A stretch of DNA of 63,998 nucleotides, filler included, from Dirinaria sp. TL-2023a (Eukaryota): NCBI GenBank assembly GCA_051941275.1. It is 17 parts of 17 records of this genome, joined end to end, with 100 filler letters (N's around TTAATTAATTAA, not from the genome) between each part and the next. Parts side by side here need not be neighbours in the genome. Positions count along the whole stretch, not along the records: positions 7,679 to 11,405 come from JAVEBF010001977.1; 16 more parts are not named here. The stretch is one strand, 5' to 3'. Made by a program: the position numbers and the translations under genes. Shown one piece after another: positions 1-63,998 of this stretch (position 1 is its first letter; every line of letters starts with the position of its first letter). Below the pieces are notes generated by a model that saw nothing but the letters and a program-made list of their open reading frames with translations, searched no databases and was not told the DNA's origin.

Positions 1-2565
1 GAATATTGGGATTGCATGGTTTTATCCGCTTGCTTGGAAGGAAGATGATGCATTAAGGGGATAGGAATAGGGGTGAATGTCGAGTTTCGGCCCGAGGCCC
101 GAATATTTGTGCGCCTACCATGAAGTACTTAATCAATACAATTTCCTTTGTTCCTCATTGTATAATCATCTCCTGTACTGATGCTGTCTTCCCGATTGTC
201 TCCATGCATCTGATCATCAATTCTGGGTCTTTTTCAGAGTGACGTTTGTCAAGATTCTTGACCGTGTCTGTTTGATACATTAAATTTGACCAAGGTCCGT
301 CTCAGTCGCTTGCACCAAAAGAGCAAAACCAAGTCTGCGACTTGAGTGCCTTTCATAATCTGATATAATCGATGATGTCGACGCGGAGACTCTACTTCTA
401 CGAATTTTAACATTTCTACCTCGACGTCTCTATTTTTCGCCTTTTTTTTTCACATCTATATCTGCCTTCACAATTGCCGCCATGTAAAGTTGTATACGTT
501 ACTCCGACATGTCAAAACTTGAAGAGGCCTCTCTTAGTGGATTTTACCTTTAGAATGCATGGTGGATGTTTTTGGGTGCGCTTGTGCGAAATAATCACCT
601 GCTCGAAATTCCATTCAGATCTTTTACAACTGCTCATCTGGAATCTACGCGGAGTCAACAATGGTACTCAACGACGGATGGCTAAGACACTTTCAGGACA
701 AAGCAATGATGAATCGAGATATAATGCAATTGCTGATGGTTAATAGCCAATTTTTCAACCTTGCAGATCCTGTCGGAAGTAAGCATTAGTTTGCCCTTTA
801 GTCACCTTCCTAGTATGACTCTCTTTCAAAAGTTCCTTTGTTTTCTTCCATCATGATTGCTAGTATGGCAAGCATGTAGGCAAACATCAGATACCTAGGC
901 ATACCTGGATTATGTCCACAAATACTTTTCCTTTCCTTAGGGGTCATATTATCAGTGGTTGCTCAATAGATGCCAAGCTGCGAATACTATATATGAAATG
1001 TTTCGATGGTTTTACTGGGTGTGGTCTTTGGTTGGTTTGTGTAGAGGTACTGTATACCGGTTTTGATGATGATATGTTAAGGCACCTTAGTGCTCTGTAA
1101 TCCAAATACTCGAATGTTCAAAAACAAAAAGAAAAGGCGCAGCATTTCTTCAATATAAGGCTTCTGCTACGCATATCGTTCATTAATTTTTTAAGTACCC
1201 GGAGAAGTCTTCGCAAATACCTTTCAACTTGAACAGTCAACATGGCAAGATAAAGTCGTTCCAAAGCGAGAGATATCATGACTAATTAAACCACAGGCCT
1301 CCCGTCACTCACCCTCGAGACCCTCTCAACAGTATTCCAAATAAATATCCTTAAATGGAAATCAGACTTTGAAACCCCAAGAGATATAGTCCGAGCATGG
1401 TCATCACTCCACAAAGTCTACACGATAGCTGGCGATGAGATCCGGACAGGGAAAACGTGGAACATCTTCAGAGCACGAGGTTGTCATTTGGACGTTCAAG
1501 TAGATCACCACATGGGGTCTCCGACGAGCTATGCACCAGACTCAAATTCCGGACCAAGGAAAGAAATGCTGTTCGCGTCAGTCCGCAACCATGTCAGGTG
1601 CTGCTCGCGGGGAAGCCTCTTCGGCTCAGCCAGCAGCAATGCCAGATGGTGCTTGTGATGCTCCAGGTAGATGTGGCTTGGTGCGATATGGACCTCATCG
1701 CTTCAGATCTGATTAGGCGGTGGTCAGATCCAGAAGAAAACCTCGTTGGAAATCTCGACGATCTACTCTCTCTGGCAGAGTGGGAAGTGGAGTGAAATGC
1801 TTCTAATCACTTGGACTACGTTACAAATAGACCTGACTAGCCCAGGATAGCAACGATAAGTCGATCAATCTCGATAAGGACAACACACATGAAGATAATG
1901 TCTACAAGAACAATGAAGAATTTGGAGGCTATAGATTAGCCTTGCACAAAGAGACTCGGTCTGTATGGTCGCGGGCTGCGTATTTTGCTATCCTTCAAAA
2001 CGCCGCAGCGACAGATCTGCCAATCCAGTCGCAGTAGAATACTACCTCTGTATGTCAAGTAAGTGAATAATTCCATACACAACTTGGCACAATTGTTATG
2101 GATCACATTTCCGCGGAACTTACCAAGTCCTCATAGAGTGATGCACAACATGACAACACTTTTCCTCCCTCAATACCCGCTCTATTACTCAGTAACACCC
2201 TTGTGCTTCGCATACGACGCCGTTTCGATGGTAAGTTGTATCCAGCATAAGTTGAGATCTTCTTGATATGCAATGCCTTGATGACTTCACTGAGTGTAAT
2301 CTTTCGTTAGTTTGTACAGAAGCATTGTATACCACTGTTGATGGTGATGTGCTATTTGACCTTTGTTTTTTGGAATCCTGACACATGAGTGTTTGAAGGC
2401 AAAGTGCAACAGTCCTTTCAGTACTCTTTAATATATTTATTGATAGGAGATAACGGTCTAGAAACATCTGAGAATTTACCTTGGGAACCGAAAGTTGATA
2501 TTATCAACATCACCTTCACAGTCAGCATCCAGAACGTGTTATTTCACAGCGACAAATCCGTCATC

Positions 2566-3155
2566 ATGGTAAGCTCCCTCCATCCCCAAATCGTTTCTTG
2601 GCCTAACTCTCACAGCCAATCTCAAATGGACCCACGCTGTCGAGCTTACCCGTGGAATTAAAGCTCTCCATCATTAAATTCCTTCCCAACACCACCGATC
2701 TCAAAGCACTAATCCATGCATCATCAGCATATCATCAATCATACCTGCTGGCCCGCGAAGAAATCTTCACGCTACTTACATTCCGCACGCTTCGAGAACG
2801 AGGAATCGATATCCTAGGACCTGCGTGCGGCTTGGGGGTTACTTTTCGTGACGGTATCGAGTCACCAGTAGAAGACTTCAAGCATACCATAAATCCCTTG
2901 TGGAAAAAGATGAAGTGCGGAGGCGTGCAGCGGGTTAGGCTTAGCATTGAAGGCTGCAAATTATTGCTGCAAATCGACAAATGTGTTCGATTTTACCGAG
3001 AGTTGGGAGAGCGTTCGAAAATCCCGGTGATTAAATCCACACGACCGTGCAACGAGGTTTGGGATCCTTGGCAAAAACGTTTCCTTGCCATCAACATTGA
3101 CTCAGACGAGTCGGAGTACAGGGATTTAATCGATTACATTCGCAGTATCTCGTGA
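2566..3155 (+). CDS. Small hypothetical protein with F-box-like N-terminus (ATG-only first exon)
   Basis: ATG 2566-2568, intron 2569-2615 (GTAAGC..CTAAC..CAG), then in-frame MPISNGPTLSSLPVELKLSIIKFLP; LPxEL is F-box-like; stop at 3155. Confidence 0.55.
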
Positions 3156-3739
3156 AGAATCCGCTTGGGAGGTTCTGAGAAGGTTGGCCAGCAGTTGCTG
3201 CAATTTTCGGGACCGACTACTCAGCTACTGACGATAATAATCATGAGCGAAATTGATTTTGGTATAGCAGTCCTCTATGGCAGCCCCTGGGACCGTAAAT
3301 TAATTATTGCTGCGGCTCATACTATACAGTTTAATATTAACAAAACTCGCAGCGAGCAGCCAATGCCCCATAAATCGCCATCGGCTCGTAGTATCCATAA
3401 TATCTCACCTTTGACAACAGAGACAGAACGCATTCAGCACGAAGCAGCAGCACTAGATCCAGAACCCCCAGCAAAATTTCAAATCACGCGCAAATCGGAA
3501 TCTCTTATTCGCATTGCATAGATACTGTCCCAGACCCAAGACGAGTGTAGACAGAGAAAAGATACGATTTCTCATTATACCATAATTTGTTTAAACAGTT
3601 CGTAGTTAAAAATTCGAACGAAAATTTTTTTTTTCCTTGTTTAGGAAAGAAGTAAATGGTAGCTCTCTAGTCTATCTTTTTCTATAATCTCCGTTACTCC
3701 TTTTTTCTTTTTTATGATTACACCTGCGTGGCTCTCTCT

Positions 3740-3839
3740 NNNNNNNNNNNNNNNNNNNNNNNNNNNNNNNNNNNNNNNNNNNNTTAATTAATTAANNNNN
3801 NNNNNNNNNNNNNNNNNNNNNNNNNNNNNNNNNNNNNNN
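3740..3839. other. Artificial contig linker (first of 16)
   Basis: N-run + TTAATTAATTAA (stops in all six frames) + N-run. Repeats at about 7579, 11406, 15232, 19056, 22878, 26698, 30513, 34320, 38124, 41928, 45729, 49527, 53325, 57109 and 60892; contig lengths decrease steadily. Confidence 0.98.
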
Positions 3840-4893
3840 CTCTCTCTCTGTCTCTGTGTCTCTCAGCACAGACGAAAAGGCCCTACCCTGACTCCCGCCC
3901 TCCACGCTCGCCCCTTATACTCGTATTGGCATCGGCGATCTTGCTGTGTGACGATGTCAGAGGCGTTCCTTTGCCCAGACTCATCGGTGTTCTAGGCCTT
4001 TGGCGAGATGCACGGGGTTTGATTGGGCGGGCAGTCGCGATTTGCAATTCCGTGCAATCATGATGGAGCATCGCCCTTCGTCTGTCGGCACTTGGATTTC
4101 GTAATCACCATCCAAACCATTCCTATTTCTCCCACAACTCAGACCGCATCTCGGCCCAAAACAGACGAGGAGGCAGATGGATGAAGTACGGTATGCTGTT
4201 TTGGAGCAAACCGCCAAACCCATCTAGGCTGCATCAAGCGCACGTTGCGGTTGCTGGTTGTTTAATTCACTCCCGGCCGCCCTCCGGCCGCCAAAAGCCA
4301 ATTGCCGGCATGACGAGGTTGACGCTTGACGCAATGAGCAGAGGCCCGAAGAAAATCAACGGACGCTATCGCGATGCTTCCTCAATCCATGATCTGCAAC
4401 CCAACCTCTGGAAAGATCTCGGGATTGGATTTGGGGCCCTGGGGGATAAGGTAAGGTAGGGGAATTAAGGCGCCGGCGCCAGGAATGGACAGTTGTCTTT
4501 CCAGTAGACGCCCCATTCGCAGATGCTATTGGCGGTGCAGCTTAGGTTCAAATTTGACAGCCGAGGTATCTTGGAAAAGGCATCATTCCCAATGTACGCG
4601 GTCCGACCATCTGATTATTATTCGCTTTCTCAACCGAGCCTCAACGCTTTTGCGCTCCAGCTGGCACCGGCACTGGCTCTGGCTCTGGCACTGTGAAGCT
4701 GCTCTCTGCATCCTCTATCTCCTTTTCTGTCTCACATTCGGCGGTCAATATGCCATGTACAAGAAAAGTAGCCAATCCGGGGCCACTTTCCGGGTGTTGT
4801 GTAGGCCGACGCTCCTTCTATGAGCTGCTATTCCTACGTCTCCTATAAGTCATCTAGCATCCTCTATATGCTTTAACCAGACCCTACTACACT

Positions 4894-6285
4894 ATGTCAT
4901 CTCAGCTTTTACCCCCGGCTCAGCCCGCCTTCGTCTTGCGAGGTCATTCTGCCCCTATTCATGCCTTGCATTTTACCACAAGGAACTCCCGCCTACTGAC
5001 TGGAGACGCTGATGGGTGGGTTGTCTCGTGGAATCTAGCTTTCAAGCGGCCAGCAGCCTCTTGGAAAGCTCATGAGAGTACAATTTTAGGCTTGGGATCA
5101 TGGGGCATCGACCGAGTGATTACGTTTGTGGGCCTTGAAATTTCGTCACCGAGAACGTGCTGACACAGTTGCATCTTATCAGACATGGAAGAGACAACAG
5201 ACTTAATGTTTGGCACCTCGGCCCCGCCGAAGAGGACGAGCTCGACAAAACTTTGCCCATCGATGCTCGAACATTGCCCAAATCACCATGGATGCTACAT
5301 TCACTCACTGTCAATACCCTGAATTTTTGTTCATTCGCCATGTGTGTCGACGGTATGGTTCAGTCTTATCATTCTCATTCGGCCGTCCAGTGCAGCAAAG
5401 GTCCCGAACCTGTACTTATTGCCGTACCGAATACCGTCGACTCTAATGGGGTACGCTTCTTGTGATAAGGCAGGTTCACAGGAACTAATCTTCGTTCAGA
5501 TTGACATCTTCCAGCTGCCATCCGAGACACGGGCTGCTGTGATCTTGGCAGATCGAAACCTTACTACAGGTACGAATTTGGCACCCTTCATCGCCCTCTT
5601 GTTGCGTACAATATCTCTGGCATGGTTGTTGACCTTTTCAGGCATGGTGATGGCTCTAGGCATCCTGGCCGAGACCTCCCTGATCCAGGTTGCGGCTGGC
5701 TACGAAAGCGGACACACCATGGTTTACGCTCAGAATGACCCGGGTGCTGCCTTTCAAAGACTCTATTGCTCGCACCCCCATTCTCAGCCAGTTCTCTCGC
5801 TATCGATCAGTCCATCTCACGATCATTATTTCACCTCTTCTGCTGACGCCATTCTTGCCAAACATCCGCTTCCTGCTGGGAAGAGCATATGGAAGACGGA
5901 TCTCAAGCCCTTCAAGATCTCTCAAACCAAGCATTCGGGCCAGCAGGGGTGCCAAGTACGCTCTGATAGTCGAGTCTTCGCCACTGCAGGCTGGGACTCA
6001 AGGGTCAGAGTCTACTCTGCGAAGACCATGAAGGAGCTGGCGGTGCTGAAGTGGCATAAAGGTGGCTGTTATGCAACTGCCTTCGCGGCCATCTTGGATG
6101 ATACAGCCGACCTAGACGGCGAATCCGTATCGGAAGGCTCAGATTCATCGACCAACCTCGCTGTTGCTCGCCAAAGCTCGGCGGTCAGCACAGTCCAGCA
6201 GCAACGGGATGAGAAAGCCCGCTCAACCCACTGGCTCGCGGCCGGCTCGAAAGACGGCAAAGTCTCGCTTTGGGATATTTACTAA
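4894..6285 (+). CDS. ASA1: ASTRA-associated WD40 protein Asa1 (4 exons)
   Basis: PAFVLRGH..LLTGDADGWVVSW, HGRDN, VNTLNFCSF, TKHSGQQG, FATAGWD, LAVLKWH, WLAAGSKDGKVSLWDIY; introns at about 5124-5181, 5451-5499 and 5570-5641. Confidence 0.9.
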
Positions 6286-6743
6286 GTACGCTTCGGTTGT
6301 GGTAGACGATTTACATTCATGCCGACATGGTTCATTATTATCATCTGGGAAGATCGTTTTTTTTTTTATAATTCTTGTCGGCTCGGCTTGCTTTCATGGC
6401 AGTAATACCACCCCAGTTCGAGAACCCTCGGTTTGAGGATTCCGTGATTTTTTTTTTAAAAGAGTGGTTGGGATCCACAACTAATTCTTCTTACCTTGGC
6501 GAGTATTCATATGGCGCCTGAGCCATCTTTACTCCACCGACATACCTTTCGAATGCTTTTTCGAGCCTGCTAACCCTATACCCTTTTAAATTCAAAGTCT
6601 CATTCCCACCTGCTTCTATCTATACATGGATGGCATCGAAGAACAGTCACAAAAGGCCAGGAAAGATAGGCGACTTGAATAGTGAACAGGCTGCAAATTG
6701 GTGGGGGGCGGGGGTATCTTATAAAACTCGAGCGAGAAAGCAA

Positions 6744-7578
6744 TCAGCCGATATTGAACTCGCTCGCAACAGCCATATGCTCCTTCATCTTGGCCCTCAT
6801 TCTCCTCGCCGCGTCCTTCCCATCAACCTGCTCAGCATCCACCTCCTTCTTGCCTGCTGCCGAACTATTTCCCGCTTCCCTCCTCCCACCCTTCTTCCTC
6901 TTCACTCCTCCTCCTGTCTGCTCCGTTCTATACTCTTTCTTCCTACCCGCACTACTGGTACTCGTACCGGCCCCACCACCACTCCTGCCCAACCCCGCCG
7001 GCCGCTCCCGCAACGCAAACGCCTTACACAGATGTCCCAAATGCAAGCCCTTGACATCAAACATCCCCCGCTCCTTACTCACGTGCGTCGCATACGCACG
7101 CACATGGCTCGTGAACGCCCGTCTCGCCATCTCCGCCGCTCTCGCATCGCCCAGCACCCACCGCTCCACTTCGAGCTGCCACTCCGTCGCTGCCTCCTCC
7201 CACGCTGCCCCACTCCCAGTCCCACTCTCACTAAACCCCTTGCGCAAAACCTCCCCGGCATCACGTCGGGCCAGTCGTCCTCCGCCTGCGGCGATCCCTT
7301 CCTGCAAGACAGATACGTAGCCCTCTTCCCCTCCCGGCAGCAGGAAACAGGCCGCGCGCCCGGCCTTGCCCGCGCGCGCCGTGCGCCCGATGCGGTGCAG
7401 GTGGTCGTCCGAGCTGAAGGCCGGGTCGTACTCGATCACGAGGTCGATGTTGGGCAGGTCGAGACCGCGCGCGGCGACGTCTGTGCACAGCAGGATTGCG
7501 GGGTCGGTGGACTGTGCGAAGGCGCGCAGGGTCGCGGTGCGCGTGGGTTGCGGGAGGGAACCGTGCAGGCGGGAGATG
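6744..7578 (-). CDS. DBP7: DEAD-box RNA helicase Dbp7, C-terminal part (5' end cut by contig edge)
   Basis: LHGSL..TDVAARGLDLP, HLHRIGRTARAG (motif VI), AFTSHVRAYATH..LHLGHLCKAFALRERP, C-terminal ASEFNIG. Confidence 0.9.
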
Positions 7579-7868
7579 NNNNNNNNNNNNNNNNNNNNNN
7601 NNNNNNNNNNNNNNNNNNNNNNTTAATTAATTAANNNNNNNNNNNNNNNNNNNNNNNNNNNNNNNNNNNNNNNNNNNNGGGAAGGCAGGGGAGGGGAATG
7701 CAGGTCCCCATCTCATCCTTTGCTTAGTCTAAAAGGTACTTTAGATCTTTATATCTTTGAAGACCTGGGTTAGGTAATTAATGTAGGTAGGTATACAGAC
7801 GCGATTTCTTTGCCAAAGACACCGAAAAAAAACAAACTCTTACAGTACAGCCTAAGAATTTTATGTTT

Positions 7869-7900
7869 CCTTCTTTCTTTCTTTCTTTCTTTCTTTCTTC
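7869..7900. repeat. (TTTC)n microsatellite
   Basis: Directly visible tandem TTTC run. Confidence 0.85.
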
Positions 7901-8026
7901 ATGATTTAATTTGATTAAGCGTGCTTAGAGAGTACCGAGTAAGGGTAGGTAGGTATATACATGTAAGTGAGCCGGGCAAGGATTGCATTTCTTTGCTTGC
8001 CTTGGAGGAGGATTGGAGGCTTGGAG

Positions 8027-8710
8027 TGTTAGGGACTAACAATGATGGGGCCAATAATGCCTAATAATATGGGCAAATTGTATGGATAATGATGATGCTG
8101 GCGCACATGCTCATGAAGCTTTGTGTTGCTAGGAAACTTGGCAGCGCAACGTCTGCAAGCATGCTTCCTTGCTGCCATGAGTTCATCATGATGCTCTTTT
8201 AGCCATAGGCAGTCAGGTGAGTACTTCTTATGCCCCTCATAAGGACCATCGCTCTTGATCCAACCATCAAGAGAAATTCTGCAGGTGTAACACTCAACAC
8301 AGTCATTGCCGTTCTCTGGGGTGTAATGAAATCCCGCATCTATTGTCTGTTGCTTTGAAGGGTACTGATGCGGCCATGTGTGCATACAGAATTTGAAGGA
8401 GAGTTCGCGATATTCTTGAGTATTGTTTGTGACTTTGAGTGAGGTAGTCATGGTGCTACGCGGTAGCTAGATAATGTCCGTGGTTTTTATGCTGACGGGC
8501 TAGGTGCTTTTGAAGCTGTATGCCTTTATCGCTGGCAAAGAAGCTGAGTATTCCAGAGGAACTGTTTGTCAACAAGGTGACTGTACACTGCGATGCAGTT
8601 AGATGCTACAAGCAAGCATCGAAATCCTGCCGATAGAGGCAGGCATCGTCACTTGGTTGATGCTACTATTTGTTAGGGACTAACAATGATGGGGCCAATA
8701 ATGCCTAATA
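8027..8710 (-). mobile_element. Miniature direct-repeat-bounded (TRIM/LTR-like) element carrying a BIR-C2H2 ORF
   Basis: Identical 40-bp repeats TGTTAGGGACTAACAATGATGGGGCCAATAATGCCTAATA at 8027-8066 and 8671-8710; TGGAG flanks both ends (8022-8026, 8711-8715); each repeat has near-inverted ends TGTTAGG..CCTAATA. Confidence 0.75.
8029..8451 (-). CDS. BIR (baculovirus IAP repeat) domain + C2H2 zinc-finger protein, 140 aa
   Basis: TWP..AGFHY..D.VECYTC-x16-H-x6-C matches the BIR zinc-ligand spacing; followed by CRRC..FPSNTKLHEHVRQHH (C2H2). No introns; the stop lies inside the terminal repeat. Confidence 0.8.
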   Translation of the reverse strand: MTTSLKVTNNTQEYRELSFKFCMHTWPHQYPSKQQTIDAGFHYTPENGNDCVECYTCRISLDGWIKSDGPYEGHKKYSPDCLWLKEHHDELMAARKHACRRCAAKFPSNTKLHEHVRQHHHYPYNLPILLGIIGPIIVSP

Positions 8711-10734
8711 TGGAGGCTTAGAGGATTTTGTAGATAGGAGGGAGAGTTAGAGATTTAGAGAAAGAGCAAAGCTCCAACGGAATTCGGGGGATACACATAG
8801 TAAATGTTCTTGCAACAGAAGTAAAAAGGTAAGAAGGAAAAAGTCCAAACCCCCCGCCCGTTGTGGGGAAATGAATTCGGTTTGTTTAAAGCAAGTGTGC
8901 TCTCTACTTTACCTCTATATCTCAATTTTAATTTAATCCTTGCCTACATCCTTGCCTAACCTTTCCCCTCGCTCTTTTTTGAACAAAATCAATCATTCCC
9001 AATTTCCCCCCCTCCTTTTCAAGATTTAATCCCGAGATCCTCGCTCAGGTTCTAAGCAGATCCGTTCCCAAAATTTTCATTTTTGGAATTCAAAACTTAA
9101 AGGCATTTTTATCCTCTTTTTTGTGGGAGAAGAAGAAATAACAGACAGACGCTTAGAGAAAAACAGAAAAATCGGGGGGATGGCTGGCTTGGCTGGCTCT
9201 CTGCTCGATATCGTACGAGTATGAGTGGAGTAAAGTAAAGTACAGCCCAGGAAGGAAGGAAGACAAAAGATTTTCCCCCTACTACCATTGAGTGATAATA
9301 GTGCTGGAACTATTAAGGTATGATAACGATCAGGACATATATTATTATTTGACTGGATCGATCCTAAGGTACGAGTACCTTCCTCGTTATCGCCCACGCA
9401 CGCAGAGCAGAGCAATAATAGGAGCAGATAGCGAGCGCCCCTTAATAGGCCTAGCCTGAAGTGCCGCAATCTTTAATATATCCACACCACTCCGACATAC
9501 CTAAGGTTCATACATACATGGTGTCGTATTTAGGTACTTTAGGTACAGTCTCGTACGATACGATAGATAGATTAAAGGGGGAGATAGATATATATTAAAT
9601 GATCGGCGCCGGCTCAGGCTGGCGCTGGCCCAGCAAGCCTCATGCAATGCAGCTGCAACGCTCGCATCACACCCACCCACCCTTTCTCCCACTCTTACTT
9701 ACCGCTTTAGCTTAGCTAGGAAGCATGTAGATCCAGCCCACACACATCACACATCCCAGATGCAAGCAAAGCCCGTCATGCCAACACCATCATCGTAGAT
9801 TGCTCCGGCATGTACTGTACTGTACTGTACATTACATATGGACATGACACGCTGCATTATCATGGATCTTCTTACCTTACCGACCCTCCCTCCTCACGTT
9901 TGTTTGTGTTTGTCAGCACATCGCATTTCGCATCTGGCATACATATTATTGCGCGATCTGGCCTCGTATTCGGGCTTCCCCTCTCTCTCCCATGTTGAAG
10001 CAACTGTAGGGATCGGATTCGCATTCAGATTTGGGCATGGGCAATCGTAATGCAGAGGTGGAGAAAATTGAAGGTGGCTGGCTGGCTGGCTGATCTCTTG
10101 TAAAAGCAAAAGAGAGGATTGTACTGGGGTTGGGGCAGAAGGTGGTGGCGTTTGAGAAATCAAATGCTGCAAATGCATTGGACGATTATCAGGTATGATG
10201 AACCGGATCCTCGAAACGGTGATGGACGGGTTCATCAGTGAAGGGCCATTTTCAGAGAGGCAGATTTTGAAAGTTGTAGCAGTGTTGCACCTCATTCTTG
10301 CCAGACCATACGACGTCGTTGGCCAAAATGTACTGTAGGCTGCCTCGTTTTGTTGTAGGTCGAGGAGCAGACAGAACGATGTGCTTTAGCTTCTGCCTAG
10401 CCGCCGCTTGGGCTCACTAGGCTTAGACAGACAGCAGGAAAACGAGCTTGATAGATTTCACTCACCTCTACATGGATTCCGACGCTTGGTGAATCATGTA
10501 GAAGTCGTGTTGCGAACCCATTGCTCCAGGCACTATCTTAAGGAACGTAGTCAAGAGAATGTGAGAAGTCGGAACCTTGTCCGCGTGAAAACAATCCTTT
10601 CCCTCAGCGTCTGGACTTTCGTGATTAAATACTTGCTCGCTCATGGAAAATGCCATGGTACTCTCACGCAACTTCATGTCGATTTTGCTTCCCTGGAGGG
10701 CTGCGGCTCTCCTTTCCCCAGCCTTTCCGGCCAT

Positions 10735-11046
10735 TCAGCCCAATTTCGCATACGGCTTATACCCTCCATAGCCGTATACTTTCCCCGTCCACGTGGGTAT
10801 AGGTGCGGTCCCGGTGGCATAAGGTGCGGTTCCCCAGGGTGCCGTGGCAGTGCCAGTCCCCGTTCCCCAGAAAGTACCAGTGCCAGTGCCACAAGGCGCG
10901 GTTCCAGTCCCCGTCGGTCCAGGTGCGGTGGTGGAGTTGCTAAACGGGTAATATCCAAACGCTGGAGATGCCCCTGCCGGAAGGGGGACGGCGAGGAAGA
11001 GGATTGCTAGCGGAGCAGCAAGGAGTGCGGAAGGCGAATATTGCAT
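10735..11046 (-). CDS. Small secreted Thr/Gly/Pro-rich repeat protein
   Basis: Hydrophobic signal-peptide-like N-terminus, an NST sequon, repeated TGTGTAP/WGT units and a Tyr/Gly tail; ACC precedes the ATG. Confidence 0.6.
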   Translation of the reverse strand: MQYSPSALLAAPLAILFLAVPLPAGASPAFGYYPFSNSTTAPGPTGTGTAPCGTGTGTFWGTGTGTATAPWGTAPYATGTAPIPTWTGKVYGYGGYKPYAKLG

Positions 11047-11505
11047 GGTTACTTGCTGTTGCTGGTGAATGCCGACGAGGCGGACGTGTCTTTGGTAGCG
11101 GAAGTATTATGGTGTCGGTGTCAGAGACGTGATGTGTCTCTCCCTTGGTTGCCCAGAATTATAGGTAGGTATGGCAATGGCTAAACCAGAGGTGTGCTGG
11201 TTGTATGAACCTAGGATACAAGTAGACAGAGAGAGAATTGAGACACTTAACACCACGCAAGCGAGTGGAGAAGTTTGCAATGATGGGACCAATTAGCAGC
11301 AAGCGAGCCACAAAGCCGAGACGTGTGTACAAGAAATAAGAGAGAATGGTACCAAGATATACCATCCTCTCGCATGCTATCAAAAAAAAAAAGGTTGAGC
11401 TTGTGNNNNNNNNNNNNNNNNNNNNNNNNNNNNNNNNNNNNNNNNNNNNTTAATTAATTAANNNNNNNNNNNNNNNNNNNNNNNNNNNNNNNNNNNNNNN
11501 NNNNN

Positions 11506-11683
11506 GTCTTCGGCGGCTGCCTTTTTCTGGTTCTCCACCGCGGCCTTCTGCGCTGCTACTTCGGCTTTCTGCACAGGTGTTAGCAGTGACTGGCATCGTG
11601 ATGATATGAAGAGGTGGGGGGGCGCGAACTTTGGCGTTGCCGGCAGCTTTCTTGGTGTTCTCGCCTGCTTGCTTCTTTCCCAT
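11506..11683 (-). CDS. CCDC124/Lso2-like ribosome-associated coiled-coil protein, N-terminal part
   Basis: MGKKQAGENTKKAAGNAK, intron (~11569-11629, GTTCG..CTAAC..CAG), then KAEVAAQKAAVENQKK; cut by contig edge. Confidence 0.75.
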
Positions 11684-12144
11684 GTTTGAGACTGGAACAG
11701 GATCACGGTTATGTGTGGATGTGGCGTTCTCTGCCAGAGGTCCGCAAAGTCAGATCTGATTCAGTCCTCGTAGCAACTAGCTATATGTAAGGAATGAGTT
11801 GAGTAGACTGTAGCGTGGGGCGTAGTAGGTAACGTAATGTAGGGCTGAGACTGCCTCACATCAAGGTAGTGGTGGGATAACACCACCTGTAATCTGATAA
11901 TCGGGTGATCTCCGGTTAGCACTAGGCTCCGTCTTTAATCGAGTGCTAAGGTACTGTATTAAGGTATGGATGGGAGGATGGCTAGTGTAAGCGATTTAGT
12001 GATGTACAATGATCAATGCCTGAGGCGAAAATACTTCGTAAATAGCCAGGATCATTGACTTATATTGTCAGTTTGTGCTATACCACCATGTCCAAAAAGC
12101 AAGGTTCCTGTCAAAACTCCCACGCTGTTGCAATACCTAGATGT

Positions 12145-14679
12145 TCAACCAACCACAGCCTTCATGCTCAAGCTCTCCAAAAAGCCACTGAGGTCCTCCT
12201 TTTTGACCTCGACCACGCAATGCTCAAAGCTGTCAATCCGGACCCGAGCATTGGTCTCGTCCACCACCTCCTGGAATGCATTACCAAACCGATTCTTGCC
12301 AAATCCCCGTTCCTCCATGCGTTCGTCAAGGTCGTCATCGCTGCTGTCTTCACTGTCTTCGCTCTCCGTAGCATCTTCTTCCTCATCTTCGTCCTCGTCC
12401 TCGCCATTTGCTGCTCTCTCGGCAGCTCGTTCTTGTTTCCTTCTCGCCTTTTCCTTTTTTCTTTCCTCCTTTTGCTTTCTCTTCGCAGCGGCTCTTTCTT
12501 TGCGCTCTTGCCTTGCTTTCCAATCCATGATTCCGCCACCTCCACCTGTGCCAACGACCACGTAAACCCCTCTGCCTTCATTGAGGCCGGCAAGCACAAG
12601 GGGCGTTCCTTTGCCGCCCTTGCCGATTTTTCCCTTCTGTTCTTTTTCTTGCTCTGCAATAGCTTCCCCAACCCATAGCGCCAGCTTCGTCAATGCTGAC
12701 GGATGTGTAAAGAGCTGAACGTCGGGGCCTTCTTTAACGACAGCCATACGGAAAGCCCGCAGATGCCTAATCTGCTTCTTCTCCAGAAGCGATGTCCCAG
12801 TGCGCAAGATGGCGCGATGGAGATGTTGCGCCATGGGCAAGGCGTGCTTGAGAACTTCGACGTCCCCCAGCGCATCGTACGCTTCCCAGAATCTGCTGAC
12901 CCATTCTGCGCCTTCTAAGCTGCCATCTTCATCGACGAGTTCCGGACGTTCCCCTCGATTTCTAGCGTCGTCGATTGCACTCGGCCCAGCCTTACCGATT
13001 TCAAGGATGGCACCAGCGATAACACCAACATCCACCGCGCTGAGCGTCGCTTTCCATCCCCAGCTGCGCACGAAGCCCCAGCCTTCTCTGCCACCTCGAC
13101 CGCTTGCTGCTGGAGGGACTAGTCCGTCCAAGCCGTACATTGGCGCGTACATTAGTAAGCGTTGTCGTAGACCTTTCTTAAGATCCATGTCCATGTGTGT
13201 GTAGCTCTGCTTGCACTGACTGAGTGAAACGCCCATCTTGGCCAGCAGCTTGTGCAAACGCTTCCGTCCGACATCACTCCAGATGTGCAAGCGTGCAGAC
13301 AGATATGGCGAGTGTAACATACTGTCGTAGAGTGACCAGTGACGAATGAGAAGAAAGCGAGGTTCCGGAGAAAGGCGGATTGAAGTATCTGTGGGCGATT
13401 TTGCAGTGGTTGGTATGACACCGGACGCTTCCCCCCGCAAGACTTCACGATCACTGTCATTGCGATCAGGAGGGTTTAGTCGCCGGACTTCGTCACGTAA
13501 AATCTGCCGAATCCGTTCCCCTCGTTGACCACCCCAGCCTGCTGAGCCACCTGATTCAGATGCCGAAGAGATGCCTACACCAGTCATAGTTCGGCCGTAA
13601 AGTTCAAGTGAGCTCACGCCAACAATGGCGTGCCACAAAAGATCGTTATCTTCTCGGCCAAGGTCTTCAGCCAGAGAATACAGCATGGACGAGATAGGCT
13701 CAGAGTAAGATGTGCCTAAAGTGTAGTAGTTTTCGAGGACAGCCGAATGCTTGCGCCGAAGACGAAGAAGTCTACGTCGGAGCCTGCGCGCTGACGGTTG
13801 TTTTGGTGAAGGCGGTGATGAAGTGGCATGATCCGCAGATTGAGAGCGAGATATGTCTGACTGAGCATGATGATATACTTGACGGGGTGATGAGGATATA
13901 GAGGTATCTGAATTGCTTCTCCGCCGTCGCTGCGGCCTAGTATTCTCTTCGTCACTTTCCCGTTCGTCCTCGGCTGGATCGCCCCAGAACTTCCTCTTCC
14001 TTGAGTCTGCGTTGCCATTTACAGAAGCCGAAGCGTCACTTTCCGGTCCCGAGTTGTCACTGTCCCCGTTGTCTTCGATATCTGGCATTTCAGCCAGTGC
14101 GCAGTATGCTTCTCGTTCAGCTCCAAGCTCTTCATCGACATCACCATCGTCATAGACAATGATCCCCCCTTGTCCTGGATTGTACAATGGCTGTATCTGC
14201 CCTTTGATGACACCTAAGTTCTTCGACTTTGCGTTCCCATTCGTCTCTTGCAACGTGTGATCCGAAGGATTTCCTCCGAACACATTCCCCAAGTTCCAAG
14301 GCCTTTTCGCGTCGACGATCCACACTTCCACGCCCCCAGATGGGTCTTGCCCGTCCTCCGCATCGTCCAAGCCCAGCATGTTCGACATATCGACCAGACC
14401 GCCGACGCCCAAACACACGACGAGCCCTCCGCTCCCTCCTTGCTGTGTTCGCATGGGCTGTACCAAAGTCTCACCAACATGTGCCAAGTCACTGTATCCT
14501 GCCATTGGCTGTATCTTGTGCTGGATGTAGTCCCGCTTGAGAAGCGCCGTGAAAATACGGCAAGCACATAGCGCATCTGGCTCCAGTGCGACTAGGATGA
14601 GGACAGGTGGAGATAGGGCGTGGTAGGTTCTTCGGAGATGCTGGTACAGATGGGAGATTAAGGCTCGTGGGAGGTACAT
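12145..14679 (-). CDS. CDC45: DNA replication initiation factor Cdc45 (844 aa, intronless)
   Basis: VLILVALEPDALCACRI, DAKRPWNLGNVF, LLIRHWSLYDSM, KRLHKLLAKMG, FWEAYDAL, NRFGNAF..RIDSFE. Confidence 0.95.
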   Translation of the reverse strand: MYLPRALISHLYQHLRRTYHALSPPVLILVALEPDALCACRIFTALLKRDYIQHKIQPMAGYSDLAHVGETLVQPMRTQQGGSGGLVVCLGVGGLVDMSNMLGLDDAEDGQDPSGGVEVWIVDAKRPWNLGNVFGGNPSDHTLQETNGNAKSKNLGVIKGQIQPLYNPGQGGIIVYDDGDVDEELGAEREAYCALAEMPDIEDNGDSDNSGPESDASASVNGNADSRKRKFWGDPAEDERESDEENTRPQRRRRSNSDTSISSSPRQVYHHAQSDISRSQSADHATSSPPSPKQPSARRLRRRLLRLRRKHSAVLENYYTLGTSYSEPISSMLYSLAEDLGREDNDLLWHAIVGVSSLELYGRTMTGVGISSASESGGSAGWGGQRGERIRQILRDEVRRLNPPDRNDSDREVLRGEASGVIPTTAKSPTDTSIRLSPEPRFLLIRHWSLYDSMLHSPYLSARLHIWSDVGRKRLHKLLAKMGVSLSQCKQSYTHMDMDLKKGLRQRLLMYAPMYGLDGLVPPAASGRGGREGWGFVRSWGWKATLSAVDVGVIAGAILEIGKAGPSAIDDARNRGERPELVDEDGSLEGAEWVSRFWEAYDALGDVEVLKHALPMAQHLHRAILRTGTSLLEKKQIRHLRAFRMAVVKEGPDVQLFTHPSALTKLALWVGEAIAEQEKEQKGKIGKGGKGTPLVLAGLNEGRGVYVVVGTGGGGGIMDWKARQERKERAAAKRKQKEERKKEKARRKQERAAERAANGEDEDEDEEEDATESEDSEDSSDDDLDERMEERGFGKNRFGNAFQEVVDETNARVRIDSFEHCVVEVKKEDLSGFLESLSMKAVVG

Positions 14680-14896
14680 GGTGCGAAGAAGAAATCATAC
14701 GAGTCAATGAGTATTATCCGACGAAGTTTGGAGATCTGAGTAAAGCTTGAGCGAGAGCCGCAACAGTTATAAGGACGGCCTTCGGTCTGATGCACACGAC
14801 TTCGAAATAATTCATCTTTAAGAACGACAGAGTCTACAGAATTCATAGAGCATTGAATCAGAGTGCAAGGCCGATACAAAAACTGAGAGAACTCTA

Positions 14897-14956
14897 ACGC
14901 GAAAGGTAGTAACTTGGTCGACGCGCCGATGGCGAGACGCGATAATTACGTAATTA
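14897..14956. promoter_or_regulatory. Cluster of MCB/SCB-like ACGCG elements upstream of CDC45
   Basis: AACGCGAAA (~14897), ACGCG (~14921), ACGCGA (~14937) and palindrome TAATTACGTAATTA (14943-14956), 220-280 bp upstream of a G1/S replication gene. Confidence 0.5.
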
Positions 14957-17224
14957 CTCGCCAAAACTTAGCTATCCTTGGCAGCTAAAAGTAGCTAGCG
15001 TGCTTCACATCGAAACTACCGAAGATAATAACATTAAGCAGCACAAACAACACCGCGAAGCAGGCGGTGATAAAAGGCATATTGAGCAGCCCCCCTAAAC
15101 ACAAGCATCAAAACGGCGATGGAGCAAAAATGGTGCACACAATGGCAAAAGAGCAGTATAGGAAAAGCGCTGCGAGACATTGAGCCACGACCAAGAAAGG
15201 ATATTTTGAAGCTCCACGAAAACCTCACAAANNNNNNNNNNNNNNNNNNNNNNNNNNNNNNNNNNNNNNNNNNNNTTAATTAATTAANNNNNNNNNNNNN
15301 NNNNNNNNNNNNNNNNNNNNNNNNNNNNNNNTTTTTAAGGGGGGGTGAGGTATCTACGTTTAATATGATCTTTCTAAGGTTCGAAAATTCTCTCCGATAT
15401 AGATTTTTTCTATTGAGGACGGAGGAAGCAGAGTTGACTTGTTCTAGGATGCCGGGAAATTGACTATGTACCTTACAACACTGAGCCCAAGATAGCAGTC
15501 TCGACTTGGAGTCATTTTCAGAGCGAGAATTTGGCACCTCGGATATCTCGTGCCTGGTGATAAGGATATACAAATTTCTCAGAACAGGGAGTGAAGTAGA
15601 CTTGAGGTGAGTGAGTTATTTCGATGTTTGATTATTGCCCAATAAGGAAAATATGAGTACAGACTTGTGGCACCACATGCCAACTGGACGACAAAGCATC
15701 AATAATACCTTGCAACCCCAGATTTCTTCTTTCTTTCTTTTGGATCAGTACTCAATACACGCCTATTTCAATTGCTCTATCTGTGAGGAACTACACTATC
15801 TTCTCTCAGTCTTCAAACGTTCCCATTTCAGCTACGTTATCTGTAAGTTACTCGACTTTTACCTTAGTGCTTAGCTCATATTCCGTTCAGATGCTCTCCA
15901 CAAGCGATTCTATAATCTTATTATCGTCGAAATCCTTCCTATGGCCTCGCCAAGTGACAGCAGAACTTCTTTTCGAGAGTGTCCGTATCAGTAGAACCGA
16001 CTATCCAGTATATAAGGAGCATCACTTGAAGATTCTAAACCACACATGCGGAAGCGTGGGATTTATCTGCTTATCGTACCTGCGGGGAACAGAATTCTGA
16101 TAGACGATCACATTATATTTCGCTCAACCTGTTCCAGCTGCATGAAACTTCGGCGATGATTTCTGGACCGTGGCTTATTCCAACAATCAGCTCGAAACGG
16201 TAGGCCATGAGAAGGTTGATACGGATCATACAATAGTCAAAAATTCCAGCGATAAAGTCAAAGACGACGTCTCCGAGGGTATGGTCTTGTACGAAGAAGG
16301 AAAACGAAGAATGAACGCCAGGACGGAGAAAACAATAGGCAAGTACCTACATCTCTCCCATCGAAAATCATAAAACACTGCCCTGAGATTATAGCGACTA
16401 CGTGCGCAGAAGCAAGCAGGTCTGACCACTAGTAGTTTCCATTCATGTGGTCGAAAGCCAGACGTGGTGGATTAGTATTGGAGGTACTCAAGTATCCCAT
16501 GCTCTGGGAACAATATATGCTAGAATTGTTCGACTGGCCTATCGCGATTATTCTTTCCGTGCTCTTCCTGGGGTCAACAGAATAGGGAAGTTTTATCAGT
16601 GTGATTGACGAGGATACGAAGCGTCCACATGCGTATCGCATTTTGATGCCATTCAGCCCTACCTTATCATCTGCTACGATAGAATGCCAAGAAACACCGA
16701 CGGATACAAGAAACATCAAACCTGCCTCATTTGTCTATTGATCACTACAGAGATGAGCCTCCAACTGCTTACCTCCAAATTCTAGACGGCATTATGATTG
16801 CCTGCCTATGCTCGCCTTCTTATAGAGAGTGATTAGATCACATGTTTTGCGCTTTCCTCGGAACAACCAGGAGATAATCTACTCCAGGCAGGCATTTTCT
16901 TTGTGTATGAAGATCATGCTACTCGGAAATCGTTTTGGTCTCGAACTACGCCGCGCTCTAAACTCTGTCTTGACGTCACGCTTAAAAAGATCAAGAAAAA
17001 GGCAGCCTGCTCAATATCAATGTCTCAAGAAATCTATAGTACCTACAAAATGATGTCAATGTAGTGTAATACTGCATCAAAGTAAGTCCCTTCAGAGTGT
17101 TTCTAGAAAATTCTCGGTATATACGATCCTTGGATTGAGGCTGTCAAGGGATATCTGCTCTTGTTCTTTCTCTCAATTCATCCCTTCCCAACATCTGTAG
17201 AGTTCTCGCACCAAACCAACAACC

Positions 17225-18880
17225 ATGTCTTCCGAAACACGAGTACCAGTCCTTATCATAGGAGCAGGCATCGTAGGCCTGTCTGCCTCTCTCTGTCTCT
17301 CACAAAACGGTATATCCTCCCTAAACATCGAGCGGCACTCAGGCCCCTCAATCCATCCGCGCGCCCGGAGTGTCAACGCCCGAACAATGGAGCTCTACCG
17401 CCGTCTTGGGATTCAAGAGCGAGTCATCGAAGCCGGAGCCTCGTTATCGCCTACCTTCGGCATCTACTCCGGGTCCACACTCAAGGAGGTCATCGAAGCG
17501 AAACCGCGTAGCAAAGAGCAGCGGAAGCTCCCCTTTACCGGATTGATTGCGCCATTGAGTCCTGTCAAAGGCGCGTTTGTCACCCAGGATATGATCGAAC
17601 CGGTGCTGGTCCAAGCTGCACGGGAACACGGAGGCGAAGTGAGATTTGATACTGAATGTCTCAGTCTTGAGCAGGATGACGATGGTGTGACGGCTACTTT
17701 GAAAGCTCGCGAGAGCGGTGCCACATCAACAGTTCGAGCATCCTATCTCATTGCCGCCGATGGTGCAAACAGCCCGATCCGGACCCGGCTCAACGTTCCA
17801 GTGACCGGCCGCGGCGCAATGGGCCATCTTATCAACATCCTCTTTCGCGCCGACCTCAAACCCCTTGTCGACCGCCGCGAGTTCTCAATCTGCAAGATCA
17901 ACCGGCCGGAAGTGGTCGGCTTCTTCGCCTCCATCAACAACAGCGACCGCTGGACCTTCCACCTGTCCTACGACCCCTCTCGAAACGAAAAACCCGCCGA
18001 CTTTCGGCCCGAAAAGTGCAAGCAATTGCTCCGTATCGCTCTAGGGATTCCGGACATCGACATCCGCATCGAGAGCATGCTCCCCTGGGAACCGTCCGTG
18101 CGGATCGCGGAGCAGTTGCAGCACGGTCGGATCTTCCTGGCGGGTGATGCCGCACATCAAATGCCACCTTGGGGTGGCCAGGGCGCCAATTCAGGCATCG
18201 CGGACGTGTACAACCTTTCCTGGAAACTCGCCGCCGTATTGAACGGATGCGGGAACAAGGCCTTGCTTGAAACCTATGACGTCGAGCGCATTCCCGTGGG
18301 ACGAGCAGCTGCAGAGGCATCGGCAAGCGGGGTTGATGAAAGGGGGCTTATATCGGTGAAACGGGATCTGACCACTGTGATTGGTTTTCTGAGAAAGATT
18401 CCGCTTATCTCCGGGCACGGGTATTGTTATTCGAGTAAAGCCATTTGCGAGGAAGACACTTCTCCTCTGGGCGGATTGACTTGGAGGCCGTGGACACTAC
18501 CAAGCATATTCCTATCCCTCGATGGACGACCAGGAAGCAGGGCCCCGCATGTCTGGATGGAGTATCAGGGAAAACGGATTTCGACTCTTGACCTATGCGG
18601 TAAAGGGTTCGTGCTTTTCGCTGGAGCGGAGGGTGGATCCTGGTCAGAGGCCATGAAGAAAGTAGCTTTAATTCTGGGCGTGGAGATTGCCGCGTATCGT
18701 GCGGGGCCCGAAGGCGATCTTGGTAGTGCAAAGGGCGAGTTTGAAGCGGCGGTGGGGATTTCTTCCCAGGGTGCTATCCTGGTTCGTCCAGATGATTTTG
18801 TAGTGTGGCGCCAGAGGAGGAACGTCCCTGATCATAACGCCGAGCTTGAGCGCGCGATGAGGCAGGCGCTGTGTCTATAA
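17225..18880 (+). CDS. FAD-dependent aromatic monooxygenase (FAD_binding_3; PheA/TfdB/RdmE-like)
   Basis: GAGIVG Rossmann motif, IAADGANS, GRIFLAGDAAHQMPPWGGQGANSGIAD, RPGSRAPH, LVRPDDFVVWR; 551-aa intronless ORF. Confidence 0.92.
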   Translation: MSSETRVPVLIIGAGIVGLSASLCLSQNGISSLNIERHSGPSIHPRARSVNARTMELYRRLGIQERVIEAGASLSPTFGIYSGSTLKEVIEAKPRSKEQRKLPFTGLIAPLSPVKGAFVTQDMIEPVLVQAAREHGGEVRFDTECLSLEQDDDGVTATLKARESGATSTVRASYLIAADGANSPIRTRLNVPVTGRGAMGHLINILFRADLKPLVDRREFSICKINRPEVVGFFASINNSDRWTFHLSYDPSRNEKPADFRPEKCKQLLRIALGIPDIDIRIESMLPWEPSVRIAEQLQHGRIFLAGDAAHQMPPWGGQGANSGIADVYNLSWKLAAVLNGCGNKALLETYDVERIPVGRAAAEASASGVDERGLISVKRDLTTVIGFLRKIPLISGHGYCYSSKAICEEDTSPLGGLTWRPWTLPSIFLSLDGRPGSRAPHVWMEYQGKRISTLDLCGKGFVLFAGAEGGSWSEAMKKVALILGVEIAAYRAGPEGDLGSAKGEFEAAVGISSQGAILVRPDDFVVWRQRRNVPDHNAELERAMRQALCL

Positions 18881-18960
18881 TCCTGTTTCTGGATACTTAC
18901 TCTTACAACCCTCGCCACTACATCATTAGAAGAACAGTTCCAAAACGGCTCCATTCACTT

Positions 18961-19055
18961 GTCCCATCCTATCCATCCCATGGAATGATACCACACCAAA
19001 AGTACCAAAAGAACTTTTGGTGTGGTATCATTCCATGGGATGGATAGGATGGGAC
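18961..19055. repeat. Perfect 43-bp inverted repeat with 9-nt loop at contig end
   Basis: 18961-19003 is the exact reverse complement of 19013-19055. Confidence 0.9.
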
Positions 19056-19484
19056 NNNNNNNNNNNNNNNNNNNNNNNNNNNNNNNNNNNNNNNNNNNNT
19101 TAATTAATTAANNNNNNNNNNNNNNNNNNNNNNNNNNNNNNNNNNNNNNNNNNNNCGATCTAAGCGCAGATTACGGAAGATAAGATTGCTGCAAGAGAAA
19201 GAAAAAACTATTGCTTTATTCTCTACTTTGAATAAATTTCTTTGCACAGGCTCTCGCAGGCCTCACGACTAGTCTATATATCAAAGTTAGCTTTCATCGT
19301 TTTCTCGGCGCATTGAAAGTATGGTAGCAATCAGTCACATCATTTTAGCCACAAGCGAGTAGCTTTCGTGTGCATCTAGAAAGAGTATTCAATCGCTTAA
19401 TTTTCTCCAAAAGTTACTATCATCATCAATATCACAACCATAATTCCAATCATCTTCGATGTCACTGAAAGAACTGTCGGCGCC

Positions 19485-22097
19485 TCACTCTTCCACATGT
19501 TTCGTTGTAGCATCGACAGACAGCGCATGTCCTATCTTTCGAACATGATTTCCTCCTTCAGCCTTGACATCGGCCCCAGCATTCAGCAGTATCTCCACCA
19601 CTTTCTCGTGACCACGTTCTGATGCTGCTTGCAGTGCATTGCCATAAAGTCCTCCTTGAGCATTGACATCGGCCCCAGCATTCAGCAGTATCTGCACCAC
19701 TTTCTCCTGACCACCTTCTGATGCTGCTTGCAGTGCATTGCCATAATATCCTCCTTGAGCATTGACATCGATAATTTGGGGCATTATATTTTCAATGACT
19801 TGTAACAACCCAATCGAAGCTGCATAGTACAAAGGCAGGGCCACGTCTCCTATTCTAAGCGACAGTTTTATGTCTGTCCACGGCTTATCAATGTCGTACA
19901 ATTGTATTCACGGAAACACGCCAGCGTCTTTATTCATCAACAACTTTCGAGCAAGGTTGATCACCGTGAGGTCAAGTGTGTGATCAGTAGCTTGTGCGTG
20001 CTGCCATCAATACTGAGCTGCGTACCGAGATAGTGGATGCTGGTCGACCAAATCCTTGATCAATGGTAACTTCTCATAGAGATATAGCAAGTAATGAAGG
20101 CAGCCTTCGGCTATCGCCATATGGCAAGTTGGCATCTGAAAGTCCAATGTCAGAAGGCAACAATCAGACAAAAGGTACTCTTTGACAGAGAAGTGTGCAA
20201 GTCGGATCCGGATTCCACTTGCTTCTTCATCGTTATTACTGTAACTGATTAAACTGGAGCAGATAACTTTGATGTCATCAGGATTCGAAAGGCGATCATC
20301 AGAGCAGAAGCCTCCACCGTCTCCATTATATATAGCGAGGACTTCGATAAGTTCCGATAAGTGTAGTGGAGCATATGAGAAACATAGTCATCGCAATGCT
20401 TTAATAGCATCTTGACGCTGCCCAGCCGACTTAATGCCTTGGACTATTCTATCATACGTTTCGTGTAGAGTCTTCGACAACTTCGATAACGCGTCTTGAA
20501 GGGCACTCCGCTTGATACATTTTTGGATAGACTCAAGCTGACAATAAACCCATCGAAACCTGTTCTGTTATTAGTCAACTGGATATAGCGCTTTTAAATA
20601 ACGAACATACATGTTATCTGCCTTCTTCATTAGTGCCGCAATAATATCTTCTTGCACACTGCGTGACCATTTGTTAAGTTTAGGATCTGTGGCGAGGCGA
20701 TGACGAACGTATACGCGAATATCCTCGTCCACAATGGCACTCTGAATATTAATATTATATTTTGCGATAGAATCTAGCTGTTCTTCGATATCTTTCTCTC
20801 GACGACTTGTGATCATAATGCGAAGACTATTCTGTTGTAAGTGAACCAGTTCGCGAATAAAGGTTGTGAAATATTCGCGATCGGTACACTCATCTAGCGC
20901 ATCTAAGACAATGTACTTATGTTCTGTACAGACTACCGCATCTTTAAATAGCGATCGTATCACGTCTTCAGCGGGTTGCTGCTGCCCGTTTCCACAACTC
21001 TGATACAGCTCTTCAAGAATCTACAGACGATTGTGTTATTGCACAGAAAATTGATACGATAGTGATCGAATCGTCTTCTTCGAGGATTGCTTCTCCACTT
21101 CGTTAAAGTCGAAATAAAAATAGCTAACCACGGTGTCAGGTTGAGTTTTCTTTAAGTTAGTAATTTCTTGTAAGGATGTAGCGCTGCTCAACTTATTAAT
21201 ATCTACGATCTAGAGCAAATATCTTGAGTGTCTAACTAACCTCAATACTGTCTTGCCGCAGTCGGCTAAACTTATTGATCAGTCCCGTCTGACACGTGCA
21301 GCAACTATCACGCACCGTTACCATGAAGCCACATCAAAGAAGATGTAGAGCGTTTCCATCTATCGAATTGTTGACCATCTATAAATCATAACCCTGTTCC
21401 TGAGTGTCGCTTTTCGATTGCCGCATGAAAGTTGGTGGAAGGGTCAGGAAGTCCTAACCATTGCGACAATCTGTTTTGTAACTCCTCTACTTGTATCAGG
21501 TTTTGTTCGCCTGTCAGACCATGAGACTATGGCGCCACTCACGATCAGCATGACTCTGTAGTCGCTCCGTCCGAATTTGAAGGGTGTCGGTTTTTTGACT
21601 AAGGGCTACAACATCATCGTGAGTTGCCTGTGATAACGTGCTTGTCTTATTAGTGACAATCTACTCTGGACGCAAACTCATACTTACAATAAGTCCTCGG
21701 TCAAGGCGCAGTTGATGAGCGACTTCAGACGTTCCATCCTTTCCAAAGCAGTTTCAATTTCTGATTTAGTGAATTTCCACGTCAAGGCGGACTTGATCTG
21801 GTCTCTCTTCCTCGAAGATGAAATCTGTTCTACCATCCTCTTCAAAATATCTTTAAATTGATCCAACGGCCCATCATGTATTCCTAGCATCCTAACCTGG
21901 TCAAATCATGGATCGTCGGATTTTGTAGCTCCCACTCGAAAGCGCAAGCTTGTGAGCAAGTTGTAGAGATGGCTTGCCTCGACTGCCACGCTTGCCTGTT
22001 CTGCGGTTGCATGCCTCACACTGTGGACGTAGCCAGTGAGGGTTGTTATTAATTGTAGGACGGCAACGATGCTGGCCGTCATCGACAGAGGATCCAT
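19485..22097 (-). pseudogene. Fungal NLR-like pseudogene: N-terminal helical domain - NACHT - ankyrin repeats
   Basis: MDPLSMTASIVAVLQL..ALTWKF N-terminus, Walker A degraded to ADCGKT, Walker B YIVLDALDEC, FRWVYCQL, IRLAHFSVKEYL, NALQAAS ankyrins. In-frame TGA at 21906, 21386, 20388, 20007 and 19908, and TAG at 21021. Confidence 0.88.
19564..19768 (-). repeat. Two highly similar 99-bp ankyrin-coding tandem repeats
   Basis: TTGACATCGGCCCCAGCATTCAGCAGTATCT recurs at 19564 and 19663 (33-aa period). Confidence 0.85.
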
Positions 22098-22977
22098 TGT
22101 GCCGAAACATCGGTAGGAGAAGAACACAGCCGGCGGATATTCGATAGTTGCTTACTCAAGCCTTGATGCTGTGATCATCGTAGAGGAAGGGTGGGTATGA
22201 GGAGTTGACGACATTGACACTAGCTGTCACTGAACGAACTTGTATGCTTGAACCTCACGCAAAAAAGGCTCCTCGCGCAGCCGGCAACTTCGTAAAGACC
22301 AGATGTGGAGAATTTAGATGAAGCTGTCCAAAGCCTGGGTGGAAATTTGAGGTAGATCAAAGGCTGCCGCTACCGTGGTGGCTGCTATCAACGGTCAGCT
22401 CCCATAGCGTAGATCAATCAAGTAGAGGTATTCCGAGTCAAACCTTTCTCCAACCACACACTTTATGAGCCTCAGAAAATGTGCTAGAAGATCCTCCTAT
22501 ACCGATTTGGATCGATGGTGTTTAGCATAGCGTGTGATGGGGAGGTCTTAGATGTTGGCGCTGATCAGTCAAGGCTGCGCATGGTGCGCCTTGGCCCTGT
22601 GTCAGCTACAGGGTTGAATAGCTGCAAGCTTGGCGAATAACTACGTACCCATTTTCACCCCCCAATACACGAGGGTTTGGGCTATAGGGTTAGGGTTGAA
22701 AGTACTATACTATAGGCATCGGAGCATGCGAAGTCTATACCCAATCGGGCTTAGCTCCTTGCATTCGAGAAGTTACCTACTCAATAAGATGCAGCACAGG
22801 TCGGCGACGAGGTCTACCTGTACGCGGTGCCGGCTACGAACCTGTTGTTACTACGGTATACAGCAGAGCCAAATGACNNNNNNNNNNNNNNNNNNNNNNN
22901 NNNNNNNNNNNNNNNNNNNNNTTAATTAATTAANNNNNNNNNNNNNNNNNNNNNNNNNNNNNNNNNNNNNNNNNNNN

Positions 22978-23391
22978 TAACACAGGTTCATCATTCCAGT
23001 ACTTCATACCGACCCACAGCCTGCGACTGGATACATTCTCCGTTGTCACTAACCCTCCTTCTCCCCCTCCCCCTCCCTCTTCCCCTACAACTTCAGCCTC
23101 CGCATCGCGTAGAATGGACAGGGCATCCTTTTCTGGGGCGGGGGTATATATCTCGTTCCACGGACTGTTTCCTTCGTGACTGTCGTCGAGGACTGAGAAG
23201 GTAGGGTTCAGCGCTGAGGGAGGCGGGGGTTGGGGCCCGCCCACGGCGATGGAGGATATGTAGCCTGAGCGCTGCAAAGCGAGGAGGATGTGGTGTAGTT
23301 GTTGCGTGTGCGGGATGCTGGTTAGCCCGAGCCGGGCTTTGGAGGCGTTTTGCAGGTGCGAGCAGGCGTGGGAGAGGTGGATGAGGGACAT
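22978..23391 (-). CDS. MRPS8: Mitochondrial ribosomal protein uS8m (3' end cut)
   Basis: MSLIHLSHACSHLQNASKARLGLTSIP..LQRSGYISS..RRLWVGMKYWNDEPVL. Confidence 0.88.
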
Positions 23392-23988
23392 TTTTTTTTT
23401 CTTTTTTTTTTTGGTTTTTGGGGGTTTTTTGAGGGTTTTTTGAGGGGGAAGGCGCCGTAGCGCTGAGAGGAGGGTTTTGCGCGCAACCGGGGGGTTTTTT
23501 GATTGATTGGGAGGTGGAGGAGGTGGGAGGTTTGGAAGAGGAGGGTTGTTTTTTTCGCGCGCGGTGGTGGAAGGAGATACGATTGAAGGGCTGAAGAGCT
23601 CTTTTCTGGTTTGAGAGACGGATGTTGAATAGATGGTAATTGAGGTTCTTCAGGTTGAAAGTCGAATGATAGCAAGGGCAACAAGGGTTATTGCTTCGCA
23701 GTTAGGGCATCGGACCTTTTCCTAATTCGGCTTCGAATAAAAAGTGCTTGCGCTTGCCCACAAACACAAGCGTAAGGTACTCTTACATTACTTACCTCAC
23801 CTCGGGCTCTTCTGCTCATGATTACTTCATATTTTACGAATTGAATCACTCGAGACTATGCCTCATACACTCTGAGGACGGTCATAAATTCATCAATTAC
23901 ATTTGATCGGAGAGGGATGCATATGTATGCCGACAATTTCTCTACAGTACGCCCCCCATTGCCCGAGCCTGGATTTCAATAGCTTCCT

Positions 23989-36577: not shown

Positions 36578-38123
36578 ATGGCTTCGAAACCCAGGAAATT
36601 GAAGCCGCATGACTACACTATTGCCTGGCTTTGTGCCTTGGCAGACAGTGAGCTGGTCGCGGCAATAAAGATGCTCGATGAGAGACATCAAGAACCTTCA
36701 AAAGCTGCGAAAGATCACAATACGTATGTATATGGCTCCATCGGTAGCCACAACATCGTCATCGCATGCATGCCTCTTGGGCAACCTGGCATGGTCTCTG
36801 CTTCAAGAACTGCGTTCTGGCTGCCCGCCAGCTTTCCAGAATTAAGTTTGTACCTTTTTGTGGGCATTGGGGGAGGTATACCCAGCGCGTTTCCAGAGCC
36901 AGATCCAGAACGAGATGTTCGCTTAGGCGATGTTGTAGTGGGACTTGCTGATACTCCTGGTATCCCCGGCGTTGTTCAGTACGATCATACAAGAGACCAA
37001 GGGCCTGGCGATAGGGAATTGATGGGAATCCTTGACAAGCCGCACCCAGAGTTACTGACTGCATTGGCAACGCTGTCCGCTAAGCGTATTCTGGGAGAGA
37101 GCAAGCCTCATGAAAACTTAGCAAGATTAATAGGTGTGAAGGGCAGTTTCTCTTCGCCACCCACGAGCTCCGATGAATTGTACCAGTCAACCTACAAACA
37201 CAGAAAAAATGCTACGAATTGTGATCAATGCTCTGCTGCTCAGCTTGTAGTTCGAGCCGAGCGTACAAATCCAGAGATACCAATCTTTCATCAGGGCCAG
37301 ATCTTGTCTGGAAACTCAGTCATTAAGGACGCTCGACGCAGAGTCGAACTCAGTCGGATATTTCCTCATGCGCGTTGTCTTGAGATGGAAGCTGCGGGAG
37401 TAGTGGACCAGACTCACTGTCTAGTTATACGAGGCATTTCCGATTATGCAGACTCTCACAAGAACGGATTATGGCAACCTTATGCGGCGGGAACAGCTGC
37501 AGCTTTTGCCCGTGAATTGCTGTTGACGGTTCAACCTTCTGCTGTAGCGCATATTGGTCGTGTACAGAGTACGTAGTGAGAATCCATTTACTTAAATAGA
37601 TCTGATGTTATGGGCTTCGCACTTAAGAATTCGTAGATCAACTACATCTATTCCGTCCAAGCTAGTTAACTCTTGACTAGGAGAAAAGGACCTTAAGATG
37701 CTCCGCTGGCTGTCAGAAATTGATTATCGAAGCCATCATGATGACCTATCGCGAAATCTGTTAGCTCAATCAGGCCAGTGGCTTTTGGAAAGTCACAAAT
37801 TTGCTTCGTGGAAGCAGTCGACCGAATCATCCATCCTTTGGCTTCATGGAATACGTGAGTAAAAACATAGCCAACAGGAATCTGGCTAATCGTTCTCTTG
37901 AGTACAGCCGGCTCCGGAAAGACCAAACTTACGTAGGCCATTCGTTTTTCGTTGAAATAAAGGCTTGCATATCTATTCACCGACGTGGTTGCTGACTCTA
38001 GCCTTGAACCAGTTCAACTATCGTAAATTGTATGCGGGATACAGATACGGCTTCGACTGCCTTCTTCTATTGCGCACGAAGTATTGCGGAGCCAGCACGA
38101 GCGAAACCTCTCGAGGTCTTATC
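36578..38123 (+). CDS. Fungal NLR: PNP_UDP (nucleoside phosphorylase) effector + NACHT, 3' end cut
   Basis: DYTIAWLCAL, LFVGIGGGIP, DVRLGDVVV, CLEMEAAG, VIRGISDYADSHKN. After an intron (~37569-37680): WLS..SGQWLL..ILWLHGI(P)GSGKTKL Walker A and AFFYC. Confidence 0.88.
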
Positions 38124-38933
38124 NNNNNNNNNNNNNNNNNNNNNNNNNNNNNNNNNNNNNNNNNNNNTTAATTAATTAANNNNNNNNNNNNNNNNNNNNN
38201 NNNNNNNNNNNNNNNNNNNNNNNAAAAAAAAAAAAAAAAAAAATCTAGAAAATTATGCATGAGCTTTAGCTTTCAGCTTTCCGCTTATCTATTCCACATG
38301 TACTCGTCGTACACGATAACTTGAGCTATTCGAGGTAGATATACATCCTATCTATCTTAAAAAACCCCATATTTAGAATAAAACAAAAAAGGGAAGGCAG
38401 CTATCATGAGCTTATACATGTTACCTCCTCTCTCTTCCCCCTCCCCCAAGACTCGGTCTAAGGTAAGGTAACATAAGATAACATAAGATAGGATGATATG
38501 TAAATATAGATAGAGTAGAGCTTCCCTCTTCATCTCACACGCACAAAACTTTTCCCCCTTTTAAAATCACAAGATACAAAATCGATGCTTTGCTTTGGAT
38601 ACATGTAGGTAAGCTCAAGGCACATGTACTTGAGAGCGGGAACAGGAAGGATGCTAAGCCCTAAGGTAAGGTAAGGTGCTAAGACTATGTAAGGTACACT
38701 GTTGCCCACACACACCTCACAAAAAGCTCTTTTTTTTGCAAACCGTGACATAGAGAAAGGGGGTATAATGCTATCATAAGCCCATACAATTTAAAAAAAA
38801 AAGAAGAAGAAAGTAAAAATAAACGCCCTCCTTCCTTCCCTACACTTTTCAACACATCCACAACTTTCCTTTTTTGCGCTCCACCGCTTTCCTTCCGGGC
38901 GGTAAGGTAAGGTAAAAAAAAAGCAATCAATGA

Positions 38934-41927
38934 TCACAACTTCTTCCTCTTAACCGCTCTCATCGCCATCAACGTCTCCTCCCTCCCTCCCTTCCTCCCA
39001 ATCTCCACAACCAGGAACCTGACAAAATCCCTCAAGACCCAATAACTGCTGTGCGCGCTCAACATGTTCAGGTACTGGATCTCGAGCGGGCCCCCGGCGG
39101 AATGCAAGGTGTAGTCGATCTGGCCGTTGTCGTTCATGAGGAACATGCGTTTCTCGGCGATTTCTTCCTTGGAGAAGTCGTGCGTTTCCATCTCCACCGT
39201 GGTGGGCATTTTCACCACCGAGGGCCGGAGGGAGAAGGTTCTTCCTACTCCTCCTCCTCCGTCGGCTGCTGGGTGGTTGATGCTGCTCGTGATGGTGGGT
39301 TTGCTGCTGCGGAAGACGGAGGTGAAGGATTGCATCCATGTCGCGGTGGCGCTGGGGACCGAGGCCGGTTGGAGCGAAGCTGCGTAGTCGACGTCGACAC
39401 ACGCGTTGAGGCGGTAGGCGATGGGATCGTTGTAGTGCATGACATTGTAGAGATTGTCGACTGCGAGGCATCCGTAAGTCCCCATCTCCCCGGTTAAGGC
39501 TCCGTTAAGTTCGTCACCATCTGCGCTGGGTTTATTTCTACCCTTGCGTGGTAATAGGGGGGATTTGTTGAGGAGCATAAAGAAGCCCGCAGGAGATCCA
39601 CAGAAGAAGAGATTCTTGGTGTCAAATTCGAAGATGTCGTTTCGCGGCTGGCTCTCCACACTAGGCTGTGCTGGACGCTCGGTGGGCTGATTGCTGAGAA
39701 TGTCAAGTGCCATGATGCTGCCCAATGAATGTGCAACCAGATGTACCTTACCGTAGTGCTCGAAGCCCGGGTTGTTTTTGATCCACAGGCGGTAGACACG
39801 ATTGGCTTCCCTGACGACCGCTTCGATCATTTTCTTCTTGTGGTGCGAAAGGTAGTAAGGAATGTCGAGCATTACGTCGCTGATCAAATTCCGCACAGCT
39901 GGGATAGACTCGGCAGTTATGTCTTTCAGAGTGAATTGGTTTTTGTCAGGCGTATCTTCCCAGCGATTAGGCTGCGGACCGGAGCTTCCGTCATCAAGCT
40001 GCAGCGTGGATCGCCAATTGATCGGTAAAACCATGACGCTTCCTAGATCCTCACGCAGACATGGCTTAACAGCTTCAGCTTCAAGCTCTATGTTCATCGA
40101 CCTGCGAAATGCATTGATGGCGTGCGTGAAGTGGAAGCTTTCAACCCTCTCTGAGAGTTTTTGCCCAATCCCATGGATAACCAACACCAGATCAGTAACG
40201 CGTGGCCGCTCGTTCTCCAACAGGCAAGCTCCGCAGGAATCACTTCCATTGCGGCCAGTGCCAGCTGCCCGGATGGTTTCGGTAGCTTTGCGAGCAGCAG
40301 CGGCATTTTGTTGTCGCTTTGAGGGTGGATGCAACCTCTCCCAAGCCTTGTAGTCGAAACCACGAACAAGGGGCACGCCAATTGGACGACCTTTTTTGAT
40401 TGACGCTAACGGTCGCCTTCCACGAGCTGGGTTCGGAATCTGATTAGGCTTGAGTATCTGAGCATCGCGAGCATTGACATAGATTATACTGCATTTTGGA
40501 TACAGCCTTGATGGTTTTCCGTGGGCATCGACGGCCTGACTGGAAAGGACGCCTGCAGCTCTGTTCTCTGGGGTTTTGGCAGCGGCAGTAGCAGCCATTC
40601 GTACCTGTATATCAGGCTCGGGTTTCAGAAAGTCTGCAGCGCGTGACGTTGGCCTTCTGCTTTTACTCGTAGTGGGTCGAGACTCAGCCGAAGAGGTATC
40701 TTGAGGCCAAAGGCGGTGTGTAAGCTTCAGCTCGGCTTCCGGGCCCACTTCGAGACAGCTGTTGAGTTCATCTTGATAGGTCGAGGTCCAGGGCCTGATG
40801 TATTCATATCCTTCCTCAATCTGATTCGCAACGTTTGGCTCAACGGGCAGCATTGAATCTTTGTAGAACCAGGTGCCTCTGACAACATCAGAAATATCGT
40901 GTACGGGATCCCAATAGATTGGGCCCATCTACATCATATTAGTATGACGTTTTCGATTATTCCAAGTAACATACCGTCAGGTTTGGCATTTCAACCATGT
41001 GAAGCCTCGAAACTCCGACTGGTACAAGAATTGAGGGGTCTTCTGTCTTTTCGGATTCTTTATACTGCACATTATCATCCTGGGATTCGGTAGGAGCTTG
41101 TTCACCACCGGGTTGCGTCTCGTCCCCGATCCCATCTTCGACAGGCGATTCTGCACCATCAGTCTGGCTAGCTGCTAGCTTTCGTCGAGAGTCTTTTGAC
41201 CGTGCTCTTCTTAGGCGCTCTGGAACACGCAGGAATGGCGTCCCCGTCGTATCACGTTCAGAGGGGCTTCCGCCAAATAGGGTCTCGGGGGCCTTTTGAT
41301 TGTTCTGGCCAGGAGAATCTGCGGAAAGTACTGTTCCCTCCTCAGCGTTCGACTTTCTTGCTTTGGCGTGTCGCCGGAAAGGGCTGCGGTGTCGCTTTTT
41401 GGATAGCCCGCTTTCAAATTCTTCATTCTCGATTTCGTCTGAGGCAATCGGCATCGCATGATCGAAAGGTATGTGGTCTGGGTTGTCACAAAGCATCAAA
41501 TGAGGATCTCCCGTCTCTTGAGAGGTTTGCCCTGTGGACTCCACCACCACTGTATGCGTACCAGACCTCCCATCCACGGCTGCCGTAGATTCACAGTTTC
41601 TCGAAGCTGCCTCTTTACTAATGGAGTCCTGCTCCAGCTTAGTCAAACGTCTCTCGTGAGCACTACGAATGATCTTGGTCAGATTGTCTACCGTCGACGC
41701 CGTAGGAGCAGGGCCACCCAGCGAGGTAAGCGCTCTCCTAATCCGATGCTGGTCAGAGCTGTCAGTTGCCAGATGCGAATCCACCTCTACTGCACCGAGC
41801 TCTCCTTCTCCAGTCTCGGCTTTGTGCAGCGTCATCCATGCTTTTTCTAATGCGTAGTTATCGTGTACTGAAAACGGCCGCGGCGGGACCTTGGAAGGGC
41901 CGGGGCCAGGGGAACTTGAGGGAGGGG
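38934..41927 (-). CDS. DDHD-domain phospholipase A1 (Ddl1/YOR022C-like), 5' end cut
   Basis: PIYWDP..VVRGTWF, DLVLVIHGIGQ, DVMLDIPYY, lipase VAHSLGS, FFCGSP, DPIAYRLN, NDNGQIDY, LSAHSSYW; one intron at about 40930-40975. Confidence 0.9.
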
Positions 41928-42810
41928 NNNNNNNNNNNNNNNNNNNNNNNNNNNNNNNNNNNNNNNNNNNNTTAATTAATTAANNNNNNNNNNNNNNNNN
42001 NNNNNNNNNNNNNNNNNNNNNNNNNNNCATATAGAGAGACTTACCTTAGATATAGAACTCACAATAAGAGAATGTATATAGACTTGGTGGGTTTGGACAG
42101 GTGCTGTAAAGGAAGGGGGCAAAGGGTTATAAGAATATTCAGAAAAAACAACCACCATTTTAACATTAAACTATCACTGTCTCTAAAAACATCTTCTCTC
42201 ATCTCCATCTGGGGGGTTTTCTCTGAGTCTGATCGCAAATGCCAAATCCACATAAAACATTGAACAGAAACCTAAAGAGCGATAACAATATTAAGAAGAG
42301 GTGAGAGGGAAGCAAAACACCAATTCAAGAACTGTAACCAAGGCACAAGCTAGTTGATGGTGGTAAGCCAGCGGATCTTGCTCCATTGACATTCGAGGGG
42401 GTAAAAGGCTGGATGAGAGAGATGAATCGCAGAAGACTCATACAGACCGGGGGAACCTATTTCAAAGAAAGGAAAAATTGAGATTACGTGTAGACTGCTC
42501 TAAAAGCTTCGGAGTCTCAAGCCTCTTTACAGTTCATGCAAAGGATAGGCAACTGTTGCTTGCCCGGCGACAAGTTGAGAAGGAGCATAAGGTGCGAGTA
42601 CATCGCAGTCTCCACACAAAAGCACGCAGACAGCAGCGACATTTGCGCAGATACATGACATGAGCTTTTGACGAATTGACATTATCTTGATGAATCGGTT
42701 TGAACACTGGCAAAAGTTTGTTCTAAGCCTCGGAAAAACATGATTCAAATTGACACAAGATCGTAAAGAATTGAAGGAGTCTTTAGAGGATCGACCTTGG
42801 GAGGCAATGG

Positions 42811-42842
42811 TCAGGCTTGGCAGGCTTGGCAGGCTTGGCAAG
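42811..42842. repeat. 9-bp tandem repeat (CAGGCTTGG) x3-4
   Basis: Directly visible. Confidence 0.75.
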
Positions 42843-43065
42843 CTAGCTCTTCATACACTAGTGGTGTGGAGGCTGCTACATGCGTGAGGCTCACCACGGC
42901 TGCAACAAATGACATCGTGCGGCGCAGTCTTAAGATATCTTACGAATACCTACCCTCCTACCTTGACTCGATCATCATGCGAGTATAATAAATGTCGAAG
43001 ACCTCCGACTTGGAACTTCATGCCTCGCAGTCGATAAATTTTCATATCATTACCATGTATTTAAC

Positions 43066-45470
43066 ATGCACTCAGTACCCACCACCTCTGCACCCATGCG
43101 ACAACATGCCATAGCTCCGAGAAGGCGACAGCAGTTCAGAGCCGCTCGGGCGTTTTATCTCATCATTTTCATTGTCGCTGCTATCGCAACATGGAGTCTC
43201 TTGACAGGCGGCAGCCAAGAACCCGGGGTAGCAGAACATCGCGATGTGCTGAAACGGGAAGTGAGCGCTGTACAAAGTTCGAGCGGTAGTCTCGTGCGCA
43301 GAGATCAGGAGGTACATTGAGATTTCCCTGTCTTTTCGGAACTGTAGTGGCTTGATGGAAGCTAATCACTAGACTATGAAGTGTCGCCTCGTTCATAGGG
43401 CTGCGGACAAGTGCGCGTTCATCCGACGCAATTGCCCTGACGAGGAAGCGGGCCTCTTCTCCTACCTACAGCTCTACTACTGCAAGATCCCAAGCGCGAA
43501 ACCGGTCGCCTTCGTTGTCTTGGTACTATGGCTTGGTCTACTCTTCAGCACGATCGGAATCGCTGCCAGCGACTTCTTCTGCGTCAATTTGAGCACCATC
43601 GCAAGCATCTTGGGCATGAGCGAGAGTATGGCGGGCGTCACTTTCCTAGCGTTCGGGAATGGAAGTCCGGATGTTTTCTCGACTTTCGCAGCGATGAAGA
43701 CCCACAGCGGAAGCTTGGCTGTCGGCGAACTTATTGGAGCAGCTGGGTTCATCACCGCGGTTGTGGCCGGATCAATGGCACTTGTGCGCCCATTCCGGGT
43801 AGCAAGGAAGAGCTTTGTGAGAGATGTGGGATTCTTCATTGTTGCTGCGAGTTTCAGCATGGTCTTTTTGGCCGACGGCCGATTATACCTTTGGGAATCT
43901 GCTGTAATGGTTGGATTCTATCTTTTCTACGTGGTGACGGTAGTGCTCTGGCATTGGTACCTACGCCAGAAAGGCCGACGAAAAAGGATCGAGGCGGCTG
44001 CTCGAGGGCATTTCCACGTTCCTGGATCCGATGAGGTTGAGGCTGAGCCATATCATGATGAAGAGGAGGAAAGTGGACCTGCAAGTGGGGCGCGAACTCC
44101 TTTAAGAGGCATTTCTGCAGACGACTTTGCGGCATTGGAAAGAGGAGGGAGCCCGATGTTGGGTCCCAAAGATGCCGTAGATCTGGACGAGGACGAGGAG
44201 ACGAGAGAGCACTGGCTCGCAGAAATCAGCAGCAATATGCGCATCAGTCGACCTAGACCCGGTGAAAGAAGAAATACTGCAAATCCGATCCGGCCAAGCT
44301 TGGTAGGTGCTTTGGAGTTCAGAGCCGTCTTGTCTTCGCTGCAAAAGTCGAGGAATCTCCAAACGATCCCCATAAACTTGCGTCGATACTCTGACGATCC
44401 AACCTATACCCTAGCTCAGCAGCAAAATCACTTCGCTACAACTTCTAACCCAGATATTAGCCATGAGGACGTTGATGCGCATGCGTTTGCAGAGGATGAT
44501 TCATTACGGACTAGCGCTGAGCAGGATCGAAACACTGGTTCAGGTCGTGTTCGAGCTGTCTCCGTCAATGATGCCGCGGGGTTAAGGCTTGATGTTAATG
44601 CTTTCCAAAGACGTTCAGCGCCAGATGTAGATCTACTAGGACCTTCTCCCCCAGCGACGGCCGGCTTGGACATCCCAAGGATTGAAACCGCTGTCGGCAG
44701 TGAGGAAGACCCTCCCACCAAGCGAACTCCCCAGCTCTCTGTTCAGCCTCCTCCCTCGAGTGATTTCGAATATCTAGCTACCAGTCCAGGGGCTATGTCC
44801 ATTGCGGGCGACAGGTCACCAAACCTACTTGCACCTCCTAACAAATCCTTACCTGGCTTCTCCCAGCCTCCTCCACCTCGAGATCGAACCATATCACGTA
44901 CCAGCACCCTAGATTCGCAACGGCAGCCCAGACAATCCAATTTATCCTTGGAAGGCTCACTACGAACCAATGATTCTTCGCCAGCCACTCCCTTTCCAGA
45001 GTATCACGACGACGTTAACTGGCAGCCCTCATCTCGCACTCCCAGCATACGGCTGCCGCCACCGAGCATAGGCTCCGATTCCCATTTCAACCACAACATC
45101 TTCGATGAATCAGAAGAGAAACCAATATCCTGGTGGCCCTACAAGGCCCTGCCGCCTCCCCAGGTGCTAGTCTCCACGCTCTTCCCAACGCTCTACTCCT
45201 GGAAAGACAAGAACCTGTGGGAGAAAATGTTAGGCCTCGTATCAGCGCCGAGCGTCTTCCTGCTCACAATAACCCTACCAGTAGTCGAGTCCGAAAGAGA
45301 CGAGGATACCGCCCCTGCCATCGATCCAGACCCCGGCCTCCTAGGTCCAAACAACGCTCGATCACGCTCCCAGTCCATCCCCATCCTCCCACCAGACAGT
45401 CCCACACCCTCACCATCCCACTCAGCCGATGAACCTGAGCCACACATCGAAACCCACAGCAACGGCCCCC
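43066..45470 (+). CDS. Cation/Ca2+ exchanger (CaCA superfamily, Ecx1/YDL206W-like), N-terminal two-thirds
   Basis: [26 protein letters not shown], alpha-1 repeat [44 protein letters not shown]. The second TM bundle is missing, replaced by bacterial sequence. Confidence 0.88.
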
Positions 45471-45491
45471 CCACCGGAGGAGACGCCAGCC

Positions 45492-45728
45492 ATGAACTAC
45501 CAGCCCAAGGACTCCGGGAAGACCACCGGTACGCTCGTTCCCGAGTCGGTCACCACCGGCCCGCTGCCCGGCTCGCGAAAGGTTTATGCTTCCGCCGCGG
45601 CGGGCATCGCCGTGCCGTTCCGCGAGATCGCGCTCGACCCCTCGGCCGGCGAGGAGCCGTTGCGGCTATACGACACGTCCGGCCCGTACACGGAGGAGAA
45701 CGCGGCGGTCGACCTCGCCGCCGGGCTG
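45492..45728 (+). CDS. thiC: Bacterial phosphomethylpyrimidine synthase ThiC, N-terminal fragment
   Basis: [41 protein letters not shown]; abrupt rise in GC and GC3; GGAGGA Shine-Dalgarno at 45476-45481, 10 nt before the ATG. Confidence 0.85.
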
Positions 45729-45828
45729 NNNNNNNNNNNNNNNNNNNNNNNNNNNNNNNNNNNNNNNNNNNNTTAATTAATTAANNNNNNNNNNNNNNNN
45801 NNNNNNNNNNNNNNNNNNNNNNNNNNNN

Positions 45829-48800
45829 GAAAAGATGTCTAGACACTGACGCCGATCTGAGACTCGTTGATCGCCAATTTTTAAGGCGGCAAAGCTCAGA
45901 TGTCACTATCAGAATCATGACATCATCTGTTACTGTCCGCGGTATTGACACTAATCAACATCAGACTACTGAGTACGTTATTGCTTTTATGTATTTCACG
46001 AGGGCAGACGACAAGAGAAATCGAGTTCGCGTCATGATTAGACGTGAACTACATGTAGTCGATGATTTAAAAGTCAATGTGCTCATTGACAACGATATTA
46101 TGAGTGCCGAAGACATATCTATTGATCTAGAAAAACGAGTTGCTAGAATCGATAGCTGCGGTGTTATCGTGTCAATTGAAATTAGAACATCACATAAGAG
46201 CAGTTCCGTTCAGAAATCAGTTCACTTACGCAAGACGACAGTCATATCGCCGCGTAGCGAGCAGACAGTCGAAATTCACAATCTTGCAGTCTCGGATGAT
46301 CGAGACTATCTTTTCGAATCTGCTGAGTTGAATCATTTGATCATCTATGCGCATATGATCAATGCGACCACGAGAGCAGTCATATTGAAAAATGACTTCA
46401 ATAGTTCAATACAAGTATCACGGAATCATCGATTAGGTCGCATTATCGAATTAGAATTTTCAAATGCGTATCACGTTGAGAACCAATCGATACGAGATCT
46501 TGCTACTAGAAGATCGCGATCAGATCACAAGCCGTTCTGATTTAAAAAGATTATCGCCGCTCTCGCTTCCGTGGCTACAGTGACTGCAGTTGACACTGCC
46601 GCGATCTCTTCGTCGATCACTTCGATCATCTCATCCGCGATCGCTTTGTCTTCTATGTCGAAAATTTCGTCACTTTCAGACGTGTCGGATATCGCGTTAT
46701 TCTGGAAATCGATTCAGAACATCGCAGTTTCACTCTCGAAAGCGGAAACGTCATCTCTGCTGAGCGAGCTATGAAATTCGTTTATCTCGTCGAGATCGAT
46801 TCAGTCAGTCTGAAAGTCATTTACGAACGAGTCGTCGATCGTATTTGTAACGGCATCAAGGTTAACGGTCTCTGTTACGCCTGACTCTTCTCGTGACGAG
46901 ATAACTCTATCGAATGAAGTAACTATTTACAACTTCGATGGCGAGGCGATACAGAAATTACGAGTCGTAGTGAAAGCCTTTCTCGATTTATGAAAGGACA
47001 GCGGATTTGCAGACGTTCTCGAGAATAACTGAATGAGAATATCATTGAAGAATGATTGAGAATCTAAGATCAACGGTAAGATCAAGATATACCTCTTGGG
47101 TCAACGCGATAGAGATCTGATCGATACTACGCTCGATGAACTACATGACAAGGGTCGTCTATCATGAACTACTAAATTTACATCGTTTAGTTACCCCCTG
47201 TTTTGTGTCTGAAAGCACATCTCTGAAGGCAGAAAGAGCCGTGTGGTCGTTGACGTGCGAGGTTTAAATTCGATGACTCAACTCGACGTCTACCCTTTGT
47301 CATTGCAGTCCGACATAATACAACTATTGGCGAAATGCAAATACATAATCGTGATCGACGCAGCTTCATTTTTCTATCAGTGAAGGGTTCATTCAGATGA
47401 TCGGCATAAGCTTACTATCGTAAGCCATCGAGGTCAGGAGACCTTCAATGTGGCGATTATGAGGTTTAAGAATTCGTCGGCCTACGTACAACGTCAAATA
47501 GATCGTATTCTTCGACCACATAGACGATATGCTAGGGTCTATATCGACGACATTGTCATTTATTCTAGATCACTCGCAGAGCATTTGAATCATCTAAATC
47601 GGGTATTTGAAACGCTTCAACATTACAACATTTCTTTGAAGTCTATCAAGGCCTTTGTCGAGTACTCAACGATACAACTACTTGAGCAGAAGATTGACTC
47701 ATTCGGCCTTGTCACGACGGAAGACAAGCTCAAGGTCATATCGTGTCTTAAGTTTTCAAGAACTCTTAGGCAATTGAAAACCTATTTGAGTCTCACAGAA
47801 TGGCTACGTGAGTATGTATCGATGTATGCAGGCATCGCGAAGTCTTTACAGAATCGCAAGACCGAATTATTGCGCAACGGACTCACGACAGGCAATCTCA
47901 GACGCATCTACTCCGCGGTCACCAAAGTACAGAATTCTACTAGAAGAGAGCTCGCCTCATTTGAGATACTGCAATTCATGTTTTCAAAAACAGTTCATCT
48001 TGCACACTTTTCTTCTAAAAGGCAATTGTATGTTGATCTAGATGCTAGCAAGAAATTTGGTTTCGGGGCGATGCTCTATCACGTTAAAGACGACGTCAAC
48101 TGAAATAACAAGAGCTTTTCGTCTAGACGATCTATAGAGTCAATCTTGTTTCTAAACAGACTCATTATCGGCGTCGAATCTCGCTATTGATCGACCGAAT
48201 TGAAGTTAGCAGATATCGTGTGAGTGCTTAAGAAAATCCGACATTACGTGAAAATCACTACTCTGACGACGATCATCTATACAGATCATGATGCTGCTCT
48301 GAACATTGTCAGACAGACATCAATGACTACGTCGTCGACGAATAAGCTGAATCTTAAACTAATTAGAGTCTCCGATTATATTCAGCGGTTTAACGTGAAA
48401 CTTCGTCACAAATCGAGAAAGCAGCACCTAGTTCTCGATGCTCTGTTCAGACTATTCAGCGATAACAGCAACAAGTCAGACTATGACGAGAACGGCGAGC
48501 TAGATGTGCTATACATCACTACTTTGATCGAGATGAACGCTACCTTCAAACAACGTATAGTGAACGGCTATCAATCTGACTTCAATTGACAGAAGGTTCA
48601 AAATACTCTCAGCGACAACGAGAACGTTATCAATTTCTCATTTGTAAGAGAAGACGATCTCATCTATCGCACGAATCGATTTATCATCGGTCAGCACGTT
48701 TATCAATCGCGACGTCTTTGCATATCTCACTCCGTTGTTAAGAATATTCTAGACATGATTCATAGCGCGGAGAGTCATTCAGAATTCGCTAAGTGTCTTG

Positions 48801-49526
48801 ACATGATAGCAAATTTCTGATACATTCGCGGACTCGCTAGATATCTTAAGGACTATCTACGACATTGCCCGAACTGTCAAATATATCAGACTCGTCGCCA
48901 TCGCTTTTATGAAGCTTTGCAATCTATAATCAGCCTCTCGGTGTCGTTTCATACATTGAGTATCGATTTTATTCTCGCATTATCAGAAACCGCGGACGGC
49001 TTGAACTCTGTTATGTCAGTCACGTGCAAGTTTACAAAGCGTGTAACCCTTATATCTGACAAAACTAAATGATCTGCACAGCAATGAGACGTGACCTTAC
49101 TTGACCGCTTGAATGTAGCAGACTGAGATATCCTCAAGATCATTATCTTCGATCGAGACCCAAAGTTCTTATCGAATATGTGAAAATTCATCTTCAATCG
49201 TTTAGACATCAAGCTCATGTATATCACGACTTATCATCCTCAGACGAACGATCAGAGCGAAAGAACTAATCAAACTGTTGAGATTGCTCTTCGATTTTAC
49301 CTTGCCGACATGTCGAACTCTATCGAATGAATAAGAATTCTACCTCGTATTCAGCGTGACATCAATAACAGTCGATTTACGACGACTGAGCATACTTCTA
49401 ATGAGACTGCTTATGAATTTATCTCTGTGCAATCGGCCGACTTACTAGAATCTACGAAATCATCTGACGTGAAACTCATTTTCGTGATCACTCGAATAGT
49501 CGTCGCGGACGTCATAGCTTTCGCAC
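45829..49526 (+). mobile_element. Degenerate Ty3/Gypsy LTR retrotransposon pol (PR-RT-RH-INT)
   Basis: CLDTD (from DTG protease), IDAASFFYQ*R, YIDDIVI, LYVDLDASK, YTDH, HHCC (H..H..CPNC), SIDFIL, DRDPKF, YHPQTNDQSERTNQ; many in-frame TGA and one frameshift near 47197; no LTRs in this contig. Confidence 0.95.
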
Positions 49527-49626
49527 NNNNNNNNNNNNNNNNNNNNNNNNNNNNNNNNNNNNNNNNNNNNTTAATTAATTAANNNNNNNNNNNNNNNNNN
49601 NNNNNNNNNNNNNNNNNNNNNNNNNN

Positions 49627-50197
49627 ATCAAGCGGTACTCGAGAGCGATCGACCACGTGAAGTTCGTGCTCTACACGGAGAGAAATGGGACACCCATCAC
49701 CGCAAACCATTATTTCGCTAATAACCTCGAGAAATGGTATGCGTCCTAATTCCCATTTGATTAATTAGAAGGAAAATGCTGACTAACAAACGTTACACCC
49801 CCTTAGCCGACAATTGCGTATGCAGAAGGGAATGAAGAATAAGGCCGTTTAATCCCCACAGCAAAGAGCCGAACTCGTTTCGCTGGATGTCGTGATGCAG
49901 ACGTATCATGCGAGTAACCTTGACCATATCGTCCAGGATTTGCATGATATATTGCAGTCGTACTATAAGGTGGCCAGGAAACGGTTCGTTGATAATACTT
50001 GTATGCAAGGGGCTGATTACCACCTTGTAACAGGACCGGATTCGCCGGTCAGAGTATTCTGCCCAGCGTTTGTCGCAGATCTTACCCAAGATCAACTGGA
50101 GGCCATAGCGGGGGAGGATATTGGTACGAAAAGGAAACGGGCTACGCTCAAGTATGAGATCGAGAATCTAGAAAAAGGGAAGAAAGCGCTTATTTAG
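49627..50197 (+). pseudogene. Dynamin/Mx-like GTPase C-terminus (GED), with in-frame stop
   Basis: ERNGTPITANHYFANNL, intron 49737-49806, LHDILQSYYKVARKRFVDN, LEAIAGED..KRKR..L..EIENL; in-frame TAA at 49850-49852. Confidence 0.7.
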
Positions 50198-50495
50198 CGG
50201 CGCGACTTCCACTCACCACGTAACGCTACCTTGGTTGTGAGGGGGTTCTATTAACTTAATTTCCATTACACAATAAACCCTACATAACTTCAACTAAAGC
50301 CCTACATGCATTGAGCTCTTTCTTGCGCTGGCACACACAATTAAGTGAAAACAACTTGATTCGAAGAAGAAAACACGGTCTCTCGAACCGTGAACTGGCA
50401 TAGAACCGACGGCAACAGCAATTTTTCTACTCCAGCCAAGTCCGCCAATGGTATCTTACTCATTCAATAATTCCAAGTCCAATCATTAAACCTCT

Positions 50496-51251
50496 AATAA
50501 TGCCGTGTATTGTGTCAACAACATTCATCTTATAAGCAAAGAATAAGAATCACGCCCTTAGGATCCAGAATTCCCAAAACAAGCCTTTTTCTTTTTTTTT
50601 CCTGTGAAAAAAAAGTTCACTCGAATCTTGAAACTCTTCACTCGAATAAAGAGCAGAGCATGCCGTAGAGAGGATGTAAAGTTTTCGTGCTTTTTGAAAC
50701 CCCGTCCCAGGATGGCGCAAAATCAGCCAACCAAAGCGTCATAAAATTCCCGAATGAGGAGCCGGTGTACGAGTACGAGTATACCGCTATAGCAGCTAGG
50801 TAGGGTAGGCTGAAAACTTACCATCTGAGAGACATCCCGTGAGCTGATGATATGAAACATGAGGGAAACACGATGGCAGCAAGTAATATTTTCTGCTCAA
50901 GGCTAGTTCTCAAAGTATACCTATCCAATCGTTCCAAATCTCATCGTGAGTCTTCAATAATGCCGTGTATTGTATTACATTCATCTTATAAGCAAAGAAT
51001 CACGCCCTTGGGTCCAGATTTCCCAAAACAAGCTTTTCTTCCTGGAAAAGAGTTCACTCGAATAACGAGCAGAGCATGCCGTAGAGAGGATGTAAAGTTT
51101 TCATGCTTTTGAAACCCCCGCCCGTCCCGGTAAGTAGAGACGGGGATTGGCGCCAAATCAGCCAACCAAAGCGTCATAAGGTTCCCGAGGAGCAGGTACG
51201 AGTATACCGCTATAGCAGGTAGGTAGGCTGAACTCACCATTTGAGGGGCAT
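50496..51251. repeat. Diverged tandem duplication of a ~300-340 bp unit
   Basis: About 50496-50836 and 50956-51251 share blocks such as AATAATGCCGTGTATTGT, CATTCATCTTATAAGCAAAGAAT, GAGCAGAGCATGCCGTAGAGAGGATGTAAAGTTTT and AAATCAGCCAACCAAAGCGTCATAA. Confidence 0.88.
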
Positions 51252-51281
51252 CTAAATCCAAAGTCAGAACTTCTGCGCTAC

Positions 51282-52221
51282 TTAAGGCCGGGGGAAGGAA
51301 TAGTGGAGTGGTGGGGCAGGTACATAATCGATACGGATGAGCGAAGATTTTTTCGCTTTGCCGTTCGCGTCGCGCTCGCTGAACGGGTAGTGCATGATCC
51401 CGTGGACCTTGCCTGTGCGGAAGGGGAAGCCGACGATGTCCCTGACCTGGGACTCGCTCGATGGTTAGTATGTTTTTTGTGCTGCTCTGGACAAAGCATA
51501 ATGTGTTAAAAGGATTGCAACGTACCGATGGTTGCTCGGGTGTGCGTTCCTTTGGGTACCACCACGCCCTTATCTCACCATTCGTTACACCGATCCAAGC
51601 CCTGTCGTGGAATTCGAAGGTCCACTGCTCGTGCGGCGCCACTGCCTCGAGCATTTTCTCGAAGGCTTCGATGTGAGGCTTCGACCGTACCTGCACTGCG
51701 ACACAAAGACACTCCTCGATTTCCAGCTCGGCTAAAGCAGCAGCGGTCGCAGAGGTGTGGTTCCCGAGACCTGGAAAGGGACCTTCTACCCAGCGAGGGA
51801 GCCGCAGGGTCAGTGTCCTGACAGATCTAAAGCGGGATACACAGGAGGCGATGTGAGCATCCATGGCCGTACTGCTCAAGCGTTGATTGTCTGGAAAGAC
51901 ATATTCGAGATCGACGTGCTTCATCAAGTGCAGCCCCGAGTTCGGAGAGGGGAAGCCGACGGTGTCCTCGTAGATCGGTATCTGGAGAGAGTAGACTCTT
52001 CCCTCGCTGTATATCAATGATAGCACTTCGGCGTGGATTTGCTTACAAGTTCGCAGCAAACCGTCATAGGCGCAAGGCTGGGGACATTCTTGGTCGTCTT
52101 GCATGTGGAGCCGGAGCCGGCAAAAGGTGTGGGGAAGATCTTCGCATACGTAGTCGTATATCTGAAGCCGAAGCTCCAGAGGCAAGGAGAAGAGAATGCA
52201 AGTGTCCTCGAGGTTTGCCAT
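51282..52221 (-). CDS. Hypothetical protein with F-box-like N-terminus
   Basis: MANLEDTCILFSLPLELRLQIYDYV..LLRTCKQIHAEVLSLIY; probable intron at about 51455-51523 (GTACG..CTAAC); 3' end uncertain. Confidence 0.6.
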
Positions 52222-53271
52222 TGCGTTTGTAGGCACGATGTGTTCAACAGGTTCTTGATTTACACACTTTGAGGCGAGTTTTTCCTGGCGCAAAAGAAAA
52301 TTTAGGAAAAAAAAAAAGGAGGAAGGAATGATCTGCACAATTGAAAGAAATGGGGGCTGTCTCAATGACAGCGAATTGAATTCCTTGAATCTTTCCTGAC
52401 CCATTCCATGAATGAAATTGAGTCACTGATTCGGTGCCACATGTCTACCGCCCTCACAGGATCATGCATTGACGGCCAGAGTGATATACCCTAGACCGCA
52501 ATCCTTCGTACTACCCCACCCCGGCAGTAGGCCGTGTACAACCTGAAAATCGAGGACGGGGTAAGAGACAGATTGAAGCTTGTGGCGAGGGTAACAACTC
52601 TGCCAGAAGGTCCAAGGCTGTCGCCTTGAGTCACATCAATATATCAAGGTTAAAATCCATTGCTATGCGCCTCGGATTCGCAAGGCGCACTTTCTCCGGG
52701 GAAGCACGAGCGATAAGTTGGGTCCCCAGTCCAATCATTCTTCCACGTATAAGCCTGCCCACTGGGGGCCTTCCTTATGCGGTATCGTATCCATCGAATC
52801 ATATTTCAATGGCAATAATTCATATGTTGAGTGCTTCCAAAAGTACCTGTGGATTCTAGAATCACGAACATTTCACCATAAACCTTTGTAGTTCCAGTCA
52901 CTGTAAAAGTTTCTAGGCGCGCTAGGCGCAGCAGTAGCCGCCGCCTACACCCAAAGTTTACACCCGCAATGCTTAAGTTTCTATACCTCACATTTCCATT
53001 CTTCTAAGTATAGGTACCGTATAATCTCCGACTGTGACCGCCTGCTAAAGCTTTCAGCTTTGGACTCTTTCCTTCTCTCCTTCGAAGTCTTTCTACATCT
53101 ACTTTACGTTTTGTCACCGTGCCTGCCTTCGAGTATACCAGGAAGCTCGTGCCTACTCAACCTAACCCTTTCCATAGTATCCGAAGATGCTGCCCTTCTT
53201 TGAAGATATCTTTCAAGTGATTGAGATTAGACAGAGCCTTTCTTCCCTCTTTTCCTTTCTGGCTACTCACA

Positions 53272-53313
<42 letters not shown>

Positions 53314-54160
53314 AAAAACAATAGNNNNNNNNNNNNNNNNNNNNNNNNNNNNNNNNNNNNNNNNNNNNTTAATTAATTAANNNNNNNNNNNNNNNNNNNN
53401 NNNNNNNNNNNNNNNNNNNNNNNNAGCGCTGGCAGATGAACGGATTCAGCCGGTCCATTCTGCCACACAATCTGCCTTATCTCTTTCTGCGCAAGGCTGC
53501 AGCCGAATATGCATAGAAGACGGGTGGTGAGGCTGTGCGGACTGCGGAGGGCTACCCGAACATTAATTAGCACCGCGCGGGGGCGGTACCATCATTATGA
53601 TATTATTACCATTAAGACTGTGTGCCCCCGGCATCTCGCTTTAGCCTAGAAGATCAACACACTAGCTGGCATCTTAAAGAGCTGCCACACTCTTCAAAGT
53701 CAAACCTCGGCAAGAGATGAGATGGCGGAATTTTCTCTGCTTTCACGCGGCATGAGTAAATACCTTTGCAGGGAAATATAACCAAATTAGTACCAAATTT
53801 TTCACGGTTATCAAATATCTGCAGCAACTCAAAGTCCTAGCCATGGCCTCAATTATCAGCAATCCTTCAGATGAAGAGGCCGGCGACCATAGCGACTATA
53901 CCGCAGCCGAAGTCCTCCCGGGCTACTCACAATCACCCTTTAACGCATCTTACCTTATCTTGAAATCACGCCCACAGCTGAGGCTTCGAGTTGCTTTAGA
54001 TTTACATATTGATTAGCAAATGATATCGATGGCTCAAAATGTGATTAATGTTCTTCTTGTACAAGACGTCCTTGCAGTAAATATCTTAAAAAAAAGGACA
54101 TCAATTAAGAATTTAAGATCATTAAAGAAATTAGAAACGTGAAAACATTTTAGGGATTTC

Positions 54161-54379
54161 TGTCATGGTGCCAAGTCGCACAGTTCTCAGGCCAAGCTAC
54201 ACAATCCTCGGCGGAGGCTGCCAAGCCTAGTACGGGTCGCGTATGCGGCTATAGGGGGTTGCCAATGTTAAACCCCTTCTTTTCTCCTTGTCTTTCGTCT
54301 TGTACAATAAACCTAGTTATACCAGAATAGCCAATCCAGATACCTCCTGTTCAGGTGGTCCCAGCCTCAGCCCCCGACA
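54161..54379 (+). mobile_element. Solo LTR copy 1 (no matching TSD)
   Basis: TGTCA..GACA termini, internal AATAAA, homologous to the inverted copy at 54439-54651; has a small internal duplication near 54171-54215. Confidence 0.72.
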
Positions 54380-54438
54380 GTTGTGTTATCCTGAGGTAGA
54401 TATTCTAAGGGTGTTTCAAGTGTTGCGTCCGCTACTAT

Positions 54439-54651
54439 TGTCAGGGACTGAGGCTAGGACCACCTGAACAGGAGGTATCTGAATTGGCTATCGAGGTATA
54501 AATAGGTTTATTGTACAAGACGAAAGACCAGGAAAGAAGGGGAATGGGGTTGCCCTGGTACTTAACGTTGGCAATCCCCTATAGCCGCATAAGCGACTCG
54601 TACTAGGCTTGGCAGCCTCCGCCGAGGACTGTGCAGCTTGGCACCATGACA
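54439..54651 (-). mobile_element. Solo LTR copy 2 with 5-bp TSD
   Basis: TGTCA..TGACA termini; ACTAT on both sides (54434-54438, 54652-54656). Confidence 0.82.
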
Positions 54652-55792
54652 ACTATCACCTAGAATAAGAATCTAATATAAGACTAGGATTTGATCTGTT
54701 GGAGAGATCTGTCAAGGAACAACGAGTGTCTCTTAGTGATATGGCAATTATCACACAAGGCAAGGTACTTAGTGTCATGGACCTTACCTATGTTAGGTCA
54801 CGTGCCTACCTTGGACCCTGAGGCAGGACCCTGGTTTTCACATGCGTGGGTTATCTGATGTATACCGAGGTTGTTGGGGTGGTGTTGTTGTTTTTGCCCG
54901 ATCGGGGCTAGCGTTCCCGGGCCACGCCTTTCCGGTATGTTACCCACACACCTATTTATTGCATACCATGTACTTAGATTTCTTCTTTTTCTTCCTTTCT
55001 TCCCTAGTATTAGTATCCTAGTCTAGTATTACCCACATGCTATGTTCGCTGTGCAGGCCTTGACACTTAGTACTTGTAGCAGTAGTAGACAAGTTAACTT
55101 AAGTGGAACACGATGCCAGAAGAACGTCGTGTTGAAGATCTATATATTCGCTGAGACCTCTCATGCTCTCTCTGCTCTCTCGAGCGAGCCAGTAGAGCTT
55201 TTATCTAAATTCGCCTCTTGCTCTTCTGCTCGCCTGGGCAGAGCGATAGAGCATTCCAGTGCTCGCCCTGCTCGCCTGGTAGAGTGGGTAGAGCAGCTGC
55301 AGGTATCCATGATTGGTACTACCTCTCTGCGTATCCTATATACTGGCTTAGGGTCCGCTGGGTCGTAACAAGAGAACGATAGCGATTTTGAGATTAAAAG
55401 AGCGAGAACTGACGGCGCACCGCTTTCCTTTGTCTCCATCACGGCATTCATTTTCAAGGCTACATGAATGAGGCTATGCCAAAGAGCGTGAGGATGTGCG
55501 CGCACTTTTTTGGCTGCTCGGACGCTGGAGGATTGGGTGAGTGAAAAGGTGAAGGATGAGCTTGCTCACCGGGCCTGAGGTGCTGATCACCTTGGTGGGG
55601 TGCCGAGTCACCCCTGCTCACTCAGCCGGCTCGCTAAAAGCGGCCACCCTGGGAGAGCTCCTGACTGAGTGGGGGGCAGATTTCTGTCTTCTTTTGGTGC
55701 CAAGATTTCGTTATAGCCGAGTTTTCTCACTATCTCCGTCTCTTCTAGTGCTGCAGTGGCCCTGACTTCTTCAACAACTGGCTTTAGCTGCC

Positions 55793-57108
55793 ATGCCTCT
55801 GCTGCGGCGACGTTTTGTTTGCTTTTACTGCGGCTGCCGGTCAGCCAAGAGCCATGCTGCAGATACTAGGCAGTGGCAGTGCGAGCGGTGTGAAGCCGTC
55901 AATCATCTGGATGAAGTAGGACACTCCTCCAACGAATAGAGCATAGCTGACAGCTTGTTCGTAGAAAGGCGAGATCACCGATCCTCCTGCTTCAGTGACA
56001 CAATCCGACACACGTTTTGCGCATTCTGCACCTCGTCCAGTTTCTCCTGAGCTTGGTTCATCTGAAGAGTCGCTCTTCTGCGCCAGATGCCTTACAAACC
56101 AGCATCTCCTGACACAGACCTTGGCTTCGTACCTCCCAGCGCCGACACACCCTGATTATGCGCAGTACGAGAAAAGCTACCCCAGATATCGCAAGGAACT
56201 GGAAGAGCGCTACCCTCAGGTCTGTCGGGATTGCGAGCCAAGAGTTCGCGAGAGACTACAAGCTACGGGCTATGCTGCGAAGACAGACCATTTACGGCGC
56301 ATGGTGGAGCAGACAAGGAACGGCCAATCTAAACGGTTGAGACCGTGGGGCTGGCAAGACAATGTGGTTGCCCTGGCTGCAGTATGCTGGTGGATGAGCC
56401 TACTGGCGCAGCTCGGCTGGCACGCTCTGAGCGTTATCAAATGGACAGATGAACCGGCTGGCTTAAGGGCGCAGGACTTCCCAAGCGACTCTTCGGTCCC
56501 ACTCCCTGAATGTGTGCGCCGATCTTTGGTACCAGGACCGTTGGAACCGGCCTGCGCTCAATCATACTCTACACTCACTGCGCAAGCTCTTTACCTGGGC
56601 CTACTATCGGCTTGGTGGAATCCGAGGCTACGACAGAAGCTGAGAGGTAACGTTGGGCGCATGGTAGGGCTGGTTGAGTACTATAAGCTCCAAGTAGTAT
56701 TCCTGCTTCTCAGAGCTGCTGCTTGGGGTTTGCTTGCGCATTCCTCCGCATTTGGAAGCGATACCAAGCATGCTCGCGCCACACATTCGTTCATGGTGGC
56801 CTTCATTACCATAGTAAGCTGCCACCTTCCGTTTTCCCGAATGCTGCTAATCATCATCGAGTCTATTGTCCTCTCCTATAACACAGTGCAATGGGACCCG
56901 ACCCCTCGCGTCTCCTTTCGAAGTAACTTGGAGCCACTCCTACCACCCGAAACCTCTCAGTCACGAGCAGAACAACAACGGAACGAGCCTACCCAATTAG
57001 CTGCTCAAGCTCAGCGTAACTTCGGCCGCAGCAATGCAAAACCACCACTGGGAACCGAACGCTTCTCCATCAACAGCCTAGCACCACAACCCCAACGCCC
57101 CTACCAAC
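55793..57108 (+). CDS. IMA1: Inner nuclear membrane protein Ima1 (3' end cut)
   Basis: CFYCG..WQCERCEAVNHLDE, intron 55916-55964, GEITDPP..FCARCLTNQ..LASYLP..LEERYPQVCRDC..GYAAKTDHLRRM, then TM helices and WWNP. Confidence 0.88.
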
Positions 57109-57208
57109 NNNNNNNNNNNNNNNNNNNNNNNNNNNNNNNNNNNNNNNNNNNNTTAATTAATTAANNNNNNNNNNNNNNNNNNNNNNNNNNNNNNNNNNNN
57201 NNNNNNNN

Positions 57209-58592
57209 CCACCGCGACACAAGCCTCCACCCTCCTCCTCCCTCTCAACACCTCATAACTGCGATCGCTCAGGAAATCCTCCGCCAGCAACTCCACGAGG
57301 CCCGCGAAGAGCAACAACCCGCTACTGATGGCGTTCATGGTGCCCACCATCAAGAGCCCCATCTCGCCGGCGGGATCGTACAAGCCGTGCACGGCGAGCC
57401 CGATGGCCTGGCCGATGGGCGTGGTGGTGCCGTACGCGAGGGCCATGAGCCACGGTTTCGGGGACGAAGGCGGGAAAGAGGTGATCGCTGCGATGCGGCT
57501 GCCGAGGGCGAGACCCTCGAAGGTTTGGTGGAAGGAGATGGCGATGAGGAGGACGATGAAGGGCGGCCCCACGGAGACGGACAGCGCCATCCCGATGAAG
57601 ACGCTGTGGAACAGGATCCCCGCTTCGAGCAGCAGGCATTGCAGGAGCATTTTCTTCTGCAGCTGGGAGGTGGAGAGGTTGCTTGGGGTTGCTGAGGTGA
57701 TGGCGCTGCTGGGAGGATTCAGTTCGTCGAGGTCTAGGTCCGAAGCGCCGTCTGAGTGATCATCCGGGTGAAGGGTGTTGTTACCAGGCTGGGTGTTTCG
57801 GGGTTTTGAGACGAGGTTCTCTGTCGAGCCTGACATGCGGCGGAGGGGAACGGCGTCTTCTTCGTCTGGGCCAATGACCGTTGACTGGAAATGCCGCAAT
57901 GAGCTGGTCCTTGGCCTTGAGGGTCTTGCATGCCCGTTGGTTAGATGTTTCTGCTCCTCCGCCCCGTGCTCGGCTGGCATGGTATCGTAGTCGCTGCCGT
58001 GCATGTGCCCTGCGCCTCTTGTTGCGAAGAACATTTCTATTCCTACCACAACCAGCACTGAGACCATGGCAATCAGCCCAGCCATAGCCGGGTAGCCTTT
58101 GTTCCAAAAAGAAGGAAGACATGGATCCGTGAGCGATACAAAGGCGGTGGGAAGGAGGTGGACGAAGGCTGTTGCAATGAGGACCCCGGTGCCGAAATGC
58201 CGAGAGAGGAAGAGAAAGCGATGAGGAACGGGAATTGGGAGGTTAGGGAACCGCCGTACTATTATTGGGAACGAGCATGCTGTTGGTCTTGTGAGCAGTA
58301 TGCCCTGGCATGCCCTATCGAGACACATATTCATACCTGCGGTGCTGAGGGCCAAGATAAGAATGAGGGCGAAGACGTGTAGCGAGGTATTATACGAGGC
58401 TCTTTGCCCCTTCGATCCGCACTCAGGTTTCTCATAGTCCTCACCCACTCGCTTCAGGAGTTCTGCACGGAGGACCTCGATTGGAATTTCTGACCAGGGA
58501 GTGGGATCTGGAGACTTTGAGTCATCGCTTCGCATATACAGGTCGCCAAACATACTTCTCGGTAATTTTAGATCAGGCACATTCTCAAGCAT
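57209..58592 (-). CDS. ZIP-family zinc/iron transporter (3' end cut; start uncertain)
   Basis: RHFGTGVLIATAFVHLLP, LLEAGILFHSVFIG, FHQTFEGLALG, TTPIGQAIG; intron at about 58280-58336. Confidence 0.9.
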
Positions 58593-58969
58593 ACTTCTCA
58601 CAAGACAGCGTACATCGAACCGCCATCATTCGTAATACAGGATGTCGTTGAACCTCGCTACTTACCTATTGGTTTGGACCCTTTCGCAAATAAAGCCAAC
58701 AATTTTCAGCCAGCCTGAACCCTATTCAAACCCTTAATTACTTCATATTAAGATTAACTCAGTTCAGGCGGTGGTAAGCAAAGTCAGCTCAGGAGTAAAT
58801 GTCAAACATGAGAAGGATACTTATAATTGATGGAATATAACGCGTCAACGATGCGGGCAAAGCTCAGAAATCAAAAGTGGGGACCGTGAGTGGCCATATG
58901 TACTTGGTCGGCGAATTATACATTTTTCCAATCATCGCTTTTAGACCTGCTGTAAAGAAGCACTTATCG

Positions 58970-60264
58970 TTAGGTGCCATTGAGAGCTGCGAAGGCGGTT
59001 TGCACTAAGCTTCGCGGAGGGTTTGCATCCCCAGTCCCAGTCCAAAAGAACAGACCCGCGAGCTGATGCTGCTTCGCAAAGGCCGCCTTCATTTGAACCG
59101 TCTCTCGATTGTCGTATGTGACAAACCCACCATCACCACCAACACAGTACGCTGCCCCTAGCTTACGATCGACATACTCTTTTGCCTCAGGGCGAGGTAG
59201 ATCGCGGTATTCGAACACACCCTCCTCTCCGCCTTGACCTGTGAACTTGTCACCAGGTTTCTTAGCTCCATGGAAGGAACGCCCATAGGCTGGAATGCCG
59301 AGCACTATCTTCGTAGATGGAACACCCTGTGTGACCAGATAGTCAACAGCAGATTGGCCTGATGCCCTTGCTGCATCAGAAGTCGGATGCTTTGGCGTAA
59401 AAAGCTGAGATTGATGACCACTTCTGCTCGTCCACGGACCGGCAAAATCATATGCCATCATGTTGATGAAGTCCAAATACGCAGCCGCTTGGCCTGCGTT
59501 TATATTTCTCAGAGCCCATTCTCCAGCAGGCAATGCGGTTGTGAGAATGAACGGTGCAGGTAGTGAAGAACGAAGAGCGGCAAGCAGTAACAGATACTGC
59601 GATCCTTGACGTGGATCTGACGGGTGTTCCCAATCGACTGTTCTGTTAGTATGTCAAACCAGAATCGTAAGACTGCTCTTACTGTCTATGCCATCAAGTT
59701 TGTAGGTATCAACGAGCGCTCTTGCGCTACTCGCGAAATGCTGTCTTGTGACCGGATTGCTCGCTACTCCAGCAAATGTTATACTGCCTTCGCCGCCTCC
59801 ACCAATGGAGAGAAGGACTTTTAGCGTCGGGTACTGCTTCTTCAGTGCGACTAAGGCGTTCAGACAGCCTTTTGTACCATCTACGTCGATTTGTGTGTCC
59901 GCATATTCGTCATGAAGCTAAAGAAGACTCAGCGTCGCTCGATATGTAATTACGTCGTCTCACATATACTGTGCCGTCATGTCTCAATCTAACAAAATAT
60001 TTTTTTCAGCTATAGCCTCAAATCCAGGAACCCGACAGCGTACCGTGCAAAAGCGTAGAAGGCATGGGTCGTATAGGCCAGGTTCATCGATGAAGGCGGT
60101 TGCTGTCGGTATATTCTCCAACTGGGATAGTAAACCGCATTTACGAAGCGTGAACTCGCCGTTTCAGCTTGGTCTCCTACCGAAGGCTGCTGAGAGCTCG
60201 AGCTCGAGCTGTGAGAGGGATGAGTGCTCCAATTAGGCTTAGGGGCGCGGCTGAACAAATGCAT
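58970..60264 (-). CDS. GH18 chitinase (4 exons)
   Basis: VNAVYYPSW, THAFYAFA, LKVLLSIGGG, catalytic DGIDIDWEHP spanning an intron, NMMAYDF, KIVLGIPAYGR, LAGLFFW; no obvious signal peptide. Confidence 0.9.
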
Positions 60265-61974
60265 AACCCACGATCCTTCTGAAGATCGGCTTTTTCTCTT
60301 TTAGGAACTTAGGAACTTTTTGAAAAAGGATAGAGATAGTGGTAGGAACTAGGAAGAATTCTGAAGGCAGGTGAGAATAGCGGGGGATAGATATATTTTC
60401 AGGAAGAGTCAAACTAGAAGATCGTGAATATCGAATATGAACTAGAAAGGATTGTGTGATTTCTCGAATGATGACTCGCTCTTTCCACGAAAACGAAAAT
60501 GAAGCTTTAAAGTGAGCGTATGTACGAAATGCAAATTAGAGATTATGCAGCATGATCCGCGCGATTCATACGAGCTAGAACATTTAGATTCTGCCGAAGC
60601 TCGCTTTGTATGATGATGTGTCTACTGTGTGAAGTTGATATAGAAACTGAAATCAGGTTTCAGGCAGAAGACAGCCCTAGAACTAACCCTAAATTTTGTC
60701 GCTTAAAAAGAGGTCGGTAGTTTCTCGATGACGAAACTGTTCCAGTCACACTGGTGTTCTTGGCAACGGTCCAACCACCAGAGCGCACCAGGGTACTCTG
60801 TACCTGTAATCATTAAAGTATCTACTTCACCACGACATCACTTAATCCACCATACTCCGTAACCCATCCCCCATTCCCATCTCCACCCATANNNNNNNNN
60901 NNNNNNNNNNNNNNNNNNNNNNNNNNNNNNNNNNNTTAATTAATTAANNNNNNNNNNNNNNNNNNNNNNNNNNNNNNNNNNNNNNNNNNNNATGTAGGAG
61001 CAGTCCCTCGAATATATGCCAGCAATAATCCAAATCCTGCGCTCGGCAGAGTATATTAGGAAGACCATGGTCAGGCACCACACCCACCTGGAACCCAAAG
61101 CGTTTGCAAGATCATTGGCACAGAGCAGACGATAAATACCGTTGCGGCACTGTCGAAACATTGGCTTACGCGATATGGCCATCATTGCTTCAATTGGGTC
61201 GATGTCACGGGAAGCTGCCTTATCAATGCTTGGTGAGGGCACTGCTGATGCTGGTTGCTTTGATTGTAGACATGCCGCTGCTGCATTATGCTGGAGTGGA
61301 TGCTCTCCCGTCATTTCTGGCGCTGATGGTCCGACAGTGAGGTGAGGTGAGCGGCGGTATATCATGCCGCGCGATGTGTATGTAAAGTGGGCAATGTAAG
61401 GTAAGATACCTTACCTACTGTAGCTTCCATCGCTTACCTTAGGATCCTTAAGATATCGTAGGATCTGCGTTCCGGGTGTCAGGAAAAACAGCCAAGTCGT
61501 ACTCGTATAAGTTTCGTGGATGCAAGGCTCCCCCACCACTTTGAATCCTTCCCGTTCCGGTCTATCCGATGTCATTCCTCACCTCACTTGGCCTTCCTCC
61601 ATAAACCGACTGCGCATGCGAGAGCATATGATGCATTGATGTGTACGCAATTATGTGTTCCTTTTGTTTTTGGAAGTGTTGCATGCTAGGTGTTGTTGCA
61701 TGCATGTGTTGTTCGCTTCAGGCACCTCCCCACACTATTTAAACCATAGATGAGCACCCACTTTCTTAGAGTTAGCAAATGCATGCAAAAGTCAGTTTCC
61801 AATACCTTTCAGCTCTCTTACTTAGACAGCCAGGCCTACTTCGTGCCTAGTTTTGGGTGATATGATCGATTTTGTTTACTGACCCCAGAATGCTGGTAGC
61901 CCGGTTCTCTCCAGTTTCATAACATTTTCTAGCTGCAGAAGTTTCCACCAACGCAAGACCAGTACATCAGCAAC

Positions 61975-63102
61975 ATGACTTCTGTCTCGAAAGGCATCGA
62001 ATTCGAGGTCTACAAAGGTTCTAAGAATCGCCAATTGGTCAAGAGTGTCACCCATCATAAAGCTCTTGAGGACGATGAAGTTCTTATCAAGGTCAGCCAC
62101 AGTGGACTGTGTGGCACCGATGAGCACTATCTTGGAACGGACATGGTTTTAGGTCACGAAGGAGCCGGAACCGTTGTGGCTCTAGGTCCCAAGGTTAAAG
62201 ATCTAAACGTGTAAGCTTTGTTTCTTAAAGAGTTCTAGAATGGCTGTCGCAACTTCGATTGCGAGTCTGATGTCTGCTTTGCTAACCATCAAACCTACCA
62301 TGAGAGCAGAGGTGACGACATTGCTTTCGGCTACCAAAGATCCTGCTGTGAGGTCTGCGATCGCTGTCGCCAAAGCCTTGAAACATTCTGTGCAGAGCGC
62401 AGTTTCTACGGTTTCGAGAAGTTCGATATTGGGTCCATGGCTTCCCATATTGTGTTTCGTGAAGCCTTCGTGTACAGGCTTCCTTCAGGCATCGACAAAG
62501 AAGCCGCCTGCGCTCTCATGTGTGGAGGCGCAACTGTATTTAACATTTTCGACATGTTTGCGGTGAAGCCTACCGAACGGGTTGGTGTAGTTGGTGTCGG
62601 AGGTTTGGGCCACCTTGCCATTCAGTTCGCAGCCAAATGGGGTTGCAAGATCACCGTCTTCTCTACGAGCGAGAGCAAGCGACAGGATGCCATGGAAATG
62701 GGAGCCACAGATTTCATCGTGGTCACAGCGGACACGAAAACCTTTGAAGGTATCTCGCCGATCGATCATCTGATCGTGGCGACGAGCGCGCAAATACCCT
62801 GGAAGCTATATCTTACGGCAATGGCTATGCCAGGGACTGTGTACCCTCTCACTGTCGTCGGGCAGAACGACGAGCTTAGTCTACCCTATCTGAAGTTTCT
62901 CTTCGGCGGAGTCAGAGTTCAGGCAAGCATCGTGGCATCCAGGAACACTTACAAGCGCATGTTGGATTTCGCAGCGTTCCATGGTGTGAGAGCGACAGTA
63001 CAGAGGTACAAGCTGAATCTTGAAGGCATAGAAAAGGCGATGAAGGAGCTTAGAGAGGGAAAGGTCAGACACAAAGGCATTTTGTGCGCTGACACACAAT
63101 GA
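61975..63102 (+). CDS. Zn-dependent (cinnamyl-type, probably NADP) alcohol dehydrogenase
   Basis: GLCGTD, LGHEGAG, intron 62211-62309, structural Zn CEVCDRC..C, LMCGGATV, GVGGLGHLAIQFA. Confidence 0.92.
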
Positions 63103-63998
63103 AGAGCGGATATGTATAGACATAGTGCCTCACGCTTGAAGGATTGAGGTGCGTTTAGCTCGATATCAGCTTTGGCAGAAACTACCTTAGTCCGTAAGGT
63201 ATAGTGTAGCGCTCCTTGCGGAAATATTCGAAATCCATAAGAGCTAGCTATTGAACCTTGGAGTGTGAACACTGCATATTAATTAGTTGTTGCTATGTTT
63301 AGAGACGCTGATGCGTTTGCTGAAACATGAATGCGGTACACTGCATCCTAAGGTATTGCAGAGGCATTACTGGACAAGCATCGGCCATTCCTGCGGCATC
63401 GGTCCATCCGCACATCACTGTATCAGGAGTCCATTCAAGACTCGAAAGCACTTATAACGCCTTGAACGATGTCACCCGATGCCCCAGCGAGCAGGCAGCA
63501 TCAAAGCACTCTGAACTGCGACCAATCCATGGCGGCATTGTCTTACATGTAGAAAACCATCCACATTGGAAACCAAGTTGGTTTGATGACACCGAGGATA
63601 GAATTACCAGGATGATTGAGGCCTTGTATACAAATCAATGTGCCAAGACGCCAGGGCATGAGCGAGACTCCAACAGGATCGAAAATCGCTGCCTAGGTAC
63701 CTAACACTGCATTATGTGAATCCTTTGGACGTCATGTTTGGTCAGCATCGTGTTGCTGATGGCATGTCGCATATCTTATGTCACGGCTAAAGCAAAATCA
63801 TAGAGCTGAATTCTGTATGCCAGAGGTTCATTGATTGTTCTATTCGATTAGCTTTATCTATCCCCATCTTGGTCGATCTCGACCACAATTACGGAACCCT
63901 TTAATGAATGAGTACCTATGCGGGTGACCTAGATTTTCCGAGACAGGCTCGAGTCTTTTTTTTTTTTTTTTTTTTTTAAAACGCAAGAAATTAATTTT

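Follow-up and report, generated by a model that had tools for sequence, protein, structure and literature searches.

A 684-bp BIR-encoding insertion that is probably a truncated derivative of a small non-autonomous LTR retroelement family of lichen-type ascomycetes

The 684-bp unit described here, from the genome of Dirinaria sp. TL-2023a, is probably a truncated derivative of a ~2-kb non-autonomous LTR retroelement family of lichen-type ascomycetes. At each end it retains the 40 bp that close the LTR, and between them the leader and the initial 121 codons of an open reading frame (ORF); the remainder of this ORF, the purine tract (PPT) and the upstream ~130 to 150 bp of the LTR are missing. 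In LTR elements, this upstream part of the LTR (U3) is the site of the promoter. The evidence supports an insertion of the LTR-integrase type, with a 5-bp target-site duplication (TSD), which is non-autonomous and carries only an ORF with a BIR domain and a C2H2 finger.

The window, that is, the whole 63,998-nucleotide stretch of DNA analyzed, is not one locus: 17 pieces, each of ~3.8 kb, follow one another in it, with N44-TTAATTAATTAA-N44 spacers between them. The contig of the element covers positions 7679 to 11405 (3.7 kb), with the element beginning ~350 bp from its left end and occupying positions 8027 to 8710. Its sense strand is the minus strand, and the unit and its borders are made up as follows:

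8022..8026, no strand: left target-site duplication, TGGAG on the plus strand and CTCCA in element sense; excision restores the 8-bp period
8027..8066, minus strand: 3′ terminal repeat, corresponding to the final 40 bp of the family LTR, with the end ..CCCTAACA (exact repeat; homology to the relatives' LTR ends)
8027..8066, minus strand: last 12 codons of the ORF plus its stop, within the 3′ terminal repeat
8029..8451, minus strand: whole 140-aa ORF including the stop codon (ORF call)
8067..8088, minus strand: junction segment, from the end of protein homology to the repeat (family matches stop at 8089 to 8092)
8089..8451, minus strand: homologous part of the ORF with N-terminus, BIR domain and first C2H2 finger, residues 1 to 121 (Pfam and family alignments)
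8452..8670, minus strand: leader (5′ untranslated region), colinear with the relatives' leaders (alignment to relatives)
8626..8643, minus strand: candidate hairpin CCTGCC-TCTATC-GGCAGG (covariation, weak)
8644..8670, minus strand: conserved block right behind the 5′ repeat, where a primer-binding site would be expected (alignment with five relatives)
8671..8710, minus strand: 5′ terminal repeat, again the final 40 bp of the LTR, starting TATTAGG (exact repeat; LTR homology)
8711..8715, no strand: right target-site duplication, TGGAG on the plus strand

A first, sequence-only reading of this DNA had proposed a miniature LTR-like element with two identical 40-bp direct repeats, flanked by a duplicated TGGAG. 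Both observations hold: the repeats are exact, and with up to three mismatches allowed the 40-mer has just two matches in the window, both of them the repeats of the element, a number reached in 0 of 100 shuffles. TGGAG is present on either side, and here the flank, a tandemly repeated 8-mer (TTRGAGGM), provides an internal control. Since excision of the element together with one TGGAG leaves an unbroken 8-bp period, which would be shifted by 5 without the duplication, TGGAG is not accounted for by the tandem repeat alone. No empty copy of the site was seen in the ~64 kb of the window. Recent insertion had also been deduced from the identity of the repeats, a deduction we do not share, as 40 identical bases date almost nothing. 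In agreement with the same reading, a scan of ORFs and Pfam domains found no gag, pol or transposase within the 684 bp.

The termini required more substantial revision. They had been read as TGTTAGG..CCTAATA, one transition away from the canonical TG..CA. In sense orientation, however, the element runs from TATTAGG to CCCTAACA; its 3′ terminus (..CTAACA, as in all relatives) is the canonical CA end, and its 5′ terminus, TA, corresponds to an internal position of the homologous LTR. A 5′ end of TA is a poor integrase substrate.

This assignment draws on 14 metagenome loci carrying distant relatives of the ORF. In these relatives, the BIR ORF is the sole ORF of ~2-kb units with direct repeats of 169 to 191 bp, which start with TGTTAC or TGTTAT and finish with CTAACA (TG..CA). 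The seven complete elements have seven different TSDs: six are perfect over 5 bp (ATTTG, ATATT, ATAAA, GTCTT, ATTAA and AATAA) and the seventh has one mismatch (TTTAT/TTTAC). A conserved, GAAAAAGATAAG-like tract resembling a PPT is located immediately 5′ of their 3′ LTR. Those comparators with LTRs are distant, with protein identity of at most 38% and 66 to 87% identity in cross-locus DNA alignments, and all comparators are degenerate (GC 25 to 38%, longest ORF at most 102 aa). With their full LTRs and TSDs, these relatives show that the BIR ORF does travel inside small LTR elements.

The window copy is colinear with positions 146 to 776 of one of these elements, L002, such that its CTAACA falls on the CTAACA of the LTR and is followed by leader, ATG, BIR and C2H2. 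In alignments of the non-coding junction, it scored z = 10.9, 6.7, 6.6, 4.6 and 2.6 against L002, L004, L011, L008 and L013, respectively. The 40-bp repeats, which had been taken for complete miniature LTRs, are homologous to the 3′ end of the relatives' 169-191-bp LTRs; judging from these alignments, they are the 3′-terminal 40 bp of a longer LTR, the length of which (~170 to 190 bp) is measured only in distant relatives.

Directly behind the 5′ repeat, the 27-nt block at 8644 to 8670 shows near-invariant columns in the window copy and five relatives. It occupies the primer-binding position and does not start with TGG; no tRNA gene for comparison was found in the window or in the relatives' loci. 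The adjacent hairpin at 8626 to 8643 has a counterpart in the relatives (GTCTATC-TTCTATC-GATAGAC) in which both partners of two pairs are changed; 8 of 500 shuffles reached the covariation score, which makes this a weak signal from only six sequences. As a separate observation, four of five relatives have an LTR segment, ~53 to 65 nt from the LTR end, with complementarity to the region of the leader hairpin (low-complexity, TAGATAGA), as might serve for self-priming; the window copy has only a 6-mer of such complementarity.

The protein-coding part confirms one half of what had been read from the sequence and changes the other. The BIR domain of the 140-aa ORF, with the proposed zinc-ligand spacing C-x2-C-x16-H-x6-C, matches PF00653 with an E value of 2.6e-15 (57.1 bits versus a cut-off of 22.9 in Pfam). 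As for the C2H2 finger, it is conserved across the family although its Pfam match is sub-threshold (E 0.037, 15.2 bits versus 27). No RING or CARD domain was detected by Pfam in the ORF or in family members. Also as claimed, the last 12 codons and the stop of the ORF stem from the terminal repeat, the stop codon lying 2 nt from the end of the element.

The ORF had been seen as an intact BIR gene carried as cargo. Instead, it matches, at 61% identity, a stretch (residues 41 to 156) of a much longer Physcia stellaris protein, P0151 (504 aa). When family proteins were compared with the window by tblastn, 101 of 101 alignments fell inside 8000 to 8500; among the 15 alignments listed, all ended at 8089 to 8092, with one exception at 8131. 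The C-terminal three quarters of the family protein had no tblastn match anywhere in the window. Conversely, the 19-residue tail of the ORF matched no family protein, with only scattered 4-mers among 260 proteins, and a protein word search at near length with the ORF gave no match. These alignments show that the ORF is only the N-terminal part (~121 residues) of the family-defining protein, which is 450 to 600 aa long, plus an unrelated tail of 18 to 19 residues.

In full-length family proteins (450 to 600 aa), the BIR is followed by two C2H2 fingers, between which lies a long disordered linker. A profile search returned 114 matches, including 36 distinct Physcia stellaris proteins scattered over many scaffolds; most of the remainder are on short contigs of about 1 to 5 kb, and some members have a degraded composition rich in I/F/K/N. 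The BIR-C2H2 family is highly multicopy, and the general statement that fungal BIR proteins are usually single-copy does not hold in this lineage. In an AlphaFold2 model of P0151, the BIR plus finger (pLDDT 82 to 96) and the C-terminal finger are folded and the rest is disordered, with the BIR-homologous region above 90. The C-terminal 348 residues of P0151 had no usable match in the ESM Atlas. A gag-like tail suspected in another member, P0012, was rejected, with E 1.7 in BLASTP against gypsy Gag and 0 Pfam families at E <= 10.

Pfam searches of 19 long family members revealed no reverse transcriptase (RT), integrase, protease or gag, and the lack of an enzyme domain in any family protein might suggest an expanding host gene family, with the window copy as a pseudogene fragment caught between chance short repeats. 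One relative (L002/L005) does reside in normal-GC DNA beside an SNF5 gene. Yet that same L002 copy bears 182-bp LTRs and a perfect ATTTG TSD, and both the TSDs of the seven complete relatives and the conserved non-coding blocks at the LTR-leader junction are unexpected for a host gene, making this the least plausible account we considered.

An unlikely but more serious contender is a TRIM-like lineage that sustains itself, has genuine 40-bp LTRs and disperses a functional mini-IAP of BIR plus one finger. Identical terminal repeats and a clean 5-bp TSD would fit, as would an open ORF with all zinc ligands present and no RIP-like decay (GC 0.45 for the element versus 0.47 for the contig). Additional evidence comes from contigs of three RNA runs of one lichen sample (0.05 share of sampled words), representing a related lichen fungus. 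These cover the neighboring gene at 10523 to 11315 at about 92 to 96% identity and, within the element, the 40-mer, 8027 to 8081 and 8501 to 8588. The 40-mer recurs there with three mismatches in other sequence contexts, which equally fits the truncated derivative, and in one contig of the relative 8027 to 8081, that is, the repeat plus 15 adjacent internal bases, adjoins a different outer flank. The ORF body, the flanks and an empty site are spanned by none of these contigs, and contigs as such are no measure of expression or absence. In a prokaryote-genome and a viral collection, a 21-mer from the repeat had 0 matches each, as expected.

Several features speak against such a lineage. The 15 extra shared bases contain TTTGCCCATAT, an 11-mer from the junction segment (8067 to 8088) that is also found mid-LTR in relatives (L002-type LTRs), and the relative's contig may simply represent an ordinary longer LTR. 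The sequence before the 3′ repeat, ..CCATACAATTTGCCCATAT, is not purine-rich, 40 bp are too short for a U3 promoter, and the TA end is internal to the homologous LTR. Furthermore, homology of the ORF ends at residue 121, from where the frame accidentally continues into the LTR, and a second copy of the 684-bp form is absent from the ~64-kb window. Thus, of the original proposal of a non-autonomous TRIM-like element, the 5-bp TSD and the BIR ORF as sole gene stand, but a self-propagating lineage is unlikely for the window copy because there is neither a purine tract before the 3′ repeat nor room for U3.

The shared 11-mer may mean that the junction segment is a remnant of the upstream LTR, a weak link that would also suit a full-length ~2-kb insertion reduced in place by two deletions, one shortening the 5′ LTR by its first ~140 bp and the other taking out the 3′ part of the ORF together with the PPT and the initial ~140 bp of the 3′ LTR. 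Internal deletions are indeed common in old LTR elements. In this case, however, two independent deletions would have had to end at the identical LTR position and leave two identical 40-mers, and one of them to halt exactly at the TSD border, sparing a perfect TSD and the periodic target. We regard this course of events as very unlikely.

Rated as extremely unlikely is an assembly artefact, be it a collapsed tandem array or circle of a 644-bp unit or a false de Bruijn loop through the shared 40-mer. The contig is short (3.7 kb), the assembly is fragmented, and a repeat length of 40 equals k-1 for an assembler run at k=41. But an artefact would not place the canonical LTR terminus of the family at both outer junctions along with a period-restoring 5-bp duplication, and the 5′ repeat meets the internal sequence at what in five relatives is the natural boundary between LTR and leader.

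Returning to the truncated derivative that we favor, a plausible sequence of events can be outlined. Since full family members have LTRs, a PPT-like tract and TSDs and lack pol, an autonomous LTR element, probably of the Ty3/gypsy type, would have to supply the enzymes for their reverse transcription and integration in trans. The template of the window copy would have lost the 3′ part of the ORF, the PPT and most of U3, through deletion or RT template switching. Plus-strand synthesis could then have initiated irregularly, 40 bp from the LTR end, so that both new LTRs were copied as the same 40 bp, and the product would have integrated with a normal 5-bp duplication. Because a copy without U3 and PPT probably cannot move again, the window copy is probably immobile henceforth, and the 140-aa ORF is probably a by-product terminated by the stop in the LTR terminus, rather than a selected mini-IAP.

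A possible partner type, as judged from termini that are short and generic, is the gypsy element nested in L013, whose LTR ends are TGTTACGA..GTAACA and share their first 8 nt with the small elements. A gypsy-type RT/RNase H fragment is also present in the assembly of the window. Like the small elements, ascomycete Ty3/gypsy elements, the presumed helpers, make 5-bp TSDs, and the ends TGTTACGA..TAACA are common to the small elements and the L013-nested gypsy. They differ in that gag and pol are missing from the small elements, and the primers may differ because the sequence after the 5′ LTR is not alike.

How does the family compare with known non-autonomous elements? TRIMs and LARDs are without an ORF, and TR-GAG elements encode Gag. 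The ~2-kb relatives resemble all three in their TG..CA terminal direct repeats, 5-bp TSDs, block in the primer-binding-site position and PPT-like tract, as well as in having no pol and depending on a partner's enzymes. What sets them apart is an ORF for a BIR and two C2H2 fingers with a disordered linker and, as far as the predicted structure goes, no capsid-like fold. The window copy additionally differs from these known elements in its repeats of just 40 bp and its missing PPT.

On the protein side, the BIR of the family has the genuine fold found in fungal Bir1/survivin and spaces its zinc ligands identically; in ascomycete proteins with two BIRs (687 to 971 aa), the first BIR is 42 to 45% identical to it. 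While Bir1/survivin has two N-terminal BIRs in 700 to 1000 aa and is single-copy, the family has one BIR followed by C2H2 fingers and is multicopy and inside LTR elements. The phylogeny against host Bir1 that had been suggested at the outset placed the family as a separate group of the BIR-domain tree, outside the BIR1 and BIR2 clades, with support of 84/86, which is not decisive. The best sequence matches among solved structures are animal IAPs (NAIP, cIAP, XIAP, survivin), for instance NAIP at E 3e-19, cIAP2 BIR1 at E 1e-9 and survivin at E 4e-9; unlike animal IAPs, the ORF has no RING, CARD or NACHT. Nothing on a BIR-bearing LTR element or a BIR-C2H2 family turned up in those parts of the literature that full-text searches brought up.

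BIR domains have been described in cell-death regulators, in the chromosomal-passenger protein survivin/Bir1 and in baculoviruses. Tentatively, and with doubts outweighing our confidence, we propose that the family is a new kind of LTR retroelement of lichen-forming ascomycetes in which a single BIR-zinc-finger protein replaces gag and pol and serves the element's own spread, with the window copy as a first step to a domesticated mini-BIR gene. In such an element, the fingers and the basic disordered linker could bind element RNA via the strongly conserved leader blocks, and the BIR could dock on new N-termini exposed when Gag or integrase of the helper is processed, or on the histone H3 tail. 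A gypsy-type partner would then package and integrate the RNA of its parasite.

The window copy, probably an immobile by-product, matters less, serving as an example of how RT errors may yield an integrated element with 40-bp LTRs, if it arose as outlined above. Should the proposal for the family be true, a BIR protein as the sole gene of a multicopy fungal LTR retroelement would be a new use of this domain by a mobile element, and the family would constitute a new type of non-autonomous LTR element, encoding something besides Gag. It would also offer a tractable case of a parasitic element hitch-hiking on a helper, and dozens of 'hypothetical proteins' of lichen fungi would be transposon ORFs, not host genes.

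Since the window joins 17 contigs end to end, genes that lie side by side in it are not genomic neighbours; the 16 spacers, N44-TTAATTAATTAA-N44, fall at ~3.8-kb intervals between positions 3740 and 60991 and delimit short contigs of slowly decreasing length. The 684-bp element is located on the piece spanning 7679-11405, and its features are:

8027-8066 and 8671-8710: 40-bp direct repeats, exactly identical
8029-8451, minus strand: open reading frame of 140 aa

The two identical repeats reported by the sequence-only reading are thus exact. Allowing up to 3 mismatches, the 40-mer has just two matches in the whole window, where none is expected by chance. The proposed 5-bp duplication also stands. 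TGGAG lies immediately outside each repeat, within a flank that is a tandem array of the 8-mer TTRGAGGM. Removing the element together with one TGGAG yields a continuous 8-bp period, while without a duplication the phase is off by 5. Because the period is restored only if a duplication is assumed, we read TGGAG as a true target-site duplication (TSD) rather than a by-product of the tandem repeat. A (TTTC)n microsatellite occupies 7859-7898, ~130 bp outside the element.

The 140-aa ORF does contain a BIR domain, scoring well over the Pfam cut-off (E 2.6e-15, 57.1 bits against 22.9) with canonical zinc-ligand spacing, and its sequence matches solved BIR structures (NAIP, cIAP, survivin) down to E 3e-19. 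The C2H2 finger claimed next to it scores under the Pfam cut-off, yet is conserved among relatives. As proposed, the terminal repeat supplies the last 12 codons and the stop; residues 122-140 match no family member.

A word-based protein search for relatives of similar length found nothing, and an exhaustive HMMER search gave 2934 matches at E ≤ 0.001. Most of the scanned matches are animal-type in architecture, combining multiple BIRs with RING, CARD or NACHT domains; about 12, of 150-600 aa, extend over the C2H2 finger too and have in common a BIR, a C2H2 finger, a Ser/Thr/Pro-rich linker carrying three short conserved motifs, and a second, C-terminal C2H2 finger. The best match is P0151, a 504-aa hypothetical protein of Physcia stellaris (61% identity, window residues 5-121 on P0151 41-156). 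When the fetched family proteins were compared with the window by tblastn, all 101 alignments fell inside 8000-8500, those among the 15 listed ending at 8089-8092 with one exception at 8131, and the remaining ~350 residues had no coding match anywhere in the window. A profile search returned 114 relatives. Physcia stellaris accounts for 36 of them as separate proteins encoded on many scaffolds; the remainder come mostly from short contigs of about 1-5 kb, and several family members have a degraded, I/F/K/N-rich composition. To judge from these comparisons, the window ORF is not the intact BIR and C2H2 gene first described but represents part of a longer protein whose family is multicopy. Domains for reverse transcriptase, integrase, protease or Gag are absent from all 19 long family members examined. 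P0151 was modelled with AlphaFold2 from a 30-sequence alignment: the BIR and first finger are well folded (pLDDT 82-96), as is the C-terminal finger; regions outside these are predicted to be disordered, and the model contains no capsid-like domain.

A scan of metagenome contigs revealed 14 loci with distant relatives of the ORF (≤38% protein identity), whose elements we delimited by all-against-all BLASTN and repeat-end alignment. Their ORF lies inside units of 1974-2031 bp (one, of 2385 bp, has an extra insertion) with a direct repeat of 169-191 bp at either end, which starts with TGTTAC or TGTTAT (in some, TATTA) and finishes with CTAACA. Seven complete relatives have 5-bp target duplications, six perfect (ATTTG, ATATT, ATAAA, GTCTT, ATTAA, AATAA) and one with a single mismatch (TTTAT/TTTAC). 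A conserved block directly follows the 5′ LTR, and the 3′ LTR comes right after a conserved GAAAAAGATAAG-like purine tract; the internal ~1.6 kb fits a ~255-nt leader and a ~450-codon ORF, and no more. All these copies are degenerate (GC 25-38%, longest ORF ≤102 aa), several in very AT-rich surroundings. At locus L013, one BIR element harbours a nested gypsy element (11235-17638) whose two 480-bp LTRs are 97.7% identical; the gypsy LTR ends are TGTTACGA..GTAACA, the first 8 nt being those of the small elements' LTRs as well, and the sequence after the gypsy LTR is unlike theirs. Locus L010 seems to represent this locus minus the gypsy, which would make it the empty site of that nested insertion. 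Locus L014 holds two 1.6-kb direct repeats (1-1586 and 8934-10519; 85.6% identical, 8.9 kb apart), probably LTRs of a large element that has just a weak C2H2 match to the BIR family. At locus L011, a long tandem array of ~110-120-bp units (10128-11315) starts just past the 3′ LTR of the BIR element.

The minus strand of the window copy is colinear with positions 146-776 of the element at locus L002. The 40-mer aligns with the last ~37-40 bp of the L002 LTR, CTAACA on CTAACA, and the alignment continues through the conserved block, a hairpin, more leader blocks, the ATG, the BIR and the first finger. With five relatives aligned to the window, columns are near-invariant over the LTR-leader junction. 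Compared with shuffles, this non-coding junction alone gives z = 10.9 (L002), 6.7 (L004), 6.6 (L011) and 4.6 (L008); z = 2.6 for L013 is not significant. On this alignment, the window copy is homologous to the small LTR elements and in register with them, so the 40-mer represents the 3′ terminus of the family's LTR, the comparators with LTRs being distant and decayed; a lineage whose LTRs are short by nature is a possible alternative. The termini TGTTAGG..CCTAATA then need reinterpretation: plus-strand TGTTAGG is the canonical ..CCTAACA terminus, and TATTAGG, at the opposite end of the element, corresponds to a position inside the LTR. The leader segment at 8501-8588 has a ~39-nt motif (..CGATAAAGGCA..AGCTTCAAAAGCA.CTAG) that is retained in L002 despite the distance; there it is followed by another copy that is weaker. 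A separate small hairpin, GCTAC-CGC-GTAGC (8455-8467, minus strand), lies 4 nt before the ATG, and L002 has GCTAC-AAC-GTAGC in the same place. In the hairpin next to the conserved block (8626-8643), pairing is kept across two double changes in six sequences; among 500 shuffles, 8 reach the covariation score and 69 the double-change count, so that conservation by compensatory change is only hinted at.

Three RNA runs, all from one lichen-metagenome sample, are the only public runs that have words in common with the contig (share 0.05). Their contigs cover the gene at 10523-11315 at about 92-96% identity, pointing to a related species. These contigs contain the 40-mer with 3 mismatches and both flanks unlike the window's, 8027-8081 with 5 mismatches adjoining a different outer flank, and the leader 8501-8588 with an extra ~39 nt. 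Such sequences fit a dispersed family in a related lichen fungus, the contigs being no proof of expression or of an empty site. Word depth over 10523-11315 is ~85-125 in the RNA runs, far above the rest of the contig; the ORF within it (10735-11106, minus strand) encodes a small protein rich in Thr, Gly and Pro whose hydrophobic N-terminus is a putative signal peptide.

How might the window copy have arisen? The two 40-bp repeats are identical and share a single truncation point in the LTR, the outer junctions show a clean TSD, and where a purine tract would be expected before the 3′ repeat there is ORF sequence followed by another ~20 bp. Two independent in-place deletions sharing identical end points are unlikely. 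Most likely, we infer, one reverse-transcription event accounts for the whole structure: the template would have lacked the 3′ part of the ORF, the polypurine tract (PPT) and most of U3; plus-strand synthesis would have begun 40 bp from the LTR end; and both LTRs would have been copied as the same 40 bp before the product integrated. The ~20-bp junction segment holds TTTGCCCATAT, an 11-mer also found mid-LTR in distant relatives, and may be a remnant of upstream LTR, a weak link. The recent insertion proposed from the identical repeats does not follow, as 40 identical bases have almost no dating power. The copy is free of RIP-like decay (GC 0.45 against 0.47 for the contig).

By identity, the closest BIRs outside the family (42-45%) belong to ascomycete two-BIR proteins of the Bir1 type (687-971 aa), from Geoglossum, Morchella, Cryomyces, Sarea, Pneumocystis and Tuber. 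We built a tree of 62 domains and 78 columns from 21 family, 7 fungal and 8 animal-type proteins, the label "animal" denoting domain architecture only, and left out domains aligned over <50 positions. The family forms one group, with support (84/86) that is not decisive, outside the Bir1 BIR1 clade, the BIR2 clade and the animal-type set. As it falls outside both Bir1 clades, a recent capture from host Bir1 is unsupported.

On another contig of the assembly, 47384-48586 (plus strand) is a broken Ty3/gypsy-type pol fragment (RVT_1, E 2.9e-9; RT_RNaseH_2 and RT_RNaseH weak), a possible source of trans-acting enzymes. In the portions of the full-text literature covered, we found no description of a BIR-bearing LTR element. 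LARD, TRIM and TR-GAG elements are non-autonomous LTR retrotransposons, and the BIR family resembles them in structure and presumed mechanism; however, those types encode nothing or Gag, whereas the BIR family encodes a BIR-zinc-finger protein. The window copy is a truncated member of this BIR-carrying LTR family and, since U3 and the PPT are missing, probably incapable of further movement.
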